A stretch of DNA of 64,000 bases, from the NCBI GenBank assembly GCA_048884965.1, contig JBHLQH010000018.1, positions 1 through 64,000 of the forward strand, read 5' to 3'. This document shows positions 1 to 64,000 of the stretch, piece by piece (position 1 is the first letter of the stretch; every line of letters starts with the position of its first letter). The stretch is from Candidatus Thorarchaeota archaeon. Lineage in GTDB: Archaea; Asgardarchaeota; Thorarchaeia; Thorarchaeales; Thorarchaeaceae. A program made the translations under genes and the position numbers. The notes beneath the pieces are model-generated. The model saw only the letters and a list, made by a program, of their open reading frames with translations, had not been told where the DNA came from and ran no database searches.

Positions 1-997
1 TTTCATCAATCTTCAGACCCGTTCGCCGATAGACCATATCCTGCATGGTCAAGAGGAGATGTATTCCCTCCTTAATCGCCCCAGTAGTGGCTTCTCTCAT
101 ACCAAGTTCCTCTGCGCCTTTATGCAGCATGATAGTGATATCCGATAAGCGCCTCAAACAGGCATCAACAATGAAGAAGTCCATATTCTCTAGCTGTTTC
201 CCAATGACTTCCTCATAGCCTGACAATATCACATCTGCCAAATCCTCATTGAAATGAAGTTTAGCTAACAGAAGAGACCAAGCGATATCCATCCGGGGAT
301 CACCAATTGTAGCAGCAGTCCAATCGATAACATAGGGATTGCCAGATTCATCAAGGAGGATATTTGATGGATGAAAGTCCCGGTGCAGTAGGGATAGTGG
401 TAGTGGTTCGATCTCATTCAAGTGATTCTCTAGCCAAGTGACAATCGTAGTGAGGTAGGGCACTCCGTTGTCTATAGCATGATTCCTAGAGCCATTGAGA
501 TGGTTTCTGAATAGAGTCGGAAAATCCGAGGTAAGATAGCTCTCGGGGACAAGGGAAATCTTTTTCCAATCGATTTTGTGAAGCTGTACAAACACTCTAC
601 AAAATAGCCTGATCGACTCAGCATATCTCTCAGCACTGCCATCTAGCATATGTTCCATCAATGTCTTTCCAACTATGCGATCCATGATGATAAACGGTCG
701 ATCAAAGACATTCGAATCTACATCAACTAGTAGCACTCGTGGAACTGGAAATCCTAGATCATGAAGGTCTCTTAGAAGAGTATACTCAAAATTCGCCCGA
801 TACGCTCCTGGACTACCGGGATATATTCTAGCAATCAAGTGATCTACCCTATCATCTCCGTGGAGAGTATACTGAGCATCGAAAGACAGAATCTCAGTTT
901 CCCAACCTGAAGTAATGTTTTGTAGATTGAGTATCTTGAGATTCTTCCAATCGGGGCATCTGTGAATGAGATATTCTGGGAGATTCTCTTTAGGCAT
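1..997 (-). CDS. Aminoglycoside phosphotransferase/choline kinase (APH) family protein, 3' end outside window
   Basis: Own translation from ATG at 997: MPKENLPEYL...SGWETE...LGFPVPRV...LLHRDFHPSNIL...VIDW (Brenner motif HxDxxxxN and the DW metal-binding motif). Absent from the ORF track because it is truncated. Confidence 0.85.
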   Translation of the reverse strand, partial: MPKENLPEYLIHRCPDWKNLKILNLQNITSGWETEILSFDAQYTLHGDDRVDHLIARIYPGSPGAYRANFEYTLLRDLHDLGFPVPRVLLVDVDSNVFDRPFIIMDRIVGKTLMEHMLDGSAERYAESIRLFCRVFVQLHKIDWKKISLVPESYLTSDFPTLFRNHLNGSRNHAIDNGVPYLTTIVTWLENHLNEIEPLPLSLLHRDFHPSNILLDESGNPYVIDWTAATIGDPRMDIAWSLLLAKLHFNEDLADVILSGYEEVIGKQLENMDFFIVDACLRRLSDITIMLHKGAEELGMREATTGAIKEGIHLLLTMQDMVYRRTGLKIDE

Positions 998-1376
998 TTC
1001 CAATCATCCTGCACGAGTGCAAATAAGTGAGAGGATGTGGTGAAACATCAATATTGTTCTAATAATACCAGAACTTTCTTCCTGCTATCAAAAAAACATC
1101 TCAATATTCTGCTTCAGCTTCTCTCGGTAGAGTTGGGGATTGTAACCTTTGAAGGTTGTGTACTCATGCATTCCCCAGTATTGCGAAAGTATGTGAGAGT
1201 TACCTGCTAGAAATAAATTGGATATCTATTGGGTTCGAATATCGAGCTTGTAAGGAGTCTTTGGCATTCTATGTATTGCCATGGAATGCAATACATCATT
1301 CTCGTTGACAAAAAGGGAATCGGTCCCAACCTATCCATAATTCGCAAGGGATAATCAGAGGATTTAACTTGGAGAA

Positions 1377-1847
1377 ATGATTGATATTGTAATTGCTATG
1401 CCACACTCTTCAAAGATAGAAATTGCCGAGTTTGAGGATTTAGAGGACATCATCAGACTGCTAGAATCCGTTGAAGTGCCTACGGATGATATCGACCCTG
1501 ATTTCACAAGATTCTATATCATTAGGCATGAAACAGAGAAAAGAATCATAGCATGTGTGGGATTAGAACTATTCACAGGCACGGCATTGCTTAGGTCATT
1601 TGCTGTAGAGCCTGAATTCCAAGGAGACGAAATGGGCTCAAGTCTAATCAAGAGATTGTTGGACGATGCATTTGATGCGGGATCTGAAACAGTGTACGTC
1701 TGTGCCGCAAAAGCACCCCAATTCTTCTGGGATAAAGGCTTCAAGGGAATTGATTTGGATGATGTCCCATATGAGATAAGAGAATCCCAATTGTTTACTA
1801 AGGATTGTCCACAAGTTGCTGCATTCGTGAAGAAAAAAGTATTCTGA
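1377..1847 (+). CDS. GNAT N-acetyltransferase (ArsN2/ArgA-like)
   Basis: ALLRSFAVEPEFQGDEMGSSL acetyl-CoA motif A, FFWDKGF, C-terminal CP. Start may be 1398. Confidence 0.75.
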   Translation: MIDIVIAMPHSSKIEIAEFEDLEDIIRLLESVEVPTDDIDPDFTRFYIIRHETEKRIIACVGLELFTGTALLRSFAVEPEFQGDEMGSSLIKRLLDDAFDAGSETVYVCAAKAPQFFWDKGFKGIDLDDVPYEIRESQLFTKDCPQVAAFVKKKVF

Positions 1848-1913
1848 GGTCAATAACACTTGACCAGTTGGTCAAGGTTGATAGAATAATATTCCCTCAA
1901 TTACTAGTATGGA

Positions 1914-2375
1914 TTGATTGAAATGAAAGACGATGAGCTCTTCGAAGCGATCTCTCATCCGATGCGTGTAGACATACTGAAAATCCTAGCAACAAAGCCC
2001 ACACGATTTGCGGATCTCAAGCGCAGATTGAAGATCAAGAGTAGTGGCCTTCTGGATTTTCATTTGAAGAAGATGGATGGACTCCTTACAACAGATAAGG
2101 ATGGTAACTATGCCCTCAATGAACAGGGGTACGCTGCCCTGCAGGCAGTTGATGTGGTTTCGAAATATGGCTGGCAACGAAGATCCTTCTTCATTCACAT
2201 CTGTACCTATCTACTGATGGTGCTCTTCATGAGCGTATTGTATGTTCAAGGTGCGCCTCTTCTTGCGATACTCGTAGTAATCATTCTTCATACAGCTTGG
2301 ATTCTCTTCTACAGTTATTGGTCCTTGGTGAAGAGAAAAGTAAACATCCGGAATCCCCCATCAAAAGCTGAGTAA
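1914..2375 (+). CDS. ArsR-type winged-HTH protein with two C-terminal transmembrane helices
   Basis: LFEAISHPMRVDILKIL...LDFHLKKM wHTH followed by hydrophobic segments. Confidence 0.75.
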   Translation: MIEMKDDELFEAISHPMRVDILKILATKPTRFADLKRRLKIKSSGLLDFHLKKMDGLLTTDKDGNYALNEQGYAALQAVDVVSKYGWQRRSFFIHICTYLLMVLFMSVLYVQGAPLLAILVVIILHTAWILFYSYWSLVKRKVNIRNPPSKAE

Positions 2376-2439
2376 GTATATGATTCAATCATCAGAAGAG
2401 AACAACAATACAGATAACGACCTACCCCAATGAGTGTGT

Positions 2440-3465
2440 ATGGATATCTCAGAAGCTATCCGTTTGCTTCCAAAGGTCGAGCAGCATGTGCACATTCTTG
2501 GGTCAATACGCCCTGCAACCTTAATGAGGGCACTAGATGAATCAGGAATCGAATCGGAATTCTCCTCCCTAGAGGAACTAGAGAAGCAATTCATCTTCCG
2601 AGATTTTCAGCACTTCCTATCCGTATACCTTCAGGCAATTCAAGCTGTAAGACGTGAGAAGTACTTTGAAACCATGGTATTCGAACTCCTAGAGACCAGC
2701 AAACAATGCAATGTAAAGTATGTCGAAATGAGCTTCTCAGCAGCGGACCACATTGAGATGGGGTTGGATTTCGAGAGAATGATGAAGGCGATTGAAAAGG
2801 GAATTGAACGTGGAAAGAAGGCCTTTGGAGTGATATCTGATATCCGAATCGATTTGGTTCGAGGATTCGGACTAGAGAATGCCATGGGAGTCCTGGATCT
2901 AATCGAGGAACGTCCTGAGGGAATCGTATCGATAGATCTCGGAGGGCCAGAGAAAGAGTATCCTCCCGATATTTACATAGATGCCTATAGAAGAGCAAAA
3001 GAGATGGGGCTGCATTTAGTTGCACATGCAGGTGAAGCTGTCGGCCCTGAATCTATCTGGAGCGCACTGAGGAATCTTGGCGTGGAACGAATTGGCCATG
3101 GAGTATCTGCAATCAGAGACCGAGTTCTTATGGAGAATCTCAGAGATAGAGGCATCACCATTGAAACGTGTCCTGTGAGTAACATTAGAACCAAGGTTGT
3201 AGAAAGCATGGAGAATCACCCGATAAGAGCGTTCTTCGATGCAGGTATTTCGATTTCAGTCAACAGTGATGACCCTTCATTTTTCAATACGGATATGAAT
3301 AACGAGTTTCTGCAACTAAGTTCAGTTCTTGGTTTTTCTCTTGATGATTTATTCCGAATTTCATTAGATACAATTGATACTTCCTTTCTTGATCCTAAGG
3401 TCAAGGAGCGCTTGAATAAACAAAGCAGGAATGAATACGAACATATCACACAATCTTTGGACTAG
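2440..3465 (+). CDS. add: Adenosine/adenine deaminase
   Basis: PKVEQHVH, HAGE, RIGHG and NSDDP metal/catalytic motifs. Confidence 0.9.
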   Translation: MDISEAIRLLPKVEQHVHILGSIRPATLMRALDESGIESEFSSLEELEKQFIFRDFQHFLSVYLQAIQAVRREKYFETMVFELLETSKQCNVKYVEMSFSAADHIEMGLDFERMMKAIEKGIERGKKAFGVISDIRIDLVRGFGLENAMGVLDLIEERPEGIVSIDLGGPEKEYPPDIYIDAYRRAKEMGLHLVAHAGEAVGPESIWSALRNLGVERIGHGVSAIRDRVLMENLRDRGITIETCPVSNIRTKVVESMENHPIRAFFDAGISISVNSDDPSFFNTDMNNEFLQLSSVLGFSLDDLFRISLDTIDTSFLDPKVKERLNKQSRNEYEHITQSLD

Positions 3466-3493
3466 ATGTCGGCACTGGAGTTCAAGATTGCAC

Positions 3494-3688
3494 TTATGGC
3501 TCCAAGGGCACCAATAGCCAGAGAATTATGTAAACGATGAGTCCGATGAGATAGAACAATGAAAAAACGATCCAGATGACTCGAACAATAATTGTGTCGA
3601 TACCAGTATACTTGGCAATACCACCGCAAACCCCACTGATTACATGATCGGTACGGGATCGATAAAGGCGCTTCTCTTGAGGTGTCAT
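3494..3688 (-). CDS. pspC: PspC domain membrane protein
   Basis: RLYRSRTDHVISGVCGGIAKY...YIILWLLVP. Confidence 0.9.
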   Translation of the reverse strand: MTPQEKRLYRSRTDHVISGVCGGIAKYTGIDTIIVRVIWIVFSLFYLIGLIVYIILWLLVPLEP

Positions 3689-3786
3689 GAAATCACCGAC
3701 ATGTCAGATATGCTCGGGGATTTAGCATTTTCTAAGAAATAGCGTCATTGAAATCATCTATATTCATCTTGGTTGCCGAGATATGC

Positions 3787-4140
3787 ATGATTGACCACAC
3801 CAGAATCAAGACTGAGGAAGACCTTCGAGATGCACTTCAAGGATACACAGACTTTCAGATTGAGGTGTATGTCGCCACATTTAGGATTCCAAAGGGGAAG
3901 GTCAGCACATATAGTAGAATAGCAAAGATGGCAGGAAATCCGAAGGCTTCACGAGCGGTAGCAAATGCCCTAAAGAATTGTCCATTCTACCCAACCATCC
4001 CTGCCCATAGGGTCGTTCGATCTGATGGCAGCTTCACCGGGGGCACTAAGGATAGCGCAGGACGTCGCATCCTCGTCAAGGAAGAAGGCATCCCTATTAA
4101 AGAGGGCAAAGTCAAACTAAGTGATGACATCTTATTCTAA
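3787..4140 (+). CDS. MGMT/Ogt-fold protein lacking the catalytic Cys (alkyltransferase-like, ATL)
   Basis: IPKGKVSTY...ASRAVANAL HTH, with PAHRVV in place of PCHRV. Confidence 0.8.
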   Translation: MIDHTRIKTEEDLRDALQGYTDFQIEVYVATFRIPKGKVSTYSRIAKMAGNPKASRAVANALKNCPFYPTIPAHRVVRSDGSFTGGTKDSAGRRILVKEEGIPIKEGKVKLSDDILF

Positions 4141-4154
4141 CCATATCGATGAAC

Positions 4155-4565
4155 CTAGTTTGATCTAGAGATGCGGACATCTGCAAAGCAACTTGGGCAA
4201 ACCAATGTATAGTCATCCCTCCACTCCACCTGACTCAAACGTAATTCTCTATTGCAGCTTGTGCAGTGAATAGGGATCATATACATACGCATCGAGTCCC
4301 TCTGCGGAGGGGAATAGGAAACAATAGTTGGTTGAGATTGAACAGCCATCGAACCAGAGGTGCCTCTGGCAATTAGCAGGATGCACCCTAGAATGGCTAC
4401 AATGACCGTGAATGTTAGGCCGAATATCGGGAAGAGGATCGGAAAGACAAATTCACCAATTCCAACCATTTCAAAAATGAATATGATCAAACCCATAGGT
4501 AATGCAATGCTCAAGATGACAATCAAGAGCACTCGACCAACTACATTTTCACTCACGATAACCAC
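4155..4565 (-). CDS. Two-TM membrane protein with C-terminal zinc ribbon
   Basis: Two hydrophobic helices, then CTSC...CPSC. Confidence 0.65.
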   Translation of the reverse strand: MVIVSENVVGRVLLIVILSIALPMGLIIFIFEMVGIGEFVFPILFPIFGLTFTVIVAILGCILLIARGTSGSMAVQSQPTIVSYSPPQRDSMRMYMIPIHCTSCNRELRLSQVEWRDDYTLVCPSCFADVRISRSN

Positions 4566-4601
4566 TATTCAGATTCTAGTAAGAGAACGTATAAAGAATA
4601 G

Positions 4602-4633
4602 CATGAAGGAGGGAGCGAATCTCCTCCTTCATG
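4602..4633 (-). terminator. Hairpin downstream of the BPL-N gene
   Basis: CATGAAGGAG...CTCCTTCATG inverted repeat 10 nt after the stop codon. Confidence 0.5.
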
Positions 4634-4642
4634 AAAAAGGGG

Positions 4643-5647
4643 TTAGCGTTTCTTGAATATAGCAACAGCGATTAGTAGGATGACAACTACCCCAATGCCA
4701 CCTGCAAGCAATAGAGGTTCTATGGCCATTGGTTGACCATTAGTTGTTGTGTTTGTAGATGTGGTTGCTGTGGTAGTGGTCGTAGAACTAGTCGTTGGAA
4801 TCGAAGCGTTGTCCCAAGTCGATGTAGCGACAAGCCACTGCGATATCTCATTCATTAAAGGCCAGTCAGTTTCAGGGTCCTCATGAGCGTCGAAATAGTA
4901 GGTATTGTCACGGTCACCATCCTCCTCAAACTCGGGGTGGATGCCAGAGAGGAAGACACAACCACTTCCATATTGATATGAGATCATACCCGGTTGATCG
5001 TTTGATGGGAATGTCGCTATCACATTCAGTGGCGGATTCTCATCCGGAGCGAACCTGATGCTTTCCCAACCCATCATCGTGAGTGTATCTGGAATGCTTG
5101 ATAGGTCCAATCCGGGAATGGTCTTGTTGATATCGACCTCATACATATGTTGATCAAGATAGCCATCTACAGGACCAATACCGGTGCCGCTGAAGAGATT
5201 CAGACCCCACTCATTCTGAACACCATATACATTTGCCACCTCACAAGCGAAATGCGCACCTCGACTAATCCCAATATAGGAGCCCCCGTTGGTGATATAC
5301 TCACGAATCTTCGCTTTTCCGCTGGATCCCAACTTTATCGAGTACTCCGCCAAATCCCCAGGCGGAAATACAAGAATATCGTAGAAGTACAATCGATTAT
5401 CAGAAATATCATCTTCGGTGATGAATTCCACTGTTGCATTCATCCATTCGAACATAGCCTCTGATGCATTCTTACAGGATGCGGATATCTCGGTTGTACT
5501 ACCATTGAAGATAGCTACCTTTACACCTGAAAGATCATCAGCAAGTACGTAATTGACACTCTTTGATGCATCAAGAGATGCCCGAGAGGTCCCTGGCACA
5601 GCTAGACTAAATAGAAGGAGAATAATCATAATTACTCTAATGTTCAT
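4643..5647 (-). CDS. Secreted, C-terminally anchored BPL-N/class I glutamine amidotransferase-like protein
   Basis: Signal peptide, DILVFPPG, GGSYIGISRGA elbow, GIHPE, Thr-rich linker, TM helix and KKR tail. Confidence 0.7.
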   Translation of the reverse strand: MNIRVIMIILLLFSLAVPGTSRASLDASKSVNYVLADDLSGVKVAIFNGSTTEISASCKNASEAMFEWMNATVEFITEDDISDNRLYFYDILVFPPGDLAEYSIKLGSSGKAKIREYITNGGSYIGISRGAHFACEVANVYGVQNEWGLNLFSGTGIGPVDGYLDQHMYEVDINKTIPGLDLSSIPDTLTMMGWESIRFAPDENPPLNVIATFPSNDQPGMISYQYGSGCVFLSGIHPEFEEDGDRDNTYYFDAHEDPETDWPLMNEISQWLVATSTWDNASIPTTSSTTTTTATTSTNTTTNGQPMAIEPLLLAGGIGVVVILLIAVAIFKKR

Positions 5648-5762
5648 CTTCTTTCCCCCATTGATTCTCACGCGGAATCAAATGAAACCTATCAGATTCC
5701 AATTCACAATTTGGTAAATAAGACTCATTTTGGCGCAATGCCAAGAATGAAAGGAGATTTCA

Positions 5763-5797
5763 GAAAAAGTATAGGGCTCAAAGTATTAAAGCCCTAC
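5763..5797 (-). terminator. Hairpin plus U-tract terminator
   Basis: TAGGGCT/AGCCCTA stem (5772-5796) followed on the minus strand by TTTTT. Confidence 0.45.
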
Positions 5798-5804
5798 AAG
5801 AGGA

Positions 5805-6083
5805 CTACTGCTTTGTCTTAGCAGGTTTCCACGTATCGCGATATATCCAAATTTCGCCAATAGCACCCTCATTTCCTACATGGGGCGGTAATCGGCCTCT
5901 CAAAGTATGTCGAAACTTGATTAGCTTAATCGGACAACTGTTCACTTCGCCATGCTTTGGACTAACTCCACCTTTGTAATCCCCAGGTTGAAGTCCATAG
6001 AAATCCATCACATATTTTGGCACATAGAATCCCATATGTTTCGCATCATATTTTGACGTACGGGCAATGAATCTGATCGGCAT
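5805..6083 (-). CDS. Hypothetical small basic protein
   Basis: 92-aa ORF with GGAGGAG SD and downstream terminator; no motif recognised. Confidence 0.6.
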   Translation of the reverse strand: MPIRFIARTSKYDAKHMGFYVPKYVMDFYGLQPGDYKGGVSPKHGEVNSCPIKLIKFRHTLRGRLPPHVGNEGAIGEIWIYRDTWKPAKTKQ

Positions 6084-6244
6084 ATCATCTCCTCCAATAG
6101 ATATTATCTACTGCACGATGTTTAGTCAAATAGACACTAAAGATTTTTGATTGGATTAAAGAACCCAGCTCTTTTTGCCAAATGCATAAGAAGGTATGAA
6201 CCATACTATGCGATAACGGTTCGCTAATTTGTGAGGTTTTCAGT

Positions 6245-7375
6245 GTGAAGATGTGTAAATGTGGGAAGGCAAATCAACCTACACGGAAATACTGCATACG
6301 ATGTGGAGCGTCACTCATTGAAGTTGACGAGCTTGGTCAAGAAGCACAAAATCAATCAGTCAAGGTAGAAGATACAGCCAACAAATTTGCGTTGGAAAGC
6401 AAGTCGAAAGGAGTTCCATCACCTACTACTGGAGATAAATGGGTTCGCCCAAGCCAAGTAGAACGTGATAGAGTAAGAGCAGCAGAAAGGCATATCGAGA
6501 AGACAGAATTCGAAAAGGCACAGGAGGCATTCTCAAAGGATAAGAGTTCCGAAGGGGATGAGAGAATGCTTAGGGCTAGTGAAATCCGCGAATTGATGAC
6601 AGAAACGCATGAAGATACGGCTCAACCTGTTAGTACTCAGAGGCATGTTCCGGAGGTGAGCGAATCCCCAAAAGCAGTATCTATAGAAAGATCTGTACCT
6701 CCTCAAGCTGTCCCAACAGAGAAAGGCCATGAAACAAAGACGATGGAAAGAGAACCACCAACAATGACTCCAATTGCCAAATCGGTCCCGGCGTCTATTA
6801 GTAGCGTTCCACCTGAAATGGTGAAACCAGCTACATCCCCAATCACTCCAAAGGAACAGACAAAACCATCCTTGCCACCAAGTGCTTTTCCCTCAACACC
6901 TGAACCAAAGCAACCTCCTCAAGAAGACAGTGATCACTCAAGTGCAGAATCTTCAGTTCTACGTCCTACTGAGATCACAGGAATGCCAACAAAGCCAGAG
7001 ATGCCTGTCAGAACACCAGGCGAAGATAGCATCGTTAGAGAACTGACAGCAGATATTACACATTACCAGCAGCAGATGCAGCAGTTAGAGTCTGAGCTTG
7101 AATCATTGAAGTTGGATCATGACGCTGAGAGAAGATGGCTAAACACGGTCACTGAAACAAAAAGGATTCGTGTTGAATCACTTGAAGAGGATCTAAAGAA
7201 GGCGAAGGATGAGCTAGGTGAGGCCAAGAAAGAACTCCAGAATGCCGAGAATCGGATGAAGAAGGAAATCAATGAGGCTCAAAGAAGAATCGATTCTCAA
7301 ACCAAGCGGATTAAGGATGCTGAAAAGGCTCGACAGAAACGGGAGCAAGAACTGAAGAAAGAGCAGTCAGAGTAA
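6245..7375 (+). CDS. Zinc-ribbon / Pro-rich linker / coiled-coil protein
   Basis: N-terminal CKCG...YCIRCG, long P/S/T/E-rich middle, heptad-rich C-terminus. Confidence 0.7.
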   Translation: MKMCKCGKANQPTRKYCIRCGASLIEVDELGQEAQNQSVKVEDTANKFALESKSKGVPSPTTGDKWVRPSQVERDRVRAAERHIEKTEFEKAQEAFSKDKSSEGDERMLRASEIRELMTETHEDTAQPVSTQRHVPEVSESPKAVSIERSVPPQAVPTEKGHETKTMEREPPTMTPIAKSVPASISSVPPEMVKPATSPITPKEQTKPSLPPSAFPSTPEPKQPPQEDSDHSSAESSVLRPTEITGMPTKPEMPVRTPGEDSIVRELTADITHYQQQMQQLESELESLKLDHDAERRWLNTVTETKRIRVESLEEDLKKAKDELGEAKKELQNAENRMKKEINEAQRRIDSQTKRIKDAEKARQKREQELKKEQSE

Positions 7376-7472
7376 AGATGAGGGCTTGAGATTATCATCA
7401 ATGCCATTCTGGAAACTCATGCTGCTCTGGTCAGTACTATAAAATACCACTAAGCCAAGCTATGTTTCAGAT

Positions 7473-8903
7473 GTGATGTTTCAATTGAAGCTCCAAAGAA
7501 AGACCTTCACTTGTTTAGTTGTAGCGGTTATCATTGCAGGGTTATCAATCTCCAGCAATTCGCCGCACTCGACATGCCCTACTCAATTTGGTAAATCTAC
7601 ATCCTCTATTGAAGAGCAGCCTCTTGAAGAGTGCACATCAATCATCGTAACTGGAACCGCGGCAAAGGACGGGAGAGCGATACTGATGAAAAACCGTGAC
7701 TCGTATGAAACTCATAATGTACCCGTATATCATGCCGCAACCAACGATACCTATGCCTTTGTTGCAGTAAACTCCATGTGGATGGGCATCAACGAGATGG
7801 GTCTGGCAGTGATGAATACTGCGATGCCGGATCTCTCAGAGGGACCAGATTTTGGTTCATTCAATGGACCGCTTAACAAAGTGATCTTAGAGCAGTGTCA
7901 GAATGTTAGCGAGGTCATCTCCAGACTATTTGCTAAGAATGATCCTCTAATCCCAACCGAATTCGAAGCAGTTGTGGCATCCTGTGTTGGAGTTATTGAT
8001 AGACATGGTGCCGGAGCTTTTCTTGAAGTCAGTAATACTGCTGTTTCAGTTGAGTATGTTGTCAATGGATATCAATCCAGAGCAAATCACCCTAGAACAT
8101 ATGATGGATTGGCAAGTGGACCTAATGGCCGGGATCAATATGCTCTCGATGCTCTTGATCGTATATTCGATGAAAAAGGTGTCATATCATGGCAGGATGT
8201 TGCACAAGAGGTTTCTAGATATGTGCAAGATAAAGAGGAAGGAACATCTTCGTTCTCGATAAATGGTGAAGTCTGCAATCCAAGTACTGTTTCAGCTATG
8301 GTAGCTGTGAGCGGCGATGCGAGATATAATGGCTCATTGAACACCATGTGGTGTGAATACGGGCAAGTTCCCATGATAGGCGTCTTTGTCCCCACATTTG
8401 TGGCCTGTGGACAGCCTCCAACAATCCTAGATGACATGGTCGAGTACACATCAGAAAAGAGAGCATATGCCACAGGAGGAACTTCTGCATATAATCCAAC
8501 TCGTGTAGCGCAGATTCAGGAATACGCTTTTGCCGCGGAGGATTATACTTTCGAACAATATGATAGACTAATGAATCAAATACCTCTAGGACTCTCACAA
8601 GATGATCTCCTCAGTACCTTGGATGCGTTTACCGACCTCACCGTATCAGTGGCGGTAGACATGTATGTAAACGAAACCGCGATACGTCCGGAATATGCAA
8701 TTTCCTTTGATGTGACCGCAACGGGAATATCGCCGGACACCTCAGCAAGTACTCCCCTATCCACGATAACATACACAACGTCTTTCACTAATGACTCCAA
8801 TCCCGTATTTCTAGGCAATCTAGTAATTGGATTCACAGGTGGTATCCTTGGGGTTATAGTCATCTTCTTTGTTGTGAGCAGAAGAACCATCTCCAAGACG
8901 TGA
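7473..8903 (+). CDS. Secreted, membrane-anchored Ntn hydrolase (peptidase C45/C69-like)
   Basis: EECTSIIV autoprocessing Cys, DGRAILMKNRD, GINEMGL, RANH, C-terminal TM helix. Confidence 0.75.
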   Translation: MMFQLKLQRKTFTCLVVAVIIAGLSISSNSPHSTCPTQFGKSTSSIEEQPLEECTSIIVTGTAAKDGRAILMKNRDSYETHNVPVYHAATNDTYAFVAVNSMWMGINEMGLAVMNTAMPDLSEGPDFGSFNGPLNKVILEQCQNVSEVISRLFAKNDPLIPTEFEAVVASCVGVIDRHGAGAFLEVSNTAVSVEYVVNGYQSRANHPRTYDGLASGPNGRDQYALDALDRIFDEKGVISWQDVAQEVSRYVQDKEEGTSSFSINGEVCNPSTVSAMVAVSGDARYNGSLNTMWCEYGQVPMIGVFVPTFVACGQPPTILDDMVEYTSEKRAYATGGTSAYNPTRVAQIQEYAFAAEDYTFEQYDRLMNQIPLGLSQDDLLSTLDAFTDLTVSVAVDMYVNETAIRPEYAISFDVTATGISPDTSASTPLSTITYTTSFTNDSNPVFLGNLVIGFTGGILGVIVIFFVVSRRTISKT

Positions 8904-8949
8904 ACTATCAAGACAAATAACATCTAAAAACAGGATTGATGTCCGTTCG

Positions 8950-9909
8950 TTGGAGTCGTTGCCGGAAATGTCTGAAGGTGATCTGTTCCAAGATAATACT
9001 ATACCCAAGCGGATTGCAATCGTTTCAAATGCAGCTGCAGGGGCTATAGCAGTCATCGTTGTAGTTCTAACCTATCTGGGAGTGTTCCCATTCCAAAGCC
9101 CTAGTGGTCTTTACAGGATTCTTCCGGGGAATATACTTCTTGATATGCTTCTGATATGGGTAATCTCAATAATTGTAGCAGTGGGTATCTACTATGTGGC
9201 TCCGAAAGTCGCAACCTTGGTCATTGAGTTCCATCGCAGACTATCAGGAGGTATCTATGATTACTATTTTCAAGAACGCGATAAACAAAGAGAGAATTCA
9301 AGACATTTCGGGAAGATGATCATCCCCGCCTTGACTACACTTGGATTGGCATTCACAGTCACTAATATGGCAGGCCTAATGGATGTCCTGTTCATCCTTG
9401 AGAACTTTGAGTCGCTTCCGGATGCGATAGCAGAACCTCTTTCTACAAGCATTCCACTCTTCTTTGGAGTACTTCTCTTTGCCTCCGTTATTTCAATCAT
9501 CTTTGCCGCTTCGTGGCTCCTTGAGGATCTCGGAATCATATGTGTTAGGAGGAACGAAGGAACAGGAATGACTGTAGATATCGAAGGAGTTGGAAACTGG
9601 TATGTTGCACTATTGAAAGGTTTCGCAGGCATCTCAGCTATGCTCGCGTACTTCTTCATCATTGTTCAAATGTTCTCGTGGTATCAAGCGCTCCCAACCT
9701 ATACTGTTGAGATACCTGGATGGTACTATTTCATGCTCGTACTCATGGTAATCCTCTCTCCGCTGATTGCCTTCGCACCAGTGTCAATTTCCTATTATTT
9801 CTATAATAAGACCGAGGCGAAAAATAGAGAAGAGCTGAATGCGATGCTCATTGAGAAAGGCTTCAAACATGTACGGATAGATATCGTGGAAGTCGACTCA
9901 CCATCCTAA
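8950..9909 (+). CDS. Multi-pass membrane protein, paralog of 11751-12677
   Basis: About 6 TM helices; shared YRILPGNIL, WLLEDLGII and EGVGNWY motifs. Confidence 0.7.
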   Translation: MESLPEMSEGDLFQDNTIPKRIAIVSNAAAGAIAVIVVVLTYLGVFPFQSPSGLYRILPGNILLDMLLIWVISIIVAVGIYYVAPKVATLVIEFHRRLSGGIYDYYFQERDKQRENSRHFGKMIIPALTTLGLAFTVTNMAGLMDVLFILENFESLPDAIAEPLSTSIPLFFGVLLFASVISIIFAASWLLEDLGIICVRRNEGTGMTVDIEGVGNWYVALLKGFAGISAMLAYFFIIVQMFSWYQALPTYTVEIPGWYYFMLVLMVILSPLIAFAPVSISYYFYNKTEAKNREELNAMLIEKGFKHVRIDIVEVDSPS

Positions 9910-9994
9910 CGGCCCATATCACTCGGATGCGCCGAGCAAATGAATATTATCTGGGCAAAGAAGTGGTCACTCCACTACTCAGGAGAGAACGAGA

Positions 9995-10342
9995 ATGATA
10001 TCAAATCAGGCTTATTGTGGATTGAATTGTGATGAATGTCCTGCATTCATCGCAAAGCGAACAAATGACGATACACTCCGAGAGGATACGTTGAAGAAAT
10101 GGGGATCACCAGAATATCCGTTGACAAAGGACGATATCAACTGTGATGGCTGCAAGAGCTCCGGTGGTGCGCTCTTCAAATTCTGTGGCACCTGTTCAGT
10201 AAGGAAATGTGCAAGCCAGAAAGGTGTAGAGACATGTGCACATTGCCCCGACTATGGATGCGACACTCTTGAAGAGTGGCTTTCACATGCCGGAGATAAA
10301 CCAAGAGAGATATTGGAGAATCTACGATCAGGTTTGGCGTAG
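9995..10342 (+). CDS. DUF3795 Cys-rich protein
   Basis: YCGLNCDECP...CDGC...C..RKCA..KGVETCAHCPDYGC pattern. Confidence 0.8.
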   Translation: MISNQAYCGLNCDECPAFIAKRTNDDTLREDTLKKWGSPEYPLTKDDINCDGCKSSGGALFKFCGTCSVRKCASQKGVETCAHCPDYGCDTLEEWLSHAGDKPREILENLRSGLA

Positions 10343-10354
10343 AGAAAACATAAT

Positions 10355-11608
10355 CTAATTTCTGGACCTTCTCCTTCGCAATGTTTCCAGGATTGCAATG
10401 TTAGTGAAGATAAGACCAATAGCTGCTACAGATAGCAATGTGGGGAGTGAAGATTCTCTGTATACCAAAACATCTGAAAACGCGACTATCAGTAGTTGGG
10501 TCTGAGGTCCATCTGGAGCGTTTGAAGTGATTGAGCCAGTTATGACCAGACTGTTCTCACTTACATCAATGATTGAATGTGCCATCGAGACCTGATCTGT
10601 CATTGAAAGCCTCTGTTCCCAGATCTTGGTTCCATTCGCCGCAATGCGAGCTATCCACATTGAATCATTCCTTGTTCCAGCCAATGCAAAGCTTTCATCA
10701 TTCCTCAAGACCATATGAACGTCCTCATCTACTGCCCCATAACGCTCCTGCCAGATTACATCTCCATTACTATCCGTCTTGATAACCTGAGCATCACCGT
10801 TTACTACACCTGCAAGCAGCATAGAACCTTGGCTTACTTCCACTAATGATGTGCCATAGCCAGAATATTCAGCAGAGAAGATTCGACGCCATAAATGATT
10901 GCCTGAAACATCAAGACGAACTAATGCCATTTTGCCATCTAGGGAGGCAGAAATTGCAAAGCCGCCTGTGCTATGCTCAATGATATCATAGCCTCTATCA
11001 ATGCCCCAAGTTCCATCCATAAGGTCTCTAGGACCTGAGAATGTTCTCCAATTGATAATATCACCAGATGAATCAATGAGCCAAAAGGAAAGGTCATAAT
11101 TTTGGCCAGGTTGATAGCCAATTATGGCAAAGTCTCCTGCACGTGTTTCAAGCAAGGTGGAGAAATGAATGTCCTCGACTTCATTAGTATACGTTCTGTT
11201 CCATAGCACAGCTCCATCTGTGTCAGTGCGAATGAGCCAACCATCAGCAGTAGCTATTGCAAAGCCCCCTGAGTCGACCTCAATCAAAGAAATGCCTTGA
11301 GTGCCCACATCGTATGTTTGATTCCAGAGAGAATTGCCCTCGCTATCAGTTCTGAGAAGCCAGACACATCCCTCAGGGTGATCAGTAATGCCTGTGACCG
11401 CAAATCCCCCACCACTCACAGCAATGATATCATACCCAGAATCATTCTCCTCTCCACCATAGGTTCGGTTCCAGAGTAAAGGTGTGAGCTCATTCTCAAC
11501 AATGAGATTCTTCTCATCGAATTGTGTGTTTTGTATCGGACCTGGCAGAATCATACAAGTACTCAATAGGAGTATGAACAAAGCTCGGGAGTATATCACG
11601 CTACACAT
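10355..11608 (-). CDS. Secreted beta-propeller repeat protein with C-terminal TM anchor
   Basis: Repeated GGF(A/I)...(W/V)L(I/L)RTDxxGNxLWNxTY units, signal peptide, TM helix and RRRR tail. Confidence 0.7.
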   Translation of the reverse strand: MCSVIYSRALFILLLSTCMILPGPIQNTQFDEKNLIVENELTPLLWNRTYGGEENDSGYDIIAVSGGGFAVTGITDHPEGCVWLLRTDSEGNSLWNQTYDVGTQGISLIEVDSGGFAIATADGWLIRTDTDGAVLWNRTYTNEVEDIHFSTLLETRAGDFAIIGYQPGQNYDLSFWLIDSSGDIINWRTFSGPRDLMDGTWGIDRGYDIIEHSTGGFAISASLDGKMALVRLDVSGNHLWRRIFSAEYSGYGTSLVEVSQGSMLLAGVVNGDAQVIKTDSNGDVIWQERYGAVDEDVHMVLRNDESFALAGTRNDSMWIARIAANGTKIWEQRLSMTDQVSMAHSIIDVSENSLVITGSITSNAPDGPQTQLLIVAFSDVLVYRESSLPTLLSVAAIGLIFTNIAILETLRRRRSRN

Positions 11609-11750
11609 TCTCCTGAGTCGGACACAATTCCTACGCTCAAGAGTACTTAACTGATAAGGTCAAGGAGAATCCATTTGAGCCAAGAGAGCTTAAATTGCAT
11701 GATACCATTGTACAGAGCCAGTATTATCAGTCGAGAAGGAGCTCGATAGT

Positions 11751-12677
11751 ATGTCAGAGGACTCTTCACCGAAGAAAGCCATCTTTCCTGTCAGGGTAGT
11801 GATCCTTACGAACATCATAGCGATTGTCGCTGCAGCTTCAACGGTGATTCTATCACTTTCGGGAATCTTTCCGTTCGAAGGACCATTAGGGGTGTATCGC
11901 ATTCTGCCTGGGAACATCCTAATTGATTTCTTGTGGGTATGGATCATCGCGATAATAATGGGGGTGCTGCTATTCCTCCTGACTCCATACCTATCTGGTG
12001 TGTATCTTGGATTGCATCGGATAATGACAGGTGGAGGCTATGAGTATCATCTCCAAAGCCTAGAATCGAAAGAAGGATCTCGGTCGACCGGGCAGTTGCT
12101 GGTGCCGTCCTTTGTAGCACTCGGGCTTTCATTCACCATAACCAATATCTCAAACATAGTTGCAACCATCTTCGTGGTAGAGAGCTTCGACGGGCTCCCG
12201 GAGGGTGTTAGGGAACCACTGCTTTCTAGCATGCCTTTGTTCTTCATTCTCTTGCTCATTGCTACCATCATCTCATTTGTATTCGCTCCAGCATGGCTGC
12301 TTGAGGATCTTGGTATCATATGTAGGAGGAAGGGAGATGAAGCGACTGCGTACATCGAAGGAGTAGGCAACTGGTATCTTGCCTTACTCAAGGGTTTTGC
12401 AGGAATCTCCACGATTTTGGCATATATCTTCACCTCGGTAGATATGGTAAATTGGTATCAGATACTACCCACATATGGCGTAGAAGTCCCAATTTGGTTG
12501 TATCTCATTCCCGTACTTGTGATCATGGTTTCTCCAGCAATCGCACTAGCTCCAATATCGATATCATACACACTCTACCTCCTTGGTATCGAGAGAAACT
12601 CAAGGAAACTAAGAAAGATGGTAGAAACCAGAAATATGGAACAAGTGACGATAACTGTCAAAGCAATTGACTCTTGA
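11751..12677 (+). CDS. Multi-pass membrane protein, paralog of 8950-9909
   Basis: Shared motifs YRILPGNIL, WLLEDLGIIC and IEGVGNWY.ALLKGFAGIS. Confidence 0.7.
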   Translation: MSEDSSPKKAIFPVRVVILTNIIAIVAAASTVILSLSGIFPFEGPLGVYRILPGNILIDFLWVWIIAIIMGVLLFLLTPYLSGVYLGLHRIMTGGGYEYHLQSLESKEGSRSTGQLLVPSFVALGLSFTITNISNIVATIFVVESFDGLPEGVREPLLSSMPLFFILLLIATIISFVFAPAWLLEDLGIICRRKGDEATAYIEGVGNWYLALLKGFAGISTILAYIFTSVDMVNWYQILPTYGVEVPIWLYLIPVLVIMVSPAIALAPISISYTLYLLGIERNSRKLRKMVETRNMEQVTITVKAIDS

Positions 12678-12689
12678 AACCTTTGGATA

Positions 12690-13355
12690 TTGGATATACT
12701 AATAACGTTACAAGAGAAGACAATCAAGAGGTCAGGATGGGTGTCTGAAAGGAGGAAGTATCCAAGACAAGGAGAGTATGGAACTCCCGAGGTGCGGTGT
12801 GGATGGTGTGGGAAGAATCTCCCTGGAGAAGCACCTCTAACAGGCGGGAATTACTGCTCATTTGATTGTAGCAGCGCTGGACGATATGAACAACTGTTTT
12901 GCATAGTGGTAATGCTCTCTGCAGGTGAGATTTTCATGATCGCATTCGCTATATACAGCGCAATTGCATTTTCTCACATCCCAGTGCCCTCATGGCCAAT
13001 GCCAGTAATCGTTGCTGTATTCATAATCCCAGCTTTGGTATATTACTTAGTTAGTTTCAATCATGGAAGGAACATAAGAAAAACAACTGAAGAAACCTAT
13101 CCACATGTAGAGGTTATTGAGAGTGAGGACGACCTTACACCTCTCCATCACAACATACTTGATTTTGTCAGAGAAATCCCCTCGAATGAGGAAGTAACTA
13201 GATCGCAAATAATCGAAAGTATGCAAGAGAAGGGATCACTCAGCAATTCGACAAAGGTTGCCATATTTGAGCTTGTGGGGGCAGGCTTTTTGGAAGAACT
13301 GATGATAGGGAGATATTTCATTGGAAAAAGGATACGACGGAGTGATTCAGTCTAG
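12690..13355 (+). CDS. Treble-clef Zn finger, two TM helices and putative C-terminal wHTH
   Basis: CGWCGK...NYCSFDC, two TM helices, C-terminal ILDFV...VTRSQI...LVGAGFL..GRY. Start may be GTG 12741. Confidence 0.6.
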   Translation: MDILITLQEKTIKRSGWVSERRKYPRQGEYGTPEVRCGWCGKNLPGEAPLTGGNYCSFDCSSAGRYEQLFCIVVMLSAGEIFMIAFAIYSAIAFSHIPVPSWPMPVIVAVFIIPALVYYLVSFNHGRNIRKTTEETYPHVEVIESEDDLTPLHHNILDFVREIPSNEEVTRSQIIESMQEKGSLSNSTKVAIFELVGAGFLEELMIGRYFIGKRIRRSDSV

Positions 13356-13358
13356 AGG

Positions 13359-13754
13359 GTGGATAGACCTATATTCCTTCAAAAGAATCATACCCCAGAA
13401 GGAGTAATCGTGTCTAGGGGCTCACCAACTCGAGAAATGAACAAATACGGGGAAATCGTCAGTCAGTGTGACTGGTGCGGCAAATCGACAACGAAAACCG
13501 TCCGGGCCTATTATGGCAACTACTGTTCGCCAGATTGCAAAACTGCAAGCAGGTATTGGTCATATGTGGGTTCACTGATATTCATCATCATAGTGGTGTC
13601 AATCGATATTCTCATTATCCTCCCGAATCCTGACTATTGGCTGGAGCTAGCAGCAATCCTTTTTCTGCTAAGTATTGCGGCGCTGATGATTGGTCATCGC
13701 ATAAGAATCGGACATAGCATGCGAAAGGTGCGAAACGAGGAAACATACTGGTGA
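13359..13754 (+). CDS. Treble-clef Zn finger plus two TM helices, paralog of the upstream gene
   Basis: CDWCGK...NYCSPDC followed by two TM helices. Confidence 0.6.
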   Translation: MDRPIFLQKNHTPEGVIVSRGSPTREMNKYGEIVSQCDWCGKSTTKTVRAYYGNYCSPDCKTASRYWSYVGSLIFIIIVVSIDILIILPNPDYWLELAAILFLLSIAALMIGHRIRIGHSMRKVRNEETYW

Positions 13755-13838
13755 GTTACCGCAGACAGCAAATCAATGAAACAGAATCAACATGCTGAAA
13801 TATCTAGATTGAAATGCTCCATGGATGAGTGAGACCCG

Positions 13839-14348
13839 ATGAATAAACAGATGCTTATGGAGCAGCTCGATTTGACCTATTCTTGGATAGAGCGCATGAT
13901 CTCCAAGATGTCTGATATCGATATCTCTGAATCTATTGTCCATAAGGACAGATCTGTGAAGGATATCCTGGCTCATATCACTGCATGGAATTGGAATGGC
14001 ATCAAATGGATAGAATCAATCGCAAAAGACGAGAAGCCAATCCTGCCTATGGAAGGACATTCGATTGAGGAACGTCCTCAGGTATTTGACAGCTTGAACG
14101 AGGAGATACACAAGGAGAGCCTCAAGAAGAGTGTCAAGGAGGTCCTCAATGAGCACAGTGAATCATGGAGAGCATTGATGACCACCGTCGAAGGACTCGC
14201 AGAAGAAGACCTAAACAGGACATTCAGATTCGAGTGGATACCTGATTCGATCCAAGGGTGGCAGGTGGTCACTTGGAGAGTCAAGCATGCTGAAAACCAC
14301 GGGAAACAGATCGAAGCGTGGCTAGCGCAAAGATCAGAATCCAACTGA
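13839..14348 (+). CDS. DinB/ClbS/DfsB four-helix bundle protein
   Basis: SVKDILAHITAW and HAENHGKQI His motifs. Confidence 0.8.
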   Translation: MNKQMLMEQLDLTYSWIERMISKMSDIDISESIVHKDRSVKDILAHITAWNWNGIKWIESIAKDEKPILPMEGHSIEERPQVFDSLNEEIHKESLKKSVKEVLNEHSESWRALMTTVEGLAEEDLNRTFRFEWIPDSIQGWQVVTWRVKHAENHGKQIEAWLAQRSESN

Positions 14349-14379
14349 GAGTATGAGCGATCACGACGGGGCTATTTGT

Positions 14380-14841
14380 CTACTCGTGCTCCGATTGTGT
14401 GCAATACGGTATACTTCTTGGGGAGAGCAATTCACAAACGATACGAACTGATGCTTCAACTACTTCCATGCAAATCGAGTTGGACTCTGCTGCTTTAACG
14501 TTCTTCTTGGAGTCAAGCAGGTCCTTGCAAATTAGCGTTTCAAATTCACTAGCAAATCGTTCTGCGAACTCGTGAGCAAATCCTCCTGTTTCGAGTTTGT
14601 GGTCAAACCTGTCATCGATGGACTCTCGCAAAATTTGACCGAGTGCTGCAATTGCACCTACGACAGCTCCACAGAGACTACCATACCCGCCAATACCACC
14701 TCCGAAACCAGCCATGATGTAGGATGCAGAATCAAATTCGATACAGCTCTCGCGAAGAAGCGACATCAGGACCGCTTGAGCGCAATTATAGCTCGAAGAA
14801 AAAAGATGCCTCGCGTTTTCGACACATCGTTCTTGAATCAT
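14380..14841 (-). CDS. C_GCAxxG_C_C family redox protein
   Basis: YNCAQAV, GFGGG, LCGAVVGA, ICKDL and ICME. Confidence 0.85.
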   Translation of the reverse strand: MIQERCVENARHLFSSSYNCAQAVLMSLLRESCIEFDSASYIMAGFGGGIGGYGSLCGAVVGAIAALGQILRESIDDRFDHKLETGGFAHEFAERFASEFETLICKDLLDSKKNVKAAESNSICMEVVEASVRIVCELLSPRSIPYCTQSEHE

Positions 14842-15082
14842 TGTCAAATCACAGGATGAGTTTGAATTTGTGAGAGATATAAACCAACACAACAACGTAA
14901 GATATTCAGATCACGATTAGGTCTGAAAGAAGCAAGATAAAGAAAAGACGGGTTCATTGGGGCCCTGTCCTTGGAGGACGCTCACAGTGCAAATAATACT
15001 CATCCTGACATTCAACAACGAGTAGATTTCGCATTTTACATACCTAATCACATAAGGTTAGATGCTGCAGGGCATTGTTCTT

Positions 15083-15505
15083 TCACTTTGCTGAACGTAC
15101 TTGTGCCTTGAAAAGACGCCTGAGGAGCAATAGAGCTATCATCCACACTCCTGCCATTCCATATACTGCTTCACCTTCAAAGTACATTGGTGAAACGACC
15201 CAATATGAGAGAAGACCAAACACTATACTGGATAGTAGGATGAGTTCCCACCGATCTCGCCAAGACATCAAACCAAGACCATAGTAAGGCAACCAGAAGA
15301 AGGCAGCCTCGACGAAGAGTACTGCAAGTCCAACTCTCGAGGTGAATAGCAGGACCTCTGCAACTTCATCGAAAAGGCGATGACCATAGAGCACATCCCC
15401 TCCGTAGAGATAGAAGGGGAGGGAAATAAGGAACATCAGTAGCGTATGGACTCCTTCTCGGAATATCATTTGTGCTCTAGTTCCAGATTGATCCATACTC
15501 AACAC
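15083..15505 (-). CDS. Hypothetical membrane protein (about 4 TM)
   Basis: Hydrophobic ORF directly downstream of nrdD. Confidence 0.55.
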   Translation of the reverse strand: MLSMDQSGTRAQMIFREGVHTLLMFLISLPFYLYGGDVLYGHRLFDEVAEVLLFTSRVGLAVLFVEAAFFWLPYYGLGLMSWRDRWELILLSSIVFGLLSYWVVSPMYFEGEAVYGMAGVWMIALLLLRRLFKAQVRSAK

Positions 15506-15544
15506 TGGGAACTTATCCCAATGAAGTTTCGTACTACTATCATA

Positions 15545-17689
15545 CTAGAGACTGTATCGATATCTGTCAAGGAATTCCTGTCGCTTCGCCCTGTTAAAAC
15601 TCGATAAGGACTGCATGTAACCGGTTATCCTACTCACAATATCGCACCCAACGAAACCACACTTAGGACAGCGAATGCTATCCAAGTCTGCGATGGTCGC
15701 GAAATTGGCGTGTCTCCAATCGATGCCGGTCTGATATCCGCAGGCACTGCAGACTAGAATGTCCTTGGTGAAGGACCAGTAGCTGCTTAGGGTTTCCTTG
15801 GCAATCTTCAAGGTTAGATTCCACAGAGCATCAGGGTCAGGATTGGCTTCACCGAGATAGATGTGCGTCAGTGCACCACCGTCCATATAGGGATGGAACA
15901 TCCCTTCCTTCCGGATACGGTCACTCAATGAGAGATCAGCGGCAACATCGATTGCGGTGCTGTTCGTGTAATAGACATTGGGTGATTCGCCCTTGAGGTA
16001 CTTCCTGATACCTGGATAGGCACGATAGTCCTTTGCAGCAAGTCGACCAGCGGCACTCTCGGCAGGTGTACGGGTAACGCCAAAGTGCAATCCGGTCTGC
16101 TCCTCGAACTCTGCAGCCTTCTCCTTCAGGTACTTGAGGACCTTGATACCGAAGCGGGTACCCTCGCGGTCATGAAGATGACTATCGGTCATTATCAGCG
16201 CCATCTCCTCAAATCCCACAGTTCCCAGCAAAAATTCGCGTTTCTCCATGTCAATGAGAGGGTCACCATTAGGCTTGGGCTGAGTGTAGAAGGGAACCGA
16301 TCCAGAAGCGATGAGCTTGTCCATGAGTCGTTTCTTCTCTAGGATGACTTCCTTGCTCAGCTCAATGTACTCATCGACCTTGGCAAAGAATCTGTCCTCA
16401 TCAGTACGACCAACGTACGCCGCCCGACCGAAGTTTGGTGTCACCATCTGGGATGCACCAAAGACCATGTTGCCTGTCAAGAACTCCTCAAGCTCCTCGT
16501 CGGAGCTAGCAGTCCATAAGTGAGAGCAGCAGCTACTACAGCCAGCCTCGATAGTGGAGCGCCAGTTGAGGTAGTTCTCAAAGTAGGGAGAGCCGAACTT
16601 GGCAGTGAGCTCTGCCACCTTGTGCCAGGACTCCTCGAACTCTGGCTTCATGAACTCCTTCTTGAGGACGATGTTCGGCTTGGGGAAGTTGAATCCCTTG
16701 CCCTTCACATCTCCCTGAAGCATGACGTCCATGAAGGCGTTGAAGAACTGGTTGGCCTCGTCCTCGAAGTCACCATAGGTCGTCTCAGTTTCCTTTCCAC
16801 CGGGGAGGACTGCTGGAACATCCTTCATGATGTTCGGGATTCCCGGTGTAAGATCGACACTCGAGAAGATGACCTGACCACCTCTTGCCACGTATTGCTG
16901 GGTCAAGGTGAAGATGAGTTGCTGTGCAGCCTGCTTGATCTTCTTGTATGGCTGTCCCTTCAAGAAGGGTGCAAGGAAGGTGTTATAGAAGAAGAAACCC
17001 TGACCACCAGCGAAGGAGCTCTGTGCCGCTGCAAGCCAGATGGCCGAATGATTGACAGCGACATGCAAGTGCTGGGCAGGACCAGCAGCGCTTGAGTGGA
17101 CGCCTCCAAGACCGTCAGGAGCGATACCAAGCTTCAGAACCTGTCTCAGATCCCAAGTGGCACAGTAGTCCCTGGTTGAGAAGTACTCACGGTCCTTGAT
17201 GTAGATATCACCGCGAAGATGTGCATCAGCCAAGTGTGGAGGGATAGAGAGATAGGTGTGCTGTTCCATCACCTGGTCGTGAACTAGCTTTGCGATGGTC
17301 TCTGGGTTTCTCATTAGATTAGCATTATTCGTGAAATCAGCTGGAGCGTTGATGAGCTGGTCCAGGTCGTACATGGGGACACCGACTCTGGTATATCGGA
17401 TACGTTCAGTTTCCATACCGAACTCAGCAAGAACGCTGTTACACATCTCTCGGATGAGTGGACCTGAGAGGAACTTGATTCCGGAAGCGGCGATTCTATC
17501 CATGACCCTGGTGGCTACTAGATGTGCGTCTGCATGAGTAAGGTTCGCTTCCTGTTGGAGACTGGTGATAATCCTATCTGCCTCGAAGGACATCATGGTC
17601 CCAGATGTGGAACGGACCTTCGGCAGCTTCTTCTCCCGTGCGTGGAGGTCCTCAGTCTCGTCTGTGATTGATGGTCGTATATCTGTCAA
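15545..17689 (-). CDS. nrdD: Anaerobic (class III) ribonucleoside-triphosphate reductase with N-terminal ATP-cone
   Basis: ATP-cone, AHLRGDIYIKD, YCA, GGQG, SCC, TPAES, YYTNS, CxxC...CxxC Zn site, RITGY glycyl-radical motif. Confidence 0.95.
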   Translation of the reverse strand: MTDIRPSITDETEDLHAREKKLPKVRSTSGTMMSFEADRIITSLQQEANLTHADAHLVATRVMDRIAASGIKFLSGPLIREMCNSVLAEFGMETERIRYTRVGVPMYDLDQLINAPADFTNNANLMRNPETIAKLVHDQVMEQHTYLSIPPHLADAHLRGDIYIKDREYFSTRDYCATWDLRQVLKLGIAPDGLGGVHSSAAGPAQHLHVAVNHSAIWLAAAQSSFAGGQGFFFYNTFLAPFLKGQPYKKIKQAAQQLIFTLTQQYVARGGQVIFSSVDLTPGIPNIMKDVPAVLPGGKETETTYGDFEDEANQFFNAFMDVMLQGDVKGKGFNFPKPNIVLKKEFMKPEFEESWHKVAELTAKFGSPYFENYLNWRSTIEAGCSSCCSHLWTASSDEELEEFLTGNMVFGASQMVTPNFGRAAYVGRTDEDRFFAKVDEYIELSKEVILEKKRLMDKLIASGSVPFYTQPKPNGDPLIDMEKREFLLGTVGFEEMALIMTDSHLHDREGTRFGIKVLKYLKEKAAEFEEQTGLHFGVTRTPAESAAGRLAAKDYRAYPGIRKYLKGESPNVYYTNSTAIDVAADLSLSDRIRKEGMFHPYMDGGALTHIYLGEANPDPDALWNLTLKIAKETLSSYWSFTKDILVCSACGYQTGIDWRHANFATIADLDSIRCPKCGFVGCDIVSRITGYMQSLSSFNRAKRQEFLDRYRYSL

Positions 17690-17691
17690 GT

Positions 17692-17973
17692 CTAGCTCAT
17701 CCCCAGCTGCTCGCGTACCTCTTCAACGGAGGGTACAGTTCCGGCGTAGAGCATCTTCAGTGAACCATTATTCTCTAGGATGATGCTCGGAGTTGATGCG
17801 ATGAACACCTGATTCTCGAGAAGTCTAAACTCAAAGTCAGGATCCATCTCTTGTAGGTCTACAATCTTCATAGGAACTGGACTGCCTTCGATAGCTTCTT
17901 GCACGACTGCCTTGGCGGCGGGACAGTTCGCACAATTCTCCTGTGTAATAACATACAAAGTACTATCTGACAT
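17692..17973 (-). CDS. Thioredoxin/glutaredoxin-fold (NrdH-like) protein co-transcribed with nrdD
   Basis: CANCP motif and STPSI cis-Pro; 2 nt upstream of the nrdD start. Confidence 0.8.
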   Translation of the reverse strand: MSDSTLYVITQENCANCPAAKAVVQEAIEGSPVPMKIVDLQEMDPDFEFRLLENQVFIASTPSIILENNGSLKMLYAGTVPSVEEVREQLGMS

Positions 17974-18476
17974 CGCTAGTCCTCCCGGCGACTATTATAT
18001 GACCCAACACACCCCATCCCCTTGGGGCCAGTAACATTCTGTTGGGGAGGTATAAAATACTTGTCCTGTTCGGAGAAGGCGTCTAGCTTTAGAATTATTG
18101 ATTCTTGCGAAGCCATTGAAGGGGATTTTTTCGACATAGGACACACGCTCGGGTATCGAAATTCACTACTTATAGTCCACACATTTTCCTATGCCAGTAT
18201 GGTCGAGTTTGCCTTGTTTTGTACAACTGAACTATGTTAAGTCGCTCAAAATTCTAGTAAAGAATACCAAGGTATGAAACATTCAGCACTCTCTAACATT
18301 TCTACCTCGAGAAGGATCACTCCTGATTCGCGCGGAATGCTATCGATAAAAAGTAGGCTCGGTCACCTTCAGGAAGGGTTCTGCATATCCATCGAGAGGC
18401 AGCCACAAAGTTAGAATAGTGGACATTAAGTCACAAGGAACTGAATTGTACATGAGAGCCTGTCGAGAGAAGAACG

Positions 18477-19100
18477 ATGCCAGTATACATTAATGCAAAG
18501 GATCCCGTCGATGGATGGACACGTGTGATAAGGAAAATCATGCAAACGGGAATGAAAAGGCAGGACGAGAGAGGAATCGAAACTCGTTGGTGTGACAATG
18601 TCATGATCCATATCTGCAATCCTTTCGAGAATAGAGTCACCTCGCTCTATCCGTTCAGCGAGAAGGTCCTGAAGGAGAAATATGCCACGCAGCTGCTCAA
18701 CCCTGACAGGATGAATTTCGACTACACCTATGGAGAACGACTTAATGCATGGGGAGATGGTGAGGTCAATCAAATAGAGTATGTCATCAACAAGTTGAAG
18801 GAGAGTCCCAAGACACGCCGAGCAGTCGCCACGACTTGGGACCCAAGAAAAGATACAGTCCATGATGAAGTTCCCTGTCTCAATCATTTCGTGTTCATGA
18901 CACGAGAGGATATTGTCGATATGTCCGTGATGATCCGCTCAAACGATATGTATGGCGCATGGCTCGCCAATGTATATGGACTTACCGAGCTTCTACGTCA
19001 TGTTGCAACAGAGACCGGTCTAAGGCCAGGAAGAATAACAACCGTATCAATCAACGCCCACATCTATAATCACGATTGGGAGAAGGCCTCCGACGTTTAG
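18477..19100 (+). CDS. thyA: Thymidylate synthase, archaeal ThyA type
   Basis: FDYTYGERL, TRRAVA, VPCL, RSND, N at the dUMP-specificity site, HIY. Confidence 0.9.
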   Translation: MPVYINAKDPVDGWTRVIRKIMQTGMKRQDERGIETRWCDNVMIHICNPFENRVTSLYPFSEKVLKEKYATQLLNPDRMNFDYTYGERLNAWGDGEVNQIEYVINKLKESPKTRRAVATTWDPRKDTVHDEVPCLNHFVFMTREDIVDMSVMIRSNDMYGAWLANVYGLTELLRHVATETGLRPGRITTVSINAHIYNHDWEKASDV

Positions 19101-19214
19101 TAAGCATGAACGAGAGATTCATATACAGGTTTTTCCCCAAAACTTAATATCGGTTACAGTCAGTAACTTGTTTGTTACTGAAAGTAACTTAATACTCTGA
19201 CATTTGCGGAGTGA

Positions 19215-19862
19215 TTGAAAGTGGATAATGTTGACAAGAAATTGATCTCCATCCTGATGGAAGATGGACGGACGAGTCTCTCTGAAATCGGTAAACAGGT
19301 AGTAGATGGAGGGATGTCCCATGTTGCAGTTAGCAAGAGATTGGAGAAGCTTGTTACCGAAGAGAATGGAAAGAAGCCCCTCGTGAAGATTAGTGCTGGT
19401 ATCAATCTTGAACAGCTAGATATGAAAGTCCTATTCCTTGGTTTAGAGACAGAGAATATGGAAGTCACTGACAGAATCATCAAGAAGTATTCGGCATGCC
19501 CAAGACTACTGATGCTAGCCCCAGTGACTGGAAGATACAATCTGTTTGCTGTTATGGTTGCGGAGGACACCTTTTCCCTAGAATCAATTCTTGGAACCTG
19601 CTCAATTAGAACAGAATCTGGGATAAGAAGGTCAGAGACCTGGTTTGGCAACTCACCCGCATATCCAGAATACATGCCAGTTAATTTGAGCCCTGGAAAG
19701 AAGGTGAAAGCGACTTGCCATCAAAACTGTTCGGACTGCAAGCGATACACTAGCAACAAATGCGTTGGCTGTCCCACTTCAGAGGGCTATGCAGGGACCG
19801 TCTATGCTTCCGATGAAACAGAGCGAAAGCAAAGAGGAAAGCCTGCAAGTAGTAAGAGTTAA
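19215..19862 (+). CDS. Lrp/AsnC transcriptional regulator with C-terminal Cys cluster
   Basis: DNVDKKLISILMEDGR HTH, VTGRYNL effector domain, CHQNCSDC...CVGCP. Confidence 0.85.
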   Translation: MKVDNVDKKLISILMEDGRTSLSEIGKQVVDGGMSHVAVSKRLEKLVTEENGKKPLVKISAGINLEQLDMKVLFLGLETENMEVTDRIIKKYSACPRLLMLAPVTGRYNLFAVMVAEDTFSLESILGTCSIRTESGIRRSETWFGNSPAYPEYMPVNLSPGKKVKATCHQNCSDCKRYTSNKCVGCPTSEGYAGTVYASDETERKQRGKPASSKS

Positions 19863-19895
19863 CTCCTCAACCTCTATCTGAGTTTCGTGGCACAT

Positions 19896-20486
19896 ATGAG
19901 CAATATATTCATTCATGAGAAGGCAGTAGTAGATGATGGGGCCCAGATTGGAGAAGGAACTAGGATCTGGCACTTCGCGCACATCAGGAGTACTGCAAAG
20001 ATTGGGAAACATTGCAACATCGGAAAGGGCGTCTATGTTGATGCAGATGTGGTCATAGGAGACAATGTCAAGATCCAGAATGGCGTTTCTGTCTATCATG
20101 GCGTAACCATCGAGGATGATGTGTTCTGTGGCCCTCACATGACCTTTACAAATGATATGTATCCCAGAGCGTTTGGAGATACATTCGAGGTGTCAAAGAC
20201 CTTGGTCAAGAAAGGTGCATCTATCGGTGCACACGCAGTCATCATATGCGATACAACACTAGGCGAATATTGCATGGTTGGTTCAGGATCCGTGGTGACG
20301 AAAGATGTTCCAAACCATTGCCTTGTCGTTGGAAATCCAGCTCGCATAATCGGATTTGTCTGTACATGCGGTCAACCCCTCAAAACTGAGATATCAAAAA
20401 CTGATGATGAGATTACCTACAAATGCAGCAAATGTCAGGAAGTAGTTTCGATTCCAAGAGATATTTATGATCTAAAAGAAAGGTAG
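19896..20486 (+). CDS. Hexapeptide-repeat N-acetyltransferase (WbpD-like) with zinc ribbon
   Basis: IGEGTRIWH, KIQNGVSVY, FTND, VGNPAR, CTCG...CSKC. Confidence 0.85.
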   Translation: MSNIFIHEKAVVDDGAQIGEGTRIWHFAHIRSTAKIGKHCNIGKGVYVDADVVIGDNVKIQNGVSVYHGVTIEDDVFCGPHMTFTNDMYPRAFGDTFEVSKTLVKKGASIGAHAVIICDTTLGEYCMVGSGSVVTKDVPNHCLVVGNPARIIGFVCTCGQPLKTEISKTDDEITYKCSKCQEVVSIPRDIYDLKER

Positions 20487-20493
20487 TGAGATA

Positions 20494-22590
20494 TTGTCCC
20501 ACCTCTACAAGAAGTTCGTCAGCGAACGAATCATCTCCATGATTGCTAGAACAGAGAACATCAGGAATTGCACTGTCATAGCTCATATAGATCATGGAAA
20601 GACGACATTGACAGATTCGTTAATCGCAGCATCTGGATTGCTCTCAAAAGAGATTGCTGCAACAGCGCGTCTTCTTGACTATGATTTGATTGAACAGCAA
20701 AGGGGAATAACCATCAAGGCTTCTGGAATCTCTCTCATTCATTCATATGAAGACGTAGAGAATCTTATTCACCTGATAGACACACCGGGCCACATTGATT
20801 TCTCAAGCCACGTCACAAGAGGCTTGAGATTGACAGATGGTGCTATCGTCGTTGTCGATGCGATCGAGGGCTTGATGGTTCAGACTGAAACAGTGACGCG
20901 TCAAGCAATGAAGGAATTAGTCAGACCTGTCCTCTTCGTCAACAAGGTCGACAGGCTCATCTCTGAGAAGAGATTTGGTACAAAGAAGGTCGCGGAGGAG
21001 ATCTCCAAGGTAGTAAGAGAATTCAATGCTATGCTTGGAAAGTACCTGGACGATGAAAGACTAGAGGAGTGGGAAGTATCATTCCTCAGGGGGTCTCTCT
21101 GCATTGGATCAGCTCTGGATAAATGGGCTATTGGTATTGGAGACCTTTTGAAACGAACAGAAGGAAGAACGAGTCCTGCAGACTTATCTAAGGCATTCCT
21201 CCAATTGATTTCAGAAATCGTCGACCGGTATTCGAAGAGCGAAGAAGGATCATTGACAAAAGAATTTCCTGTGGCTGAGCGTGTGCTTGATGCGGTTGTA
21301 AGGACAGTACCAAATCCGATGAATGCCCAGAAGTACCGAATCCCAGTATTCTGGGATGGCGAGATGGATTCGAGTCTTGGAAAGAGTCTGCTAGGATGCA
21401 ATAGTGATGGCCCCTTGTTGCTGTTGGTAGGGGATGTACAACCAGATCGTCATGCGGGGCTAGTAGCTGCCGTACGGATATTCTCAGGAACTCTGGTAAG
21501 AGCAAAACCATTAGTGAATCTGAGAACAAACAAAGAAGGGAAGACGTTGCAGATAGGTCTCTTCATGTCGAAGACAAGAGTACCACATGATGAGATTCAG
21601 GCAGGTAATCTTGCATTTATCTCCGGAATCAAAGATCTGTCTACTGGGGATACATTGGTCGAAGCAGGTATGGAAGCAGTCATCCCAATGAAAGGATTGC
21701 AATATCCAATGGAACCAGTGGTGACGTATACCATAGAACCTAAGAAGTTGTCAGAGCTAAGTGAGGTGCAGACGGCTATAGCTGAGTACGTGATGACAGA
21801 TCCAGCCTTGGATTTTGAGATGAATGCAGAAACTGGGGAGATGCTCTTGTCGGGAGCAGGAGAACTTCACGTTGAGATTAGTGTAGAGAAGCTTGAGAGA
21901 ACGGGCACTCATGTGATTCTAGGAAAACCAATGGTTCTGCTAAAGGAGCAGATGTCAGAGAATGGAATTGATACAACCGTAAGTGATGAGGGCACAAGTC
22001 AATTCACTGTGCAGGCAATCATCTCTCCTAAAGACATTCCAACAGAACTTGGCAAGGTACTTGATTCCAACGAGATGTCAGAATGCTATCTCCTAGACCA
22101 AACAGGCAAGATCAATCCTACCAGCGAAGAGGCACAATGGGTACAAGAGGCATTCAGGGTTGTAATCAGAAACGGTCCAGTACATAATGAGAGGATGAGA
22201 GGTGTCACTATCCTCATCAAGGAAGCACTGATCAAATATGAGTCACCAGAAACTTCTTGGAGAGATATCACGCAGCCCCTTGTATCTGCTATCAGGAGAA
22301 GCATCCTCTCAGGGACGCCAGTGCTTCTCGAGCCATGGCTGAGGCTTGAGATAAGCGCTCCAGAAGAGCATGTTGGTGTCCTATCTTCAATCCTCGCGAA
22401 ACGAAAGGGAGACATCTTGGAGATAGACTCGGATAGATCCCTGTATAGGATTCAGGCCGAGATTCCAATTGAGGAGTCCTTTGGACTTGCTAATGAGATA
22501 CGAACTGAGACCTCAGGTTGGGCAACATGGGGTGCAAAACCTGGAGAATATCGAGAAATAAGAAAGATTGACCTTGAGGAAGAATACTAG
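20494..22590 (+). CDS. Translation elongation factor 2 paralog (aEF-2p)
   Basis: AHIDHGKTT, RGITI, DTPGHIDF, NKVD, GELH and LLEP; diphthamide HRG loop replaced by SPETSW. Confidence 0.85.
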   Translation: MSHLYKKFVSERIISMIARTENIRNCTVIAHIDHGKTTLTDSLIAASGLLSKEIAATARLLDYDLIEQQRGITIKASGISLIHSYEDVENLIHLIDTPGHIDFSSHVTRGLRLTDGAIVVVDAIEGLMVQTETVTRQAMKELVRPVLFVNKVDRLISEKRFGTKKVAEEISKVVREFNAMLGKYLDDERLEEWEVSFLRGSLCIGSALDKWAIGIGDLLKRTEGRTSPADLSKAFLQLISEIVDRYSKSEEGSLTKEFPVAERVLDAVVRTVPNPMNAQKYRIPVFWDGEMDSSLGKSLLGCNSDGPLLLLVGDVQPDRHAGLVAAVRIFSGTLVRAKPLVNLRTNKEGKTLQIGLFMSKTRVPHDEIQAGNLAFISGIKDLSTGDTLVEAGMEAVIPMKGLQYPMEPVVTYTIEPKKLSELSEVQTAIAEYVMTDPALDFEMNAETGEMLLSGAGELHVEISVEKLERTGTHVILGKPMVLLKEQMSENGIDTTVSDEGTSQFTVQAIISPKDIPTELGKVLDSNEMSECYLLDQTGKINPTSEEAQWVQEAFRVVIRNGPVHNERMRGVTILIKEALIKYESPETSWRDITQPLVSAIRRSILSGTPVLLEPWLRLEISAPEEHVGVLSSILAKRKGDILEIDSDRSLYRIQAEIPIEESFGLANEIRTETSGWATWGAKPGEYREIRKIDLEEEY

Positions 22591-22592
22591 TA

Positions 22593-24893
22593 CTATCTTC
22601 TAAGGTAGTAGCGTTTATTCATCATATTCCCAAGATGCGAGAATACGCGTCGCTCAATCATGGATACGGTATCCATCATGCGCAGGGCACGAGTAGTATT
22701 AGAGAAGACAGCATTCAGATATGGTTGCGCTTCCACAAGCTCGGAATCCTCAACCAAATGAAGATAGGAATCTGAAATCTTCAACAATCCCAACCAATCC
22801 TCTGCGAGCAGGAAAGAGTATTGTTCATTGTCCGACGCAATTTTAGATTCTTTGATTTCACTTCTGTCAATATAGGCAGAGTATTGATCTTCAAGAACTA
22901 GGGCGAATTTCATCAAGGACTTTGATAGAGATAGTGCAGTGGCTCGAATGAACTCAGCAGACTCACCATAGTCAGTATCGACCTCCTCTATCAGACCAAG
23001 TGCATGAGCTGATTTGTATAGACCTGTGGCAAGAGATGAAAAATCCTTGTTCTCATAGTAGGACCTAATTGTGTTCGCAAGGGCCGCCTGTCCTTTCCAA
23101 TACTGTGCTAGAAGAGGATCAATCCTAATAAGATCCTCATCGAAATCTTCACTGATTGAGGACACTACTTCCAGACTTATTGCCTCAAGATTTCGTTTCG
23201 CAGTAGCAAGCGCATTCACCAACTTTGAGGTGTCATCTAGCTGGGAATTCTCTTTCAGTAGATTAGCGGATCGTTTCTCCAATGCCTTCCAAGACCCAGT
23301 CAAATAAGGAACGACCAAAGATGCGCCATGGATAAAGATAGAGTCCTCTTGGGATCTCGCATCGATTAGCATCCGATCCACATCTTCTAACAACCTTGAC
23401 ATTCTTGGTGATAGCTCAATACCATGACGAATCGATAGCCATACTAGATTGTAAGTCGCAATAGCTATCTCAATGAAGGACCTGCTGTCCGTTGGAAAGA
23501 GGGGGACATATTGGGATAGGACACCTTGCAGCTCTTCAAGTGCTGCAGGTCTGCTGGGACCGGGAGTCCTCAAGAGAGAAAGCGCACGTCCGACCTTGCT
23601 ACTTAGCACCTCAAGTTCCCTTGCGTTCCCTTTCTTGAGAAGTGTCTCTCGCATCTCAATAGCTTTCTCGAAGGATTCGATCCCAAGTTCCCAATACTCA
23701 TCAGAGTCTGATGAAAGGCATATCCAACCAATTGCATTGTAAGAACGTGCAATGTCTTGCTCATGGTCCTGAGAATCTGAAAGGTTATTCAAAAGGTTTT
23801 GAGCACGATCCAAGTAATCCAAGCTTGTTGACACGTTACCATGTCCACGCATCAGTCCGTATGCGAACCCCAGTCCAGTGAGGCACTTAAAGAGCAGATG
23901 GGTCTGAGTATGGTCAGGATTCTCTATATTCTCAAAGATACTCAACGCTGCTTCCAGTCGTTTGATACCCTCTGGAACAGCTTCTCGCCACCCATTCGCG
24001 AGGATATTTGAGCCAATCACAAGATGCGCGAGACCAAGACCGTCCTTTGAACAATCCTCACAGTCGAGAATCATCTCAAATCTTTGAGCGGCTTCATCCG
24101 CAAACGCTCTGGCAACCTCGAAAGGGATGCTATCGTCCCTAGTCTCATTGATAGCTAGCTGAAGGGTGCAAGCTGCGAGTTTTATTGGATCCTTGATGAT
24201 TTCGGGATCATCTCGTAGCTTCTGGAGAGTATCACGCGATTCCTTGTAGAGTCCGATTTCAGTGAGTACTGATGCTTCATCAAGCGTGATATCAAATGCT
24301 AAATCGTCAAGTCCCTCATCTCGTGCCATGGTCATTAGCCGATTCAGGATCGCCTCTGAGCAATCGAAAGCACCTGCTTCTGAGAGCTTTGTCGTAAGAT
24401 AATGTGCCTCGTAAATCGCCATTTTGGTGGAAGCATCATGTCCACGCGTATATATCCCATCGAGCGTTGCTAGGACTTCATCTGTCAAGAAGGGAAGCAG
24501 GGGCCGTAGATTAAGCTCAATCGCATCGATCATTGCCTGAATCAATTCACCATGTACATCAAGCAGACGCGGTAACGCCTCAAGGTCAGGTATAAGCTCA
24601 CACTCTGCAATTACATGAACCGTATTGTACCGGGCGTCGAGGAGCATCAGCATCTTTCGTAGCGCGTCATCCTTATCAAAGGAGAGTCGAACGGAGAGCT
24701 CAGTAAGTTTAGCACTCGCCAGTCCGGGGCGTCGTAAGATAATCTCTTCGATAGCACGGGCCACATGAAAGTAGAGAGTTGAATCCTTCTCATTTGCGAT
24801 AGCGAGATTCTGAATTGTAGATAGACCGTCGTCGAGGGACAGAGAAGCATATAGAATTTCTCTCAATGCGGCTTTTAGTGCGGATTCCACCAT
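22593..24893 (-). CDS. Large TPR-like alpha-solenoid protein
   Basis: All-helical; TPR-like units such as IARSYNAIGWI...FEKAIEMRE and CLTGLGFAYG...YLDRA. Confidence 0.65.
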   Translation of the reverse strand: MVESALKAALREILYASLSLDDGLSTIQNLAIANEKDSTLYFHVARAIEEIILRRPGLASAKLTELSVRLSFDKDDALRKMLMLLDARYNTVHVIAECELIPDLEALPRLLDVHGELIQAMIDAIELNLRPLLPFLTDEVLATLDGIYTRGHDASTKMAIYEAHYLTTKLSEAGAFDCSEAILNRLMTMARDEGLDDLAFDITLDEASVLTEIGLYKESRDTLQKLRDDPEIIKDPIKLAACTLQLAINETRDDSIPFEVARAFADEAAQRFEMILDCEDCSKDGLGLAHLVIGSNILANGWREAVPEGIKRLEAALSIFENIENPDHTQTHLLFKCLTGLGFAYGLMRGHGNVSTSLDYLDRAQNLLNNLSDSQDHEQDIARSYNAIGWICLSSDSDEYWELGIESFEKAIEMRETLLKKGNARELEVLSSKVGRALSLLRTPGPSRPAALEELQGVLSQYVPLFPTDSRSFIEIAIATYNLVWLSIRHGIELSPRMSRLLEDVDRMLIDARSQEDSIFIHGASLVVPYLTGSWKALEKRSANLLKENSQLDDTSKLVNALATAKRNLEAISLEVVSSISEDFDEDLIRIDPLLAQYWKGQAALANTIRSYYENKDFSSLATGLYKSAHALGLIEEVDTDYGESAEFIRATALSLSKSLMKFALVLEDQYSAYIDRSEIKESKIASDNEQYSFLLAEDWLGLLKISDSYLHLVEDSELVEAQPYLNAVFSNTTRALRMMDTVSMIERRVFSHLGNMMNKRYYLRR

Positions 24894-24964
24894 AACTCTC
24901 CTCTGACTTGAGCCTAAGAGAAGAATGAATCCAATTTAAGCTTTCACAGAAAGGAACCAGCTAG

Positions 24965-25675
24965 TTAGGAGATAGTGAAATCATGCCAAGTTCGAGAAGT
25001 ATCACTACCACGCATTCGTTCCATGCGAAGATTGTGAGCAGGTTTCTCCCCACTATCATCGATCTTGAAACGGAGTACTGCATCGGCCAGATAGGAGAAC
25101 GTTGCATAGGTCTTTTCCTCATGAACTCCATCCTCAAGAATGAACATTATACTATGGGACCCTTGTTTTATCCTACCACTTATCCGTTGTATCGCACGGG
25201 GCATGGTTTCAGGATTGGAATGAAGAATCAGTGTGGACAGACTATCGATGACGATTCGCGCTACGACGAGCTTCTCCAATACCTCGGATAGGACTATGCC
25301 TAGCTCTGATACATCATCAACTTTGGAGAGAGACCTTGCTGACCCTGTCCGAGGAGCACCCATCCGCTCCGAATAGCCATCGATGAAGACGAATTTTCCT
25401 TCCTTCTCGTACTCATCAATGTTCCAACCATAACGAGCCATATCATTCCGAATCACGCGAGGGGATACATCTGTCGTGACAAATACAGCAGGAAAGCCAA
25501 GAGCGATTCCTTCAGCTAGAAAAGATTCTGCATACGTTGTCTTTCCAGAACCGAGCGGACCAAGAAGCATGAAAGATAGTTGAGTGAGTTGACCAAAATC
25601 CACAAGGTCTCCAATCATTGGATGAACCTTTGCAGGCTTCCGTGTTTCCGAACGGAAGACTTTCTTTTCACTCAA
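24965..25675 (-). CDS. Single-domain KaiC/RecA-family ATPase with degenerate catalytic Glu pair
   Basis: GPLGSGKT Walker A, VTTD instead of TxEE, IVIDSLS, FSYLAD, RMRG. Confidence 0.85.
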   Translation of the reverse strand: MSEKKVFRSETRKPAKVHPMIGDLVDFGQLTQLSFMLLGPLGSGKTTYAESFLAEGIALGFPAVFVTTDVSPRVIRNDMARYGWNIDEYEKEGKFVFIDGYSERMGAPRTGSARSLSKVDDVSELGIVLSEVLEKLVVARIVIDSLSTLILHSNPETMPRAIQRISGRIKQGSHSIMFILEDGVHEEKTYATFSYLADAVLRFKIDDSGEKPAHNLRMERMRGSDTSRTWHDFTIS

Positions 25676-25698
25676 TTATTACGCCTCACTAGACTTTC

Positions 25699-26445
25699 TT
25701 AATGACCGGGAGTGATCTCGCCAGGCCATACACGAATCCCTTCATCAGTGATTCTCATCGAATGGATTCTTGAGCTATGTTTTGATCCTCGAAGCTTGAG
25801 AATCTCAATGGATCGTGAACGTGAAGTATCACTGATTTTCTCGTTGTACAGTACCACGACACCCGAAGCGAGAAAAGCCTCAATGTCGAACACGCCCAGT
25901 CCAGAATCTTGGGCGGGTATCTCACTTGTCAGGAGAAGGGTTGCACCACTACGTGTAATATTGGCAGCCAGCTTAAAGAATTCCTCTCTTAGAATATCCC
26001 TACTTCGGAACTTGTACGCCATTATTGAAAGAGTATCAATTACAACACGTTTTGCGCCAACTTTTTTGATATGACTCATTATGATTGCCTCTAACCCTGA
26101 AAGATCAAAGCTGGGATATTCTCCAATCTTCACACGGGCAATCTCCCGAGAAGGAGAAAGGTCTGCAATAGAAAGTAATCCCTTCTCAATCAGGGAGTCC
26201 AAATCCATATTGAAGCGTAACATATTCCTCTTTATCGCTAGGGGGGATTCCTCTAGAGTCACCAGCACTCCGGGTTCATTATACATGGCAGCACCATTGT
26301 AAAGGAATTGGTTGGCAAGGATTGTCTTACCAGTACCAGCTTTTCCAGCAACGAGTATTGTGTCACCTCTTGGAAAGCCACCTTCAATGAGATCATCCAA
26401 GCCTGGAATCCCAGTCTTAACCCGGTCAATTTCATAATTGCTCAC
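25699..26445 (-). CDS. Single-domain KaiC-family ATPase (CI-like)
   Basis: TGIPGLD...GGFP, GKAGTGKT, QFLYNG, VTLEESP, VVIDTLS, EILKLRGSKH. Confidence 0.9.
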   Translation of the reverse strand: MSNYEIDRVKTGIPGLDDLIEGGFPRGDTILVAGKAGTGKTILANQFLYNGAAMYNEPGVLVTLEESPLAIKRNMLRFNMDLDSLIEKGLLSIADLSPSREIARVKIGEYPSFDLSGLEAIIMSHIKKVGAKRVVIDTLSIMAYKFRSRDILREEFFKLAANITRSGATLLLTSEIPAQDSGLGVFDIEAFLASGVVVLYNEKISDTSRSRSIEILKLRGSKHSSRIHSMRITDEGIRVWPGEITPGH

Positions 26446-26768
26446 ATTTCATACCCCTTTTTCGATACCTTGTATCCCAGTATCATCTTCATTATCATCT
26501 CCGGTTCAGGAATACCTGTGACGGAAACGCCTCCTATCATGATCGTTGGCAATGCGAATACACCATATTCCTCAGCAGATTCAGGATTCTCAGATACATT
26601 GATAATAGTTAGCTTGAATGCGCTTTCTCCAAAATCCCGAATAGTCTCCCTTACTACTTCCTCAGCTCGTGGGCAGAACGCGCAAGTGTCTGATTTGAAC
26701 AGGACTATCTCTACGAGAGAGTCATCCTCATCAGCATCTTTAGTGCTTGAGTCTAACTCTTCGTCCAC
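26442..26768 (-). CDS. Thioredoxin-fold CxxC protein (archaeal Trx / KaiB-like)
   Basis: CAFCP and INVSENPESAEEYGVFALPT; stop codon overlaps the KaiC start (GTGA). Confidence 0.85.
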   Translation of the reverse strand: MDEELDSSTKDADEDDSLVEIVLFKSDTCAFCPRAEEVVRETIRDFGESAFKLTIINVSENPESAEEYGVFALPTIMIGGVSVTGIPEPEMIMKMILGYKVSKKGYEM

Positions 26769-26855
26769 GCCGATATTCTCCTAGAGTGAGGTATATGTAG
26801 CAAGTACTGGCTTCAACAAGCACTTGAATGTTTTGAGTAAAAAAAGTGTGTAACA

Positions 26856-27242
26856 TTACTTTCTATAGCCCAAGACTTTGCGGATATTCGTTGAGGCCTT
26901 GCCTATCGCACGTGCATGATATCTTACTTGCTTCGGCATGATAGCAGCAAGAATAAGACCCTGCTTGTCCTGCGATGCGATCTTCCGAAAGACTGCCTTA
27001 CCTGCATAACAACGCACAGAGATGTCCTTGATAGCACCGAGCTTGAGCTCATTCCTTACTCGCTCAACTGTATCGGCAATAAAGCCAGACATTGCAGCAA
27101 CAACATCAGGGTGTGTCGTTGGGGAAACATCAGATGCGATCAGGAATCCATCATCCCTCGCGAGAACTGAGGCATAGAAGCCACCTTCCTTGTTCATAGT
27201 TTCCAAAATTGTTACCAAAGAACGGTAATCCGGTCGCTCCAT
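26856..27242 (-). CDS. Roadblock/LC7 (MglB-like) protein
   Basis: ASVLARDDGFLIAS, VVAAMS, ELKLG pattern. Confidence 0.85.
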   Translation of the reverse strand: MERPDYRSLVTILETMNKEGGFYASVLARDDGFLIASDVSPTTHPDVVAAMSGFIADTVERVRNELKLGAIKDISVRCYAGKAVFRKIASQDKQGLILAAIMPKQVRYHARAIGKASTNIRKVLGYRK

Positions 27243-27387
27243 ATGTAGTCTCCATCCTATGACGTCACTACTGAATCACAGCAGTTCCCTATTAAATAAT
27301 ATCTCAGTGTACTCTATGCCCATGGGATACAGTGACAGTAGGTTTTTAGGTGATATAGCTCTCACATTCCAGTGGAGATGTCATACC

Positions 27388-27921
27388 GTGCCCGTAGAAT
27401 ACCGCTTCAAAGTGGTGATGCTTGGAGATGGTGCTGTCGGAAAGACTGCACTCACAACTCGCTTCACTCAGGAGTTCTTTGATGCAGATTACAAACGGAC
27501 AATTGGGTCAGACTTTGCCATCAAAAAGCTGGAGATACCAGAAATTGATGCAAACGTTACATTGCAGGTATGGGATCTTGCAGGACAGCCACGCTTCGAG
27601 GTGGTCAGGCAAGGATTCTATAGGGGGGCTCGCGGAGGTCTCCTAGTATACGATGTCACTCGAAGGAGAACGTTCCTGAATATCCAGAACTGGAAGGATG
27701 AAGCATTCAAGAATCTGACTCGAGATATTCCTCTAGTCGTGGTCGCAAACAAAGTTGACCTTGATGATAGTAGAATCGTTTCAGAGGAAGAAGGCAGACA
27801 ATGGGCCGAGAAATATGGTCATCTCTATGTAGAATCAAGTGCCCTTACAGGAGTGAATGTGGAAGAAGCCTACGTTACCTTGTGTACGACTATGATTAAT
27901 GAGTCCAAGACCAGAACCTAG
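27388..27921 (+). CDS. Rab-like small GTPase
   Basis: GDGAVGKT, TIGSDF, WDLAGQ, NKVD, ESSA; start set at GTG 27388 behind a GGAG SD; no C-terminal Cys. Confidence 0.92.
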   Translation: MPVEYRFKVVMLGDGAVGKTALTTRFTQEFFDADYKRTIGSDFAIKKLEIPEIDANVTLQVWDLAGQPRFEVVRQGFYRGARGGLLVYDVTRRRTFLNIQNWKDEAFKNLTRDIPLVVVANKVDLDDSRIVSEEEGRQWAEKYGHLYVESSALTGVNVEEAYVTLCTTMINESKTRT

Positions 27922-29057
27922 GTAACCTTTCGTACTGCTCCTTTTAGTAGCCCTAACGCCTTCTTGCATTGCCAGTTGACATAGAATAGACGCTTGTCTC
28001 GAAGTACTTCAGCATCATAGTTCGAAACCAACGATTCGTATCTTGCGATGAATTCTTCTTTTCTCCCTTCGGACGGATCGGATTCGATTTCTTGAAGGAG
28101 ACTCTGAAATGGCTCAAGTATGGCATTGAGTTCAGCAACTTCCCAGCGGACTATCGATCCAGTCCCATCCGCCGTAAGGAATGCAAGTTGGTCTGGGTAC
28201 CACTCAATCCCATCGATTTCGCTTGGAGCGACTCCTTCACCTTGAATAGATCTCGTTTCAAGGTCCCACACAAAGATGTCCTTATCAGCTGAGCCAGAGG
28301 CAAGGTATCTATCATCGTGACTGAATGCAACTGCACGCACTTCCTCATTATGTGCCTGTAATCTTTCATCTATCCTCAGAGGTCTATCAGTATTCCATAG
28401 GACTATCGTATTATCTGATGAGGCGGATGCAAGAAGGTGTCCGCTGTTGGAAAAACGAACAGCTTGTACTGCAGTCCGATGCTCTTCGTGGACTGACAGT
28501 GCCTTGGCTGCGTATGGGTCCCACTCCCGTACTGTTGAATCGACGGAGGATGACACAATGCGATTGTCTTGCGGATCCCAGTCAACACTAAGAACGTAGA
28601 GGGAGTGACCTTTCAAATGATGCATTTGCTTCAGATTGTCAACATCCCATACTATCAATGTCGTATCACCGCTCCCTGACACCAGATAATTCCCATCTGG
28701 AGAGAACGCAACAGATAGAACAGGATAGGTATGACCTTCCAAGGTGGCAAGACAAGAACCATGCCGAATATCCCAGAGCTTTACTACTCGTCCCACGCTG
28801 CCTGTAGCAAGTATGTCCCCCTTTGGACTGAAAGCCATGGATGTACAAAGTACATCATCTTGAATCCTCTGCATCTCCTCACAATTACGAGCGTCATACA
28901 GACGGATGGTTCGATCCTGAAGGGCTGCAGCTATCATCCTACCTACGCTGTTCATGGCAAATCTTCGTGTAATATCGCCGCCCGATTCAGCTTCTGGTTT
29001 CAGTGTTTCAGGCTTGAGAAATAAGGATAGTTCTTTCGACTCCATTTGCCTCACCAT
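27918..29057 (-). CDS. WD40-repeat beta-propeller with short helical C-terminus
   Basis: Multiple GH...V..VAFS..G..L.SGS.D.T..VWD repeats. Confidence 0.92.
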   Translation of the reverse strand: MVRQMESKELSLFLKPETLKPEAESGGDITRRFAMNSVGRMIAAALQDRTIRLYDARNCEEMQRIQDDVLCTSMAFSPKGDILATGSVGRVVKLWDIRHGSCLATLEGHTYPVLSVAFSPDGNYLVSGSGDTTLIVWDVDNLKQMHHLKGHSLYVLSVDWDPQDNRIVSSSVDSTVREWDPYAAKALSVHEEHRTAVQAVRFSNSGHLLASASSDNTIVLWNTDRPLRIDERLQAHNEEVRAVAFSHDDRYLASGSADKDIFVWDLETRSIQGEGVAPSEIDGIEWYPDQLAFLTADGTGSIVRWEVAELNAILEPFQSLLQEIESDPSEGRKEEFIARYESLVSNYDAEVLRDKRLFYVNWQCKKALGLLKGAVRKVT

Positions 29058-29125
29058 AGGTAAGCATCCAAATCGACTCTAGGGAGTGCTAAAAAGCTTG
29101 TGAAAGAAGTAGACACCTTTCGTTT

Positions 29126-29446
29126 CTACTCCCATCTCCAATCATTCTCTTCAGCGAATTCAACCAAGGTGTTTCTAAGCTGTGCTTCTGCAGCCAATGC
29201 AGTTGCGTTCTCATCACAAACACGAGCTGCATGAAATACAACAGTGCAAGAATTCTCCTTAGATTTGTGCTCAAGAATAGTTGTGATACTCACACCAAGC
29301 TCCCGAGACTCAGCATCTTCCAAGATGAATACTCCGGACACCAAGTCATCCCCTCGCCATACTTTGGATAGGATGTCTGCGCATCTATTACTTAGCAAGT
29401 CAATCAACAAATCAATCTCGAGATTATGAATCACCAGTGTATTCAC
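29126..29446 (-). CDS. Hypothetical alpha/beta protein
   Basis: 106-aa ORF between the GTPase and WD40 genes on the same strand, with GAGG SD. Confidence 0.6.
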   Translation of the reverse strand: MNTLVIHNLEIDLLIDLLSNRCADILSKVWRGDDLVSGVFILEDAESRELGVSITTILEHKSKENSCTVVFHAARVCDENATALAAEAQLRNTLVEFAEENDWRWE

Positions 29447-29499
29447 GTTTTACCCTCATATCGCTTCATGGCTCCATAGAGGAGCCAATTTCAGCGGTG

Positions 29500-30066
29500 T
29501 TATGCTAGACCGCCAGCCTCCAATATTTTAATGGCAAGCTCTAAGAAAGCCGCTTCAACGTTCTTGCCTGTCTTTGCCGAGGTCTCAAGGTATGATGCGT
29601 GTGTGCCCATCTTTACGATACTGTCAGCAAGTTTCTGGCCTTCTTCTGTGGTCACGATTGTCTGTTTCATTACAGGATTGTCTTGGAACTGATCTCTCAA
29701 ATCGGTCTTGTTTCCAATGAGAACAACGGGAATCTTCTTCCCAGCGTTCGTCCAAGCCTCTTCCAGCCAATCCTTGATGTTATCGAAGGATGAACGCTCG
29801 ACAGTAGAGAAGACTGCCATTGCGCCTTGAGCACCTTTGTAGAAGGTTGAGCGCACATTCTTGAAGTGCTCTTGACCAGCCAGATCCCAAATCTGGATGC
29901 TCACGTCATGACCACCTGCCAATTGCATCTTCTTTACGGCAAAGTCAGCTCCAATGGTGATCTGGTAATGGGCCTTGAAGCCTTCACCCATATACGTACG
30001 TCTCAAGCTCGTCTTTCCGACTGACCCATCGCCCATGAGTACAACTTTGAAGAGGGCAGTTACCAT
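29500..30066 (-). CDS. Rab-like small GTPase with post-G4 insertion
   Basis: GDGSVGKT, TIGADF, WDLAGQE, NKTD, ETSAK. Confidence 0.92.
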   Translation of the reverse strand: MVTALFKVVLMGDGSVGKTSLRRTYMGEGFKAHYQITIGADFAVKKMQLAGGHDVSIQIWDLAGQEHFKNVRSTFYKGAQGAMAVFSTVERSSFDNIKDWLEEAWTNAGKKIPVVLIGNKTDLRDQFQDNPVMKQTIVTTEEGQKLADSIVKMGTHASYLETSAKTGKNVEAAFLELAIKILEAGGLA

Positions 30067-30295
30067 TTATTCAAACCCACCTGTTTGGTGCGCGACCACT
30101 TAGAATTGTGGAGTGATTCTTGGTTATTAAAGTTCTTTGTCACTAGTGTATCTTACTTTCGGGCACCACTCCGCCCCCAAAGTGTACTTCCAGAGGGATG
30201 AGAAGCTTGAGAAAAGATAACAATTCGATGCGACATACTTCTTTTGCACTAGACTACCGCCACCAAATCCTGAATGATGATGCTAGGTGATCCCC

Positions 30296-30565
30296 TTGGG
30301 ACGTACCGCTAGGACATTTCGCAATGCAGTTGATATTGAAGAGGCGCGATGGAAGCCCTTCAGAAGAACATTGAAACCCTCCCATAGAACCAGTCTAGAT
30401 CAGATCTTCGACTATGCACGATTATGTGCAGATGCTGGAACCATGATGTCGACTCCACGAGTGACCGAGGTGGTCTTGATCTCCACCATACTTGAGATGC
30501 TACAAGAGATACAGGACCTTAGAGAGAAGGTCAGGCATCTTGAGACCGAGAAGGGACCGGCATGA
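30296..30565 (+). CDS. Small PolB2-associated protein (arCOG07300-like)
   Basis: MGRT..TFR...W..FRR.L motif; ATGA overlap with polB2. Confidence 0.7.
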   Translation: MGRTARTFRNAVDIEEARWKPFRRTLKPSHRTSLDQIFDYARLCADAGTMMSTPRVTEVVLISTILEMLQEIQDLREKVRHLETEKGPA

Positions 30566-32835
30566 GAAGAAGAGGCTGGATCCTTGATGCCAGCGTGGAC
30601 CAAGAGAAACAAGTGTTCACGCTATGGATAAAGGAAGAAGGAAAGACGCGAGGCTATACATACGATGGGTTCAAGCCGTCCCTCTACGTGACCACGAGCT
30701 TGCTTGAAGATTCGGAATGGACTGACAGGAACGTCATCCAGATGATCTCGCGCCATCAAGATGTCGTTAGCGTGGAGATTGTCCCTCGATTCGCATCGGT
30801 CTACGATGATGAACCAAGACGGGTGCTATGTGTTTCAACCGAAATCGGGACCCAGAGAGAGGTAGCAAGAGACCTCGAGAAACTACCGGATTCTACCGTG
30901 TTCCATGAGGAGATTGAGCCAGTACAGCAGTTCTTCATGGACACTGATATCTTCCCCTTTGGTCGCGTGGACTTCGAAGAGAAGGATGGTGTGGTCACAG
31001 AAATCACCTGCATCGATAGTAGAGATGATGCAGAATATGATACGCCTCATTTAGTGGAGATGGGTATTGAGGTAGTAATCGATGCAGAAGGACTGTTCCC
31101 TCAGTTCGAGGACCCGATACGCTATATCGAGGTCTACGACCAAGGAAGAATCATACGGATCGAGGAGGAGGACGAACGTGAGATGCTCCGTCAGCTTCAG
31201 GAGGCAGTGGAACGTATCGACCCCGATGTGATAGTGACCAGAGGTGGGGATGACCATCTCTTCAGATATCTGTCACTACGGGCAAAGGTCAATGAGGTGC
31301 AGCTCATATTCTCACGCGATGGTGGAGCCCTTGAGGTAGCACAAAGAGAGCCAAACTCCTTCTGGCAATACAACCAGATTGTCTTCAAGTCAGGAAATCA
31401 GGTCATGTTCAATGGACGCTTGCATATCGACAAGAAAGAGAGCCTTTACTACTCCCCCTCAGGTATGGAGGGTGTGATAGAGGGCTGTAGGATGGCTTTC
31501 GCGCGTCCTCAGAAGGTCGCACGAATGTCGATTGGTACAGCGAATGCGTCAGCGCAGTTCTATACAGCGCACAAGATGGGGATTCTCATTCCTCCTGTGA
31601 AGCGAAACCCCGAGTTCCTCAAGACTGTGAACGATCTTGCGACAATTGATAGAGGGGGACTGATCTTCCAACCACGTCCAGGAATCTATGAGAATGTCGC
31701 AGAAGTGGACTTTGCATCCATGTACCCAACCCTCATGGTCACACGGAACATCAGTCCAGAAACTATCTGTACAAGGAAGCAATGTCCGTATAACTACCAG
31801 TACTGTATCGACATTCCCGAACTGAGCTTCAAGATTTGCAATCGGAGGAGAGGAATAGTTTCGAAGTCATTGGAAGTCGTCGTACGAAAACGGAACGAAT
31901 TCAAGGACCTCATACTTCGGGGCGACGATACGAAGAAGTACAAGCTCAAGCAGAACACACTGAAAGGCATCCTCGTTTCGTGCTTTGGGTATCTGGGCTT
32001 CAAAAATGCAAAATTTGGAAGGGTTGAGGCACATACTGCAGTATGTGCGTTTGCGCGAGATGTCCTCCTTAAGACCCAAGAGATTGGAGAAACCATGGGA
32101 CTGCACACGGTCCATGGAATCGTAGATTCGCTTTGGATAAGCTCCGATGAGCCGCTTGACTATGAACAGCTCCAGGAGTTTTGCAGACGGGTCAGCAAGG
32201 CGGTCGATATAGAAATGTCATTGAAGGGAGTCTACAAATGGATGGTCATCCCTTCTTCGCGAATGCATCCTTCTATCGCTCCGCTCAATCGATACTACGG
32301 GGTTTATCGAAATGGAGGGATAAAGACTAGGGGCATTGAAACGAGGCGTCGTGATACCTGTATGTATGTGGGAGACTGCCAAAAGCAGATGATCGAGGTC
32401 CTTGCTAGAGGTGCCAACAAACAGGAGTTCATCGATCTTATACCAGAGGCATACTCGGTATGTCAATCATTCATTGACAGGCTATTCAAGGGAGATGTGG
32501 ACATGCGAGACCTCGTCCTACATTCTAGGTTGACTCGAGAGCCACATGAGTACAGAGCCACTTCACGAGCTGCAGTTGTCGCCAAGCAACTAGTTGCAGT
32601 AGGAAAGGAACTTCATGCAGGACAGAAAGTCAAGTATGTAATGGTGGACTCGGATGCATCGAGTCCTTTCAGACGAGTCAAGGCGCTTGAGCTACTGGAT
32701 GAATCAACACCCTATGACCCTCAAGCCTATGCAGATCTCTGTATCCGTGCATTTGAAAACCTTATACCAGCTCAACATCTTGATCCCTCCGTGCAGGAAT
32801 CAGAAAGAGGGTTTGCTGTGGCCAAACTGGTTTAG
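30562..32835 (+). CDS. polB2: Family B DNA polymerase, PolB2 group
   Basis: DFASMYP, KxxLVSCFGY, motif C variant HGIVDSLW, KTRGIE; degenerate exonuclease motifs. Confidence 0.88.
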   Translation: MRRRGWILDASVDQEKQVFTLWIKEEGKTRGYTYDGFKPSLYVTTSLLEDSEWTDRNVIQMISRHQDVVSVEIVPRFASVYDDEPRRVLCVSTEIGTQREVARDLEKLPDSTVFHEEIEPVQQFFMDTDIFPFGRVDFEEKDGVVTEITCIDSRDDAEYDTPHLVEMGIEVVIDAEGLFPQFEDPIRYIEVYDQGRIIRIEEEDEREMLRQLQEAVERIDPDVIVTRGGDDHLFRYLSLRAKVNEVQLIFSRDGGALEVAQREPNSFWQYNQIVFKSGNQVMFNGRLHIDKKESLYYSPSGMEGVIEGCRMAFARPQKVARMSIGTANASAQFYTAHKMGILIPPVKRNPEFLKTVNDLATIDRGGLIFQPRPGIYENVAEVDFASMYPTLMVTRNISPETICTRKQCPYNYQYCIDIPELSFKICNRRRGIVSKSLEVVVRKRNEFKDLILRGDDTKKYKLKQNTLKGILVSCFGYLGFKNAKFGRVEAHTAVCAFARDVLLKTQEIGETMGLHTVHGIVDSLWISSDEPLDYEQLQEFCRRVSKAVDIEMSLKGVYKWMVIPSSRMHPSIAPLNRYYGVYRNGGIKTRGIETRRRDTCMYVGDCQKQMIEVLARGANKQEFIDLIPEAYSVCQSFIDRLFKGDVDMRDLVLHSRLTREPHEYRATSRAAVVAKQLVAVGKELHAGQKVKYVMVDSDASSPFRRVKALELLDESTPYDPQAYADLCIRAFENLIPAQHLDPSVQESERGFAVAKLV

Positions 32836-32838
32836 CGG

Positions 32839-34200
32839 TCATTCAGTGACAGCTTGTGCCTGAAGAACGATACGAGGCTTGAGCTCTCGGATGGGAATAC
32901 CAGTTTCCTTGGCAACCTTCGCCACATCATCAGCTTCTGGCTTTATGTTGATGATACTACCATCTGAACCTCTGGATACTTTGACACGAACCATGAACTC
33001 CTTATCATCAATCTCAAGGCGACAGACAACGGTATCGCGCTCAGCTTTGAGGCGATTCCATTCGGTATAGCGAATACCCAGAGTTCCCAGATGCTTAATC
33101 ATGAGTTCAGCGATGCTTTTTAGTCCAGCCTTTGCTGCTATGACTTTTACAAGATAACAAGGACGGTTCTTCTTGCCATATGCAGGAATCATGATGACAT
33201 CATAGGCAAGACCTTCAGAGAGCAGGATTTCAAAAAGATTCCCCATCACTTCGCCATCAACATCATCTACATTTGTTTCAATTACCATAACTTCGTCAGC
33301 ATTCCAATCATCCAACATATCTTTTCGCTCCTTCAGGGTTTTCTTAGGCTCTATGGGGACTTCTTTTTTCTTGGGCTTTTCTTCCTTCTTTGGCTCCTCT
33401 TTTGGTTTCACAGGAGTTGCTTTAGCTTCTGTGCCTTCAGGAACCTCTATCACGCCAACTGAGAGTCGGAGAATATTGGGCACACCACCAAGATCACGGG
33501 TTCCCAGTCCGGCACTTTGCTTTTCAATGATGAAGTTGTCAGCAGACTCGACAAACTCATCAACAAGAGTTGCAAGCAATGCTGCACCAGTAGGAGTTAG
33601 TACCTCTGTGTTGGCATTGCCAGGATGATTTGGAATTTCACGTGCAACTATAATCTCTGCAACTGCTGGTACTGGTACTTCAAGTAATCCATGCTCAGTC
33701 TGAATTGAACCATTACCGACTGCCACAGATGTACAAATGAAGCGAGTATCGTGGAGATAGCCAGACTTTTCGAGAAGATAAGCGGTGCCAATCACGTCGA
33801 GAATTGTATCGACGGTTCCTGTTTCATGGAGATGTAGTTTCTCAACAGGTGTATCATGAGCTCGCACCTCAGCTTGTATAATCTCGTTAAGAGCCTCTTG
33901 AGCGAATTTAATCGCCTTCTTTGAGAGCTCGAGTTCTTCTGCAACAGACAAAAGAATCTCCTCAAGGGAACTAGGGCTAAAACGGACGTTCTTGTCCTTT
34001 GTAACCTCTAACCGTTTTCCTGAGATTCCATCGATTGTGTCCTGATGTATTTTCACTCGTATCGCGGGATCATAAATGAGAAGACTTGCAGCGACTGGAA
34101 CGATAGCCTCATTATCACCAATAAGGTCTATCAAAGCAGAGAGAATCATATCTCCTGATGCTCCAGCCTTTGATGCATCTATCAGTACAGTCTTACTCAC
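32839..34200 (-). CDS. larC: Nickel-pincer cofactor Ni-insertase
   Basis: GASGDM, HLHETG, HG..PVPA, TPTGAA, ETNVDD, KKNRP, TLGIR. Confidence 0.9.
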   Translation of the reverse strand: MSKTVLIDASKAGASGDMILSALIDLIGDNEAIVPVAASLLIYDPAIRVKIHQDTIDGISGKRLEVTKDKNVRFSPSSLEEILLSVAEELELSKKAIKFAQEALNEIIQAEVRAHDTPVEKLHLHETGTVDTILDVIGTAYLLEKSGYLHDTRFICTSVAVGNGSIQTEHGLLEVPVPAVAEIIVAREIPNHPGNANTEVLTPTGAALLATLVDEFVESADNFIIEKQSAGLGTRDLGGVPNILRLSVGVIEVPEGTEAKATPVKPKEEPKKEEKPKKKEVPIEPKKTLKERKDMLDDWNADEVMVIETNVDDVDGEVMGNLFEILLSEGLAYDVIMIPAYGKKNRPCYLVKVIAAKAGLKSIAELMIKHLGTLGIRYTEWNRLKAERDTVVCRLEIDDKEFMVRVKVSRGSDGSIINIKPEADDVAKVAKETGIPIRELKPRIVLQAQAVTE

Positions 34201-34289
34201 TCAGCCCATTCTCCGAATGTTCTCTTTGGAAAGGAAAAACAGGAAACTCCTTTTCTTTCTTTCGAGCACGTATTCATACTGCGTTAGAC

Positions 34290-35072
34290 CTATATGGCGG
34301 TTTCTTTCCGTCGCCACTGCTCAAAGATTGCCATATACATGCACTCTTGGGGATGGATCCACATCTCAGATGAATCGAAGGATGCATCAATCATCTCCAC
34401 GGGGGCGTTTCGAATCAATGCCGCAGGAATCGATTCATCAGACTCTCCCATGACCGCAGTGCATGCGGATGAAAGATTATCTGCTATGGCTCTTCGAGTG
34501 ATTCTCATAACATTTCCAAACAAGTCCGTACGACCTCTATCGTCAGCAACAGGTCTGAATCCTGCCACACCCAATGCCATACCGATATTGCCTAGACGAA
34601 GGGGTTGAGTCCTACTGTCAATAATAAGAACACCAACGTTCTTCCCAAATCGTTCCTTAATTTGATATCTGATTCGTTCAGCACTCTTCCTGGAATCCTT
34701 TGGAAGAAGGGATGCGTATCCGGGAGGAACATTTGATTTGTCTACACCTGCATTTGCCATGAGGGTATTGTTCTTGATGGTGAGAAGAACATGAGGGATT
34801 CCGCCAAGAATCTCATCAGCCTCATCTATGACCAACTGGGCCACAGCAGGATGCATAGTATATCTGTCAGCCAGTTCTTTCGCCTTTGGAGATACTGTCA
34901 CATTTTCAAGGCTCACGACCTGTCCTTCGGTCGTACCCAGAGGCGTTTCAGCAATTCCCAAGATGTCACCATCTTCAAACGAGTGCCCAATTCGTTCCAG
35001 GCCTTCGAGTATCACATCCAAGAATTCATCGTCTTGTGTGATTATTCTAGTCTTAATCGGAATGACTTGCAT
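34290..35072 (-). CDS. cofE: Coenzyme F420:gamma-glutamyl ligase
   Basis: ANAGVDKSN, DSRTQPLR.G, DLFG, MGESDE..P. Confidence 0.9.
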   Translation of the reverse strand: MQVIPIKTRIITQDDEFLDVILEGLERIGHSFEDGDILGIAETPLGTTEGQVVSLENVTVSPKAKELADRYTMHPAVAQLVIDEADEILGGIPHVLLTIKNNTLMANAGVDKSNVPPGYASLLPKDSRKSAERIRYQIKERFGKNVGVLIIDSRTQPLRLGNIGMALGVAGFRPVADDRGRTDLFGNVMRITRRAIADNLSSACTAVMGESDESIPAALIRNAPVEMIDASFDSSEMWIHPQECMYMAIFEQWRRKETAI

Positions 35073-35129
35073 AGAAAGCACAGGTTGGATAAGAACTCGT
35101 GCAGTTCATAAAGACTTCTTATCGCATGA

Positions 35130-36548
35130 TCAACCCGGTCTTTGCTGTTTCATTCTTGCACCCATGATGCATTTGTCACCCCTACGGCCTCCCATAGGAT
35201 TATGGCGCGTACCCATCGAATTCATACAGCGAGCAGCTACTGCGGCGCCATAGGCTAGGCCATCCTCAACGAATACTATCTGATGGCTATCAATCCATGG
35301 AGAACCATCGTGAGTGCTTAGGGTTGAAACAATGATTTGTGGCTTGCCACCAGTTGTTATGGCTCGACCTGTTAGACCGAGAGATGTTTCAGTCAACACC
35401 AGACCATTCTTCTCGACAAGGGAAACAAGACGCTGAACTAGGACAGATTGTACAGAATCGATGACCGCATGGAGCCCCTCAGGTCCGAATTCAGTGGCTA
35501 TCTCTCTCCCTTTCTCTTGGAGGAGATGCAGATCTGATCCATTCTCACCGACATCAACACCCATCACGACGACTCCAGACTCCATAGCGGCTATAGTATT
35601 CACTGGTACAGTACCATATCGCTCGATACCGCTCTCAAGGGTTTCCACCTTGATGAGGGAATGAATCGTGTCAATGAGGGAAGGGAGAACTTCTAAGGAT
35701 CTTCTAACCCGCTTCAAGGGAAGATCTAGGGCAGTCGCATGCGGAAGCTGAACAAGACCAGATCCTGCAACCAGAGCGTCGGGGATAGCCCCAGCTAATC
35801 CAACAAAAGACCCTATGGTATGGGAATATGGAAAGGAATCATCAGTAACCCGACCCGCTAATGTGGTCCCAAAATCAAGTGTCAAAACAGGATTCCTGAA
35901 GTCGATATCCGTTGATTTGACTGCGCCTTTGATGCCTGCTGTTACCAGCTCTCCTTCCATCTCATTACCCACAATACTAGCATCCGCAGGAGGTAGGCTA
36001 CTTGTAATGGCACCATCAAAGTAGACCTGTTTCAACCAGGTGAATTCTTGCAAGCCAAGAGGCAGATTCTCGGGAGAAAGAGAGGCGGTCATCTTCCTAG
36101 GAGGAATCCCTGCCATAAGACATCCTTCTGCAAGTGCCTTTACCATCTCACCTACATCTTCGGGATGCATGAATCCAGCAGTAACGCCTGTTGAACGAAC
36201 TACAAAATGCAGGTCTGTGTCGATGCTCATCCCACTAGACCTCAATACAGAAGTGATGATATCTGATACAAATTCTGACACGGATTCTCTAGTTAGTTTG
36301 ACTCCTACAAGGGTTTCTCCGAAAACCTCTTCCTCAGGTCTAGGAGAACGCACATCGCGTGTGAATCTGACTTCCTTGGCGATTTGATATATTTCTGCAG
36401 TCCTCAGATCAGTGGTTGAAAGAATGCATTTTGTGGTTGTATTCCCTAGCTCAACTGAAGCAACCGTGAAGAAAGGACCTAAGCGCGTAGTTGAAACACC
36501 AACAGAACGAGGCTGTATCACCTTAACACGTTGAGTCAACTGAATCAC
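35130..36548 (-). CDS. Methanogenesis marker protein 14 (ASKHA-fold, reactivase-like)
   Basis: VASVELGNTTTKCI, VRSTGVTAG, NEMEGEL, DFGTTLAGR, EDGLA.GAAV.ARCMNS.G..NP.GG.RG..C. Confidence 0.85.
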   Translation of the reverse strand: MIQLTQRVKVIQPRSVGVSTTRLGPFFTVASVELGNTTTKCILSTTDLRTAEIYQIAKEVRFTRDVRSPRPEEEVFGETLVGVKLTRESVSEFVSDIITSVLRSSGMSIDTDLHFVVRSTGVTAGFMHPEDVGEMVKALAEGCLMAGIPPRKMTASLSPENLPLGLQEFTWLKQVYFDGAITSSLPPADASIVGNEMEGELVTAGIKGAVKSTDIDFRNPVLTLDFGTTLAGRVTDDSFPYSHTIGSFVGLAGAIPDALVAGSGLVQLPHATALDLPLKRVRRSLEVLPSLIDTIHSLIKVETLESGIERYGTVPVNTIAAMESGVVVMGVDVGENGSDLHLLQEKGREIATEFGPEGLHAVIDSVQSVLVQRLVSLVEKNGLVLTETSLGLTGRAITTGGKPQIIVSTLSTHDGSPWIDSHQIVFVEDGLAYGAAVAARCMNSMGTRHNPMGGRRGDKCIMGARMKQQRPG

Positions 36549-37493
36549 CTAGAAGAGCCGTTTCAGTGGATGATCATCAGGAGCGTCTATACCGAATTCC
36601 AGATTCGCATACTCTGCAGAAAACACATCTGCCATAGCAATTATTGGAAACACTGAGCTTGCATTTTTGATTGGTCCGTACAGAACAAAATCCCCACCCA
36701 ATAGCTGTACTGCTAGATTTGAGGAGAAATCACATGCCTTGAATGCTTCCTTGTTCTTCTTCTTATACTCATTAAGCCAAGGCCATGACGATGGCGCATT
36801 GTGGATACCAGACCCTGTTGGCAATCCATATTTCGACTTGGAAACAAAGGTGAATGCAAGTGATGAGCCAGCTCCTGCACCCATTGCGGTAGTAGCAGTG
36901 TCGATGAGTGGTTTTGTTATTCCCAATTCATCGCATAATGTTAGGAGACCTGTATCCAGATTCAATGCGCCTTGTTCAAGGATGGCGCGTCGGCCAGCAA
37001 TCGATGGATCTTGTGGGTTAAATGCAAGGATTATTGCGGATTCGTGTTGGAATTCCTTGAGGAATTCGATCTCTTCCTCAGTAGCTGAGATGTTCAAGGA
37101 ATTGTATATGACTCGGTCAAGAAGCCCCGTTTCTTCAGCATAACGCAGGCCTGCACATCGAACATCAGCACTAGTTGAATCTATGATGAGTGGAGCGTCA
37201 GAATGCTCTGCGGCGAAATCGATGAATTTCCTCAATGCCTCATCTGATTCTGACACAATTTGAACCATACAGGGATTACCAGTTGTCGAAGACATCTCAT
37301 CTTGGATATTGATGAGCTCCTCTGCTTCCGATCGGTCAAAAATGCCGCGGAGGGGATCACTAACAACCTTGTGTCCGCTGTAGAAGATGCTCCCAGCAAG
37401 AACGGTTGGTAGCTCTCCGGGGTTCCCTCCGATACGTACGCCGCCAATCGTATGGATTATCTGCTCTTTCTGAAAGATGAACACTTGTTTCAC
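36549..37493 (-). CDS. mtrH: Methyl-tetrahydropterin:corrinoid methyltransferase MtrH (paralog 1)
   Basis: GGNPGELPTVLAGSIFY, IIDST, IYNS, HNAPSSW, DFVLYGPI. Confidence 0.9.
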   Translation of the reverse strand: MKQVFIFQKEQIIHTIGGVRIGGNPGELPTVLAGSIFYSGHKVVSDPLRGIFDRSEAEELINIQDEMSSTTGNPCMVQIVSESDEALRKFIDFAAEHSDAPLIIDSTSADVRCAGLRYAEETGLLDRVIYNSLNISATEEEIEFLKEFQHESAIILAFNPQDPSIAGRRAILEQGALNLDTGLLTLCDELGITKPLIDTATTAMGAGAGSSLAFTFVSKSKYGLPTGSGIHNAPSSWPWLNEYKKKNKEAFKACDFSSNLAVQLLGGDFVLYGPIKNASSVFPIIAMADVFSAEYANLEFGIDAPDDHPLKRLF

Positions 37494-38182
37494 GACTCCT
37501 TACCGATGAGAACCGTCCCGTCCTCACTCTCACGTACTTCAATCCCTATGGATGTTGGACTATCAGAGACCCTAGCATCAGTTGTCTGAGCATATACTAG
37601 AGAAGTGTCAGGATGGTAGAATAGACTGACTTCAGGCACTAATGATACAGGAGCCACCATCTTTGCAGCCTTCTTCTTCTTCGTTCTGCTCTTGAAATCA
37701 ATCCATATAGGCTCATCAGGGTAGGGTTGGAATGGCAATAGATTTAGCTCTTCAGCCTTCTCTGCAATCCGTATAGGGTCTGACACATTCATCATATCAA
37801 TGAACTCGATTTGCTCTCGAAATCGAGTAACGGCTTCAATTGGGATATTCTCTATGAATGGGATAGCTCCTGTAGCTTCAAGGATACGACGAGTATCAGC
37901 ATCAATCCCATGGTCATATAGTGATTTCATAGATGCACCAGTATGATGTCCAGGTACTTCTGGGCCTGCCAATATGAAGAAACGTATCATCGGATTGGAC
38001 ACGACGTTCACAATGACTCTCTCAATGCCAATATTCTCAGTCTTACAGGTCCCAATTATTGCATATCTCGTATGGACATCTATCTTCTTACCCAGAGTGC
38101 ATATCGCCACTGAGGATGTGAGATCTCCAATCTCAAAATCACCTGGAACCGGAGGCCAGTCCGTCTTTACCTCATTCACCAT
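37490..38182 (-). CDS. mtrA: Corrinoid protein MtrA, soluble (no TM anchor), with C-terminal extension
   Basis: WPPVPGD, CKTENIGIE, NPMIRF, EVPGH (His ligand), GAIPFIEN, RFREQ. Confidence 0.9.
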   Translation of the reverse strand: MVNEVKTDWPPVPGDFEIGDLTSSVAICTLGKKIDVHTRYAIIGTCKTENIGIERVIVNVVSNPMIRFFILAGPEVPGHHTGASMKSLYDHGIDADTRRILEATGAIPFIENIPIEAVTRFREQIEFIDMMNVSDPIRIAEKAEELNLLPFQPYPDEPIWIDFKSRTKKKKAAKMVAPVSLVPEVSLFYHPDTSLVYAQTTDARVSDSPTSIGIEVRESEDGTVLIGKES

Positions 38183-38194
38183 CTTTTCAGCCTC

Positions 38195-39112
38195 CTATTC
38201 AAAAGTCGGTGGTTCGAACAGGTCTTGCTTTTGTCCCAGTGTCCGATAGGACTCTCCAAGTCCTGTGCTTGTTGCATTGGCAATTAGCGATACAGCTGTG
38301 AATATCTCTCTGCTACGCTTCAACGATCCAAACATGATACAATCAGTGGCAAATAGTTGTGCTGCGACAGCTGAAGCAACAATAGAGGACAGATGGGAGG
38401 ATTCCTCACTATATTCATGTTCTTTCAGAAACTTCCACGCAGATGGAGCGTTGTGAGAACCAAGACAGGTAGGAAGACCAAATTCGGATTTAATCGCCAC
38501 GATGGTGCGATAGTCCAGCCCATATCCTGCTCCTACAGGCATAGTAGCGGGATCGACTAATTTCTTCTTGAAGCCAAGCTCATCTGTCATATCAAGAACC
38601 TGTTGGATCACCTTCATTCGTTCCGGTAGAGAGGTTGTTTTTGGAGACCAGCCTAGAGCCACAGCTACATCAAGCGAAGAACCACGTAGAGATTCCTTCT
38701 CTTCGTCTTTCAAAGATATGTTGACACCGTTATAGATCGCTCTATCAAAAAGACCTTGGTCCTCGCATAGCTCGATTGCCTGAATTCGAGCACGAGGATT
38801 GATTGACTCGAACATGAAGGGACCATCGAAATTCTCAACGATCCAAGAAATATGCGATTCCATGGCTTCAGGGGTTCGCCCATATATCTGTAGGACGAGG
38901 GGATGACCGGTCCGTGCGGATGCTGCTTCTGCAATCTCTATCCAATTCTTCGCAAGACTTCTGTCAAATGCACCTGTTTTTGTATCTGCCACTATCTCCT
39001 GGCCTGTGAAGAATAAGCCTCCCACAAGAACTGTTGGATTCTCTCCTGCAGCACCACCAAAGGTGATTCCTTTGAAATCAAATGACTGTTGTTTTGTCTT
39101 GAACACGAACAA
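38195..39112 (-). CDS. mtrH: MtrH-family methyltransferase (divergent paralog 2)
   Basis: MFVFK, GG..GENPTVL.G..F, IYNG, HNAPSAW. Confidence 0.8.
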   Translation of the reverse strand: MFVFKTKQQSFDFKGITFGGAAGENPTVLVGGLFFTGQEIVADTKTGAFDRSLAKNWIEIAEAASARTGHPLVLQIYGRTPEAMESHISWIVENFDGPFMFESINPRARIQAIELCEDQGLFDRAIYNGVNISLKDEEKESLRGSSLDVAVALGWSPKTTSLPERMKVIQQVLDMTDELGFKKKLVDPATMPVGAGYGLDYRTIVAIKSEFGLPTCLGSHNAPSAWKFLKEHEYSEESSHLSSIVASAVAAQLFATDCIMFGSLKRSREIFTAVSLIANATSTGLGESYRTLGQKQDLFEPPTFE

Positions 39113-39116
39113 AGTA

Positions 39117-40046
39117 CTAACCTCGTTTTGGTCTTGGGTATAGTTTAGCTTCTTTCACAAGGGCAGGAACGCTTTCAATCCATCCCACACCCATCAGATG
39201 GATGCCACTCACACTCTTGACTCTCTTAATATCTTCGATTATCTCTAGCGCAATCCTCAACCCCTCTTCCTCATACGCCTTTATCAGCTCCTCCTCTTCA
39301 AGACCATCGCCAGCTTCCTTCAGTCGTTGAATCAGTTCAGGGGGAATATCAATACCTTGTACCTTCTCATCCATGAATTCAGCGATTTCAGGATTACGAA
39401 GAGGAATTATGCCTACTAACGTATTCACTTGGAAATCTTCTAGTCGTTCCATGAAATTCCCAAAGGAGGGCACATCGAAAATCGCTTGGGTCTGAAAGAA
39501 CCTAGCTCCCGCATCCACTTTTCTTCTCAATCGAGATAGTTGGGTCTCGGAGGAATCGCACGGATTGAATGTGGATCCTACAAAGAAGGATGGTGTACCT
39601 TCAAGCTCGTCACCAACCATGTCGTATCCGAGTTCCAGCATATTGGCTAAAGCGACTGCCTCCACAGTGTCCAAATCGTAGACTGCTTGAGCATCAGGAT
39701 GAGTACCTAAGGAGGGATGGTCACCTTTCATGAAGAGAACGTTTCTAACGCCTAAAGCATATGCGCCATATAGATCACTTTGGACCATGATGCGATTCCG
39801 GTCTCTTGAGGTCATTTGCATTATTGGCTCAGCATTTTCCTGCAAGACGTAGTGAGCACAAACTAGACTGCTCATAAGTGGTATTCCACGCAGATTATCA
39901 GTTACGTTGATGGCATCACAATAGTCCTTGACTGTCCTTATTCGCTCAGTAAGAAGCTCTCTATCAGTGCCCTTTGGTGGTCGTACTTCAGCAGTGACCA
40001 CGAAATCTCCTTCCTTCAAGAGGTGTTCTAGATGAGAGTGAATCAG
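39117..40046 (-). CDS. metF: Methylenetetrahydrofolate reductase
   Basis: VVTAEVRPPKG, INVTDN, RDRNRI, GDHP, GARFFQTQ, GIHLM. Start uncertain (TTG 40019 or upstream CTG/ATT). Confidence 0.88.
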   Translation of the reverse strand: MIHSHLEHLLKEGDFVVTAEVRPPKGTDRELLTERIRTVKDYCDAINVTDNLRGIPLMSSLVCAHYVLQENAEPIMQMTSRDRNRIMVQSDLYGAYALGVRNVLFMKGDHPSLGTHPDAQAVYDLDTVEAVALANMLELGYDMVGDELEGTPSFFVGSTFNPCDSSETQLSRLRRKVDAGARFFQTQAIFDVPSFGNFMERLEDFQVNTLVGIIPLRNPEIAEFMDEKVQGIDIPPELIQRLKEAGDGLEEEELIKAYEEEGLRIALEIIEDIKRVKSVSGIHLMGVGWIESVPALVKEAKLYPRPKRG

Positions 40047-40109
40047 TTATGACACTTCCAAGTTCCTAGCGAGTGGAAGTCCATATCATCTTTGCTGAAT
40101 GTATGTCTA

Positions 40110-41393
40110 TCACTGCAGGCGAACGACTTCAACGTCAATATTCATCCTCGTGAGCTTCTCTGCATCATTCATCCCTAACTCAGCTTCAATCTCTATGTAC
40201 TTCTTCTGATACGCCTCGTTCTTAATGGATCCCACATCATGGAGCCAGGAGAGGATAGACATCCCTTCATCGCCATACGGTAAATGAATCTGAAATCGTC
40301 CAAGGGCAGGTAATTCATCCTCAATGACATCTACTAGAATATCCAATCCCAGATTCTCCTTAGCTGAGATTGCTACGATAGAGTTCCCAACATCTTGGAA
40401 CCACTTGATCCTTCTATTAGCCTCTTCTTCAGTAATTAGATCAATCTTGTTCATTGCTACTACAATTGGAATCCCGTTAGCACCAATCTCGGAGAAAGTA
40501 TCCATGCATGCTTTGACCTTTCTATCAATTTCCTCAAGTGAATCGGAGGCATCTACAACAAGGACAATTACATCCGCTTCAGTGATTTCCATCAGGGTTG
40601 TATTGAATGCTCTTAGAAGATGAGCTGGAAGGTCGCTAATGAAGCCGACCGAGTCTGAAATCACGACCTGTCGAGCCTCAGTAGGTAGTATGGCGGTCTT
40701 GGTTGAAAGGGTTGTAAACAGCTTATCTGCGATCTCGACTTGAGAGCCTGTTAATGCATGATGTAGTGTGCTTTTCCCTGCATTGGTATATCCTGCTAAA
40801 GCCACCTCAAGAAAGCCTTCACTACTACGTTTTTTCTTCTTCAAACTTTGACTTTCTGATATCTTCTTTAGCTTAGACTCAATGAGACCGATACGATAAC
40901 GAATCTCCGACATCCGTTTTGTGAGGAGGTCTTCTCCAGCACCAACCTGATCAGTCGTTGGCCTGTCTCCAGTGTGTTCCTTCTGAAGTCGCATCCGGAT
41001 TTGATGCTTCTCAAAGGGAAGCTCGTATTGTAAACGCGCCTGCTCGATTTGAAGCTTGGCTTGTTGGGTCTTTGCATGCCTGTCGAATATCTCTAGAATC
41101 ACTTGATTTCTATCTCGAACCTCAACTTGCCACCGTTCCATTAGGCGGAAAATCTGACTTGACCTTAGGGTCGGAGTGAAAAGCACAATATCAATTTCTG
41201 AAACTTCAATGATATTTGCAATCTCTTCTACCTTACCAGTGCTAATGCCAAACCTAGCAGACGGCGGACTAACTATATCGAAGGAGCTATGTATGGAATA
41301 GCCAGCAGTTGTGGCAATTCGCTCGAACTCCGAAAGGAGATCGGGTTCGTTATATGCTCGACGTTGCACCAGTAACGCTTGGAGATTTTCCAT
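40110..41393 (-). CDS. hflX: GTPase HflX
   Basis: ILEIFDRHA, AKLQIE.ARL.Y, GYTNAGKST, LFTTL, DSVGFI, NKID; start moved to ATG 41393. Confidence 0.93.
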   Translation of the reverse strand: MENLQALLVQRRAYNEPDLLSEFERIATTAGYSIHSSFDIVSPPSARFGISTGKVEEIANIIEVSEIDIVLFTPTLRSSQIFRLMERWQVEVRDRNQVILEIFDRHAKTQQAKLQIEQARLQYELPFEKHQIRMRLQKEHTGDRPTTDQVGAGEDLLTKRMSEIRYRIGLIESKLKKISESQSLKKKKRSSEGFLEVALAGYTNAGKSTLHHALTGSQVEIADKLFTTLSTKTAILPTEARQVVISDSVGFISDLPAHLLRAFNTTLMEITEADVIVLVVDASDSLEEIDRKVKACMDTFSEIGANGIPIVVAMNKIDLITEEEANRRIKWFQDVGNSIVAISAKENLGLDILVDVIEDELPALGRFQIHLPYGDEGMSILSWLHDVGSIKNEAYQKKYIEIEAELGMNDAEKLTRMNIDVEVVRLQ

Positions 41394-41487
41394 TGGACTC
41401 CAGCTGTATGGGATGGTATTAAGGTATATGATATGAGTCACAGCAAAAGGTTCATTGGTGAAGAGAATGGGCTTCATTTGAGCACCA

Positions 41488-43521
41488 ATGAGTAGATTCG
41501 AAATCAAAGCAAAGGATGGTATGGCTAGACTCGGTAAGTTCTCAACAGAACATGGAACTGTGAAAACGCCATTGCTGATGCCTGTTGTACATCCGGGAAA
41601 ATCAGAAATCAAGCCATCAGAGCTAGTCACTGATTTTGGGTTCCAGATGATCATTACTAATTCATACATCATAAAATCTCAAGACAAGTACAAAGATCTA
41701 GCCCTGGAGCAAGGTGTTCATGGATTGCTTGATTTCGATGGTCCTATCATGACCGACTCAGGAACATTCCAGATGTATTTCCATGACCTACCAAAAGAAG
41801 AAATCAACCCCCTAGAGATCATCGATTTTCAAAAGCGAATTGGCTCAGACATCGGTACAATCCTAGATGCATTCTCCGACCCAGATGTGGGTAAGAAGAG
41901 AGTAGAGGAAGATGTTCAGTTATCATTGGAGCGAGCGAGAATCTCTGTACCTGAGAAAGGAGATATGTTACTTGCTGGTACGATTCAGGGAGGTATCTAT
42001 CCAGACTTGCGAGAGGAATCTGCCAAGGCTATGGCAAAGCTGGACTTCGATGTTTATCCCATCGGCGGCGTCGTTCCTATGATGGAACGCTACAGATATG
42101 CAGATATGGTGCGTGCAATCTTGGCTGCCAAAAGGCATCTTCCCGTGGAGAAGCCAGTCCACCTCTTTGGCTGTGGACACCCGATGATTTTCGCACAATC
42201 GGCCCTTCTAGGGTGCGACTTCTTCGATTCTGCGTCCTATGCAAAATTTGCAGATTCAGGACGTATGCTTTTACCTACAGGTACTGTTCACCTTGAGAAC
42301 CTCACGGAAATGCCCTGCGAGTGTCCTGTGTGCAGCTCAATGAGAGCAGATGAACTGAAGAATCTCAAACAGAAAGAGCAAACATTGCATCTAATGAAGC
42401 ATAATCTATTTGTAACAGCTGCAGAGATACGAAGGGTTCGCCAAGCAATCTCCGAAGGAAAACTCATGGAACTAGCTGCGATCCGTGCAAGAGGTCATCC
42501 TGAGCTCTATGAAGCATTTCAAGTCATGTTGAATGCTGTTGAGCAGATAATGAAAGCAGATCCGATAGGAAATACAAAATCAATCCTTTACACAGGTTCG
42601 GAAACCTCCAGATTACCAATATTCCAGAGATTCCATCGTCAGATCACAAAGTCATATCCCTATAGGAATCCCAAGACGCTCATTCTCATTCCTGATATGG
42701 CAAGTACCCCCTTCTCGGAAATTCTTGGGACATTGACCAATGCTATCAAACTCAGGGACCCTTCTGATGCGGTGGTAGCCTTTGTCACACCTGTCGGAGT
42801 TATCCCATGGGAGCTGGAGCACATTCATCCAGCTCAACAGTGTGTGTTCCCAGCAACTCTTGATCCAGTATCAATTGCTAACATCATATCTCGAACGACG
42901 GATTTCATACAAGCAGTTCATCCTCAAGAGGTGGCATGGGTTTCACGATCAGTATCTTTCAATGATGTGTATGAGGACCTTCTTGAGGCTTTCAATATCG
43001 AGATTATTGAGGGCATCGAAAAAGCAATAGCACGAATAGAAACCTATCCCGCAGGAACAAGTGGGTGGGAAAGAAGAAAGCTTGGTGCTATCTTCGCATA
43101 CCAATGGGGAGTGGATCCGAAATCATTCCTTAGCTCAATGGATATTCAATTCAAGGTATCCCGAAGTACAGGAAAGATTCGATACATAGAGAAGGCAGGA
43201 GAGATTTTGTTCACTCTTGTCCCTACCACAGGTCTCCTGACACCTACATACAAAGGCGGCAAAATACTGCAGGAAGAAGGAATCAATGAACATCACTTGG
43301 TCAAAGTCGATGATGATGCTGCAGAATTCGTGGCTAAGGGAAAATCAGCCCTTGCAAAGTTTGTGACTGCAGCTTCACCCAACCTTCTCGCTGGGGAAGA
43401 GGTCCTTATTATTGACGGGAACTCATCTCTATTAGGTACTGGTCGGGCCCTTCTCACAGGACCCGAAATGCTCGCCTTTAGCAGAGGAGTAGCAGTAGTA
43501 CCTAGGCATTCGAGGGACTAG
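41488..43521 (+). CDS. tgtA: Archaeosine tRNA-guanine(15) transglycosylase with PUA domain
   Basis: TPLLMPV, MTDSG, GGVVP, HLFG.GHP, FDSASY, CECPVC Zn site, C-terminal PUA domain. Confidence 0.93.
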   Translation: MSRFEIKAKDGMARLGKFSTEHGTVKTPLLMPVVHPGKSEIKPSELVTDFGFQMIITNSYIIKSQDKYKDLALEQGVHGLLDFDGPIMTDSGTFQMYFHDLPKEEINPLEIIDFQKRIGSDIGTILDAFSDPDVGKKRVEEDVQLSLERARISVPEKGDMLLAGTIQGGIYPDLREESAKAMAKLDFDVYPIGGVVPMMERYRYADMVRAILAAKRHLPVEKPVHLFGCGHPMIFAQSALLGCDFFDSASYAKFADSGRMLLPTGTVHLENLTEMPCECPVCSSMRADELKNLKQKEQTLHLMKHNLFVTAAEIRRVRQAISEGKLMELAAIRARGHPELYEAFQVMLNAVEQIMKADPIGNTKSILYTGSETSRLPIFQRFHRQITKSYPYRNPKTLILIPDMASTPFSEILGTLTNAIKLRDPSDAVVAFVTPVGVIPWELEHIHPAQQCVFPATLDPVSIANIISRTTDFIQAVHPQEVAWVSRSVSFNDVYEDLLEAFNIEIIEGIEKAIARIETYPAGTSGWERRKLGAIFAYQWGVDPKSFLSSMDIQFKVSRSTGKIRYIEKAGEILFTLVPTTGLLTPTYKGGKILQEEGINEHHLVKVDDDAAEFVAKGKSALAKFVTAASPNLLAGEEVLIIDGNSSLLGTGRALLTGPEMLAFSRGVAVVPRHSRD

Positions 43522-44662
43522 AGGATCTTTGTGGAGCGTCAAACATAGGATGGCCAGGAATCTTCCTTAGCGACTCAACTCCACCCACTGGAAGCACCAT
43601 TACATCATTACGAGGAGCATAGAGATTGATATCACTTCCAAGGCTAGTTTGGAAATCTGGCTCTAATAGAGCCTGTGCATCGATATCTCCGACTCTGAAG
43701 TACACTTCAAGTGAGTTTCCGACGTAGATGGTTCTAGTAACCGTTCCCGTTATCTCATTGTCATCAGGGTTCGTCTTCGAAAGAAGAAGGTCCTCAGGAC
43801 GTATGGCACACTTCACTTCCTCTCCTACATCAAATGGATACCCAATCACAGTGGTCTTGCCAGAGATGACTTGGTCATTTGGGATCTTTACAGTTATGTA
43901 ATCTCCAATAGCAGTAATCTCTCCATCTACGAATGTACATTGTCCAATGAAATCTGCCACGAAAAGGGTCTGTGGGAATGCATAGATTTCCCTTGGTGGA
44001 GCGAATTGCTGCACATAGCCACGGTCCATGACTGCAACCTTGTCTGAGATACTGAGCGCTTCATGTTGATCATGCGTCACATACACAGTGGTTATTGAAA
44101 GCTCCTTCTGAATACGAATGATTTCTTCACGCATCTCAATCCTCAGCTTCGCATCGAGGTTTGATAGAGGTTCATCCAAGAGGAGCACATCAGGTTCGAT
44201 AACAAGAGCTCTTGCAAGAGCCACTCGTTGTTGCTGACCACCTGATAATTGATGGACTCTACGTTCGCCCAAGCCTTCAAGTCGGACAAGACCAAGTGCA
44301 TTGTTGACTCTCTTTGCAATTGCAGCTTTGGTAAACTTCTGACCTTCAAACCGTTTAAGTTTCAAACCATATGCAATGTTATCATGCACCGACATATGCG
44401 GCCACAGGGCATAGTTCTGGAAGCACATACCCGTATTGCGTCGATGCGGAGGGAGATTAGTCACCTCTCGATCGTCAAAGAAAATCTTACCTGAGTTAGG
44501 TTTGTAAAATCCTGCAATCAGACGCAGAAGGGTTGTCTTACCACATCCAGAGGGACCAAGGAGAGTTGAAAGCTCTCCTTCCTTGAGAGTCATGGTCACC
44601 TCATCTGTAGCAATCACATCTCCGAAGGTTTTTCGGAGATTCTCAAGTATTATTTCAACCAT
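43502..44662 (-). CDS. ABC transporter ATP-binding subunit (Fe3+/thiamine/PotA class)
   Basis: GPSGCGKTT, LSGGQQQR, LLLDEP, TOBE tail. Confidence 0.93.
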   Translation of the reverse strand: MVEIILENLRKTFGDVIATDEVTMTLKEGELSTLLGPSGCGKTTLLRLIAGFYKPNSGKIFFDDREVTNLPPHRRNTGMCFQNYALWPHMSVHDNIAYGLKLKRFEGQKFTKAAIAKRVNNALGLVRLEGLGERRVHQLSGGQQQRVALARALVIEPDVLLLDEPLSNLDAKLRIEMREEIIRIQKELSITTVYVTHDQHEALSISDKVAVMDRGYVQQFAPPREIYAFPQTLFVADFIGQCTFVDGEITAIGDYITVKIPNDQVISGKTTVIGYPFDVGEEVKCAIRPEDLLLSKTNPDDNEITGTVTRTIYVGNSLEVYFRVGDIDAQALLEPDFQTSLGSDINLYAPRNDVMVLPVGGVESLRKIPGHPMFDAPQRSSSPSNA

Positions 44663-44672
44663 CTATTTCACC

Positions 44673-46877
44673 TCAAATTCCAGTCATCGCTGAGGAGCGA
44701 GTTCCAAGTATCTTGTTCGTTATAGTAATCACAGCCATCTGAAGTGCCATCATAAGTACACCTAAGGTCGCTGCAGATTCAGGACCTCCATATACACCCG
44801 TTCCTTCTAGGACCTCCTTCGTCCAGAATGTCATGGGAGCTTGTTGTCGGCCCACGCTACCCAGTATCAAGCTAGTACTGACTTCACTTACTGAGTAGAC
44901 AAATGATAATAGAGACCCAGCTAGTACACTCACACCGATTAGTGGAAGCGTAATCTTGGTAAAGGTCTGATTTCTATTCGCACCCATGTTCATGGACGCT
45001 TCTTCCAAAACTACAGGAGTGGACTGTAAACCTGCATATGCTGCACGTACAGTAAACGGAAATTTCCTGATTGTGTATGACATTGTTATCAGAAACCATG
45101 GCATTTCTGATGGGAATATTGGAGTGCCATAGAACAATGTGAAATAACCGGTTGCGATCACGATACCAGGTAGAGCAATTGGAGAGGTCACTAAGAGATC
45201 AAAAGCTGTCTTCCCAGGGATATTACGTCGAGCCACAATATATGCGGCGCTTGTACCTAGTAATACTATGATGATCGTTGCTATCAGCCCATATATCAGT
45301 GTGAACTGTATAGATCTTGCAACGTCTTCAAAAGCCCACAATACGTCAAAATTGCTTAATGTCCATATGTCGGGTAGTATCGAATCAGTTGACCAACCTC
45401 CAGATAGTGAAAGGATAATTACGCTGATCTGAGGGATGAGAGCAACAAAGAGCAAGGGAATCAGAATCGCATATAGTGCGATTGTTGTTCGAGAACTCAA
45501 TCTTCGTGTTCGGGGATTCCATTGCCCGCCTTTTGTTCCCGATTCGTACGACCTCAAGGATGCATACTTTCGAATTGTTAGGAAACCTATGACAGCAAAC
45601 ATCAGCAGAATCATTCCAACTGCAGGACCTGTCGGGTCAATCTGACCTGATTGAGATGCTATGCTGTCAAATACCTGAAATGCCAAGGTCTTCTGAGCTT
45701 GTTGATGCTCATAGAACACTATCGGCGTCCCAAGGTCCTCGATGCTGAGGATGAAGGTCAGGATTGCTCCTGCTTGAATACCAGGCATTGCGAGAGGAAG
45801 AGTAACCGACCTAAAGAGTTTGAATCCAGTCGCACCTAGATTCTCAGCTTGTTCTTCAAGAGAGGGGTCTATTCCCATAAAGGATGAATAGGCGTTAAGA
45901 TATACTAGTGAGAATAGCGAGAGAGACTGAACGAATATAATAGCTGCAAGTCCTTGCAGCTCAACTCGAAATGGGATGATGCCCATCGTCGTATAGAACA
46001 AATTATTGAAGAAGCCAGCACGACCCATGAATGTCTTGATACCAATTGCACCAACGAAAGGTGTTGCTAGAATTGGGAAGATCAAGACGGTTCGAATAAT
46101 CCGCTTTCCGGGAAAGTCATACCTTGCCACAATAAACGCCAAGAAAACTCCCAAAATAACCGAAAAGATGGTTACCAAGATTGCAGAGTAAATCGAATTA
46201 AGAACTGCACCAAAATCCCAACCCTGAATGACCAACAGATCACTATTCCCAGTTGGGGGAATGATTGTACGCCAATCGATGTAGGTCGTCCAAGTGTCAG
46301 TATTATCATTATATTGCCAAGGCCAGAAGTTTGAGTCAGAGAAGAGATTCACAAAATGGTAGAGTGATGGCATCCCAGTATTTGGATCTACGAATGATGT
46401 AATCACCACACTAAGAAGAGGGGCAATCAGAAATAGGCCGAATGCAACAAGTACTGCAATCAATTGAACCCATGAAAGGGAATCCATCTCCTGTCGTAGC
46501 TTTGCCACTCCACCCCAGAAAGATGGTCCGATTGATTTCGTTCCTTCAGACGGATGCAAGATGAAATTCTTGAGAGTTCGACCACCTTTCACTATAGAAT
46601 TTCGAAAGACATAGATGACTCCAATGACTACCACGAATTGCAGCATCGCATTTATACCATAGACTATGAATACCGTTCCGCCGCCAACCAGAATCAAAAT
46701 CAAGAAAACCAATATAATCAATCTGGTTTTAACAAAGGTGGAAATCCTCTCCAATAATGAAATTCCAGAAGTTCCGCCTGTAAGATAATAGTTCAGCTGC
46801 TCAAGAGGGGCAGCCGGCATTAATTCCGGCGCGTCCTCTCGAGTGTCAGGCGGAGTAGGTGAACCTGCTCCTGACAA
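44673..46877 (-). CDS. ABC transporter permease with two BPD domains (FbpB/ThiP class)
   Basis: Two EAA loops (LEEQAENLGA, LEEASMNMGA) and many TM helices. Confidence 0.9.
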   Translation of the reverse strand: MSGAGSPTPPDTREDAPELMPAAPLEQLNYYLTGGTSGISLLERISTFVKTRLIILVFLILILVGGGTVFIVYGINAMLQFVVVIGVIYVFRNSIVKGGRTLKNFILHPSEGTKSIGPSFWGGVAKLRQEMDSLSWVQLIAVLVAFGLFLIAPLLSVVITSFVDPNTGMPSLYHFVNLFSDSNFWPWQYNDNTDTWTTYIDWRTIIPPTGNSDLLVIQGWDFGAVLNSIYSAILVTIFSVILGVFLAFIVARYDFPGKRIIRTVLIFPILATPFVGAIGIKTFMGRAGFFNNLFYTTMGIIPFRVELQGLAAIIFVQSLSLFSLVYLNAYSSFMGIDPSLEEQAENLGATGFKLFRSVTLPLAMPGIQAGAILTFILSIEDLGTPIVFYEHQQAQKTLAFQVFDSIASQSGQIDPTGPAVGMILLMFAVIGFLTIRKYASLRSYESGTKGGQWNPRTRRLSSRTTIALYAILIPLLFVALIPQISVIILSLSGGWSTDSILPDIWTLSNFDVLWAFEDVARSIQFTLIYGLIATIIIVLLGTSAAYIVARRNIPGKTAFDLLVTSPIALPGIVIATGYFTLFYGTPIFPSEMPWFLITMSYTIRKFPFTVRAAYAGLQSTPVVLEEASMNMGANRNQTFTKITLPLIGVSVLAGSLLSFVYSVSEVSTSLILGSVGRQQAPMTFWTKEVLEGTGVYGGPESAATLGVLMMALQMAVITITNKILGTRSSAMTGI

Positions 46878-46890
46878 ACTTATCTAGCTC

Positions 46891-48339
46891 CTATGGATAT
46901 AGTGCTTGTATCATTGCCAAGACAGCATTGTATTGTGCCTTTGCAGCAGTGGTCCAAGCGGATTTTATTGAATTCGCGAAGTCAGCATCATTAATCATCT
47001 TATCATTGATTTCTTTTGCATACTCCATTGTGAATTCTTCATCGACCGAAGTATCTGGGTCTTCTGCAGTTACTGGCGCACCCATTAAGGCTGCGTAGTA
47101 ATCTAACTCTGTCGCATTTATGACATCGTCATAGTATGCTTGAACGATAGCGCCCCATGCTGCTCGGAGTTCTGTGTGCGCACCTGTGAAGACAGACTCA
47201 AAGTAGTTAATCAGAGCTGCATTTAGTTCCAATGACAGAGTATCATTGAAGTCAATTCCAGTTGTTGCCTTCGTCTGATTGAACACAGAATAGAGATCTG
47301 TGGCACCAGCTGCACTTGGCTCGTGAAAAGCCTCTTCCATGATAGGCATCCTTCTGATGGAATCATCAAGCCAGAGAGCTTGACCTTCCGCTGAAAGGAC
47401 GAAGTCAACGAATGCTTCTGCGTAATCAGGATGGGTGGTCGATGCTGCGATGGCAATTGGATCTCCGTTCACTATTGTCTGACCTTCAGGAAGAATATAC
47501 TCACAATCGGGGTTATTGAATTGTGAAAGATATCCGTAGAAGTCAATGGACATAGAGATGCCGACCTGTCCCAGCTCGGCTGCTTGCTGAGTCTCAACAG
47601 ATCCTCCGTAGATATTGGAGCTTCCAGCCATCCTGGCAATCGTGGTCCATCCTTCACTCCAACCCATTCCTTGTGTAATAATCTCGTAGATACGTGTATT
47701 CGAGGTCGTATCTGGAGCATTCCCCATGGCAATTGTGCGGATGTTGGGGAGGAGACTTCCATAGATAGGACCTGCCAAGTCGGTCCATGATGATGGAGTT
47801 GGTAGCTCATAGTCATCCAAGAACTGGTGATTTACTGTGAACCCAAAAGTAGAGATTGCAGCTGCAATCCATACCAGATCACCTTCATAGATACGTTTCA
47901 TATCAGCACCAGCGATCGAATCCGGTACGCGTGCGGCAACCTCCTGCATGTAAGTATCATTCAGATCACTCAGGTAACCTTGACGCATAAGCTGATCAAA
48001 TAGAGTGGGACCACCACCCCAGCAGACATCAATCTCACCAAGTTCTAGAAGGTCGTCCCAGAATTCGCCACTCGGTGTCTTCCATAGAATGTCAGTAATC
48101 CCAAGTTCCTGAGCCAAGTCACTGGCTAAGAACGCTGGTTCAAATACGGTATGAATAGCGACATCATGTCGCGTTAGAACAGTAAGTGTATTCCCTGTTG
48201 GATCTGTAGTAGTCGTTGTAGTGGTTCCACCACCACCAAGTAGAGAAAGCCCAACGACTCCTCCAACACCAACAACTACGATTACAACAACAGCGATCAT
48301 AATCGTCTTGGTATTTCGCGTGGTTTCAAACTCGCTCAT
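46891..48339 (-). CDS. ABC transporter substrate-binding protein (AfuA/TbpA-like), N-terminally anchored
   Basis: TM helix and Thr-rich linker, WGGGP, W.DL, GDPIAI, FVDFVLSAEGQ. Confidence 0.85.
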   Translation of the reverse strand: MSEFETTRNTKTIMIAVVVIVVVGVGGVVGLSLLGGGGTTTTTTTDPTGNTLTVLTRHDVAIHTVFEPAFLASDLAQELGITDILWKTPSGEFWDDLLELGEIDVCWGGGPTLFDQLMRQGYLSDLNDTYMQEVAARVPDSIAGADMKRIYEGDLVWIAAAISTFGFTVNHQFLDDYELPTPSSWTDLAGPIYGSLLPNIRTIAMGNAPDTTSNTRIYEIITQGMGWSEGWTTIARMAGSSNIYGGSVETQQAAELGQVGISMSIDFYGYLSQFNNPDCEYILPEGQTIVNGDPIAIAASTTHPDYAEAFVDFVLSAEGQALWLDDSIRRMPIMEEAFHEPSAAGATDLYSVFNQTKATTGIDFNDTLSLELNAALINYFESVFTGAHTELRAAWGAIVQAYYDDVINATELDYYAALMGAPVTAEDPDTSVDEEFTMEYAKEINDKMINDADFANSIKSAWTTAAKAQYNAVLAMIQALYP

Positions 48340-48620
48340 TTTCAGTCCTCTCAGATTAGTTGGTGCATACATTGTTTGTGTTTGCACCCTTTCTCATCCT
48401 TATAGCAAGTGTTGAAAGTACCAATCGTCGATATTAAGGTTTACCAACAATGAGGAATAATTGGACTTCTAGGAAAAAGGTGCATATGCACTCTCTATAG
48501 TCTATTCCTATCCATAACCATCACATGAAATGGGAGATGGTACCTCACGAAAAGGTTTTATCATGCAATACACACGGCTTCTATATCTTCTCTGAAGATG
48601 AGAAGGAGGACAATGTTCAG

Positions 48621-49643
48621 ATGAGAACAAATCTTTTCGCGAAGAGAGTATTTACTGTAGGCATTCTAACTGCCCTTTTTGCAGCGTTTCTCATTGGTCC
48701 TGCCCCCGTCGCAGCTGCGGGTACTGGCACAATAGTCTTTGACTATGGTCATGGTCAGTACAACAGCAACTTGTGGAACACAACAGATCTATGGTTGGAC
48801 AACAACCTGACTGCTATGGGTTACACAGTTATCTTTGATGACGATGGGATTACAGCAGCAGACCTTGAGGGTGCAGTTGGCTTTGTCGCAGGCTCTATCT
48901 ACGGATCAAGCAACGGATATACTGCAGCAGAAATATCAGCCATTGCTGATTGGTTCAATGCCGGTAAGAAATTCATGTGGATTGGCTACGACTCTGATTA
49001 TGGTGGTTATAACTACATTCAGACCAACATGTCAGAAATTCTGAAGGGTGTAGGTTCACACGTTTACGGTGAGCCCCTATCAGTTGAGGACCCAATCTCA
49101 AGCGCAGCCTCTGGTTACAGAGTGATTGCCAACACAACTGGTACTGATCCATTCATCGCACCAATCGTTCAAGGTGTCGAGAAAATCCTCTGCCATGGAC
49201 CAACTCTGCTCTATGGTAGTACAACTGGAGTTCCATTTGTAACCGCTGTTGCTCTTGAAACAACAAGCATTCCAAATGTATATCCACTTCTCTACACTGG
49301 TGAAGCCGCAGTACTTGTGAACGCTGACCTTATTGATGGCTATGCCCATGATGAAGGTGATGAGGGTTCATTTGTAATGGCGACTCTAGAAGTTGGTGCT
49401 GGTACAGCAGGCAGCGGAGTACTCATCGTATCTGGTGCTTCACCATACGGTGACTACAGACCAATGTCTGAAGCCGAATATTATGACATTGTCATGACTG
49501 GAGCTATGTCTTTCGTCAGCAATGCAATTGACTTCGGTATGAACCAGGCTCAGGCCATGGATATGACCTTGATCCTAGCAATTGGTGCTATTGGCGCAGT
49601 TATCGTCGTAGTCATCATCGTTGCTGTGATGAAGAAGAAATAG
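48621..49643 (+). CDS. Secreted, C-terminally anchored GAT-like (DUF4350/GldG-like) protein
   Basis: Signal peptide, IVFDYGHGQ, YTAAEISAIADW..GKK..I..DSD, TM helix and KKK tail. Confidence 0.6.
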   Translation: MRTNLFAKRVFTVGILTALFAAFLIGPAPVAAAGTGTIVFDYGHGQYNSNLWNTTDLWLDNNLTAMGYTVIFDDDGITAADLEGAVGFVAGSIYGSSNGYTAAEISAIADWFNAGKKFMWIGYDSDYGGYNYIQTNMSEILKGVGSHVYGEPLSVEDPISSAASGYRVIANTTGTDPFIAPIVQGVEKILCHGPTLLYGSTTGVPFVTAVALETTSIPNVYPLLYTGEAAVLVNADLIDGYAHDEGDEGSFVMATLEVGAGTAGSGVLIVSGASPYGDYRPMSEAEYYDIVMTGAMSFVSNAIDFGMNQAQAMDMTLILAIGAIGAVIVVVIIVAVMKKK

Positions 49644-49657
49644 TATAAACAAATTTA

Positions 49658-49702
49658 GAAGTAGTATGGGCTCAATCCCATCTACTTCCACTTTCCTTTT
49701 TT
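49658..49702 (+). terminator. Hairpin plus U-tract terminator
   Basis: GAAGTAG-T-ATGGG / CCCAT-CTACTTC followed by a T-rich tract. Confidence 0.6.
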
Positions 49703-49762
49703 GATTCGCTTCTCCTTTCAAGACATATCATTTAATACAACAGGGAGCATAAGAAAGGGATT

Positions 49763-51673
49763 ATGAAGAAGTCAAAAATCATATTGGTAATACTTCTTGT
49801 ATCAATGATTCCTTTTGCAATAACATTACCTATGGCTCAACCAGCGGAGGCATGGGGACTACAAACGCATATGTTCATTGTCAATGAAGCAGCAGCTAGC
49901 ATTACTGACGAAGATTGGAAAGAGGCTTTCGAGTTCTATTTACCCGAGCTCATGGCTGGTTCAACCACACCAGACCAAGCATGGCAGGATTGGGATAATC
50001 ACCTCTATTATCCAGACACAGGTGAGCATAACGCACCATCCGCAGCAGCACAGTGGTATGATTATGCAAGAGCGAACTTTACTGCCGAGGAATGGGAGAA
50101 AGGATTCTTCGCAGCAGGAGTTATGAGTCACTATTTCTCAGATCCGTGTATCCCCCTGCATACAGGTCCGGGGCATCCGGGACATGCAGGTTACGAATCG
50201 GATATCAATTCCAATCTGAGCATTATCGAATTGACGGACCCAACTGAGACTCTCATAGCAAACGTGACACAAGAGGTTGTCAGTGCAGCCACACGATCGC
50301 ATGTTTACTATGATTTGATCGTGGCAGCATATCCTGACAATGATACTCGCGCATTGGATCAAACAAATGTGATGAGCGCGACTGAAGAGTGTCTGTCAAG
50401 GGCCGTAAATGGAACCTTGAGTCTCTTCTATACATTGACGAATGGAATTTCTGCTCCAGAGATAGTCATCACCTATGACTTTGTCGCAATGTTTGACTAT
50501 GCTCATGCGAATGATTACTCAGATCAAGATGCATTGAATTCTATAAACCAAACACTTGTCCGAAACCATTTCCAAATGGTGAATCATGCTTCTGCAATTA
50601 CAGCAGCTGCTCTAGCCGATGTCGATCTTCTAGTCATCACTTGTGCATTGAATGCCTATACTGCAGATGAATTGACAGCGATATCGAACTGGGCAGCGAG
50701 CGGGAACAAGTCCTTGATTCTTACAGCAAGAGGTGACTTTAGCACCTCGGAGGATATCGCTAGACCGAACTCGATTCTAGAAGCGATTGGTTCAGACATT
50801 CGTTTCAATGACGACAATGTCTACATGCTAGGGACATATCAACCATGGTACAACGATATCTATGACATTCCCGATCCATCAGATACGATGGGGCTTACGG
50901 CATCTATGTCAAGCATTACATTGTATTCACCAACTAGCTTGTACTTCTTGGATGAAGGTCCTGTACTGCCTCTAGTCTATGGAGACGAATCGGCATACCA
51001 GACAGACCAACAATCACCTGAACCCATAGTGGTCTATGATGATACACAGGATGGAATCAATGGAAACCAAATTCCCTTGATTGCAGTTGAGGAAATTGGG
51101 GAGCTACGGTTACTTGCAGCTGGAACGACATTCTTCAGCGATTTCGATTACGGAAAGACTGCGATTTTCAGTAACATCATTCTTCTTGAGAATTTCCTCG
51201 ATTGGAGCACTGGGAACAGATCAGAAGATACGATCGATGATGTGGATGAAATGGGACCGCAAATCAATGATCTCTCATGGAGTCCAATAGCACCAGATGA
51301 AAATGTGGACGTTACAGTAAGCGCAGAGATAATTGATATCAGCGGCGTTGATACTGCGTGGATGGTCTATGACAATGGCTCAGAAACTGTAGAGGTGGAA
51401 ATGAGCGCATCCGGCGATACATTCAGTGCAGTTATCCCAGGAATCTTGGAAGGCTCTATAGAGATCACAGTCTACGCAAATGATACTCTAGGAAATACCG
51501 CTATACGAGGTGTATACACCATTACTTGGGCAGAAGAAACCACAACACCTACAGCCATTGATGACATAGCACCGCCACCCCCACTAGACATAGACATCAT
51601 GGTGCTTGCCGCTGCAGGAATAGCAGTTGTCATCGTTCTTCTCATGGTCGTTCTGATTCTCAAGAAACGATAG
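49763..51673 (+). CDS. Secreted Zn-dependent phospholipase C/P1-nuclease domain fused to GAT-like and Ig-like domains, C-terminal anchor
   Basis: AEA|WGLQTH mature N-terminus, PD, DNH, HYFSD...PLH, HAGYE; MFDYAHAN second domain; TM helix and KKR tail. Confidence 0.8.
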   Translation: MKKSKIILVILLVSMIPFAITLPMAQPAEAWGLQTHMFIVNEAAASITDEDWKEAFEFYLPELMAGSTTPDQAWQDWDNHLYYPDTGEHNAPSAAAQWYDYARANFTAEEWEKGFFAAGVMSHYFSDPCIPLHTGPGHPGHAGYESDINSNLSIIELTDPTETLIANVTQEVVSAATRSHVYYDLIVAAYPDNDTRALDQTNVMSATEECLSRAVNGTLSLFYTLTNGISAPEIVITYDFVAMFDYAHANDYSDQDALNSINQTLVRNHFQMVNHASAITAAALADVDLLVITCALNAYTADELTAISNWAASGNKSLILTARGDFSTSEDIARPNSILEAIGSDIRFNDDNVYMLGTYQPWYNDIYDIPDPSDTMGLTASMSSITLYSPTSLYFLDEGPVLPLVYGDESAYQTDQQSPEPIVVYDDTQDGINGNQIPLIAVEEIGELRLLAAGTTFFSDFDYGKTAIFSNIILLENFLDWSTGNRSEDTIDDVDEMGPQINDLSWSPIAPDENVDVTVSAEIIDISGVDTAWMVYDNGSETVEVEMSASGDTFSAVIPGILEGSIEITVYANDTLGNTAIRGVYTITWAEETTTPTAIDDIAPPPPLDIDIMVLAAAGIAVVIVLLMVVLILKKR

Positions 51674-51681
51674 AGCTCTTT

Positions 51682-51701
51682 TGGGGAACATCTGTTCCCC
51701 A
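51682..51701 (+). terminator. Hairpin downstream of the phospholipase C gene
   Basis: TGGGGAACA/TGTTCCCCA inverted repeat 8 nt after the stop codon. Confidence 0.55.
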
Positions 51702-51832
51702 TATTTTATCTTCAATACTGGTGTCGAAATATAGACATGCACTTGCTTTTTTCGGTTTTTACACATTGCGCGAATGTTCATATAATGATATTACCAATAA
51801 TTGTAGACGACGGATTGTAAGGGTGCAGAGAG

Positions 51833-52453
51833 ATGTCTAGGATTCTATTCTCAGATGGAAATGAGAGAGTAATAGAACAAGATGTCATTAGAGCTTTTGG
51901 AGCCTCCATTATTGAGTTTGAAGCGATACTGTATCAGAAGTTTCTAATTCTTTCAGCATCTCATTCGCTCATTTCAGAGAAGATGTTCCGGAAACTACTC
52001 AATGATATGCATGCAAAGGGGTACATTAGTCCGACTGAATTCAATAAGATGCGTTGTTGGAAACGACAAGTCGTACTGGAGGATCTTGAATCCCGTGAAA
52101 TCACACCTGACGAGTTCGAACAAGTCTTTCGAGAAAGAGCCATCATCGCAACCTCAGGTGGGTCACATCCTATCACAAAGGGAATCGTTAGTGATTCATC
52201 TACAGTAGCTGATGCAATCAGAAAGGCAATGATCGCCAAACTCTATGAAGGAAAGCCATTAGACATACGTAAAAGTCAAGATATTCAGATGCATGCAAAG
52301 CATATGAGAAAAGCTCTTACCAGTTCATCAGAAGAATTCCTCGAGTACATTAAACAAAATGTACCATCACTACTAGAGGATATGGAACAGATTCTTCGAG
52401 AGAAGGGCGAGAATGTTGTCTTGCTTGGATTGCGAATTGTTAGTACCAGTTGA
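51833..52453 (+). CDS. Hypothetical protein
   Basis: 206-aa ORF, no motif recognised. Confidence 0.6.
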   Translation: MSRILFSDGNERVIEQDVIRAFGASIIEFEAILYQKFLILSASHSLISEKMFRKLLNDMHAKGYISPTEFNKMRCWKRQVVLEDLESREITPDEFEQVFRERAIIATSGGSHPITKGIVSDSSTVADAIRKAMIAKLYEGKPLDIRKSQDIQMHAKHMRKALTSSSEEFLEYIKQNVPSLLEDMEQILREKGENVVLLGLRIVSTS

Positions 52454-52463
52454 GTGTCATGGT

Positions 52464-53543
52464 CTAATATTCTCGCTTGACTAAGAATTCTGATAGCGCG
52501 AGAAGGAACTCCTTATACTTTGGTTTTAACCCAGGACTAGCTTTCTCAAGTGCTGCTTGTCCTTCCAACAGAAGCTCATTCATCATCTTCCTAGTTTCAT
52601 CCAGAGCCCCAGACTCGATGAACACATTTCTGACGGTATTGACTTCATTGTCATTCATGTTATGCTTCCCTAATAGATCGTCCAGCAGTTTCTTCTGTTC
52701 AGTTGTTGCCAACTTGAATGCGTTCAGTACGATCATGGTCTTCTTGCCTTCATGAATGTCACCATCTGCAGACTTTCCAGTGACTGCTTCATCACCGAAT
52801 GAACCTAGAACATCATCCTGAATCTGGAAGGCTTGTCCGACCTTTACCCCATACTCACTAAGAGCCGTTATTTGGGATTCGTTGGCACCAGCGAGTAGAG
52901 CACCCATTACAAGGGATTTGTCAAAGAGAACAGCAGTCTTTAGTGCAATCATCTCCAGGTATATTTCAGGTGTGATATCATCCCGATCAATCATGGTCAT
53001 CTCAAGCATGACACCGTCAGCTAAGGACTGGAAAGCATCTTGATAATGTTTGAGACATGCTGCCGCTAGATTCTGCGGGAGTTCCGAATCATTGATGGCT
53101 TGGGCACCCATGTTAAGAAGGAGGTCTCCGCCAAGAATTGCCATCGTACTACCCAAATCCTCAGATTTCTCTTTATTCTTAGTTCGTTCAAGAAACAGGT
53201 CTCTGTAGGTCACATGGAATGTCTTGCCGCCCCGACGTGTTTCATCATGATCAATCAGGTCGTCATGAAGAAGAGAACCATTATGAAGAATCTCGATTGA
53301 GTTGGCTGCACGATAGAGGTATTTGATATCAATGTCATCCTTGATGGATTTGTATCCGATTGCGACTAATACAGGTCGTAATCTTTTTCCACCACGCATC
53401 AAGTATTCTTTCATGTACCCGTAGAATTGGGTATGCCAATCTCCCAGTCTTGATGCTTGGTTGATTTTATAATCAAAGTAATGAGATAATGCCTTGTTGA
53501 CATTATCAAGTTCTTCATTCCAAATCTCCTCGAAGTTGGACAT
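52464..53543 (-). CDS. idsA: Polyprenyl (geranylgeranyl) diphosphate synthase
   Basis: GGKRLRP, LLHDDLID...RRG, KTA, FQIQDD, DIHEGK. Confidence 0.88.
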   Translation of the reverse strand: MSNFEEIWNEELDNVNKALSHYFDYKINQASRLGDWHTQFYGYMKEYLMRGGKRLRPVLVAIGYKSIKDDIDIKYLYRAANSIEILHNGSLLHDDLIDHDETRRGGKTFHVTYRDLFLERTKNKEKSEDLGSTMAILGGDLLLNMGAQAINDSELPQNLAAACLKHYQDAFQSLADGVMLEMTMIDRDDITPEIYLEMIALKTAVLFDKSLVMGALLAGANESQITALSEYGVKVGQAFQIQDDVLGSFGDEAVTGKSADGDIHEGKKTMIVLNAFKLATTEQKKLLDDLLGKHNMNDNEVNTVRNVFIESGALDETRKMMNELLLEGQAALEKASPGLKPKYKEFLLALSEFLVKREY

Positions 53544-53656
53544 AGTTCTCCACTCTCGGAGTCAAATGAAGTCACACGCCTTTTTAGGGTTTCTAAATCT
53601 GTCGAAGAGAGGTTGGTAAATGGACGAAATCAGAAGTGTACAGTATCCCTTGTGAA

Positions 53657-54565
53657 TTAGACATAGACCTTACCTTTTGCCACAGTCACAGCAGTCCCAC
53701 TGACCTTTACCATCTTGATTTCATTCCTTCCACCAGTGACCTCAACGATGACCTTTCCAGGTCGGTCCATGAAGTGTCCTTGTTCTATGACAATCGTCGA
53801 CACTGTATTCGATGATGAAATAATACCATGATGAATTAGATAGGACCCAAGACCACCTGCTGCAGATCCAGTAACTGGGTCTTCCTCGACACCGAGAGCG
53901 GGAGCAAAGTGTCTTGCGTGAGCATCAGATGTCACATCTTTTGCTTCCTTGGTGAAAACTTCTATCGCTAGATAGTCTGCACCTTGAGCTAGTCTGTTCA
54001 GCATATCCCAATTCGGTTTGACGCGTTTGAGAGCGTCCAGACTTATGACAGGGACCATTAGATTTGGAATTCCAGTACTGACCGTCTGTATTGGATACAA
54101 AGACATGATATCTGCCAAGGTTATCCCTAATGCTTCAGCATACTCCTTCGAATCATACGTATCGAGAAACTGCGGCCTTTCATGAGTGATCTGGATCTCA
54201 GGTATTCCGGTCTGCTCATTCTTCACGATTTCGACCTGAAGAATACCAGACTGTGTTTCGAGAGTGACCATCCTCACATCCTCTACTACCTCAATCATTC
54301 CCTCCTCAACCAAAGCATGGAACGCTGCGACCGTAGCATGTCCTGAAAATGCGAATTCACCCCTTGGACTCATGTAGCGGAAATGAAAATCGGCTTTATA
54401 GGATCCGGACACGAACACAATTTCTCTGACATTGAACTCCTTTGATATCTTGAGTATTTTCTCGTCACTTAAGTTATCTGCACCAAGGACTATTGTTGCA
54501 GGATTTCCACCGAAGGGCACATCTGTGAAGGCATCGACTTGGAGAAATTTTAGCTCAAGATTCAT
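53657..54565 (-). CDS. PhzF-family isomerase
   Basis: VDAFT..PFGGNP, GHAT, STG, EDPVTGSA, EQG. Confidence 0.9.
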   Translation of the reverse strand: MNLELKFLQVDAFTDVPFGGNPATIVLGADNLSDEKILKISKEFNVREIVFVSGSYKADFHFRYMSPRGEFAFSGHATVAAFHALVEEGMIEVVEDVRMVTLETQSGILQVEIVKNEQTGIPEIQITHERPQFLDTYDSKEYAEALGITLADIMSLYPIQTVSTGIPNLMVPVISLDALKRVKPNWDMLNRLAQGADYLAIEVFTKEAKDVTSDAHARHFAPALGVEEDPVTGSAAGGLGSYLIHHGIISSSNTVSTIVIEQGHFMDRPGKVIVEVTGGRNEIKMVKVSGTAVTVAKGKVYV

Positions 54566-54645
54566 GATAATCACCGCTAATGATGACTTCATCTGCATTC
54601 GCTAATTAATAATTGTCTATAGGACGAGGTGTCTTGTAGCGAGGC

Positions 54646-56007
54646 TTATTGACCGACAAGTTCGACTCCTGCAAAACCCATGGTGGGCATAACATACCTT
54701 GAATTGACTTCTAGGTCATTCCCAAACAGTATTTCCTTCTTGAGGGATTCATAGAGATTTCCTGCAAGTAGGGCATACTTGACCTTGGTCGTGAGCTCTC
54801 CATTCTCGATCAAGCAAGCATTTCGTATCTCATTTGAGAATGCTCCAGAAAGGGAATCGACCTGCGGCCACGCAAAATGCTCTACATAAATCCCACGTTT
54901 GATCTCAGATATCATTGAATCCAAATCATACTTGCCTGCAGGAATCTCAATGGTCGTGGGACGACAGGAAACAGATGCTGTAAAGGCGCCATGGGCATCA
55001 CGATACCCGCGTCTAAGGCCATTTCCAGTAGATTCAAGATCGTGTTGTTGAGCATTATAACTATCGAACAGGTAAGAGCGAAGCGTTCCATTCTCAATGG
55101 CAATCGTCTTTGCTGTTGGCGTACCTTCATCATCTACAGCCGCACTTAGCAATCCCTTCTCAGAAAGACCATTGTCAACGACATTCAGAGACTCATGTGC
55201 GACCTTATCACCTACTCTGTCAGTCCAGGGACTTGATCGATTATTGACATTCTCAGCTGAGAGAGCGTCGCCCAAAAGACTTCCCATCATCTCACTACCC
55301 TCACTAGGTGCCAATATGGCTACAATATCATCCCAATTGTCTTTGAAGGGTTCAGACTTGATTACGTCTAGAGCTTGGGTTTGTAGTATCTCGCCTTTGG
55401 CGGTGAAGTCAGTGTCTTTGAGTGACCGTGACCAGATCCGCTGAACGCCTTCGCCAACAGAACCATTATCCTCAGCCTTGGCTGTGAAATACCCGAATAC
55501 CATTGTAGATTCAGATCCAGTGTCAACTCCCAGTGAGTTGATAATCTGGAAATCAATCGAACTCGCTCGCAAGACACCATTTGGAACACTAACTTTTGAA
55601 GAGCTTGCTGCATTTACCAATTCCATACAGAGATCTATCAGAACTGAGCTGTCTGCCTCTGCTGTGTCTTTGTCACTAAATTTGTCACGTTTGCCTGAAA
55701 CCTTCTTCGGGTCAGGTAGAGAGATGAATTTCTGATCAGCGTTGGCTATCTCTGCGAGACTTTTGGCTCGTGATACAACATCACTAGCATCCTCAGACAA
55801 CAATGTTGAGCTAGTAAATCCAATCTTCTTGTCAATTATGAGTTTCAGTCCAACTCCCAACTCTGTTTTAGTGTCAGCTATTTTTGGAATATTATCATCA
55901 ATATAGATACTGGAGGTCTTCACCAAAATCGAATATGCTTCAGCCTGAGTTGCACCGGCCTTTTCGGAGTGCGAAACTAATCTTTGAGCAATGTCTTGAA
56001 TGTTCAT
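54646..56007 (-). CDS. pmbA: TldE/PmbA family protein
   Basis: DDEG, IENG.L, STGNG, IENGE; no HExxH. Confidence 0.85.
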   Translation of the reverse strand: MNIQDIAQRLVSHSEKAGATQAEAYSILVKTSSIYIDDNIPKIADTKTELGVGLKLIIDKKIGFTSSTLLSEDASDVVSRAKSLAEIANADQKFISLPDPKKVSGKRDKFSDKDTAEADSSVLIDLCMELVNAASSSKVSVPNGVLRASSIDFQIINSLGVDTGSESTMVFGYFTAKAEDNGSVGEGVQRIWSRSLKDTDFTAKGEILQTQALDVIKSEPFKDNWDDIVAILAPSEGSEMMGSLLGDALSAENVNNRSSPWTDRVGDKVAHESLNVVDNGLSEKGLLSAAVDDEGTPTAKTIAIENGTLRSYLFDSYNAQQHDLESTGNGLRRGYRDAHGAFTASVSCRPTTIEIPAGKYDLDSMISEIKRGIYVEHFAWPQVDSLSGAFSNEIRNACLIENGELTTKVKYALLAGNLYESLKKEILFGNDLEVNSRYVMPTMGFAGVELVGQ

Positions 56008-56008
56008 T

Positions 56009-57397
56009 TCATGCACCTCCAACAACTAGTTTCATTCTCATATTAGGACCACCAGAACTAACAGGAATATAATCTTCTTCTCCCTTCCCACAGTTGCCAC
56101 CAAAGAAATCAAGCTTGTTACCTACTGCATCTACAGTCTTTAGTATTTCAAGGACCTTGCCTGTTATGGCAAGACTACGCACCAGAGTTGTAAGCTCGCC
56201 ATTCTTGATGATATAGCCCTTCAGACTTGTTGCCTGTACGCCTCCTCCTACGACATCCTCCATTCCTGAAAGTGCCTTCATGATATATATACCATCTTTG
56301 GTATCTTCAATGATTTCTTCCTCTGACCAATCTCCAGTATCAAAGAAAGTATTGCTCATTCTTGCGAATATTCGACGATTATAGTCCTGAGCTCGTCCAT
56401 TTCCAGTGGGCTTGACGCCCATAATCGCAGCAGTCTCAAGTGTGTGGAGATATCCTTTGAAAATCCCATTCTCGATGATGGTCGTTGGTCCGGAAGGAGT
56501 ACCCTCGGAATCGAATGGAAAGCTACCCCTAAGCCCAGATATACTTCCGTCATCAATCATTGAAACGTGCTCTGTTCCAACCTCTTTCCCAACAAGCCCG
56601 GTCAAGAAGGATCTGCCCTTCACAACCTCATCGGCTTCGCTAGCATGTCCACACACCTCATGTGCGATCAAGCCAGCAATGTCTCCATCTACAACAGCGG
56701 TCATCTCTCCAGAAGGAGGCTTCTCAGCAGAGAGTAAAGCAATAGCACCTTCTCCAACTTTTGATGAGAACTCATTCGGATCGATTGAACGTATCAACTC
56801 AAAGCCAGCCATACCACTCTTCACACCATAGTCGAAGTGAGTTTTTGTTTCACTTCGAGCGACAGGATTGACAAAGAGCATTGTCCGAACCTCGTTCCAT
56901 TCCAATCTTGAACCTATGGTATTAACGAGGCGATATATGACCTTCACATCAGAATAGCCGCTGTTCGTATTGACGATTCTTTCGTCTACTTTTTGAGCTA
57001 CATCTAGATCCATGATGATACTGAGTTTCTCATCTTCAGGCACATCAGAGGGATCTTCCTTCACTGATTGCCAGACTTTCTTTTCATATGATTCAAGGCT
57101 CGAAAGGTCGATCTTCCTTCTCGAATGGCGCGCACTATTCTTGGCCATTTTAGTAGCCTGCGAGAGTAGCTCAAACAATGTATCGGTTGTTACTGGGTCA
57201 GTAGTTGATGCTTGTCCCCAGCATTCTCCAACAAGAGCTCTAGCTACAGTTCCAGCTTTACCAGATTTCTGCATGCGTCGTAGGACACCATTGACAACAG
57301 AGATCGAAGATATTGCAATATCTTGGTGACGAATATCTGCAAAAGAAACATCTGAATCCTTTACGCCATCAATGGCTTGAATCATATTATCTAGCAT
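56009..57397 (-). CDS. tldD: TldD metalloprotease
   Basis: HEVCGH, FDSEG, TGNGRA, RMSNT, CGKG. Confidence 0.9.
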   Translation of the reverse strand: MLDNMIQAIDGVKDSDVSFADIRHQDIAISSISVVNGVLRRMQKSGKAGTVARALVGECWGQASTTDPVTTDTLFELLSQATKMAKNSARHSRRKIDLSSLESYEKKVWQSVKEDPSDVPEDEKLSIIMDLDVAQKVDERIVNTNSGYSDVKVIYRLVNTIGSRLEWNEVRTMLFVNPVARSETKTHFDYGVKSGMAGFELIRSIDPNEFSSKVGEGAIALLSAEKPPSGEMTAVVDGDIAGLIAHEVCGHASEADEVVKGRSFLTGLVGKEVGTEHVSMIDDGSISGLRGSFPFDSEGTPSGPTTIIENGIFKGYLHTLETAAIMGVKPTGNGRAQDYNRRIFARMSNTFFDTGDWSEEEIIEDTKDGIYIMKALSGMEDVVGGGVQATSLKGYIIKNGELTTLVRSLAITGKVLEILKTVDAVGNKLDFFGGNCGKGEEDYIPVSSGGPNMRMKLVVGGA

Positions 57398-57480
57398 TAA
57401 GATTCACTATGTTTTGGACCGTTGTGCTCTAGATAAGGGTTATTGAACCCGTAAGATTTCAGATGCTACAAAAGATCATC

Positions 57481-58077
57481 CTACTTATCCTGCAGGTATC
57501 CTCTTCTAACGGATTCATCAATAAGCCATGAAGCGAAATCCCACAATACAGCAGACCCATTCTTGATATGCTCATTTCGTTGTATCACCTGGGAACGTGA
57601 AACACCGTGCTTTCTCCACGATTCACCTTCAGTATTAAAATTCAATAGGAGTGGTTGCAGGCGATCCATTGCGGCAGCAAATTTGGCTTCTGAGGATTGC
57701 ATCTCTTCAAATTCATCCCAAACATCGCGAAAGTCCTGCGCCTGGTCCTCCGGCAGGATGGTGAATATTCTCTCTGCAGCGACAAGCTCTCGTTCCTTCT
57801 TGTCCTTTCCAGCCTTATAATCATAACAGAAAGTATCACCGGCATCGATCTCTATTATGTCATGGATGAGGACCATCTTGATGACCTTTTGAATGTCTAG
57901 ATTGCTTTCAGTAGAATACTCAGAGAGAAGGAGGGTCATTAACGCAATATGCCAAGAATGCTCAGCATCATTCTCATGGCTACGGTCCACAGTGAGCAGG
58001 GTCTGTCGCATTATCCTCTTGAGCTTATCAATCTCGAGAATGAATTCAAGTTGTTTAGTCAGTCGCTCTGATGTCAT
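57481..58077 (-). CDS. HD-domain hydrolase (YfbR/HDDC2-like)
   Basis: ENDAEHSW, IHDIIE, DRLQP; start moved to ATG 58077. Confidence 0.88.
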   Translation of the reverse strand: MTSERLTKQLEFILEIDKLKRIMRQTLLTVDRSHENDAEHSWHIALMTLLLSEYSTESNLDIQKVIKMVLIHDIIEIDAGDTFCYDYKAGKDKKERELVAAERIFTILPEDQAQDFRDVWDEFEEMQSSEAKFAAAMDRLQPLLLNFNTEGESWRKHGVSRSQVIQRNEHIKNGSAVLWDFASWLIDESVRRGYLQDK

Positions 58078-58519
58078 GATACTCAAGAGCCGCGTGAGTA
58101 TCATACATTTCAGTCCTTCGGCATAGGAGAAATTGTATGCGCGGTAGGTGGCGGGTTCGTGGGAAATCGTGGTAGGAGGGGGGAGTTTCGTAATTGAGGG
58201 CATGTAACGAAAAACTAGCCCACGCACCCGCCTTGCATTTTATACCCATGTTTGCAGGTAGGAATGTACCCTGACACCCTACCAGATATTGCCTTCACTA
58301 TAACTTCTCAAGGATGTTATTAACTCTTTCTTTTGGGGATGATTTGTTACTTTACCTCAAATTTCACACTATTCTTAGTTACCAGATGTGAATTAAGAGA
58401 AGAAAATAACTTACAAAGATATTATATTGTGCCGCAGAACGGTATCCTTTCAAGTATCGAAGTTAGATATTGTAACTACGATGTATGTTGGACGTGGGTT
58501 TTTTTACTCGAAATGCCAT

Positions 58520-58559
58520 AAAAAAAAGAGTAGCGAAGGATGGTTGCAAAGAACCATCC
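58520..58559 (-). terminator. Hairpin plus U-tract terminator of tes
   Basis: GGATGGTT/AACCATCC stem (58538-58559) followed on the minus strand by T8. Confidence 0.6.
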
Positions 58560-58568
58560 ATCATTGTA

Positions 58569-60224
58569 TTAATCCTCGGCTACGAAGGGAGTAGTGATGC
58601 TCTCTTCCTCGACTGCAGTGGGCTTGTGTTTGCCTCGCCATGCATCGATTGGTTGAGAGAACTTATCCTCTACACGAGACCTGTGTATCGTATTCATCGT
58701 GCAGAAGGGTATGATCCTTCCGTCAGGTACAGCATAGTTCACATCACAGTGTTGTACTCGCTCAAGGTCGAAGTTGTATGGATCTTGAAAGTGCATCATA
58801 CCAAGCATGATTATCCTTCTCATAAACTTCGCAAGTGAGTCATAGTCACCACGATCTAAGAAAGCACTTAGCAGATCCTTGAGGATACCTTTCTTTTTGA
58901 TGTGACGTGCACCTGCAGCCAATTTTAGTTTGGCACGCTTGGTAGCAGCACGACTTTCATCAGCTATGAGATTCGCAATCTCTTCAAGAAGCTCTAGGAA
59001 AGCATCAACATTGATGAGCTCTGTAATCGGTCTGTAGGTACCATCTTCCTCGATGTAAAGGAATGTTGACATACCACATGCGAAGTGTGAGCTTAGCTCC
59101 AACTCGGGGCCTCCTTTCATAAGACCGAGCGCTCGGCCGACAGGCATCATCGCTGGCACAGGGTACCAGGCATCCCTGGGGATAATACCATTCGTCTGTT
59201 CCTCGATGAGTTTGATAGCGTCAGGTATCGTGATTCTCATCTGTTTTCGTTCAGAGTGATCGATACGACCTGTGATGCTAACTGGCTGGAAGTTGATACA
59301 TCGGATGACATCGTGGTTCTTTACTGCGAACTCAATGATACCACCAAGCTGATCATGGTTGACACCTCTGACAACAGTTGGAACAAGTACGATTGACTCC
59401 ATACCAACCTCACGAGCATTCTGCAAAGCCTGCTTCTTGATGGGCAACAGGTTACTACCCCTTGCTTCAATGTAAGGCTCTGGTGTAATACCATCGAATT
59501 GCATATAGATGGTTGAGAGACCAGCGTCCCTTAGCTCTTGAAGGTACTCCTTACTCTTTCCGATTCTGATTCCGTTGCTAGCAATCTGTACATGTCTGAA
59601 CCCAAGCTCTTTTGCCCAGCGGATGTACTTTGGTAAGTTCTTACTCACAGTAGGCTCACCGCCAGCGAATTGCAAAGCTGGAGCAGGAACGGGCTTATTC
59701 CCTCTGAGATTCTTCATCATATCAAGGACTTCGTCCTCAGTAGGCTCATAGACAGATCCGCCTTCTGCGGCAACTGCGAAGCAAATCGGACATCGCAAGT
59801 TGCATCGGTTTGTCACATCAAGTAAGGCGAGAGCGGTATGGGATTTATGATCGGGGCATTGACCACAATCCTCTGGACAACCCTTTACCGTTTCTGTGCG
59901 GGGATTATCAAGGCCAACAGATTTGTACCACCAGTTCTGAGCCTTTCTGAACATTTCTGCATCGCCCCAGTAGATATCGACATATTCACCATGCTTCTCG
60001 CAGGTCTTCTTGTACATAACCCTGCCATCTTCCTCATATAGAGTGGCATCAATTACATTGACTTTATCTTCACCCATAAGGCACTCAGGACAAATTGATT
60101 GAGTGGTGTAGGGTAGTTCTCGTACGGGATACTTCTCAACATGATACCGTGAGAGTGGACCTCCATCCTCATGCTTGACGGGTACCTCAGGTATCGGCTT
60201 TACTTTATCGGTCGCCATTATCAT
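58569..60224 (-). CDS. tes: Tetraether lipid synthase (GDGT-MAS), radical SAM
   Basis: SICPEC...CEKHG, GCPEDCGQCPDH, CNLRCPICFA, HFACG, FQDPYNFD.ER...C...DGRIIPFC. Confidence 0.88.
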   Translation of the reverse strand: MIMATDKVKPIPEVPVKHEDGGPLSRYHVEKYPVRELPYTTQSICPECLMGEDKVNVIDATLYEEDGRVMYKKTCEKHGEYVDIYWGDAEMFRKAQNWWYKSVGLDNPRTETVKGCPEDCGQCPDHKSHTALALLDVTNRCNLRCPICFAVAAEGGSVYEPTEDEVLDMMKNLRGNKPVPAPALQFAGGEPTVSKNLPKYIRWAKELGFRHVQIASNGIRIGKSKEYLQELRDAGLSTIYMQFDGITPEPYIEARGSNLLPIKKQALQNAREVGMESIVLVPTVVRGVNHDQLGGIIEFAVKNHDVIRCINFQPVSITGRIDHSERKQMRITIPDAIKLIEEQTNGIIPRDAWYPVPAMMPVGRALGLMKGGPELELSSHFACGMSTFLYIEEDGTYRPITELINVDAFLELLEEIANLIADESRAATKRAKLKLAAGARHIKKKGILKDLLSAFLDRGDYDSLAKFMRRIIMLGMMHFQDPYNFDLERVQHCDVNYAVPDGRIIPFCTMNTIHRSRVEDKFSQPIDAWRGKHKPTAVEEESITTPFVAED

Positions 60225-60349
60225 TCACTCCATGACCACATGGAACCACCACTAAGCGGGGTGGTATTCTTCAATGATTCCGAGAAAAGTACAATATAAC
60301 CTTTATCCGATGTTTCAGAGTATGAGAAGGGGGTATGGATAATGTAAGA

Positions 60350-60658
60350 TTAGTCCATCTCAAGGATATAGCCTTGGGTAAATCCACCTCTCGCCAGGTT
60401 CTTGGCAAGTTTCTGCGTTTCCAAGAGTCCATTATCGAGCTTTCTGTGCCGTGCAAAGGATTCTAGCGCCTCGTATATATCAACGATCTCTTCAATATCG
60501 CCCGATTCCAAAAGCTCCTGTGCTTCTTCAACAATCTTCTTTCTGAGAAACTTATCTAGCTCCTCCCCTTCTACTATACGATATTTTGGTGACCCCCCTG
60601 ATTTCTCCATTATCTCAGGGATCCTATCTCGAACTAACTTCTCGGTTATCGATCTCAC
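60350..60658 (-). CDS. MazG-like nucleoside triphosphate pyrophosphohydrolase
   Basis: KLVRDRIPEI, KIVEEAQE, EEIVDIYE, RGGF. Confidence 0.85.
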   Translation of the reverse strand: MRSITEKLVRDRIPEIMEKSGGSPKYRIVEGEELDKFLRKKIVEEAQELLESGDIEEIVDIYEALESFARHRKLDNGLLETQKLAKNLARGGFTQGYILEMD

Positions 60659-60666
60659 CCACCTGC

Positions 60667-61338
60667 TTAGGTTATTGCAAGTGCAACCTCAATCTGCTCT
60701 TTAGCAACAGTGATGAATTGGCGAATGGCTTCCTGCAAGTCCTCAGGAATGCTCACGGTCCAAGGATCTGGAGAGTCGCGACTCACGGAATCAGTCATCG
60801 AATCGAATGGAAGATACTTGGTATTCAAATCCCTATCAAAGGAAATAGAACCAATCCACTGTCCGTTCTTCACAATCTCATATATGGGTCGTAAGGCACT
60901 CATCTCATTCGGCCCAATTGCAGACCAAAAGAAGGACATACCATTGAATTGTCCAGGATTCCCTAGCCCAATAACATAGCTGTCCATAGTAGCTTTGGCT
61001 GTAACCAAATCATAAAGGATGCCAATGCGACAGTTAAGACATTGATTGAACTCAAGTCCATCGCCACTTGGTTTCACATAGCCAATGCCATTCTTCTCAA
61101 TGTTATCATCATTACAGTGCACACACAGATTCATACCCCATCGAACTTCTATATGGTCAGCAAAGGGACCTTCCAAGAATCGGTTCTCGGCATCTGCAAA
61201 TGCTGTCTTTACTGCGTCCATGCCCTCAGAATCCATCTTCTTTCGAATAACTCGGAATATTTCCAGAAGGTCCTGCCACATTACATTGTAAATTACATCA
61301 GCCAGATTATCCAAGGATCTATCTTCCAAAGAACTCAT
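60667..61338 (-). CDS. Hypothetical protein with two CxxC motifs
   Basis: CVHC and CLNC; GGTGA SD. Confidence 0.6.
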   Translation of the reverse strand: MSSLEDRSLDNLADVIYNVMWQDLLEIFRVIRKKMDSEGMDAVKTAFADAENRFLEGPFADHIEVRWGMNLCVHCNDDNIEKNGIGYVKPSGDGLEFNQCLNCRIGILYDLVTAKATMDSYVIGLGNPGQFNGMSFFWSAIGPNEMSALRPIYEIVKNGQWIGSISFDRDLNTKYLPFDSMTDSVSRDSPDPWTVSIPEDLQEAIRQFITVAKEQIEVALAIT

Positions 61339-61478
61339 GTTGAATCACCACGGTTGCTGCAGTTTCTATCCCAATAGATTAGAAATCAAGTGCCAATTAA
61401 GTGTTGGTTGCACCTACATCAATACACAAAATGGTCAAGGACATTTAGCCTAAGGTTTTTAACGGAGCTGACTACGAT

Positions 61479-61638
61479 GTGAGAGTAGTATTATAGGTGA
61501 GAAAGGATGGATTGCCAAATCATCTAGCAACAATGGTCATGGATCCAGTCCATTCTCTAATTACCTCTCACCTGAAAGTCTGAGCGATTGCTCTCTGCTT
61601 TATTACGATACAGAACTACTCCATGAGAGGATGCCATA
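61479..61638 (+). promoter_or_regulatory. Structured ileS leader (candidate attenuator)
   Basis: Nested stems 61483-89/61615-21, 61495-502/61566-73 and 61504-14/61546-56; CCTCTCA (61564-70) is also complementary to TGAGAGG (61624-30) before ileS; TATA-like TTTTTAA at 61456-62. Confidence 0.55.
61507..61527 (+). CDS. Candidate ileS leader peptide MDCQII
   Basis: AGGTGA SD, 6-nt spacer, then ATG GAT TGC CAA ATC ATC TAG. Confidence 0.45.
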   Translation: MDCQII

Positions 61639-64000
61639 ATGAGTCCATTAGCGAAGAGATATGATCCAGACCCAGTAGAGAAAGCTGTACTGAAATTCTG
61701 GGAAGAACATGACACCTACAACAAGACAGTCGATTTTAGAAGCAAAGGTCCACGCTGGAATTTCCTAGAAGGACCTCCAACCACAAACGGGTTCATGCAT
61801 GTTGGTCATGCAAGAGGTCGAGCAATGAAGGATGCCCAGATCCGATATATGACCATGAAGGGATATAATGTCTGGAGACGAGGCGGTTGGGATACACAGG
61901 GCCTTCCTGTGGAGCTAGAAGTTGAGAGGAACGAAGGACTTGCAGAAAAGGGGGAAATCGAATCCTCGATAGGTTTGGAAGGCTTTGTTCAGAAATGCAA
62001 GGATTTGGTGGACTTCTATCTGGATAGATGGGTGAGTGATTCTGTTAGGCTTGGGCTTTGGCTTGACTATCCTGAGGCATATCAGACTAGACGAGATGAC
62101 TACATAGAGCATGTATGGTATTTTCTAAAGACAGCAAGCGAGAGAGGTCTCTTAGGCAGAGGTTATCGCGTGAATCCAACTTGTCCCAGATGTGTTACAG
62201 CTCTGTCTGGACATGAGGTATCTCAAGGCTATATGACAAAGGATGATCCCTCAATATATGTTAAGTTCAAACTCGAAGGAAAGGAGAACGAGTATCTAGT
62301 CATATGGACAACGACACCCTTCACCCTCATATCAAACGAAATGGTCTCGGTTCATCCAAAGTACAAGTATGTCAAGGTAAAGGTTGGCAAGGAACTCTGG
62401 TGGATTGTTGAAGATCTTGTAGAGACAGTGATGCAGAAAGCAGGAGTGTCCAAATATGAGCAGGTAGAATCCTTGACTGGAAAGAAGATGCTAGGGTGGA
62501 AGTATGTGCATCCATTCCGAGAGGAGGTGCCATTCCATCAAGAGCATACGGAGAAGTATATGCATGCAGTCGTTACTGGAAAACATGTCACCATAGAGGA
62601 TGGCACAGGACTAGTCCATACTGCACCAGGATTTGGACCAGATGACTTCAGTGTTGGAAAAGAGTATGATGTGCCTGTTTTCGCGCCTGTAACTACCAAT
62701 GGTAAGTTCACTGATGAAGTACCAATGTTCAAGGGAAAATTCGTGTTTGATACTAATGCAATAGTTCCAGAGATGCTTGAAAAGAAAGGACTTCTAGTCA
62801 AGGAGGAAACAATAACTCACGAATATCCACATTGCTGGCGTTGCGATACTCCTCTCGTCTATCTAGCAGATAACACGCAGTGGTTCCTAAAAATGGAAGG
62901 CGTTCGCGATAGACTAGTTACTGAGAATAATAGAGTGAATTGGACACCAGATTGGGCAGGAAGTGGAAGATTTGGTGATTGGGTCGCCAATGCAGATGAT
63001 TGGTGTATCTCAAGATCACGAATATGGGGATCTCCATTGCCGGTCTGGGTTTGCGACGAGTGTCAACATGAGATTGTCATAGGCTCTAGGGACGAGCTAA
63101 AGAAGATGGCAAAGAAGTTTCCAGACGATTTCGAGATGCATAGACCTTGGGTCGATAAAGTGGAAGTCGCATGTCCCAAGTGCAAAGGAAACATGACTCG
63201 AGAACCATTTGTGATAGATTGTTGGTTGGATTCGGGTCTAGCACATAGTGCAAGTGTCGATTTCCTCAGACAGCCAGCCCTATTCAAGGAGCTGTTTCCA
63301 TATGATTTCATCACGGAAGCAGTAGATCAATCTAGAGGATGGTTCTATAGCTTGCTCTATACTTCTGTTGTCCTTCATAACAGCGTAGCGTTCAATGCAT
63401 GCGTGAGCCAAGAGCATGTTCTTGATGCGGACGGCGGCAAAATGAGCAAGTCGAGAGGAAATGTCGTGTGGGCAAAGGATGCCATGGAAGAGATAGGAGC
63501 AGATCCATTCAGACTCTTTGTCCTTACCAAGAATGCTTCATGGACGAGAACGAACTATGCTCCTAAGGAGATAGATCTAGTACGCAAGAAACTGGACATC
63601 CTGTGGAACGTGGCACTATTCGCTGAAACCTACATGGAGCTCGATGGCTTCTCCTATGATGAGAAGAGACTTCAGAAGGGTCTGAAAAAGGCGTCATTGG
63701 AAGACAAGTGGCTTCTATCAAGAGTCCAGAGTGTCCTGAAGGAATTCCACGACAACATGGACAAGTATCTTTGGCATCATTCTGGAAGAGCGTTATTGGA
63801 ATTCATATCAGAAGATCTCAGCAGAATCTACCTTCCTCTTGTAAAGAAGAGGGTGTGGTTGGATGCTGAAGATCCCCAGAAGATAATGGCATATGACGTG
63901 ATGTACTATACCATGCAGACAATGATACGAGCGTTGAACATATTCACTCCATTTCTGGGAGAGCATCTGCATCGAAACTTCCTGACTCGATTTGGGAAGC
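61639..64000 (+). CDS. ileS: Isoleucyl-tRNA synthetase, 3' end outside window
   Basis: Own translation: EGPPTTNG.MHVGH, GWDTQGLPVE, WTTTP, GTGLVH.APGFG, YPHCWRC, DWCISRSR.WG, EAVDQSRGWF, KMSKS. Confidence 0.93.
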   Translation, partial: MSPLAKRYDPDPVEKAVLKFWEEHDTYNKTVDFRSKGPRWNFLEGPPTTNGFMHVGHARGRAMKDAQIRYMTMKGYNVWRRGGWDTQGLPVELEVERNEGLAEKGEIESSIGLEGFVQKCKDLVDFYLDRWVSDSVRLGLWLDYPEAYQTRRDDYIEHVWYFLKTASERGLLGRGYRVNPTCPRCVTALSGHEVSQGYMTKDDPSIYVKFKLEGKENEYLVIWTTTPFTLISNEMVSVHPKYKYVKVKVGKELWWIVEDLVETVMQKAGVSKYEQVESLTGKKMLGWKYVHPFREEVPFHQEHTEKYMHAVVTGKHVTIEDGTGLVHTAPGFGPDDFSVGKEYDVPVFAPVTTNGKFTDEVPMFKGKFVFDTNAIVPEMLEKKGLLVKEETITHEYPHCWRCDTPLVYLADNTQWFLKMEGVRDRLVTENNRVNWTPDWAGSGRFGDWVANADDWCISRSRIWGSPLPVWVCDECQHEIVIGSRDELKKMAKKFPDDFEMHRPWVDKVEVACPKCKGNMTREPFVIDCWLDSGLAHSASVDFLRQPALFKELFPYDFITEAVDQSRGWFYSLLYTSVVLHNSVAFNACVSQEHVLDADGGKMSKSRGNVVWAKDAMEEIGADPFRLFVLTKNASWTRTNYAPKEIDLVRKKLDILWNVALFAETYMELDGFSYDEKRLQKGLKKASLEDKWLLSRVQSVLKEFHDNMDKYLWHHSGRALLEFISEDLSRIYLPLVKKRVWLDAEDPQKIMAYDVMYYTMQTMIRALNIFTPFLGEHLHRNFLTRFGK

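Follow-up and report, generated by a model that had tools for sequence, protein, structure and literature searches.

KaiB is a textbook metamorphic protein that binds KaiC only in its thioredoxin-like fold. The footprint on KaiC in the complex 5JWO, as the literature describes it, comprises the B-loop and residues Q154 and Y155 of helix α6, with F122 and D123 being required for binding, and in cyanobacterial KaiC the accessibility of the B-loop depends on ATP hydrolysis by the CI domain. A survey of Kai proteins found KaiB only alongside full-length KaiC, and bacterial species with KaiCs of about 250 residues, a form that occurs mainly in Archaea, had no KaiB (PMC5520375). It has been proposed that single-domain archaeal KaiC-like ATPases act as hubs of signalling (Makarova, Galperin and Koonin 2017, as cited in PMC5847659), and inactivated KaiC (iKaiC) is a category named in PMC5847659 after the same work. 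In the literature consulted, where Makarova 2017 is represented by the citing paper, no dedicated thioredoxin partner is described for single-domain archaeal KaiCs, and no publication describing a module of the kind reported below was found.

Here we describe a thioredoxin gene (trx) that overlaps the first of two KaiC-family genes (kaiC1 and kaiC2) in a Thorarchaeota genome. We read the locus as the form, specific to Thorarchaeia, of a kind of Asgard operon that pairs a single-domain KaiC ATPase with a small, co-made thioredoxin-fold protein as its bound partner, and we give this reading a probability of roughly 0.55.

Organization and conservation of the locus

The window, that is, the whole stretch of 64,000 nucleotides that was analysed, carries three co-oriented genes on its minus strand: trx (26442..26768; 108 residues, GTG start), encoding a protein with a thioredoxin core; kaiC1 (25699..26445; 248 residues, GTG start), encoding a KaiC-family ATPase of one domain whose catalytic set is intact; and kaiC2 (24965..25675; 236 residues, TTG start), encoding a divergent KaiC paralogue. 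Direct reading of the sequence shows that the trx stop codon TGA and the kaiC1 start codon GTG share the tetranucleotide GTGA (26442..26445, minus strand), and that kaiC1 and kaiC2 are spaced by 23 nt. Orientation, overlap and gap are thus as given in an earlier note on this DNA, in which the three genes had been picked out from the sequence alone. Each motif quoted in that note (QFLYNG, EPGVLVTLEESP, EILKLRG, DLSPSREIARVKIGEYPSFDLSGL, VTTD, TFSYLAD, CAFC and FKLTIINVSENPESAEEYGVFALPT) was found, and the reference sequences that it used are accurate: the CI B-loop and the CII segment histitd match PDB alignments, and the KaiB segment (running from yalkvid to latptl) is present in a real cyanobacterial KaiB from a kaiABC locus.

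Upstream of trx, and separated from it by 87 nt that include a T7 run, lies a gene for a Roadblock/LC7-like protein (26856..27242, minus strand), with a weak match of 16.8 bits to PF03259. Wherever a locus extends that far, this gene lies upstream of trx, also in the sister family (35% identity); parted from trx by the T-run, it may belong to the unit of the GTPase gene that follows. The latter (27259..27921, plus strand; PF00071, 171 bits) is divergently transcribed and encodes a Rab-like GTPase which, judged by its match to PDB entry 7ezb, 'Thorarchaeota Rab' (296 bits, E 1e-87, residues 44–217), is the orthologue of the crystallised Thorarchaeota Rab. Downstream of kaiC2 lies a gene for a 766-residue helical-repeat protein (22593..24893, minus strand), which has no Pfam match and is described as TPR-like from language-model features that point to TPR clusters (score 0.95); its downstream position is kept in the family of the window. 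A scan for sigma-70 promoters and terminators, which is ill-suited to archaea, gave signals at background level only.

The three genes are each single-copy, and their range is one Asgard order comprising two GTDB families. At E<=1e-55, KaiC1 orthologues are present in 71 of the 85 genomes of the GTDB family of the window, in the only genome of the sister family (1/1) and in none of the remaining Asgard genomes (0/314); the orthologues of KaiC2 and Trx cover the same taxonomic range. The best 120 near-length homologues of KaiC1 are all Thorarchaeota orthologues, a set that is uninformative on more distant relatives. The order Roadblock-trx-kaiC1-kaiC2-TPR-like is kept, where the contig allows, in 35 of 35 other genomes inspected, which bears out the expected linkage of trx, kaiC1 and kaiC2 in relatives. 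Of 22 other loci read, 21 have a trx-kaiC1 junction that ranges from an 8-nt overlap to a 7-nt gap, the single exception being a locus with an uncertain start call, and both the adjacency and the closeness of stop and start are kept across the two families and 17 genera. Because the orthologues are restricted to one order, the gene order is kept and the trx-kaiC1 junction is conserved, the locus is not a product of chance.

The thioredoxin

Trx consists of a disordered, acidic N-terminal tail (residues 1–18), a thioredoxin core (residues 19–98) and a basic C-terminal tail. It passes the cut-off of PF13192 (Thioredoxin_3; 38 bits, cut-off 24.8), and its best NCBIfam match is to the MJ0307-type model TIGR00411, with 60.6 bits falling short of the equivalog cut-off of 92.75. 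Therefore, Trx is a member of Thioredoxin_3 and merely a relative of the MJ0307 equivalog. The KaiB family model PF07689 matches residues 43–76 only, with 25.4 bits that lie below the gathering threshold of 27, and sub-threshold matches to this model also occur in 10 control genomes, including those of E. coli and B. subtilis and several that have no KaiB; Synechococcus alone reaches the threshold. The best sequence match in the PDB is 1fo5 (54 bits, E 1e-13), and the top 50 Foldseek matches are nearly all thioredoxins or thioredoxin-fold proteins. KaiB is absent from the top 60 PDB sequence matches and from the top 50 fold matches, and the AF2 model of Trx has thioredoxin topology only. When the Trx profile is aligned directly to real KaiB, hhalign returns a probability of 92.5% over 49 columns.

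In the active site C29-A30-F31-C32 (codons at 26673..26684, minus strand), C29, F31 and C32 are invariant among orthologues and A30 is found in 30 of 33; the cis-proline site P74-T75 is also invariant. By these sequence features Trx is an MJ0307/Thioredoxin_3-type predicted oxidoreductase. The earlier note had called it KaiB-like, a label that the family, fold and feature searches and the Pfam threshold speak against, while granting that it equally resembles ordinary archaeal thioredoxins, which sequence, fold and features all confirm. As a protein that the searches portray as an ordinary small archaeal thioredoxin, Trx could have clients elsewhere.

The searches return thioredoxin or glutaredoxin in every case and never KaiB, and the KaiB model finds sub-threshold matches even in genomes without KaiB, as would be expected if Trx were an ordinary thioredoxin for housekeeping or stress, co-transcribed with the two KaiC-like ATPases yet uncoupled from them both physically and functionally. 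This explanation is improbable in view of the adjacency and stop-start overlap that persist over two families and 17 genera, and of the occurrence of this type of Trx only where KaiC1 and KaiC2 occur. Moreover, thioredoxin-fold proteins, some of them cysteine-free, occupy the same slot in four other lineages, and the co-folding result for Trx and KaiC1 lies well above its controls (see below).

KaiC1

KaiC1 matches PF06745 with 229.4 bits (cut-off 26.6). Its sequence identity to cyanobacterial CI is 40% (169 bits), compared with 27% (72 bits) to CII, in agreement with the closeness to CI that had been noticed earlier. The features typical of CI are present, namely Walker A, the catalytic glutamate pair, the arginine finger and a B-loop with the F-D pair, and orthologues show little or no variation at Walker A, E65-E66, D137, K217 and R219. 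The B-loop (residues 95–118, DLSPSREIARVKIGEYPSFDLSGL; codons at 26092..26163, minus strand), assigned by alignment to that of CI, is four residues longer than its CI counterpart. Within it, Y110–S116 and L118 are invariant in a 23-row alignment, and F113 and D114 align with F122 and D123 of the T. elongatus protein, which are required for the binding of both KaiB and SasA. The insertion at the B-loop position that the earlier note reported is thus real and retains the residues needed for KaiB and SasA binding. At the position of S431/T432 the alignment has A-F and hence no phospho-acceptor, again as first read.

Against the circadian clock KaiC models TIGR02655 and NF006799, KaiC1 scores 166 and 206 bits and KaiC2 44 and 67 bits, where the cut-offs are 546 and 408; for both proteins only the CI half of the models is matched. 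In the trees, KaiC1 is placed among single-domain proteins, outside the CI clade of the double-domain KaiCs (support 98/97). KaiC1 is presumably a working ATPase that forms a hexamer like other single-domain KaiCs. P0121, a protein considered as a fused KaiC1-KaiC2, was rejected, its high total score being the sum of two domains that are each about 40% identical to KaiC1.

KaiC2 and its relation to CII

KaiC2 also passes PF06745 (116.3 bits, cut-off 26.6) and scores 37.8 bits against DUF7504. Walker A, D144, R217, R220 and R222 are invariant among orthologues. The segment TTDVSPR, invariant in 36 of 36 orthologue rows, corresponds in the alignment to the CI segment (V)TFEE(S)P. T67-T68-D69-V70 (codons at 25466..25477, minus strand) thus stand where CI has its catalytic F-E-E, and every orthologue has Asp-Val instead of the glutamate pair, with Walker A and the Walker B aspartate kept. 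The altered catalytic pair and the preserved arginine finger reported in the earlier note are therefore general features of the KaiC2 orthologues. With regard to loss of ATPase catalytic residues, the trait looked for in an iKaiC, KaiC2 has Asp-Val for the glutamate pair yet keeps Walker A, the Walker B aspartate and three arginines; it probably binds nucleotide and is catalytically degenerate.

The earlier note had taken KaiC1 and KaiC2 for the CI-like and CII-like parts of a split KaiC. A true split of this kind, acting as a phosphorylation-based proto-clock with Trx as the KaiB analogue, would account for the resemblance of KaiC1 to CI and for the gene order trx-kaiC, which mirrors kaiB-kaiC. 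The scores of KaiC2 are difficult to reconcile with it: 82 bits to the single-domain PH0284, which is the best structure match, 51.9 bits to CI and 19.1 bits to CII. KaiC2 also has an insert at the B-loop position that is absent from CII, and the supposed kinase half has Asp and Val in place of the glutamate pair. By score, KaiC2 would thus be of the CI or single-domain type, not of the CII type. In both trees, neither KaiC1 nor KaiC2 falls within the supported clades of CI and CII (support for CII of 99 and 100/99), and the stem branch of KaiC2 is very long, with 1.95 changes per site. The full domain tree has 122 rows; AU tests on a 43-row set rejected none of three constrained groupings (0/3), including KaiC2 with CII (p 0.33) and KaiC1 with CI (p 0.37), which leaves the split some room. 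The Ser-Tyr site pointed out in the earlier note does align with S431-T432, as Ser194-Tyr195, but it is not invariant: Ser194 is replaced by alanine in one genus (that of genome G324; A-Y) and Tyr195 by phenylalanine in the sister family (S-F).

Because KaiC2 scores as a CI or single-domain type and the Ser-Tyr site varies, a split into CI and CII is unsupported, and we regard it as very improbable. In other Asgard families, no second KaiC follows the partner-KaiC pair within the 0.4–0.8 kb examined downstream; this is also at odds with a split, and KaiC2 therefore looks like a later addition to a partner-KaiC pair. Tandem single-domain KaiC genes that end in a degenerate copy of the DUF7504 type are also found elsewhere.

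Predicted docking of Trx on the KaiC1 B-loop

Co-folding of Trx with KaiC1 gave an ipSAE of 0.74, compared with 0.42 for the best control, an unrelated one; 58 of 80 solved complexes attain this mark, as do 2 of 110 mismatched pairs, and the pass of Trx and KaiC1 may reflect the model's memory of the solved KaiB-CI and SasA-CI complexes. In three runs, at least 96% of the contacts were common, and the pLDDT of the partner was 80. The modelled interface comprises residues 94–124, 142 and 145–146 of KaiC1, with the B-loop at its core, and residues 24–35, 58–75 and 80–95 of Trx, including the active-site residues 28–31. The KaiC1 footprint, formed by the B-loop and helix α6, matches that of 5JWO as described in the literature. 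Binding of Trx to the KaiC1 B-loop, a point on which the earlier note had staked its proposal, is thus predicted by the model.

On this basis, Trx would dock by its active-site face, formed by C-A-F-C, the cis-proline loop and a G-I-P-E-P loop, onto the exposed B-loop segment F113-D114-L115-S116-G117-L118 and helix α6 of KaiC1. Its predicted footprint would be that which fold-switched KaiB and SasA's thioredoxin-like domain occupy on CI.

Thioredoxin-fold partners in other Asgard lineages

Independently of the co-folding, thioredoxin-fold proteins are found in the slot before KaiC in four other lineages, some of these proteins without cysteines. In two Asgard families (f15, 5/5 genomes; f16, 6/6), the gene immediately upstream of that for a single-domain KaiC encodes a small protein without cysteines; these proteins are borderline between KaiB (20–26 bits) and Thioredoxin_3 (23–28 bits). 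In a third family (f4) and one metagenomic relative, the slot holds a CGFC thioredoxin, and a metagenomic double-domain KaiC has a cysteine-free homologue in the same upstream position. A protein homology search with one cysteine-free partner, P0412, found only a near-copy of itself. The cysteine-free partners indicate that the partnership is independent of the CxxC motif.

All partnered KaiCs have the loop motif F-x-L-x-x-L in common, and none of five relatives without the motif has a thioredoxin-fold neighbour. Motif and partner co-occur in about a dozen lineages, most of which had been seen before the motif was defined; for P0182, the loop motif led to the prediction of a partner ahead of any reading of the gene context, which does contain a thioredoxin. 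A GTPase gene follows the partner-KaiC pair in f4 (locus L060) and at locus L061, and the latter also has a TPR protein, neighbours that recur in the Thorarchaeota cluster as its Rab-like GTPase and TPR-like protein. BLASTP found no similarity between the Roadblock protein and the uncharacterized ORFs lying upstream of the f4 operon.

Redox state, ATPase cycle and output

No cysteine is present in KaiC1 or KaiC2 of the window. Since the conserved CxxC lies in the modelled interface and neither KaiC has a cysteine, we infer, and purely so, that the redox centre of Trx most likely sets docking through its thiol or disulfide state and does not reduce the ATPase. KaiC2 would probably co-assemble with KaiC1 as a regulatory subunit, and output would probably run through the Roadblock protein, the Rab-like GTPase and the TPR-like scaffold. 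Trx, KaiC1 and KaiC2 would then form a putative redox- and ATP-signalling module, and not a clock protein split in two.

The same interface can be read differently, with Trx as a disulfide reductase that is recruited or released by the KaiC ATPase and the B-loop as a pseudo-substrate in the Trx groove. It would then be for the KaiC1 ATPase cycle to set when Trx is free to reduce its clients, or to bring it to clients bound by KaiC. CxxC, cis-proline and the whole thioredoxin fold are strictly conserved, as for an active enzyme; the face by which thioredoxins canonically bind substrates lies within the modelled interface; and in cyanobacterial KaiC, access to the B-loop depends on CI ATP hydrolysis. 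A client is harder to name, as KaiC1 and KaiC2 lack cysteines and no conserved cysteine pair occurs in the proteins neighbouring Trx: the Roadblock protein has one nearly invariant cysteine, and in the 766-residue protein C392 is the only invariant one. The latter protein was considered as a Trx client and ruled out, since its CxxC at residues 278/281 is not conserved. Moreover, as cysteine-free partners fill the slot elsewhere among Asgard families, the pair is kept together by something other than catalysis. We consider this reductase scheme unlikely.

A wider evolutionary proposal is one that we hold only tentatively and think doubtful as it stands: the Asgard thioredoxin-KaiC pairs may be living relatives of the ancestral state of KaiB/SasA-CI, in which thiol-dependent docking of a redox-active thioredoxin onto a loop controlled by the ATPase feeds redox and energy status to a Rab-/Rag-like GTPase switch, with the cysteine-free lineages as a step towards KaiB. 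In the present locus, a CxxC thioredoxin shares an operon with a single-domain KaiC that is CI-like and has the KaiB-binding loop residues, and sister Asgard lineages add cysteine-free, KaiB-borderline proteins in the slot before KaiC. This series makes both the origin of KaiB-type regulators and the redox gating of a KaiC-family ATPase testable with a few recombinant proteins. The same holds for how archaeal KaiC 'hubs' communicate with the eukaryote-like small GTPases of Asgard archaea; for one of these, the adjacent Thor-Rab, a crystal structure is available.

Comparison with known systems

A precedent for non-catalytic docking of a thioredoxin is provided by T7 DNA polymerase, where the active-site face of thioredoxin binds an inserted loop in its reduced form only and the enzyme is not reduced. 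The entry 1T7P, in which E. coli thioredoxin forms a non-redox subunit in this polymerase, is represented among the fold matches of Trx (1t7p_B). The likeness lies in the modelled docking of the active-site face onto a loop of a nucleotide-handling enzyme; the partner enzymes are unrelated, however, and the thioredoxin in the polymerase is recruited across the host-virus boundary and does not come from a shared operon. All that the analogy shows is that redox-dependent, non-catalytic docking has a precedent.

The MJ0307 and MTH807 thioredoxins (1FO5, 1NHO) are the best sequence match and resemble Trx in size, fold, CxxC and cis-proline. Trx differs from them in scoring below the TIGR00411 cut-off of 92.75, in its charged N- and C-terminal tails, in the unusual C-A-F-C active site (A30 in 30/33) and in its obligate coupling to a KaiC gene.

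With the single-domain archaeal KaiCs (PH0186, PH0284, TIGR03877), KaiC1 and KaiC2 share the single-domain architecture, and each is grouped with single-domain proteins in the trees. KaiC1 stands apart in its nearness to CI and in keeping the KaiB-binding loop motif, which its nearest relatives lack.

A further close parallel would be the complexes of KaiB and SasA with CI (5JWO, 5JWQ, 6X61). In both systems, the gene for a KaiC-family ATPase directly follows that for a thioredoxin-fold protein of about 100 residues; on KaiC1, the modelled footprint covers the B-loop and α6 with the required F-D pair; the C-terminal half of the partner takes part in the (modelled) interface; and the Trx profile can be aligned to KaiB at the probability given above. 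In contrast to KaiB, Trx keeps CxxC and cis-proline, scores under the KaiB family threshold and is predicted to adopt the thioredoxin fold only, with no sign of the KaiB ground state. Likewise, KaiC1 differs from cyanobacterial KaiC in being a single domain without CII, phosphosites or A-loop, in a setting without KaiA, and the locus differs from cyanobacterial kai in the second, degenerate KaiC gene that follows kaiC1.

Gene organization and conservation

The minus strand of the window carries three genes in head-to-tail arrangement: trx (26442–26768, an ORF of 108 aa), kaiC1 (25699–26445, 248 aa, GTG start) and kaiC2 (24965–25675, 236 aa). Reading of the ORFs confirmed the three co-oriented genes of the earlier note, with the trx stop overlapping the kaiC1 start (GTGA) and 23 nt between kaiC1 and kaiC2, and every sequence motif cited there was found. 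Upstream of trx, separated from it by an 87-nt spacer with a T7 run, is a Roadblock/LC7-like gene (26856–27242). Downstream of kaiC2, on the same strand as the trio, is a gene for a 766-aa protein (22593–24893) for which a Pfam search gave no match; its language-model features suggest TPR repeats, and within the family it keeps its place downstream of kaiC2, with 42–70% identity.

The Rab-like GTPase encoded divergently on the plus strand (27259–27921) is orthologous to 'Thorarchaeota Rab', for which crystal structures exist (PDB codes 7ezb, 7ezd and 7eze; 296 bits, E 1e-87). The match to 7EZB begins at residue 44; the true start is therefore probably an internal Met rather than the first ATG of the ORF. 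Just past this GTPase are genes for a seven-bladed WD40 propeller (27918–29057, minus) and a second Rab-like GTPase (29500–30066, minus). These two and the Roadblock gene make up a group of eukaryote-signature proteins that surrounds the KaiC module.

Of the 85 genomes in the window's GTDB family, 71 have a KaiC1 orthologue (E≤1e-55), as does the single genome of the sister family; the other 314 Asgard genomes searched have none. KaiC2 and Trx have the same range, with only generic relatives (about 30–38% identity) elsewhere. The linkage of the three genes, on which the earlier proposal depended, proved durable: the order Roadblock-trx-kaiC1-kaiC2-766-aa protein is held wherever the contig extends, at 29 loci of the window's family and in six more distant genomes, and at 21 of 22 loci the trx-kaiC1 junction ranges from an 8-nt overlap to a 7-nt gap. 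No 766-aa protein was detected in the sister family. Cys29, Phe31, Cys32 and the cis-Pro pair Pro74-Thr75 are all invariant among Trx orthologues. Those of KaiC1 have intact Walker A, Glu65-Glu66, Asp137, Lys217 and Arg219, and in those of KaiC2 the Walker A motif, Asp144, Arg217, Arg220 and Arg222 are invariant.

KaiC1 and KaiC2

The earlier note read the two ATPases as a KaiC split into its CI and CII halves. KaiC1 (229 bits against the KaiC domain) is indeed close to CI. Among solved structures it is nearest to full-length KaiCs, matched with 179 bits over the CI half and 67 bits over the CII half, and its identity is 40% to cyanobacterial CI versus 27% to CII of the same protein. KaiC2 scores 116 bits against the KaiC domain and 38 bits against DUF7504; its best match among solved structures is the single-domain PH0284 (82 bits), compared with 52 bits for KaiC CI and 19 bits for CII.

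In a tree of 122 rows, built from single domains excised from single-, double- and triple-domain KaiCs, KaiC1 and KaiC2 fall among single-domain proteins in one clade (SH-aLRT 96), separate both from the CII clade (support 99) and from CI of the double-domain KaiCs. Both are also outside the CI (98/97) and CII (100/99) clades of a 43-row tree, where the KaiC2 stem measures 1.95 changes per site. AU tests rejected none of the groupings KaiC2 with CII (p 0.33), KaiC1 with CI (p 0.37) or KaiC1 with KaiC2 (p 0.22), so the tree alone cannot decide on a CI/CII split. KaiC2 has an insert at the B-loop position that is lacking in CII, and where other Asgard families have a related operon, no second KaiC was found in the 0.4–0.8 kb of downstream DNA examined. 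The profile scores, this insert and the lack of a second KaiC in that downstream stretch speak against a CII nature of KaiC2. Of two KaiC2 features remarked on previously, the altered catalytic pair stands (T-D-V in 36/36 rows), whereas the Ser-Tyr site varies: Ser194-Tyr195 occurs in 35 of 36 rows, but genome G324 has A-Y and the sister family S-F. We read KaiC2 from these comparisons as a fast-evolving, lineage-specific, catalytically degenerate paralogue.

The genome holds at least eight regions over the KaiC-domain cut-off. KaiC-like regions include C35:12863–13561, C61:2186–2905, C61:4818–5378 and C5:97825–98535; the C35 paralogue shares 37% identity with KaiC1 and clusters with other single-domain proteins, and the two C61 genes are at most 3 kb apart. 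Tandem single-domain KaiC genes with a DUF7504-type copy last also occur elsewhere. Two metagenome or MAG contigs (L046:4001–6095 and L047) carry three translationally coupled single-domain KaiC genes (235, 232 and 230 aa), the last being of the DUF7504/DUF7090 type, like KaiC2, which suggests that operons of an active plus a degenerate KaiC are a broader archaeal pattern.

Trx is an ordinary thioredoxin by family and fold

The proposed KaiB-like character of Trx fared less well than its thioredoxin character. Trx is over the cut-off for Thioredoxin_3 (38 bits), and its top NCBIfam match is the MJ0307-type thioredoxin model TIGR00411 (60.6 bits, yet under the equivalog cut-off). Its score for the KaiB model, 25.4 bits over residues 43–76 only, is under the cut-off of 27, which only Synechococcus cleared among the control genomes; ten more of these, including E. 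coli and B. subtilis, gave sub-threshold matches. Among solved structures, M. jannaschii thioredoxin 1FO5 comes closest (E 1e-13), and KaiB is absent from the top 60 PDB sequence matches. The AF2 model (pLDDT 82.7) displays the thioredoxin topology in its classic form; thioredoxins and other proteins of that fold account for nearly all of its 50 best fold matches, with no KaiB among them. Language-model features place Trx with Thioredoxin_3 and glutaredoxin clusters. Real cyanobacterial KaiB matches the Thorarchaeal Trx profile with a probability of 92.5% across 49 columns.

Predicted Trx-KaiC1 interface

Co-folding with orthologue alignments of Trx and KaiC1 placed Trx on the KaiC1 B-loop, as the earlier note had anticipated, with an ipSAE of 0.74 versus 0.42 for the best control; among 80 solved complexes 58 attain this mark, against 2 among 110 mismatched pairs. 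The three runs had at least 96% of contacts in common (partner pLDDT 80). Modelled contacts involve KaiC1 residues 94–124 (the B-loop, with Tyr110-Ser116 and Leu118 invariant in 23 rows), 142 and 145–146, and Trx residues 24–35 (including Cys29-Phe31), 58–75 (including the cis-Pro loop) and 80–95.

The CI B-loop is the docking site of KaiB and of SasA's thioredoxin-like domain, and substitutions of F122/D123 weaken both (bioRxiv 10.1101/2020.06.17.158394); binding requires prior ATP hydrolysis by CI (PMC6378743). KaiC1 Phe113/Asp114 align with F122/D123, and Lys145/Phe146 with Q154/Y155 of helix alpha6, which belongs with the B-loop to the footprint in 5JWO. Since these equivalents are contacted, the predicted interface reproduces the KaiB footprint on KaiC. 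Complexes of KaiB and SasA with KaiC are already solved, and the co-fold pass may thus be partly due to memory of them.

Thioredoxin-fold partners of KaiC in other lineages

Ranked by total score, the nearest relative outside Thorarchaeota is a double-domain KaiC (497 aa) from a metagenome; its N-domain loop reads EAFDLSGL. Just before it, with overlapping stop and start, is the gene for a 92-aa Cys-free protein, P0412 (gene pair at L041:1414–3185 and L042:1371–3142, metagenome contigs). P0412 is homologous to Thorarchaeal Trx (87% probability by hhalign, E 4e-7 by BLASTP) and scores weakly for KaiB and Thioredoxin_3 alike. Upstream of it are genes for a V4R protein and for a single KaiC of the DUF7504 type.

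A search of the phylum with P0412 found relatives in every genome of two other Asgard families, f15 (5/5) and f16 (6/6), each directly upstream of a single-domain KaiC (L049–L059). These partners are Cys-free, about 91–102 aa long by the shortest calls, and borderline between KaiB (20–26 bits) and Thioredoxin_3 (23–28 bits). In family f4, the one genome read (G004, L060) encodes a CGFC thioredoxin at this position, followed by KaiC and an Arf/Rag-like GTPase.

All partnered KaiCs share the loop motif F-x-L-x-x-L with cyanobacterial CI; five single-domain KaiC relatives without it have no thioredoxin-like neighbour. P0182, a metagenomic KaiC relative chosen solely for this motif ahead of reading its gene context, proved to lie in an operon (L061) encoding a 135-aa protein, a CGFC thioredoxin, KaiC, an Arf/Rag-like GTPase and a canonical TPR protein. 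The gene content of L060 (GTPase) and L061 (GTPase and TPR protein) echoes the Thorarchaeal cluster. Pairing of a thioredoxin-fold protein with the KaiC B-loop seems to be older and more widespread than the trio of Thorarchaeia.

Proposed mechanism

Because the partnership is kept in lineages without the cysteines, it would be structural in the first place. In Thorarchaeia, the CxxC with its invariant internal Phe is strictly kept within the modelled interface, and the window's KaiC1 and KaiC2 contain no cysteine; on these two grounds, the simplest reading is that Trx docking on KaiC1 depends on redox state. Reduced thioredoxin as the non-catalytic subunit of T7 DNA polymerase is a precedent for such docking. 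The main rival would have KaiC1 control Trx as an active reductase; however, no conserved cysteine pair in the neighbouring proteins backs a local Trx client. In the 766-aa protein, Cys392 alone is invariant and a CxxC at 278/281 is specific to the window. KaiC2 would probably join KaiC1 as a nucleotide-binding regulatory subunit, and the output is suggested by the GTPase and TPR proteins that recur as neighbours.

Full-text searches, which did not extend to the main 2017 survey of gene neighbourhoods around archaeal KaiC, turned up no description of a thioredoxin-KaiC operon and, for KaiC in Thorarchaeota, nothing more than mentions in passing. Judged from sequence comparison and modelling, the Thorarchaeal module is predicted to be a variation on the known docking of KaiB and SasA on KaiC.

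Follow-up and report, generated by a model that had tools for sequence, protein, structure and literature searches.

A candidate +1 frameshift sensor of tRNA charging in the ileS leader of Thorarchaeota

The isoleucine–tRNA ligase (IleRS) gene ileS of a Thorarchaeota genome is preceded by a six-codon upstream open reading frame (uORF), which is in our judgement probably a hungry-codon sensor: when Ile-tRNA is scarce, a +1 frameshift would bring ribosomes to the ileS start. The window, i.e., the whole stretch of DNA that was analysed, comprises 64,000 nucleotides and ends within ileS. Comparison among relatives establishes the uORF with its invariant Ile codon, a slip-prone context, an open, Ile-poor +1 frame, a stop-start overlap and a parallel case in the leuS leader. 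From these features we infer the frameshifting, its response to tRNA charging and the resulting rise in ileS expression.

According to the proposed mechanism, the ileS mRNA would begin about 20 nt 5' of the uORF, which is led by its own Shine-Dalgarno sequence (SD). With ample Ile-tRNA(Ile), codon 5 would be read, termination would follow two codons on, and the ribosome would leave the mRNA about 110 nt 5' of ileS. With scarce Ile-tRNA(Ile), including the case of low IleRS activity, the A-site AUC would stay empty, the P-site tRNA on CAA could move one base forward onto AAA, and the +1 frame would be read. Since this frame is stop-free and almost without Ile codons, it should be readable under Ile shortage. 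It would close with TAATGA, which contains the ileS start codon. The delivered ribosomes would presumably benefit ileS, its expression being raised by termination-reinitiation and/or by keeping the leader translated behind RNA polymerase. The outcome would be a homeostatic loop, comparable to release factor 2 (RF2) control of prfB.

To our knowledge, how archaea tune aminoacyl-tRNA synthetase levels to demand is largely unknown. A literature search yielded neither a description of such a synthetase leader in archaea nor a paper on an archaeal T-box, leader-peptide attenuator or synthetase operator; nor was a precedent found for a tRNA-charging sensor acting via programmed frameshifting, or for ribosome-read amino-acid sensing in archaea. 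If the proposal is true, the leader represents a third logic for sensing tRNA charging, beside the T-box (direct tRNA binding) and attenuation (stalling and alternative hairpins), with a programmed +1 frameshift at a hungry sense codon as the read-out. The archaeal lineage nearest to eukaryotes would then be using recoding for housekeeping homeostasis, by means of a compact, portable element of about 150 nt composed of a slip codon, a sensor codon, a stop- and cognate-free frame and an ATGA overlap.

The leader ORF and its isoleucine codon

The features considered first are the following.
61495–61500, + strand: SD of the uORF (AGGTGA), kept in the leaders of the family.
61507–61527, + strand: uORF MDCQII* (frame 0), from the ATG at 61507 to TAG, kept among relatives.
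61639–63999, + strand: ileS, isoleucine–tRNA ligase (TIGR00392, 797 bits against a cut-off of 621; Pfam tRNA-synt_1 and Anticodon_1), extending past the end of the window.

A reading of the window from its letters, referred to below as the sequence-only reading, had described a leader peptide with tandem Ile codons and a switchable hairpin. The letters it described are all in place: AGGTGA (61495–500), the uORF (61507–61527), the pairings, GTGAGAG (61479–85), TGAGAGG (61624–30) and ATGCCATAATG at the ileS start. The uORF itself is real and strongly conserved. Conservation in relatives, which that reading had named as a check, was found: an SD followed by M-D-x-[Q/E]-I-x-stop, the family consensus, lies 5' of ileS, one copy per genome, in about 75 of the 86 genomes of one Thorarchaeota family, and in every family genome whose ileS 5' region is assembled and readable. 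Three of these genomes, recovered via ileS independently of the motif search, also carry the leader. In the window's own genome, an exact 16-mer of the leader occurs only once. The set used below consists of 46 type A and 26 type B leaders (72 in total); since all relatives are metagenome-assembled genomes from this single family, leader counts overstate independence. The leader is retained 5' of two IleRS types, the mutual identity of which is only ~40%. Its persistence while one type replaced the other demonstrates selection on the control element itself.

The SD, AGGTGA or AGGAGA, is located 5–8 nt 5' of the uORF ATG and is kept despite small indels in the spacer. Six codons constitute the uORF in 34/46 type A and 25/26 type B leaders, so that frame 0 is closed early, at codon 7, in 59 of the 72. 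The identity of the stop codon is free (TAG 47, TAA 20, TGA 7). Two genomes in which the ATG has become ACG possess an in-frame TTG at its own SD spacing instead (MERTDCQIN*). Codon 5 is ATC or ATT, i.e., Ile, in all leaders, and codon 6 is variable (I, R, K, N, D, S, H, Q, L, V or T). Thus, of the tandem Ile codons proposed earlier as the sensor, the first is invariant and the second occurs in a minority of leaders. The leader ORF 5' of ileS, translated and carrying a cognate Ile codon, very probably reports the Ile-tRNA supply.

The conservation of Asp2, Gln/Glu4 and Ile5, together with hexapeptide length and a stop at codon 7 in most leaders, would also suit a nascent peptide M-D-x-Q/E-I that causes arrest or a termination stall in response to free Ile or another small molecule (cf. 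TnaC, the arginine attenuator peptide and MAGDIS), or a constitutive damping uORF. This explanation is considered quite unlikely. Residue 3 of the peptide varies (C, S, R, Y, H), whereas CAA is the only codon used for Gln and GAT the only one for Asp, which indicates constraint on the nucleotides and not on the peptide alone. The paralogous leuS leader has Val-Leu at residues 4–5, matching its own enzyme, and the properties of the +1 frame described below would be left unexplained.

The slip site, the +1 frame and the ileS start

The frameshift proposal concerns four further features.
61516–61521, + strand: proposed shift site, P-site CAA (61516–18) followed by the hungry Ile codon AUC (61519–21); identified from codon usage, the slip being putative.
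61520–61639, + strand: +1 frame, whose 39 sense codons (SSSNNGHG...HERMP) include neither Ile nor a canonical start; it ends with TAA at 61637–39.
61625–61630, + strand: ileS SD (GAGAGG); GAGG(A/T)G is kept at −8 to −13 from the start.
61637–61642, + strand: TAATGA, the +1-frame stops TAA and TGA overlapping the ileS ATG (61639–41); the overlap is kept in relatives.

Codon 4 of the uORF is CAA (73 leaders) or GAA (1) and never CAG or GAG; with the next base it reads CAA-A or GAA-A in every leader. Leaders found without a pattern search likewise have CAA or GAA, then ATT or ATC. This context fits an N-XX-X slip site analogous to the CUU-U of prfB. A tRNA-Gln(UUG) gene is present in the window's genome; a first-position mismatch would persist once the CAA tRNA re-pairs on AAA.

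In 45/46 type A leaders, no stop interrupts the +1 frame until at most 16 nt remain before the ileS ATG, compared with 11.4 expected from dinucleotide shuffles; by the same measure it is open in 24/26 type B leaders, compared with 1.9 expected from such shuffles. With one leader per genus, 14 of 15 are open (3.5 expected), which gives P ~4e-9 if genera are independent. Frame +2 is open in only 9/46 type A leaders. Stop readthrough was considered as the reason for the in-frame spacing of uORF and ileS and was rejected, as frame 0 contains 1–8 stops within the leader. In the +1 frame, the share of Ile codons is 1.9% for type A, against 8.7–8.8% in the other two frames, and 2.0% for type B; over both types, frames 0 and +2 have 8.2–9.2%, and the long ORFs of the genome 7.9%. 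The window's own +1 frame contains neither an Ile codon nor ATG, GTG or TTG.

Counted from the ileS start, the first stop met in the +1 frame lies at −2 or +1 in 43 of the 46 type A leaders; in the remaining three the frame closes earlier, at −25, −14 and −4. The TGA of (A/T)TGA is invariant (alignment A1). Codon 2 of ileS always starts with A, and where it encodes Ser it is AGY (40/40) and never TCN. The stop-start overlap requires that the uORF-to-ileS spacing be a multiple of three; the distance is divisible by 3 in 44/46 type A leaders. This spacing is broken in five type B leaders, two of which have early +1-frame stops. An upstream stop that overlaps or abuts a downstream start (ATGA or TAATG), the hallmark of translational coupling, is therefore present at ileS. 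Of the mini-ORF ATG-CCA-TAA noticed earlier at this start, the stop proved conserved and the ATG did not. The +1 frame does not encode IleRS, since ileS is in frame 0 and has an SD and an ATG of its own. The ribosome-binding site (RBS) of ileS is no more sequestered than in shuffled-leader controls, with a slight trend in the opposite direction. With its own conserved SD and an unsequestered RBS, ileS is probably translatable without the frameshift.

A stop-start overlap is also typical of coupled genes, and 14/46 type A and 14/26 type B leaders have the GTG of the uORF SD (AGGTGA) in phase with the +1 frame. The +1 frame could thus be an ordinary small gene coupled to ileS, starting at this GTG or at a non-canonical codon, with the uORF incidental. 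We regard this as very improbable: in the window's leader and in 22/46 type A leaders, the first part of the +1 frame is without a start codon. The +1 peptide is poorly conserved (mean column identity of 55% in the leader alignment, with type A peptides differing widely), only openness and Ile scarcity being kept. The best-conserved part is the frame-0 uORF with its own SD, invariant Ile and early stop.

Other layouts of this kind were sought by genome-wide scans for a short uORF with a shifted open frame ending at a long ORF, the matches of which were mostly upstream coding regions. When 12 phylum-level ileS loci were crudely scanned for NAA-ATY uORFs, the layout was returned in three only (L026, L027, L029); the scan overlooked at least one GTG-start case visible by eye (L018), and was therefore excluded as evidence.

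The promoter region and RNA structure

Around the uORF, three more features could be recognized.
61445–61462, + strand: BRE/TATA-like promoter box (TTAGCCTAAGG + TTTTTAA); the block TAGCCTAAGnTTTTTAAC lies ~45 nt 5' of the uORF ATG in nearly all leaders.
61546–61573, + strand: hairpin 3' arm in minimum-energy folds, CAGTCCATTCT (61546–56) pairing with the uORF start and TCTCACCT (61566–73) with the uORF SD.
61582–61606, + strand: small hairpin (GAGC/GCTC, 61582–93) followed by a T-rich tract (61594–606), read by eye.

From the usual archaeal TATA-to-start distance, transcription is predicted to start at ~61482–61487, at a semi-conserved AGAG box. The segment GTGAGAG (61479–85), assigned by the sequence-only reading as a pairing partner, lies at or upstream of this predicted start, which speaks against that role. 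The 16S rRNA 3' end (anti-SD) was not found in the window's assembly.

The promoter position and a conservation of GGATGGAT..AAAT at the nucleotide level, which exceeds what the peptide demands, could be reconciled with a binding site: the block lies directly 3' of the predicted transcript start and might be an IleRS mRNA operator (tRNA mimicry, cf. E. coli thrS), a tRNA-binding leader resembling the T-box, or a site for a transcription factor immediately 3' of the promoter. The probability of this is very low. Scanning of 61200–61800 against Rfam with cmscan, at E up to 10, gave matches at chance level only (sR24, E 1.2; TUG1_3, E 3.5; SAM_alpha, E 6.5; SBWMV2_UPD-PKk, E 7.8), none of them a T-box, and ARAGORN detected no tRNA-like gene or fold in 61300–61800. 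The uORF stop varies in identity while its function is kept, a lost ATG is offset by an in-frame TTG, and frame-specific depletion of Ile codons and stops is visible only to a translating ribosome.

In the window, a hairpin with the pairings AGGTGAGA/TCTCACCT and AGGATGGATTG/CAGTCCATTCT contains the uORF in its 5' arm. Among the leaders, the two helices are paired at 64.8% in register compared with 39–45% when slid, the RBS of the uORF is more paired than in shuffled-tail controls in 91–96% of leaders, and type B leaders keep GTAGTCCATTCT of the 3' arm almost unchanged. In type A leaders, a hairpin of variable sequence with a T-rich patch recurs, as judged by eye, about 35–45 nt 5' of ileS, and a long T run is lacking; type B leaders have GATTTTTTGAA. 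The T-rich patch could be a terminator or, equally, a TATA box.

These data bear on classical stalling attenuation, in which a ribosome at the Ile codon(s) would free the hairpin 3' arm to re-pair with the ileS SD, a terminator or an antiterminator, with no frameshift involved. The conserved in-register complementarity, the consistently paired uORF RBS and the small hairpin with its T-rich tract agree with such a scheme, and folding of the window with a stalled ribosome gives the pairing CCUCUCA:UGAGAGG. We nevertheless hold it to be unlikely. The switchable anti-SD pairing proposed in the sequence-only reading, between the uORF SD and the ileS SD, was not reproduced across relatives: with a stalled ribosome imposed on the uORF, the accessibility of the ileS RBS changed inconsistently over the 72 leaders (mean −0.03 in type A and +0.007 in type B), and this RBS is not sequestered beyond controls. 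A search for stem covariation in the leader helices, suggested by the same reading, yielded no compensatory changes, no pair standing out beyond shuffled controls. When 44 type A leaders aligned with MAFFT were submitted to RNAalifold, no consensus structure and hence no consensus switch emerged, the variable part aligning poorly, and the fold energy of 61470–61660 is not beyond that of shuffles (z = −0.97).

The conservation of a single Ile codon also counts against attenuation, which does not account for the open Ile-poor +1 frame, the multiple-of-3 spacing, the invariant ATGA and the use of CAA over CAG. Frameshift and coupling fit the conserved features better than hairpin attenuation does, on account of the Ile-poor +1 frame ending on the ileS start, the spacing and the CAA/GAA-A site. 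The frameshift model offers no clear role for the conserved hairpin that covers the uORF RBS.

The leuS leader and known systems

In the same genome, leuS (TIGR00395, 992 bits) is preceded by a paralogous leader, MDCVLD*, with MD[C/R]VL family-wide; its Leu codon occupies the position of Ile in the ileS leader, and its slip position is GTT-C. The +1 frame of the leuS leader extends to a TGA 5 nt inside leuS and is Leu-poor (3.8% versus 18.4% and 14.9% in the other frames) but not Ile-poor (Ile 11.3%). The invariant Ile and this Leu counterpart favour the earlier proposal that Ile-tRNA charging is sensed via the leader; the hairpin-switch output proposed with it is unsupported. It seems fairly probable that synthetase genes of Thorarchaeota are controlled by a modular family of sensors, with a shared SD-ATG-GAT-TGC head, a slip codon, one cognate codon and a disposable, stop- and cognate-free +1 frame that would deliver frameshifted ribosomes to the start.

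Among known systems, bacterial prfB (RF2) is autoregulated by a programmed +1 frameshift at the slip site CUU-U (reviewed in PMC5009743). The ileS leader resembles it in that a short ORF in frame 0 soon reaches its stop and the P-site slip codon is of the N-XX-X type (CAA-A versus CUU-U). In both, A-site decoding speed would depend on the regulated gene's own product, and the +1 shift would rescue expression, which gives a homeostatic loop. Unlike in prfB, the slow codon is a sense codon (Ile) instead of a stop, and the +1 frame is disposable, ending on the ileS start, so that coupling, not a fused product, would provide the output. An SD-like stimulator 3 nt 5' of the shift site is also absent, the sole SD (AGGTGA) being situated 15–18 nt 5' of CAA; the host is an archaeon, and the shift is a putative one.

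Hungry-codon +1 frameshifting is represented by Gallant's amino-acid-starvation frameshifts and by yeast Ty1 (CUU-AGG-C; PMC5009743). As proposed for the ileS leader, the slip occurs at a slowly decoded A-site sense codon for which aminoacyl-tRNA is limiting; those cases, in contrast, are translational errors or serve retrotransposon expression and are not dedicated sensors for the matching synthetase. The E. coli attenuators pheM-pheST, ilvL, leuL and trpL, which belong to amino-acid and synthetase operons, encode leader peptides with runs of cognate codons and form mutually exclusive terminator and antiterminator hairpins. Like these attenuators, the ileS leader would gauge charged tRNA by cognate codon(s) in a short leader ORF and control the downstream gene, but it has one conserved cognate codon, an overlapping open frame to the start and no conserved alternative pairing that could be found.

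In Firmicutes and Actinobacteria, ileS is regulated by T-box riboswitches (PMC1262725 for Actinobacteria). There too a 5' leader places ileS under control of tRNA(Ile) charging, as proposed here; the T-box, however, binds uncharged tRNA directly, without a ribosome, and its signature is missing here according to Rfam. The MAGDIS uORF of eukaryotic AdoMetDC is a polyamine-sensing hexapeptide that acts by a termination stall and not by frameshifting. Eukaryotic antizyme (OAZ) is expressed by a +1 frameshift at a stop codon, through which polyamines are sensed (PMC5009743). With these two the ileS leader shares metabolite-responsive recoding or a hexapeptide uORF that sets the level of an enzyme of the same pathway; in distinction from both, it would sense tRNA charging and not polyamines.

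The conserved leader ORF upstream of ileS

The ileS leader is situated in the divergent intergenic region listed below, together with its neighbours.

Genes and features of the ileS locus in the window
58569-60224, minus strand: radical SAM protein, 551 aa, with an N-terminal HMPTM-type zinc ribbon (PF04055, PF23545)
60667-61338, minus strand: gene for a 223-aa protein, adjoining ileS across genera
61339-61638, 300 bp: divergent intergenic region between the minus-strand gene and ileS
61520 to TAA 61637-39, followed by TGA 61640-42, plus strand: +1 frame relative to the uORF
from 61639, plus strand: ileS (TIGR00392, 797 bits)

The 223-aa product matched no Pfam or NCBIfam family. The box CAATTAAGTGTT (61384-61395) is conserved at this divergent junction in most relatives and probably serves as promoter for the 223-aa gene.

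The sequence-only reading described a uORF (61507-61527, MDCQII*) with its SD at 61495-500 and pairing segments reaching the ileS SD; all the sequence elements it listed were found in the window. The ileS 5' regions were collected from relatives, and minus-strand loci were re-oriented before comparison. An SD (AGGTGA or AGGAGA), a gap of 5-8 nt, ATG GAT TGY CAA ATY and a variable tail are present in 15/15 family-level orthologues. The 16-mer GGATGGATWGYCAAAT (at most one mismatch) has matches in 77 of the 86 genomes of the Thorarchaeota family, mostly one copy each, and its exact copy occurs once in the window's own genome. The fetched matches, minus four false ones, gave 74 distinct leaders. 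Three genomes without a pattern match, reached via ileS, encode MDHEI... or MDHQII*, and the family consensus is M-D-x-[Q/E]-I-x-stop. The uORF and its first Ile codon are retained in the family leaders; the second Ile codon is not conserved.

The uORF stop is TAG (47), TAA (20) or TGA (7) and occupies codon 7 in 59/72 leaders. In two genomes ACG replaces the uORF ATG; 9 nt upstream of it lies a TTG in the same frame, correctly spaced from the SD. The changing stop identity, the codon-7 position and the compensating TTG favour a uORF that is translated over a motif kept only at the nucleotide level.

Two types of IleRS are found behind this leader: type A (MSPLAKRYDP..., the window's type, 46 leaders) and type B (MFKPV..., about 40% identical to type A, 26 leaders). 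Both co-occur inside single genera, and some type B representatives belong to the window's own genus. Type B loci (for example, L110:679-897, L053:1251-1481 and L052:1479-1673) have the same promoter and uORF as type A. Remains of the type A RBS and start (TGAGAGGAAAC..ATGA) are still recognizable in their leaders, with a new SD and start about 60 nt downstream; the persistence of this relic suggests that ileS was swapped in place and the leader retained. A covarying long-range helix (GTTCGAT/ATCGAAC, TTAGAT/ATCTAA, CAGAT/ATCTG) is also observed in type B leaders.

An open, isoleucine-poor +1 frame

The spacing between the uORF ATG and the ileS ATG is divisible by 3 in 44/46 leaders of type A (123 to 138 nt) and in 21/26 of type B, which is exactly the requirement for a +1 frame ending on an (A/T)TGA start. 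In type A this frame lacks stops between the Ile codon and the ileS start; in 43/46 it is first closed by TGA within ATGA (position +1) or by TAA at -2 (TAATG). With dinucleotide-preserving shuffles as a control, the +1 frame is open in 45/46 type A leaders (11.4 expected) and in 24/26 of type B (1.9 expected). When one leader per genus is counted, 14/15 are open versus 3.5 expected (P about 4e-9, genera being taken as independent, which somewhat overstates their independence). Frame +2 of type A is open in 9/46 only, and frame 0 contains 1-8 stops per leader. The TGA of (A/T)TGA at the ileS start is invariant in the leader alignment; the first base of ileS codon 2 is always A, and Ser at this codon is encoded by AGY in 40/40 cases, never by TCN. 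ATG, GTG and TTG are all absent from the +1 frame of the window's leader, so ribosomes could not enter it by initiating in the ordinary way.

Of the codons in the +1 frame, 1.9% (type A) and 2.0% (type B) encode Ile; the share is 8.2-9.2% in frames 0 and +2 of the same DNA and 7.9% across the genome's long ORFs. In half of the type A leaders, the window's among them, the +1 frame is entirely free of Ile codons, which is true of the other two frames in only 2/46 and 1/46. The first 787 residues of IleRS (61639-63999) contain 3.2% Ile versus the same 7.9%, so the enzyme itself would be cheap to make under Ile scarcity.

Only CAA or GAA occurs at codon 4 of the uORF; CAG and GAG are never used there, and AUY follows. 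The N-AA-A so formed has the same N-XX-X pattern as CUU-U of prfB, and a gene for tRNA-Gln(UUG) is present in the window's genome.

The most likely mechanism, in which we have moderate confidence, is a hungry-codon +1 frameshift leader delivering ribosomes to ileS when Ile-tRNA is scarce. With ample Ile-tRNA the hexapeptide would be completed and ribosomes would leave. Under Ile-tRNA shortage the P-site tRNA, with the A site empty beside it, could slip +1 on C-AA-A, and the shifted ribosome would read the Ile-free frame to TAATGA and reinitiate at ileS. A further possible effect is that ribosomes following RNA polymerase through the leader protect the transcript from being lost prematurely, perhaps at the T-rich patch 61594-61606. 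The comparative signatures are observed directly; from them we infer the shift, the response to charging and the positive effect on ileS.

Folding of the leader RNA

Another mechanism had been proposed from the window, namely a ribosome stalled at the tandem Ile codons, with an anti-SD segment toggling between the uORF SD and the ileS SD. The two helices named for it are paired in register at 64.8% versus 39-45% when slid, and no compensatory change was found in them across leaders because their 5' side never varies. RNAalifold gave no consensus structure for the leaders. Masking the uORF with a stalled ribosome produced no consistent shift in ileS RBS accessibility across leaders; sequestration of this RBS was not detected, and in shuffled-leader controls it is, if anything, less open. 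The anti-SD switch therefore belongs to the window's sequence and is not a family feature. The whole leader shows no excess stability versus shuffles (z = -0.97), Rfam search revealed no family in it and ARAGORN no tRNA-like fold.

The uORF SD and start do pair with downstream segments (mean unpaired probability 0.24 versus 0.37 in shuffled-tail controls), the value being below control in 91-96% of leaders. One role this conserved hairpin over the uORF RBS might have is to confine initiation at the uORF to the period in which the leader is being transcribed.

Other synthetase leaders and known systems

Leaders of other synthetase genes in the window's genome, outside the window
G000:C46:4894-5008 (L119:295-409): leuS leader, GTT CTC GAT TAA after the shared head (MDCVLD*)
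G000:C62:5327-5468 (L120:228-369): valS uORF, SD-led, MSSPKVPLRIPRYG*, containing AAA-GTT

The leuS leader (TIGR00395, 992 bits for leuS) begins with the same head, GTGAGCAAAGG ATG GAT TGC, and is conserved in the family as MD[C/R]VL with 0-4 further codons before the stop. No stop interrupts its +1 frame until a TGA located 5 nt into leuS, and Leu accounts for 3.8% of the codons of this frame versus 18.4% and 14.9% for the two remaining ones; with 11.3% Ile, the +1 frame is not Ile-poor. In both leaders the putative sensor codon is that of the downstream enzyme's amino acid, which is also the amino acid that the shifted frame avoids; such a match could be selected only via a translating ribosome.

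In the valS leader the -1 frame stays open from AAA-GTT until a TGA that shares bases with the TTG start codon (T-TGA), and Val is not clearly depleted there; this is possibly a Val version slipping backwards. In other Asgard families short ORFs with the same core precede ileS: GTG AGG GAT CGC AAA ATC about 120 nt before the start (L018), MRGLEIQR* (L026) and ...TERQI* (L029). Their shifted open frames terminate at or near the ileS start, that of L018 at GTGA after 55 codons. In L111 (G025:C14, the other family of the class) no MDxQI uORF was found in the last 110 nt before ileS; the ileS start codon lies within a 26-codon Ile-free ORF (MKKSKGRQKRF...) that begins at an ATG of its own.

In the paper library searched, no archaeal leader of this type is described. 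The ileS leader shows neither the codon runs nor the conserved alternative helices that define classical attenuators, and it likewise lacks the defining features of T-boxes. The proposed design would exploit hungry-codon frameshifting (PMC5009743) and would work like prfB autoregulation. Unlike prfB, it would sense a sense codon, has no close SD-like stimulator and would couple a throw-away ORF to ileS instead of forming a fused product.
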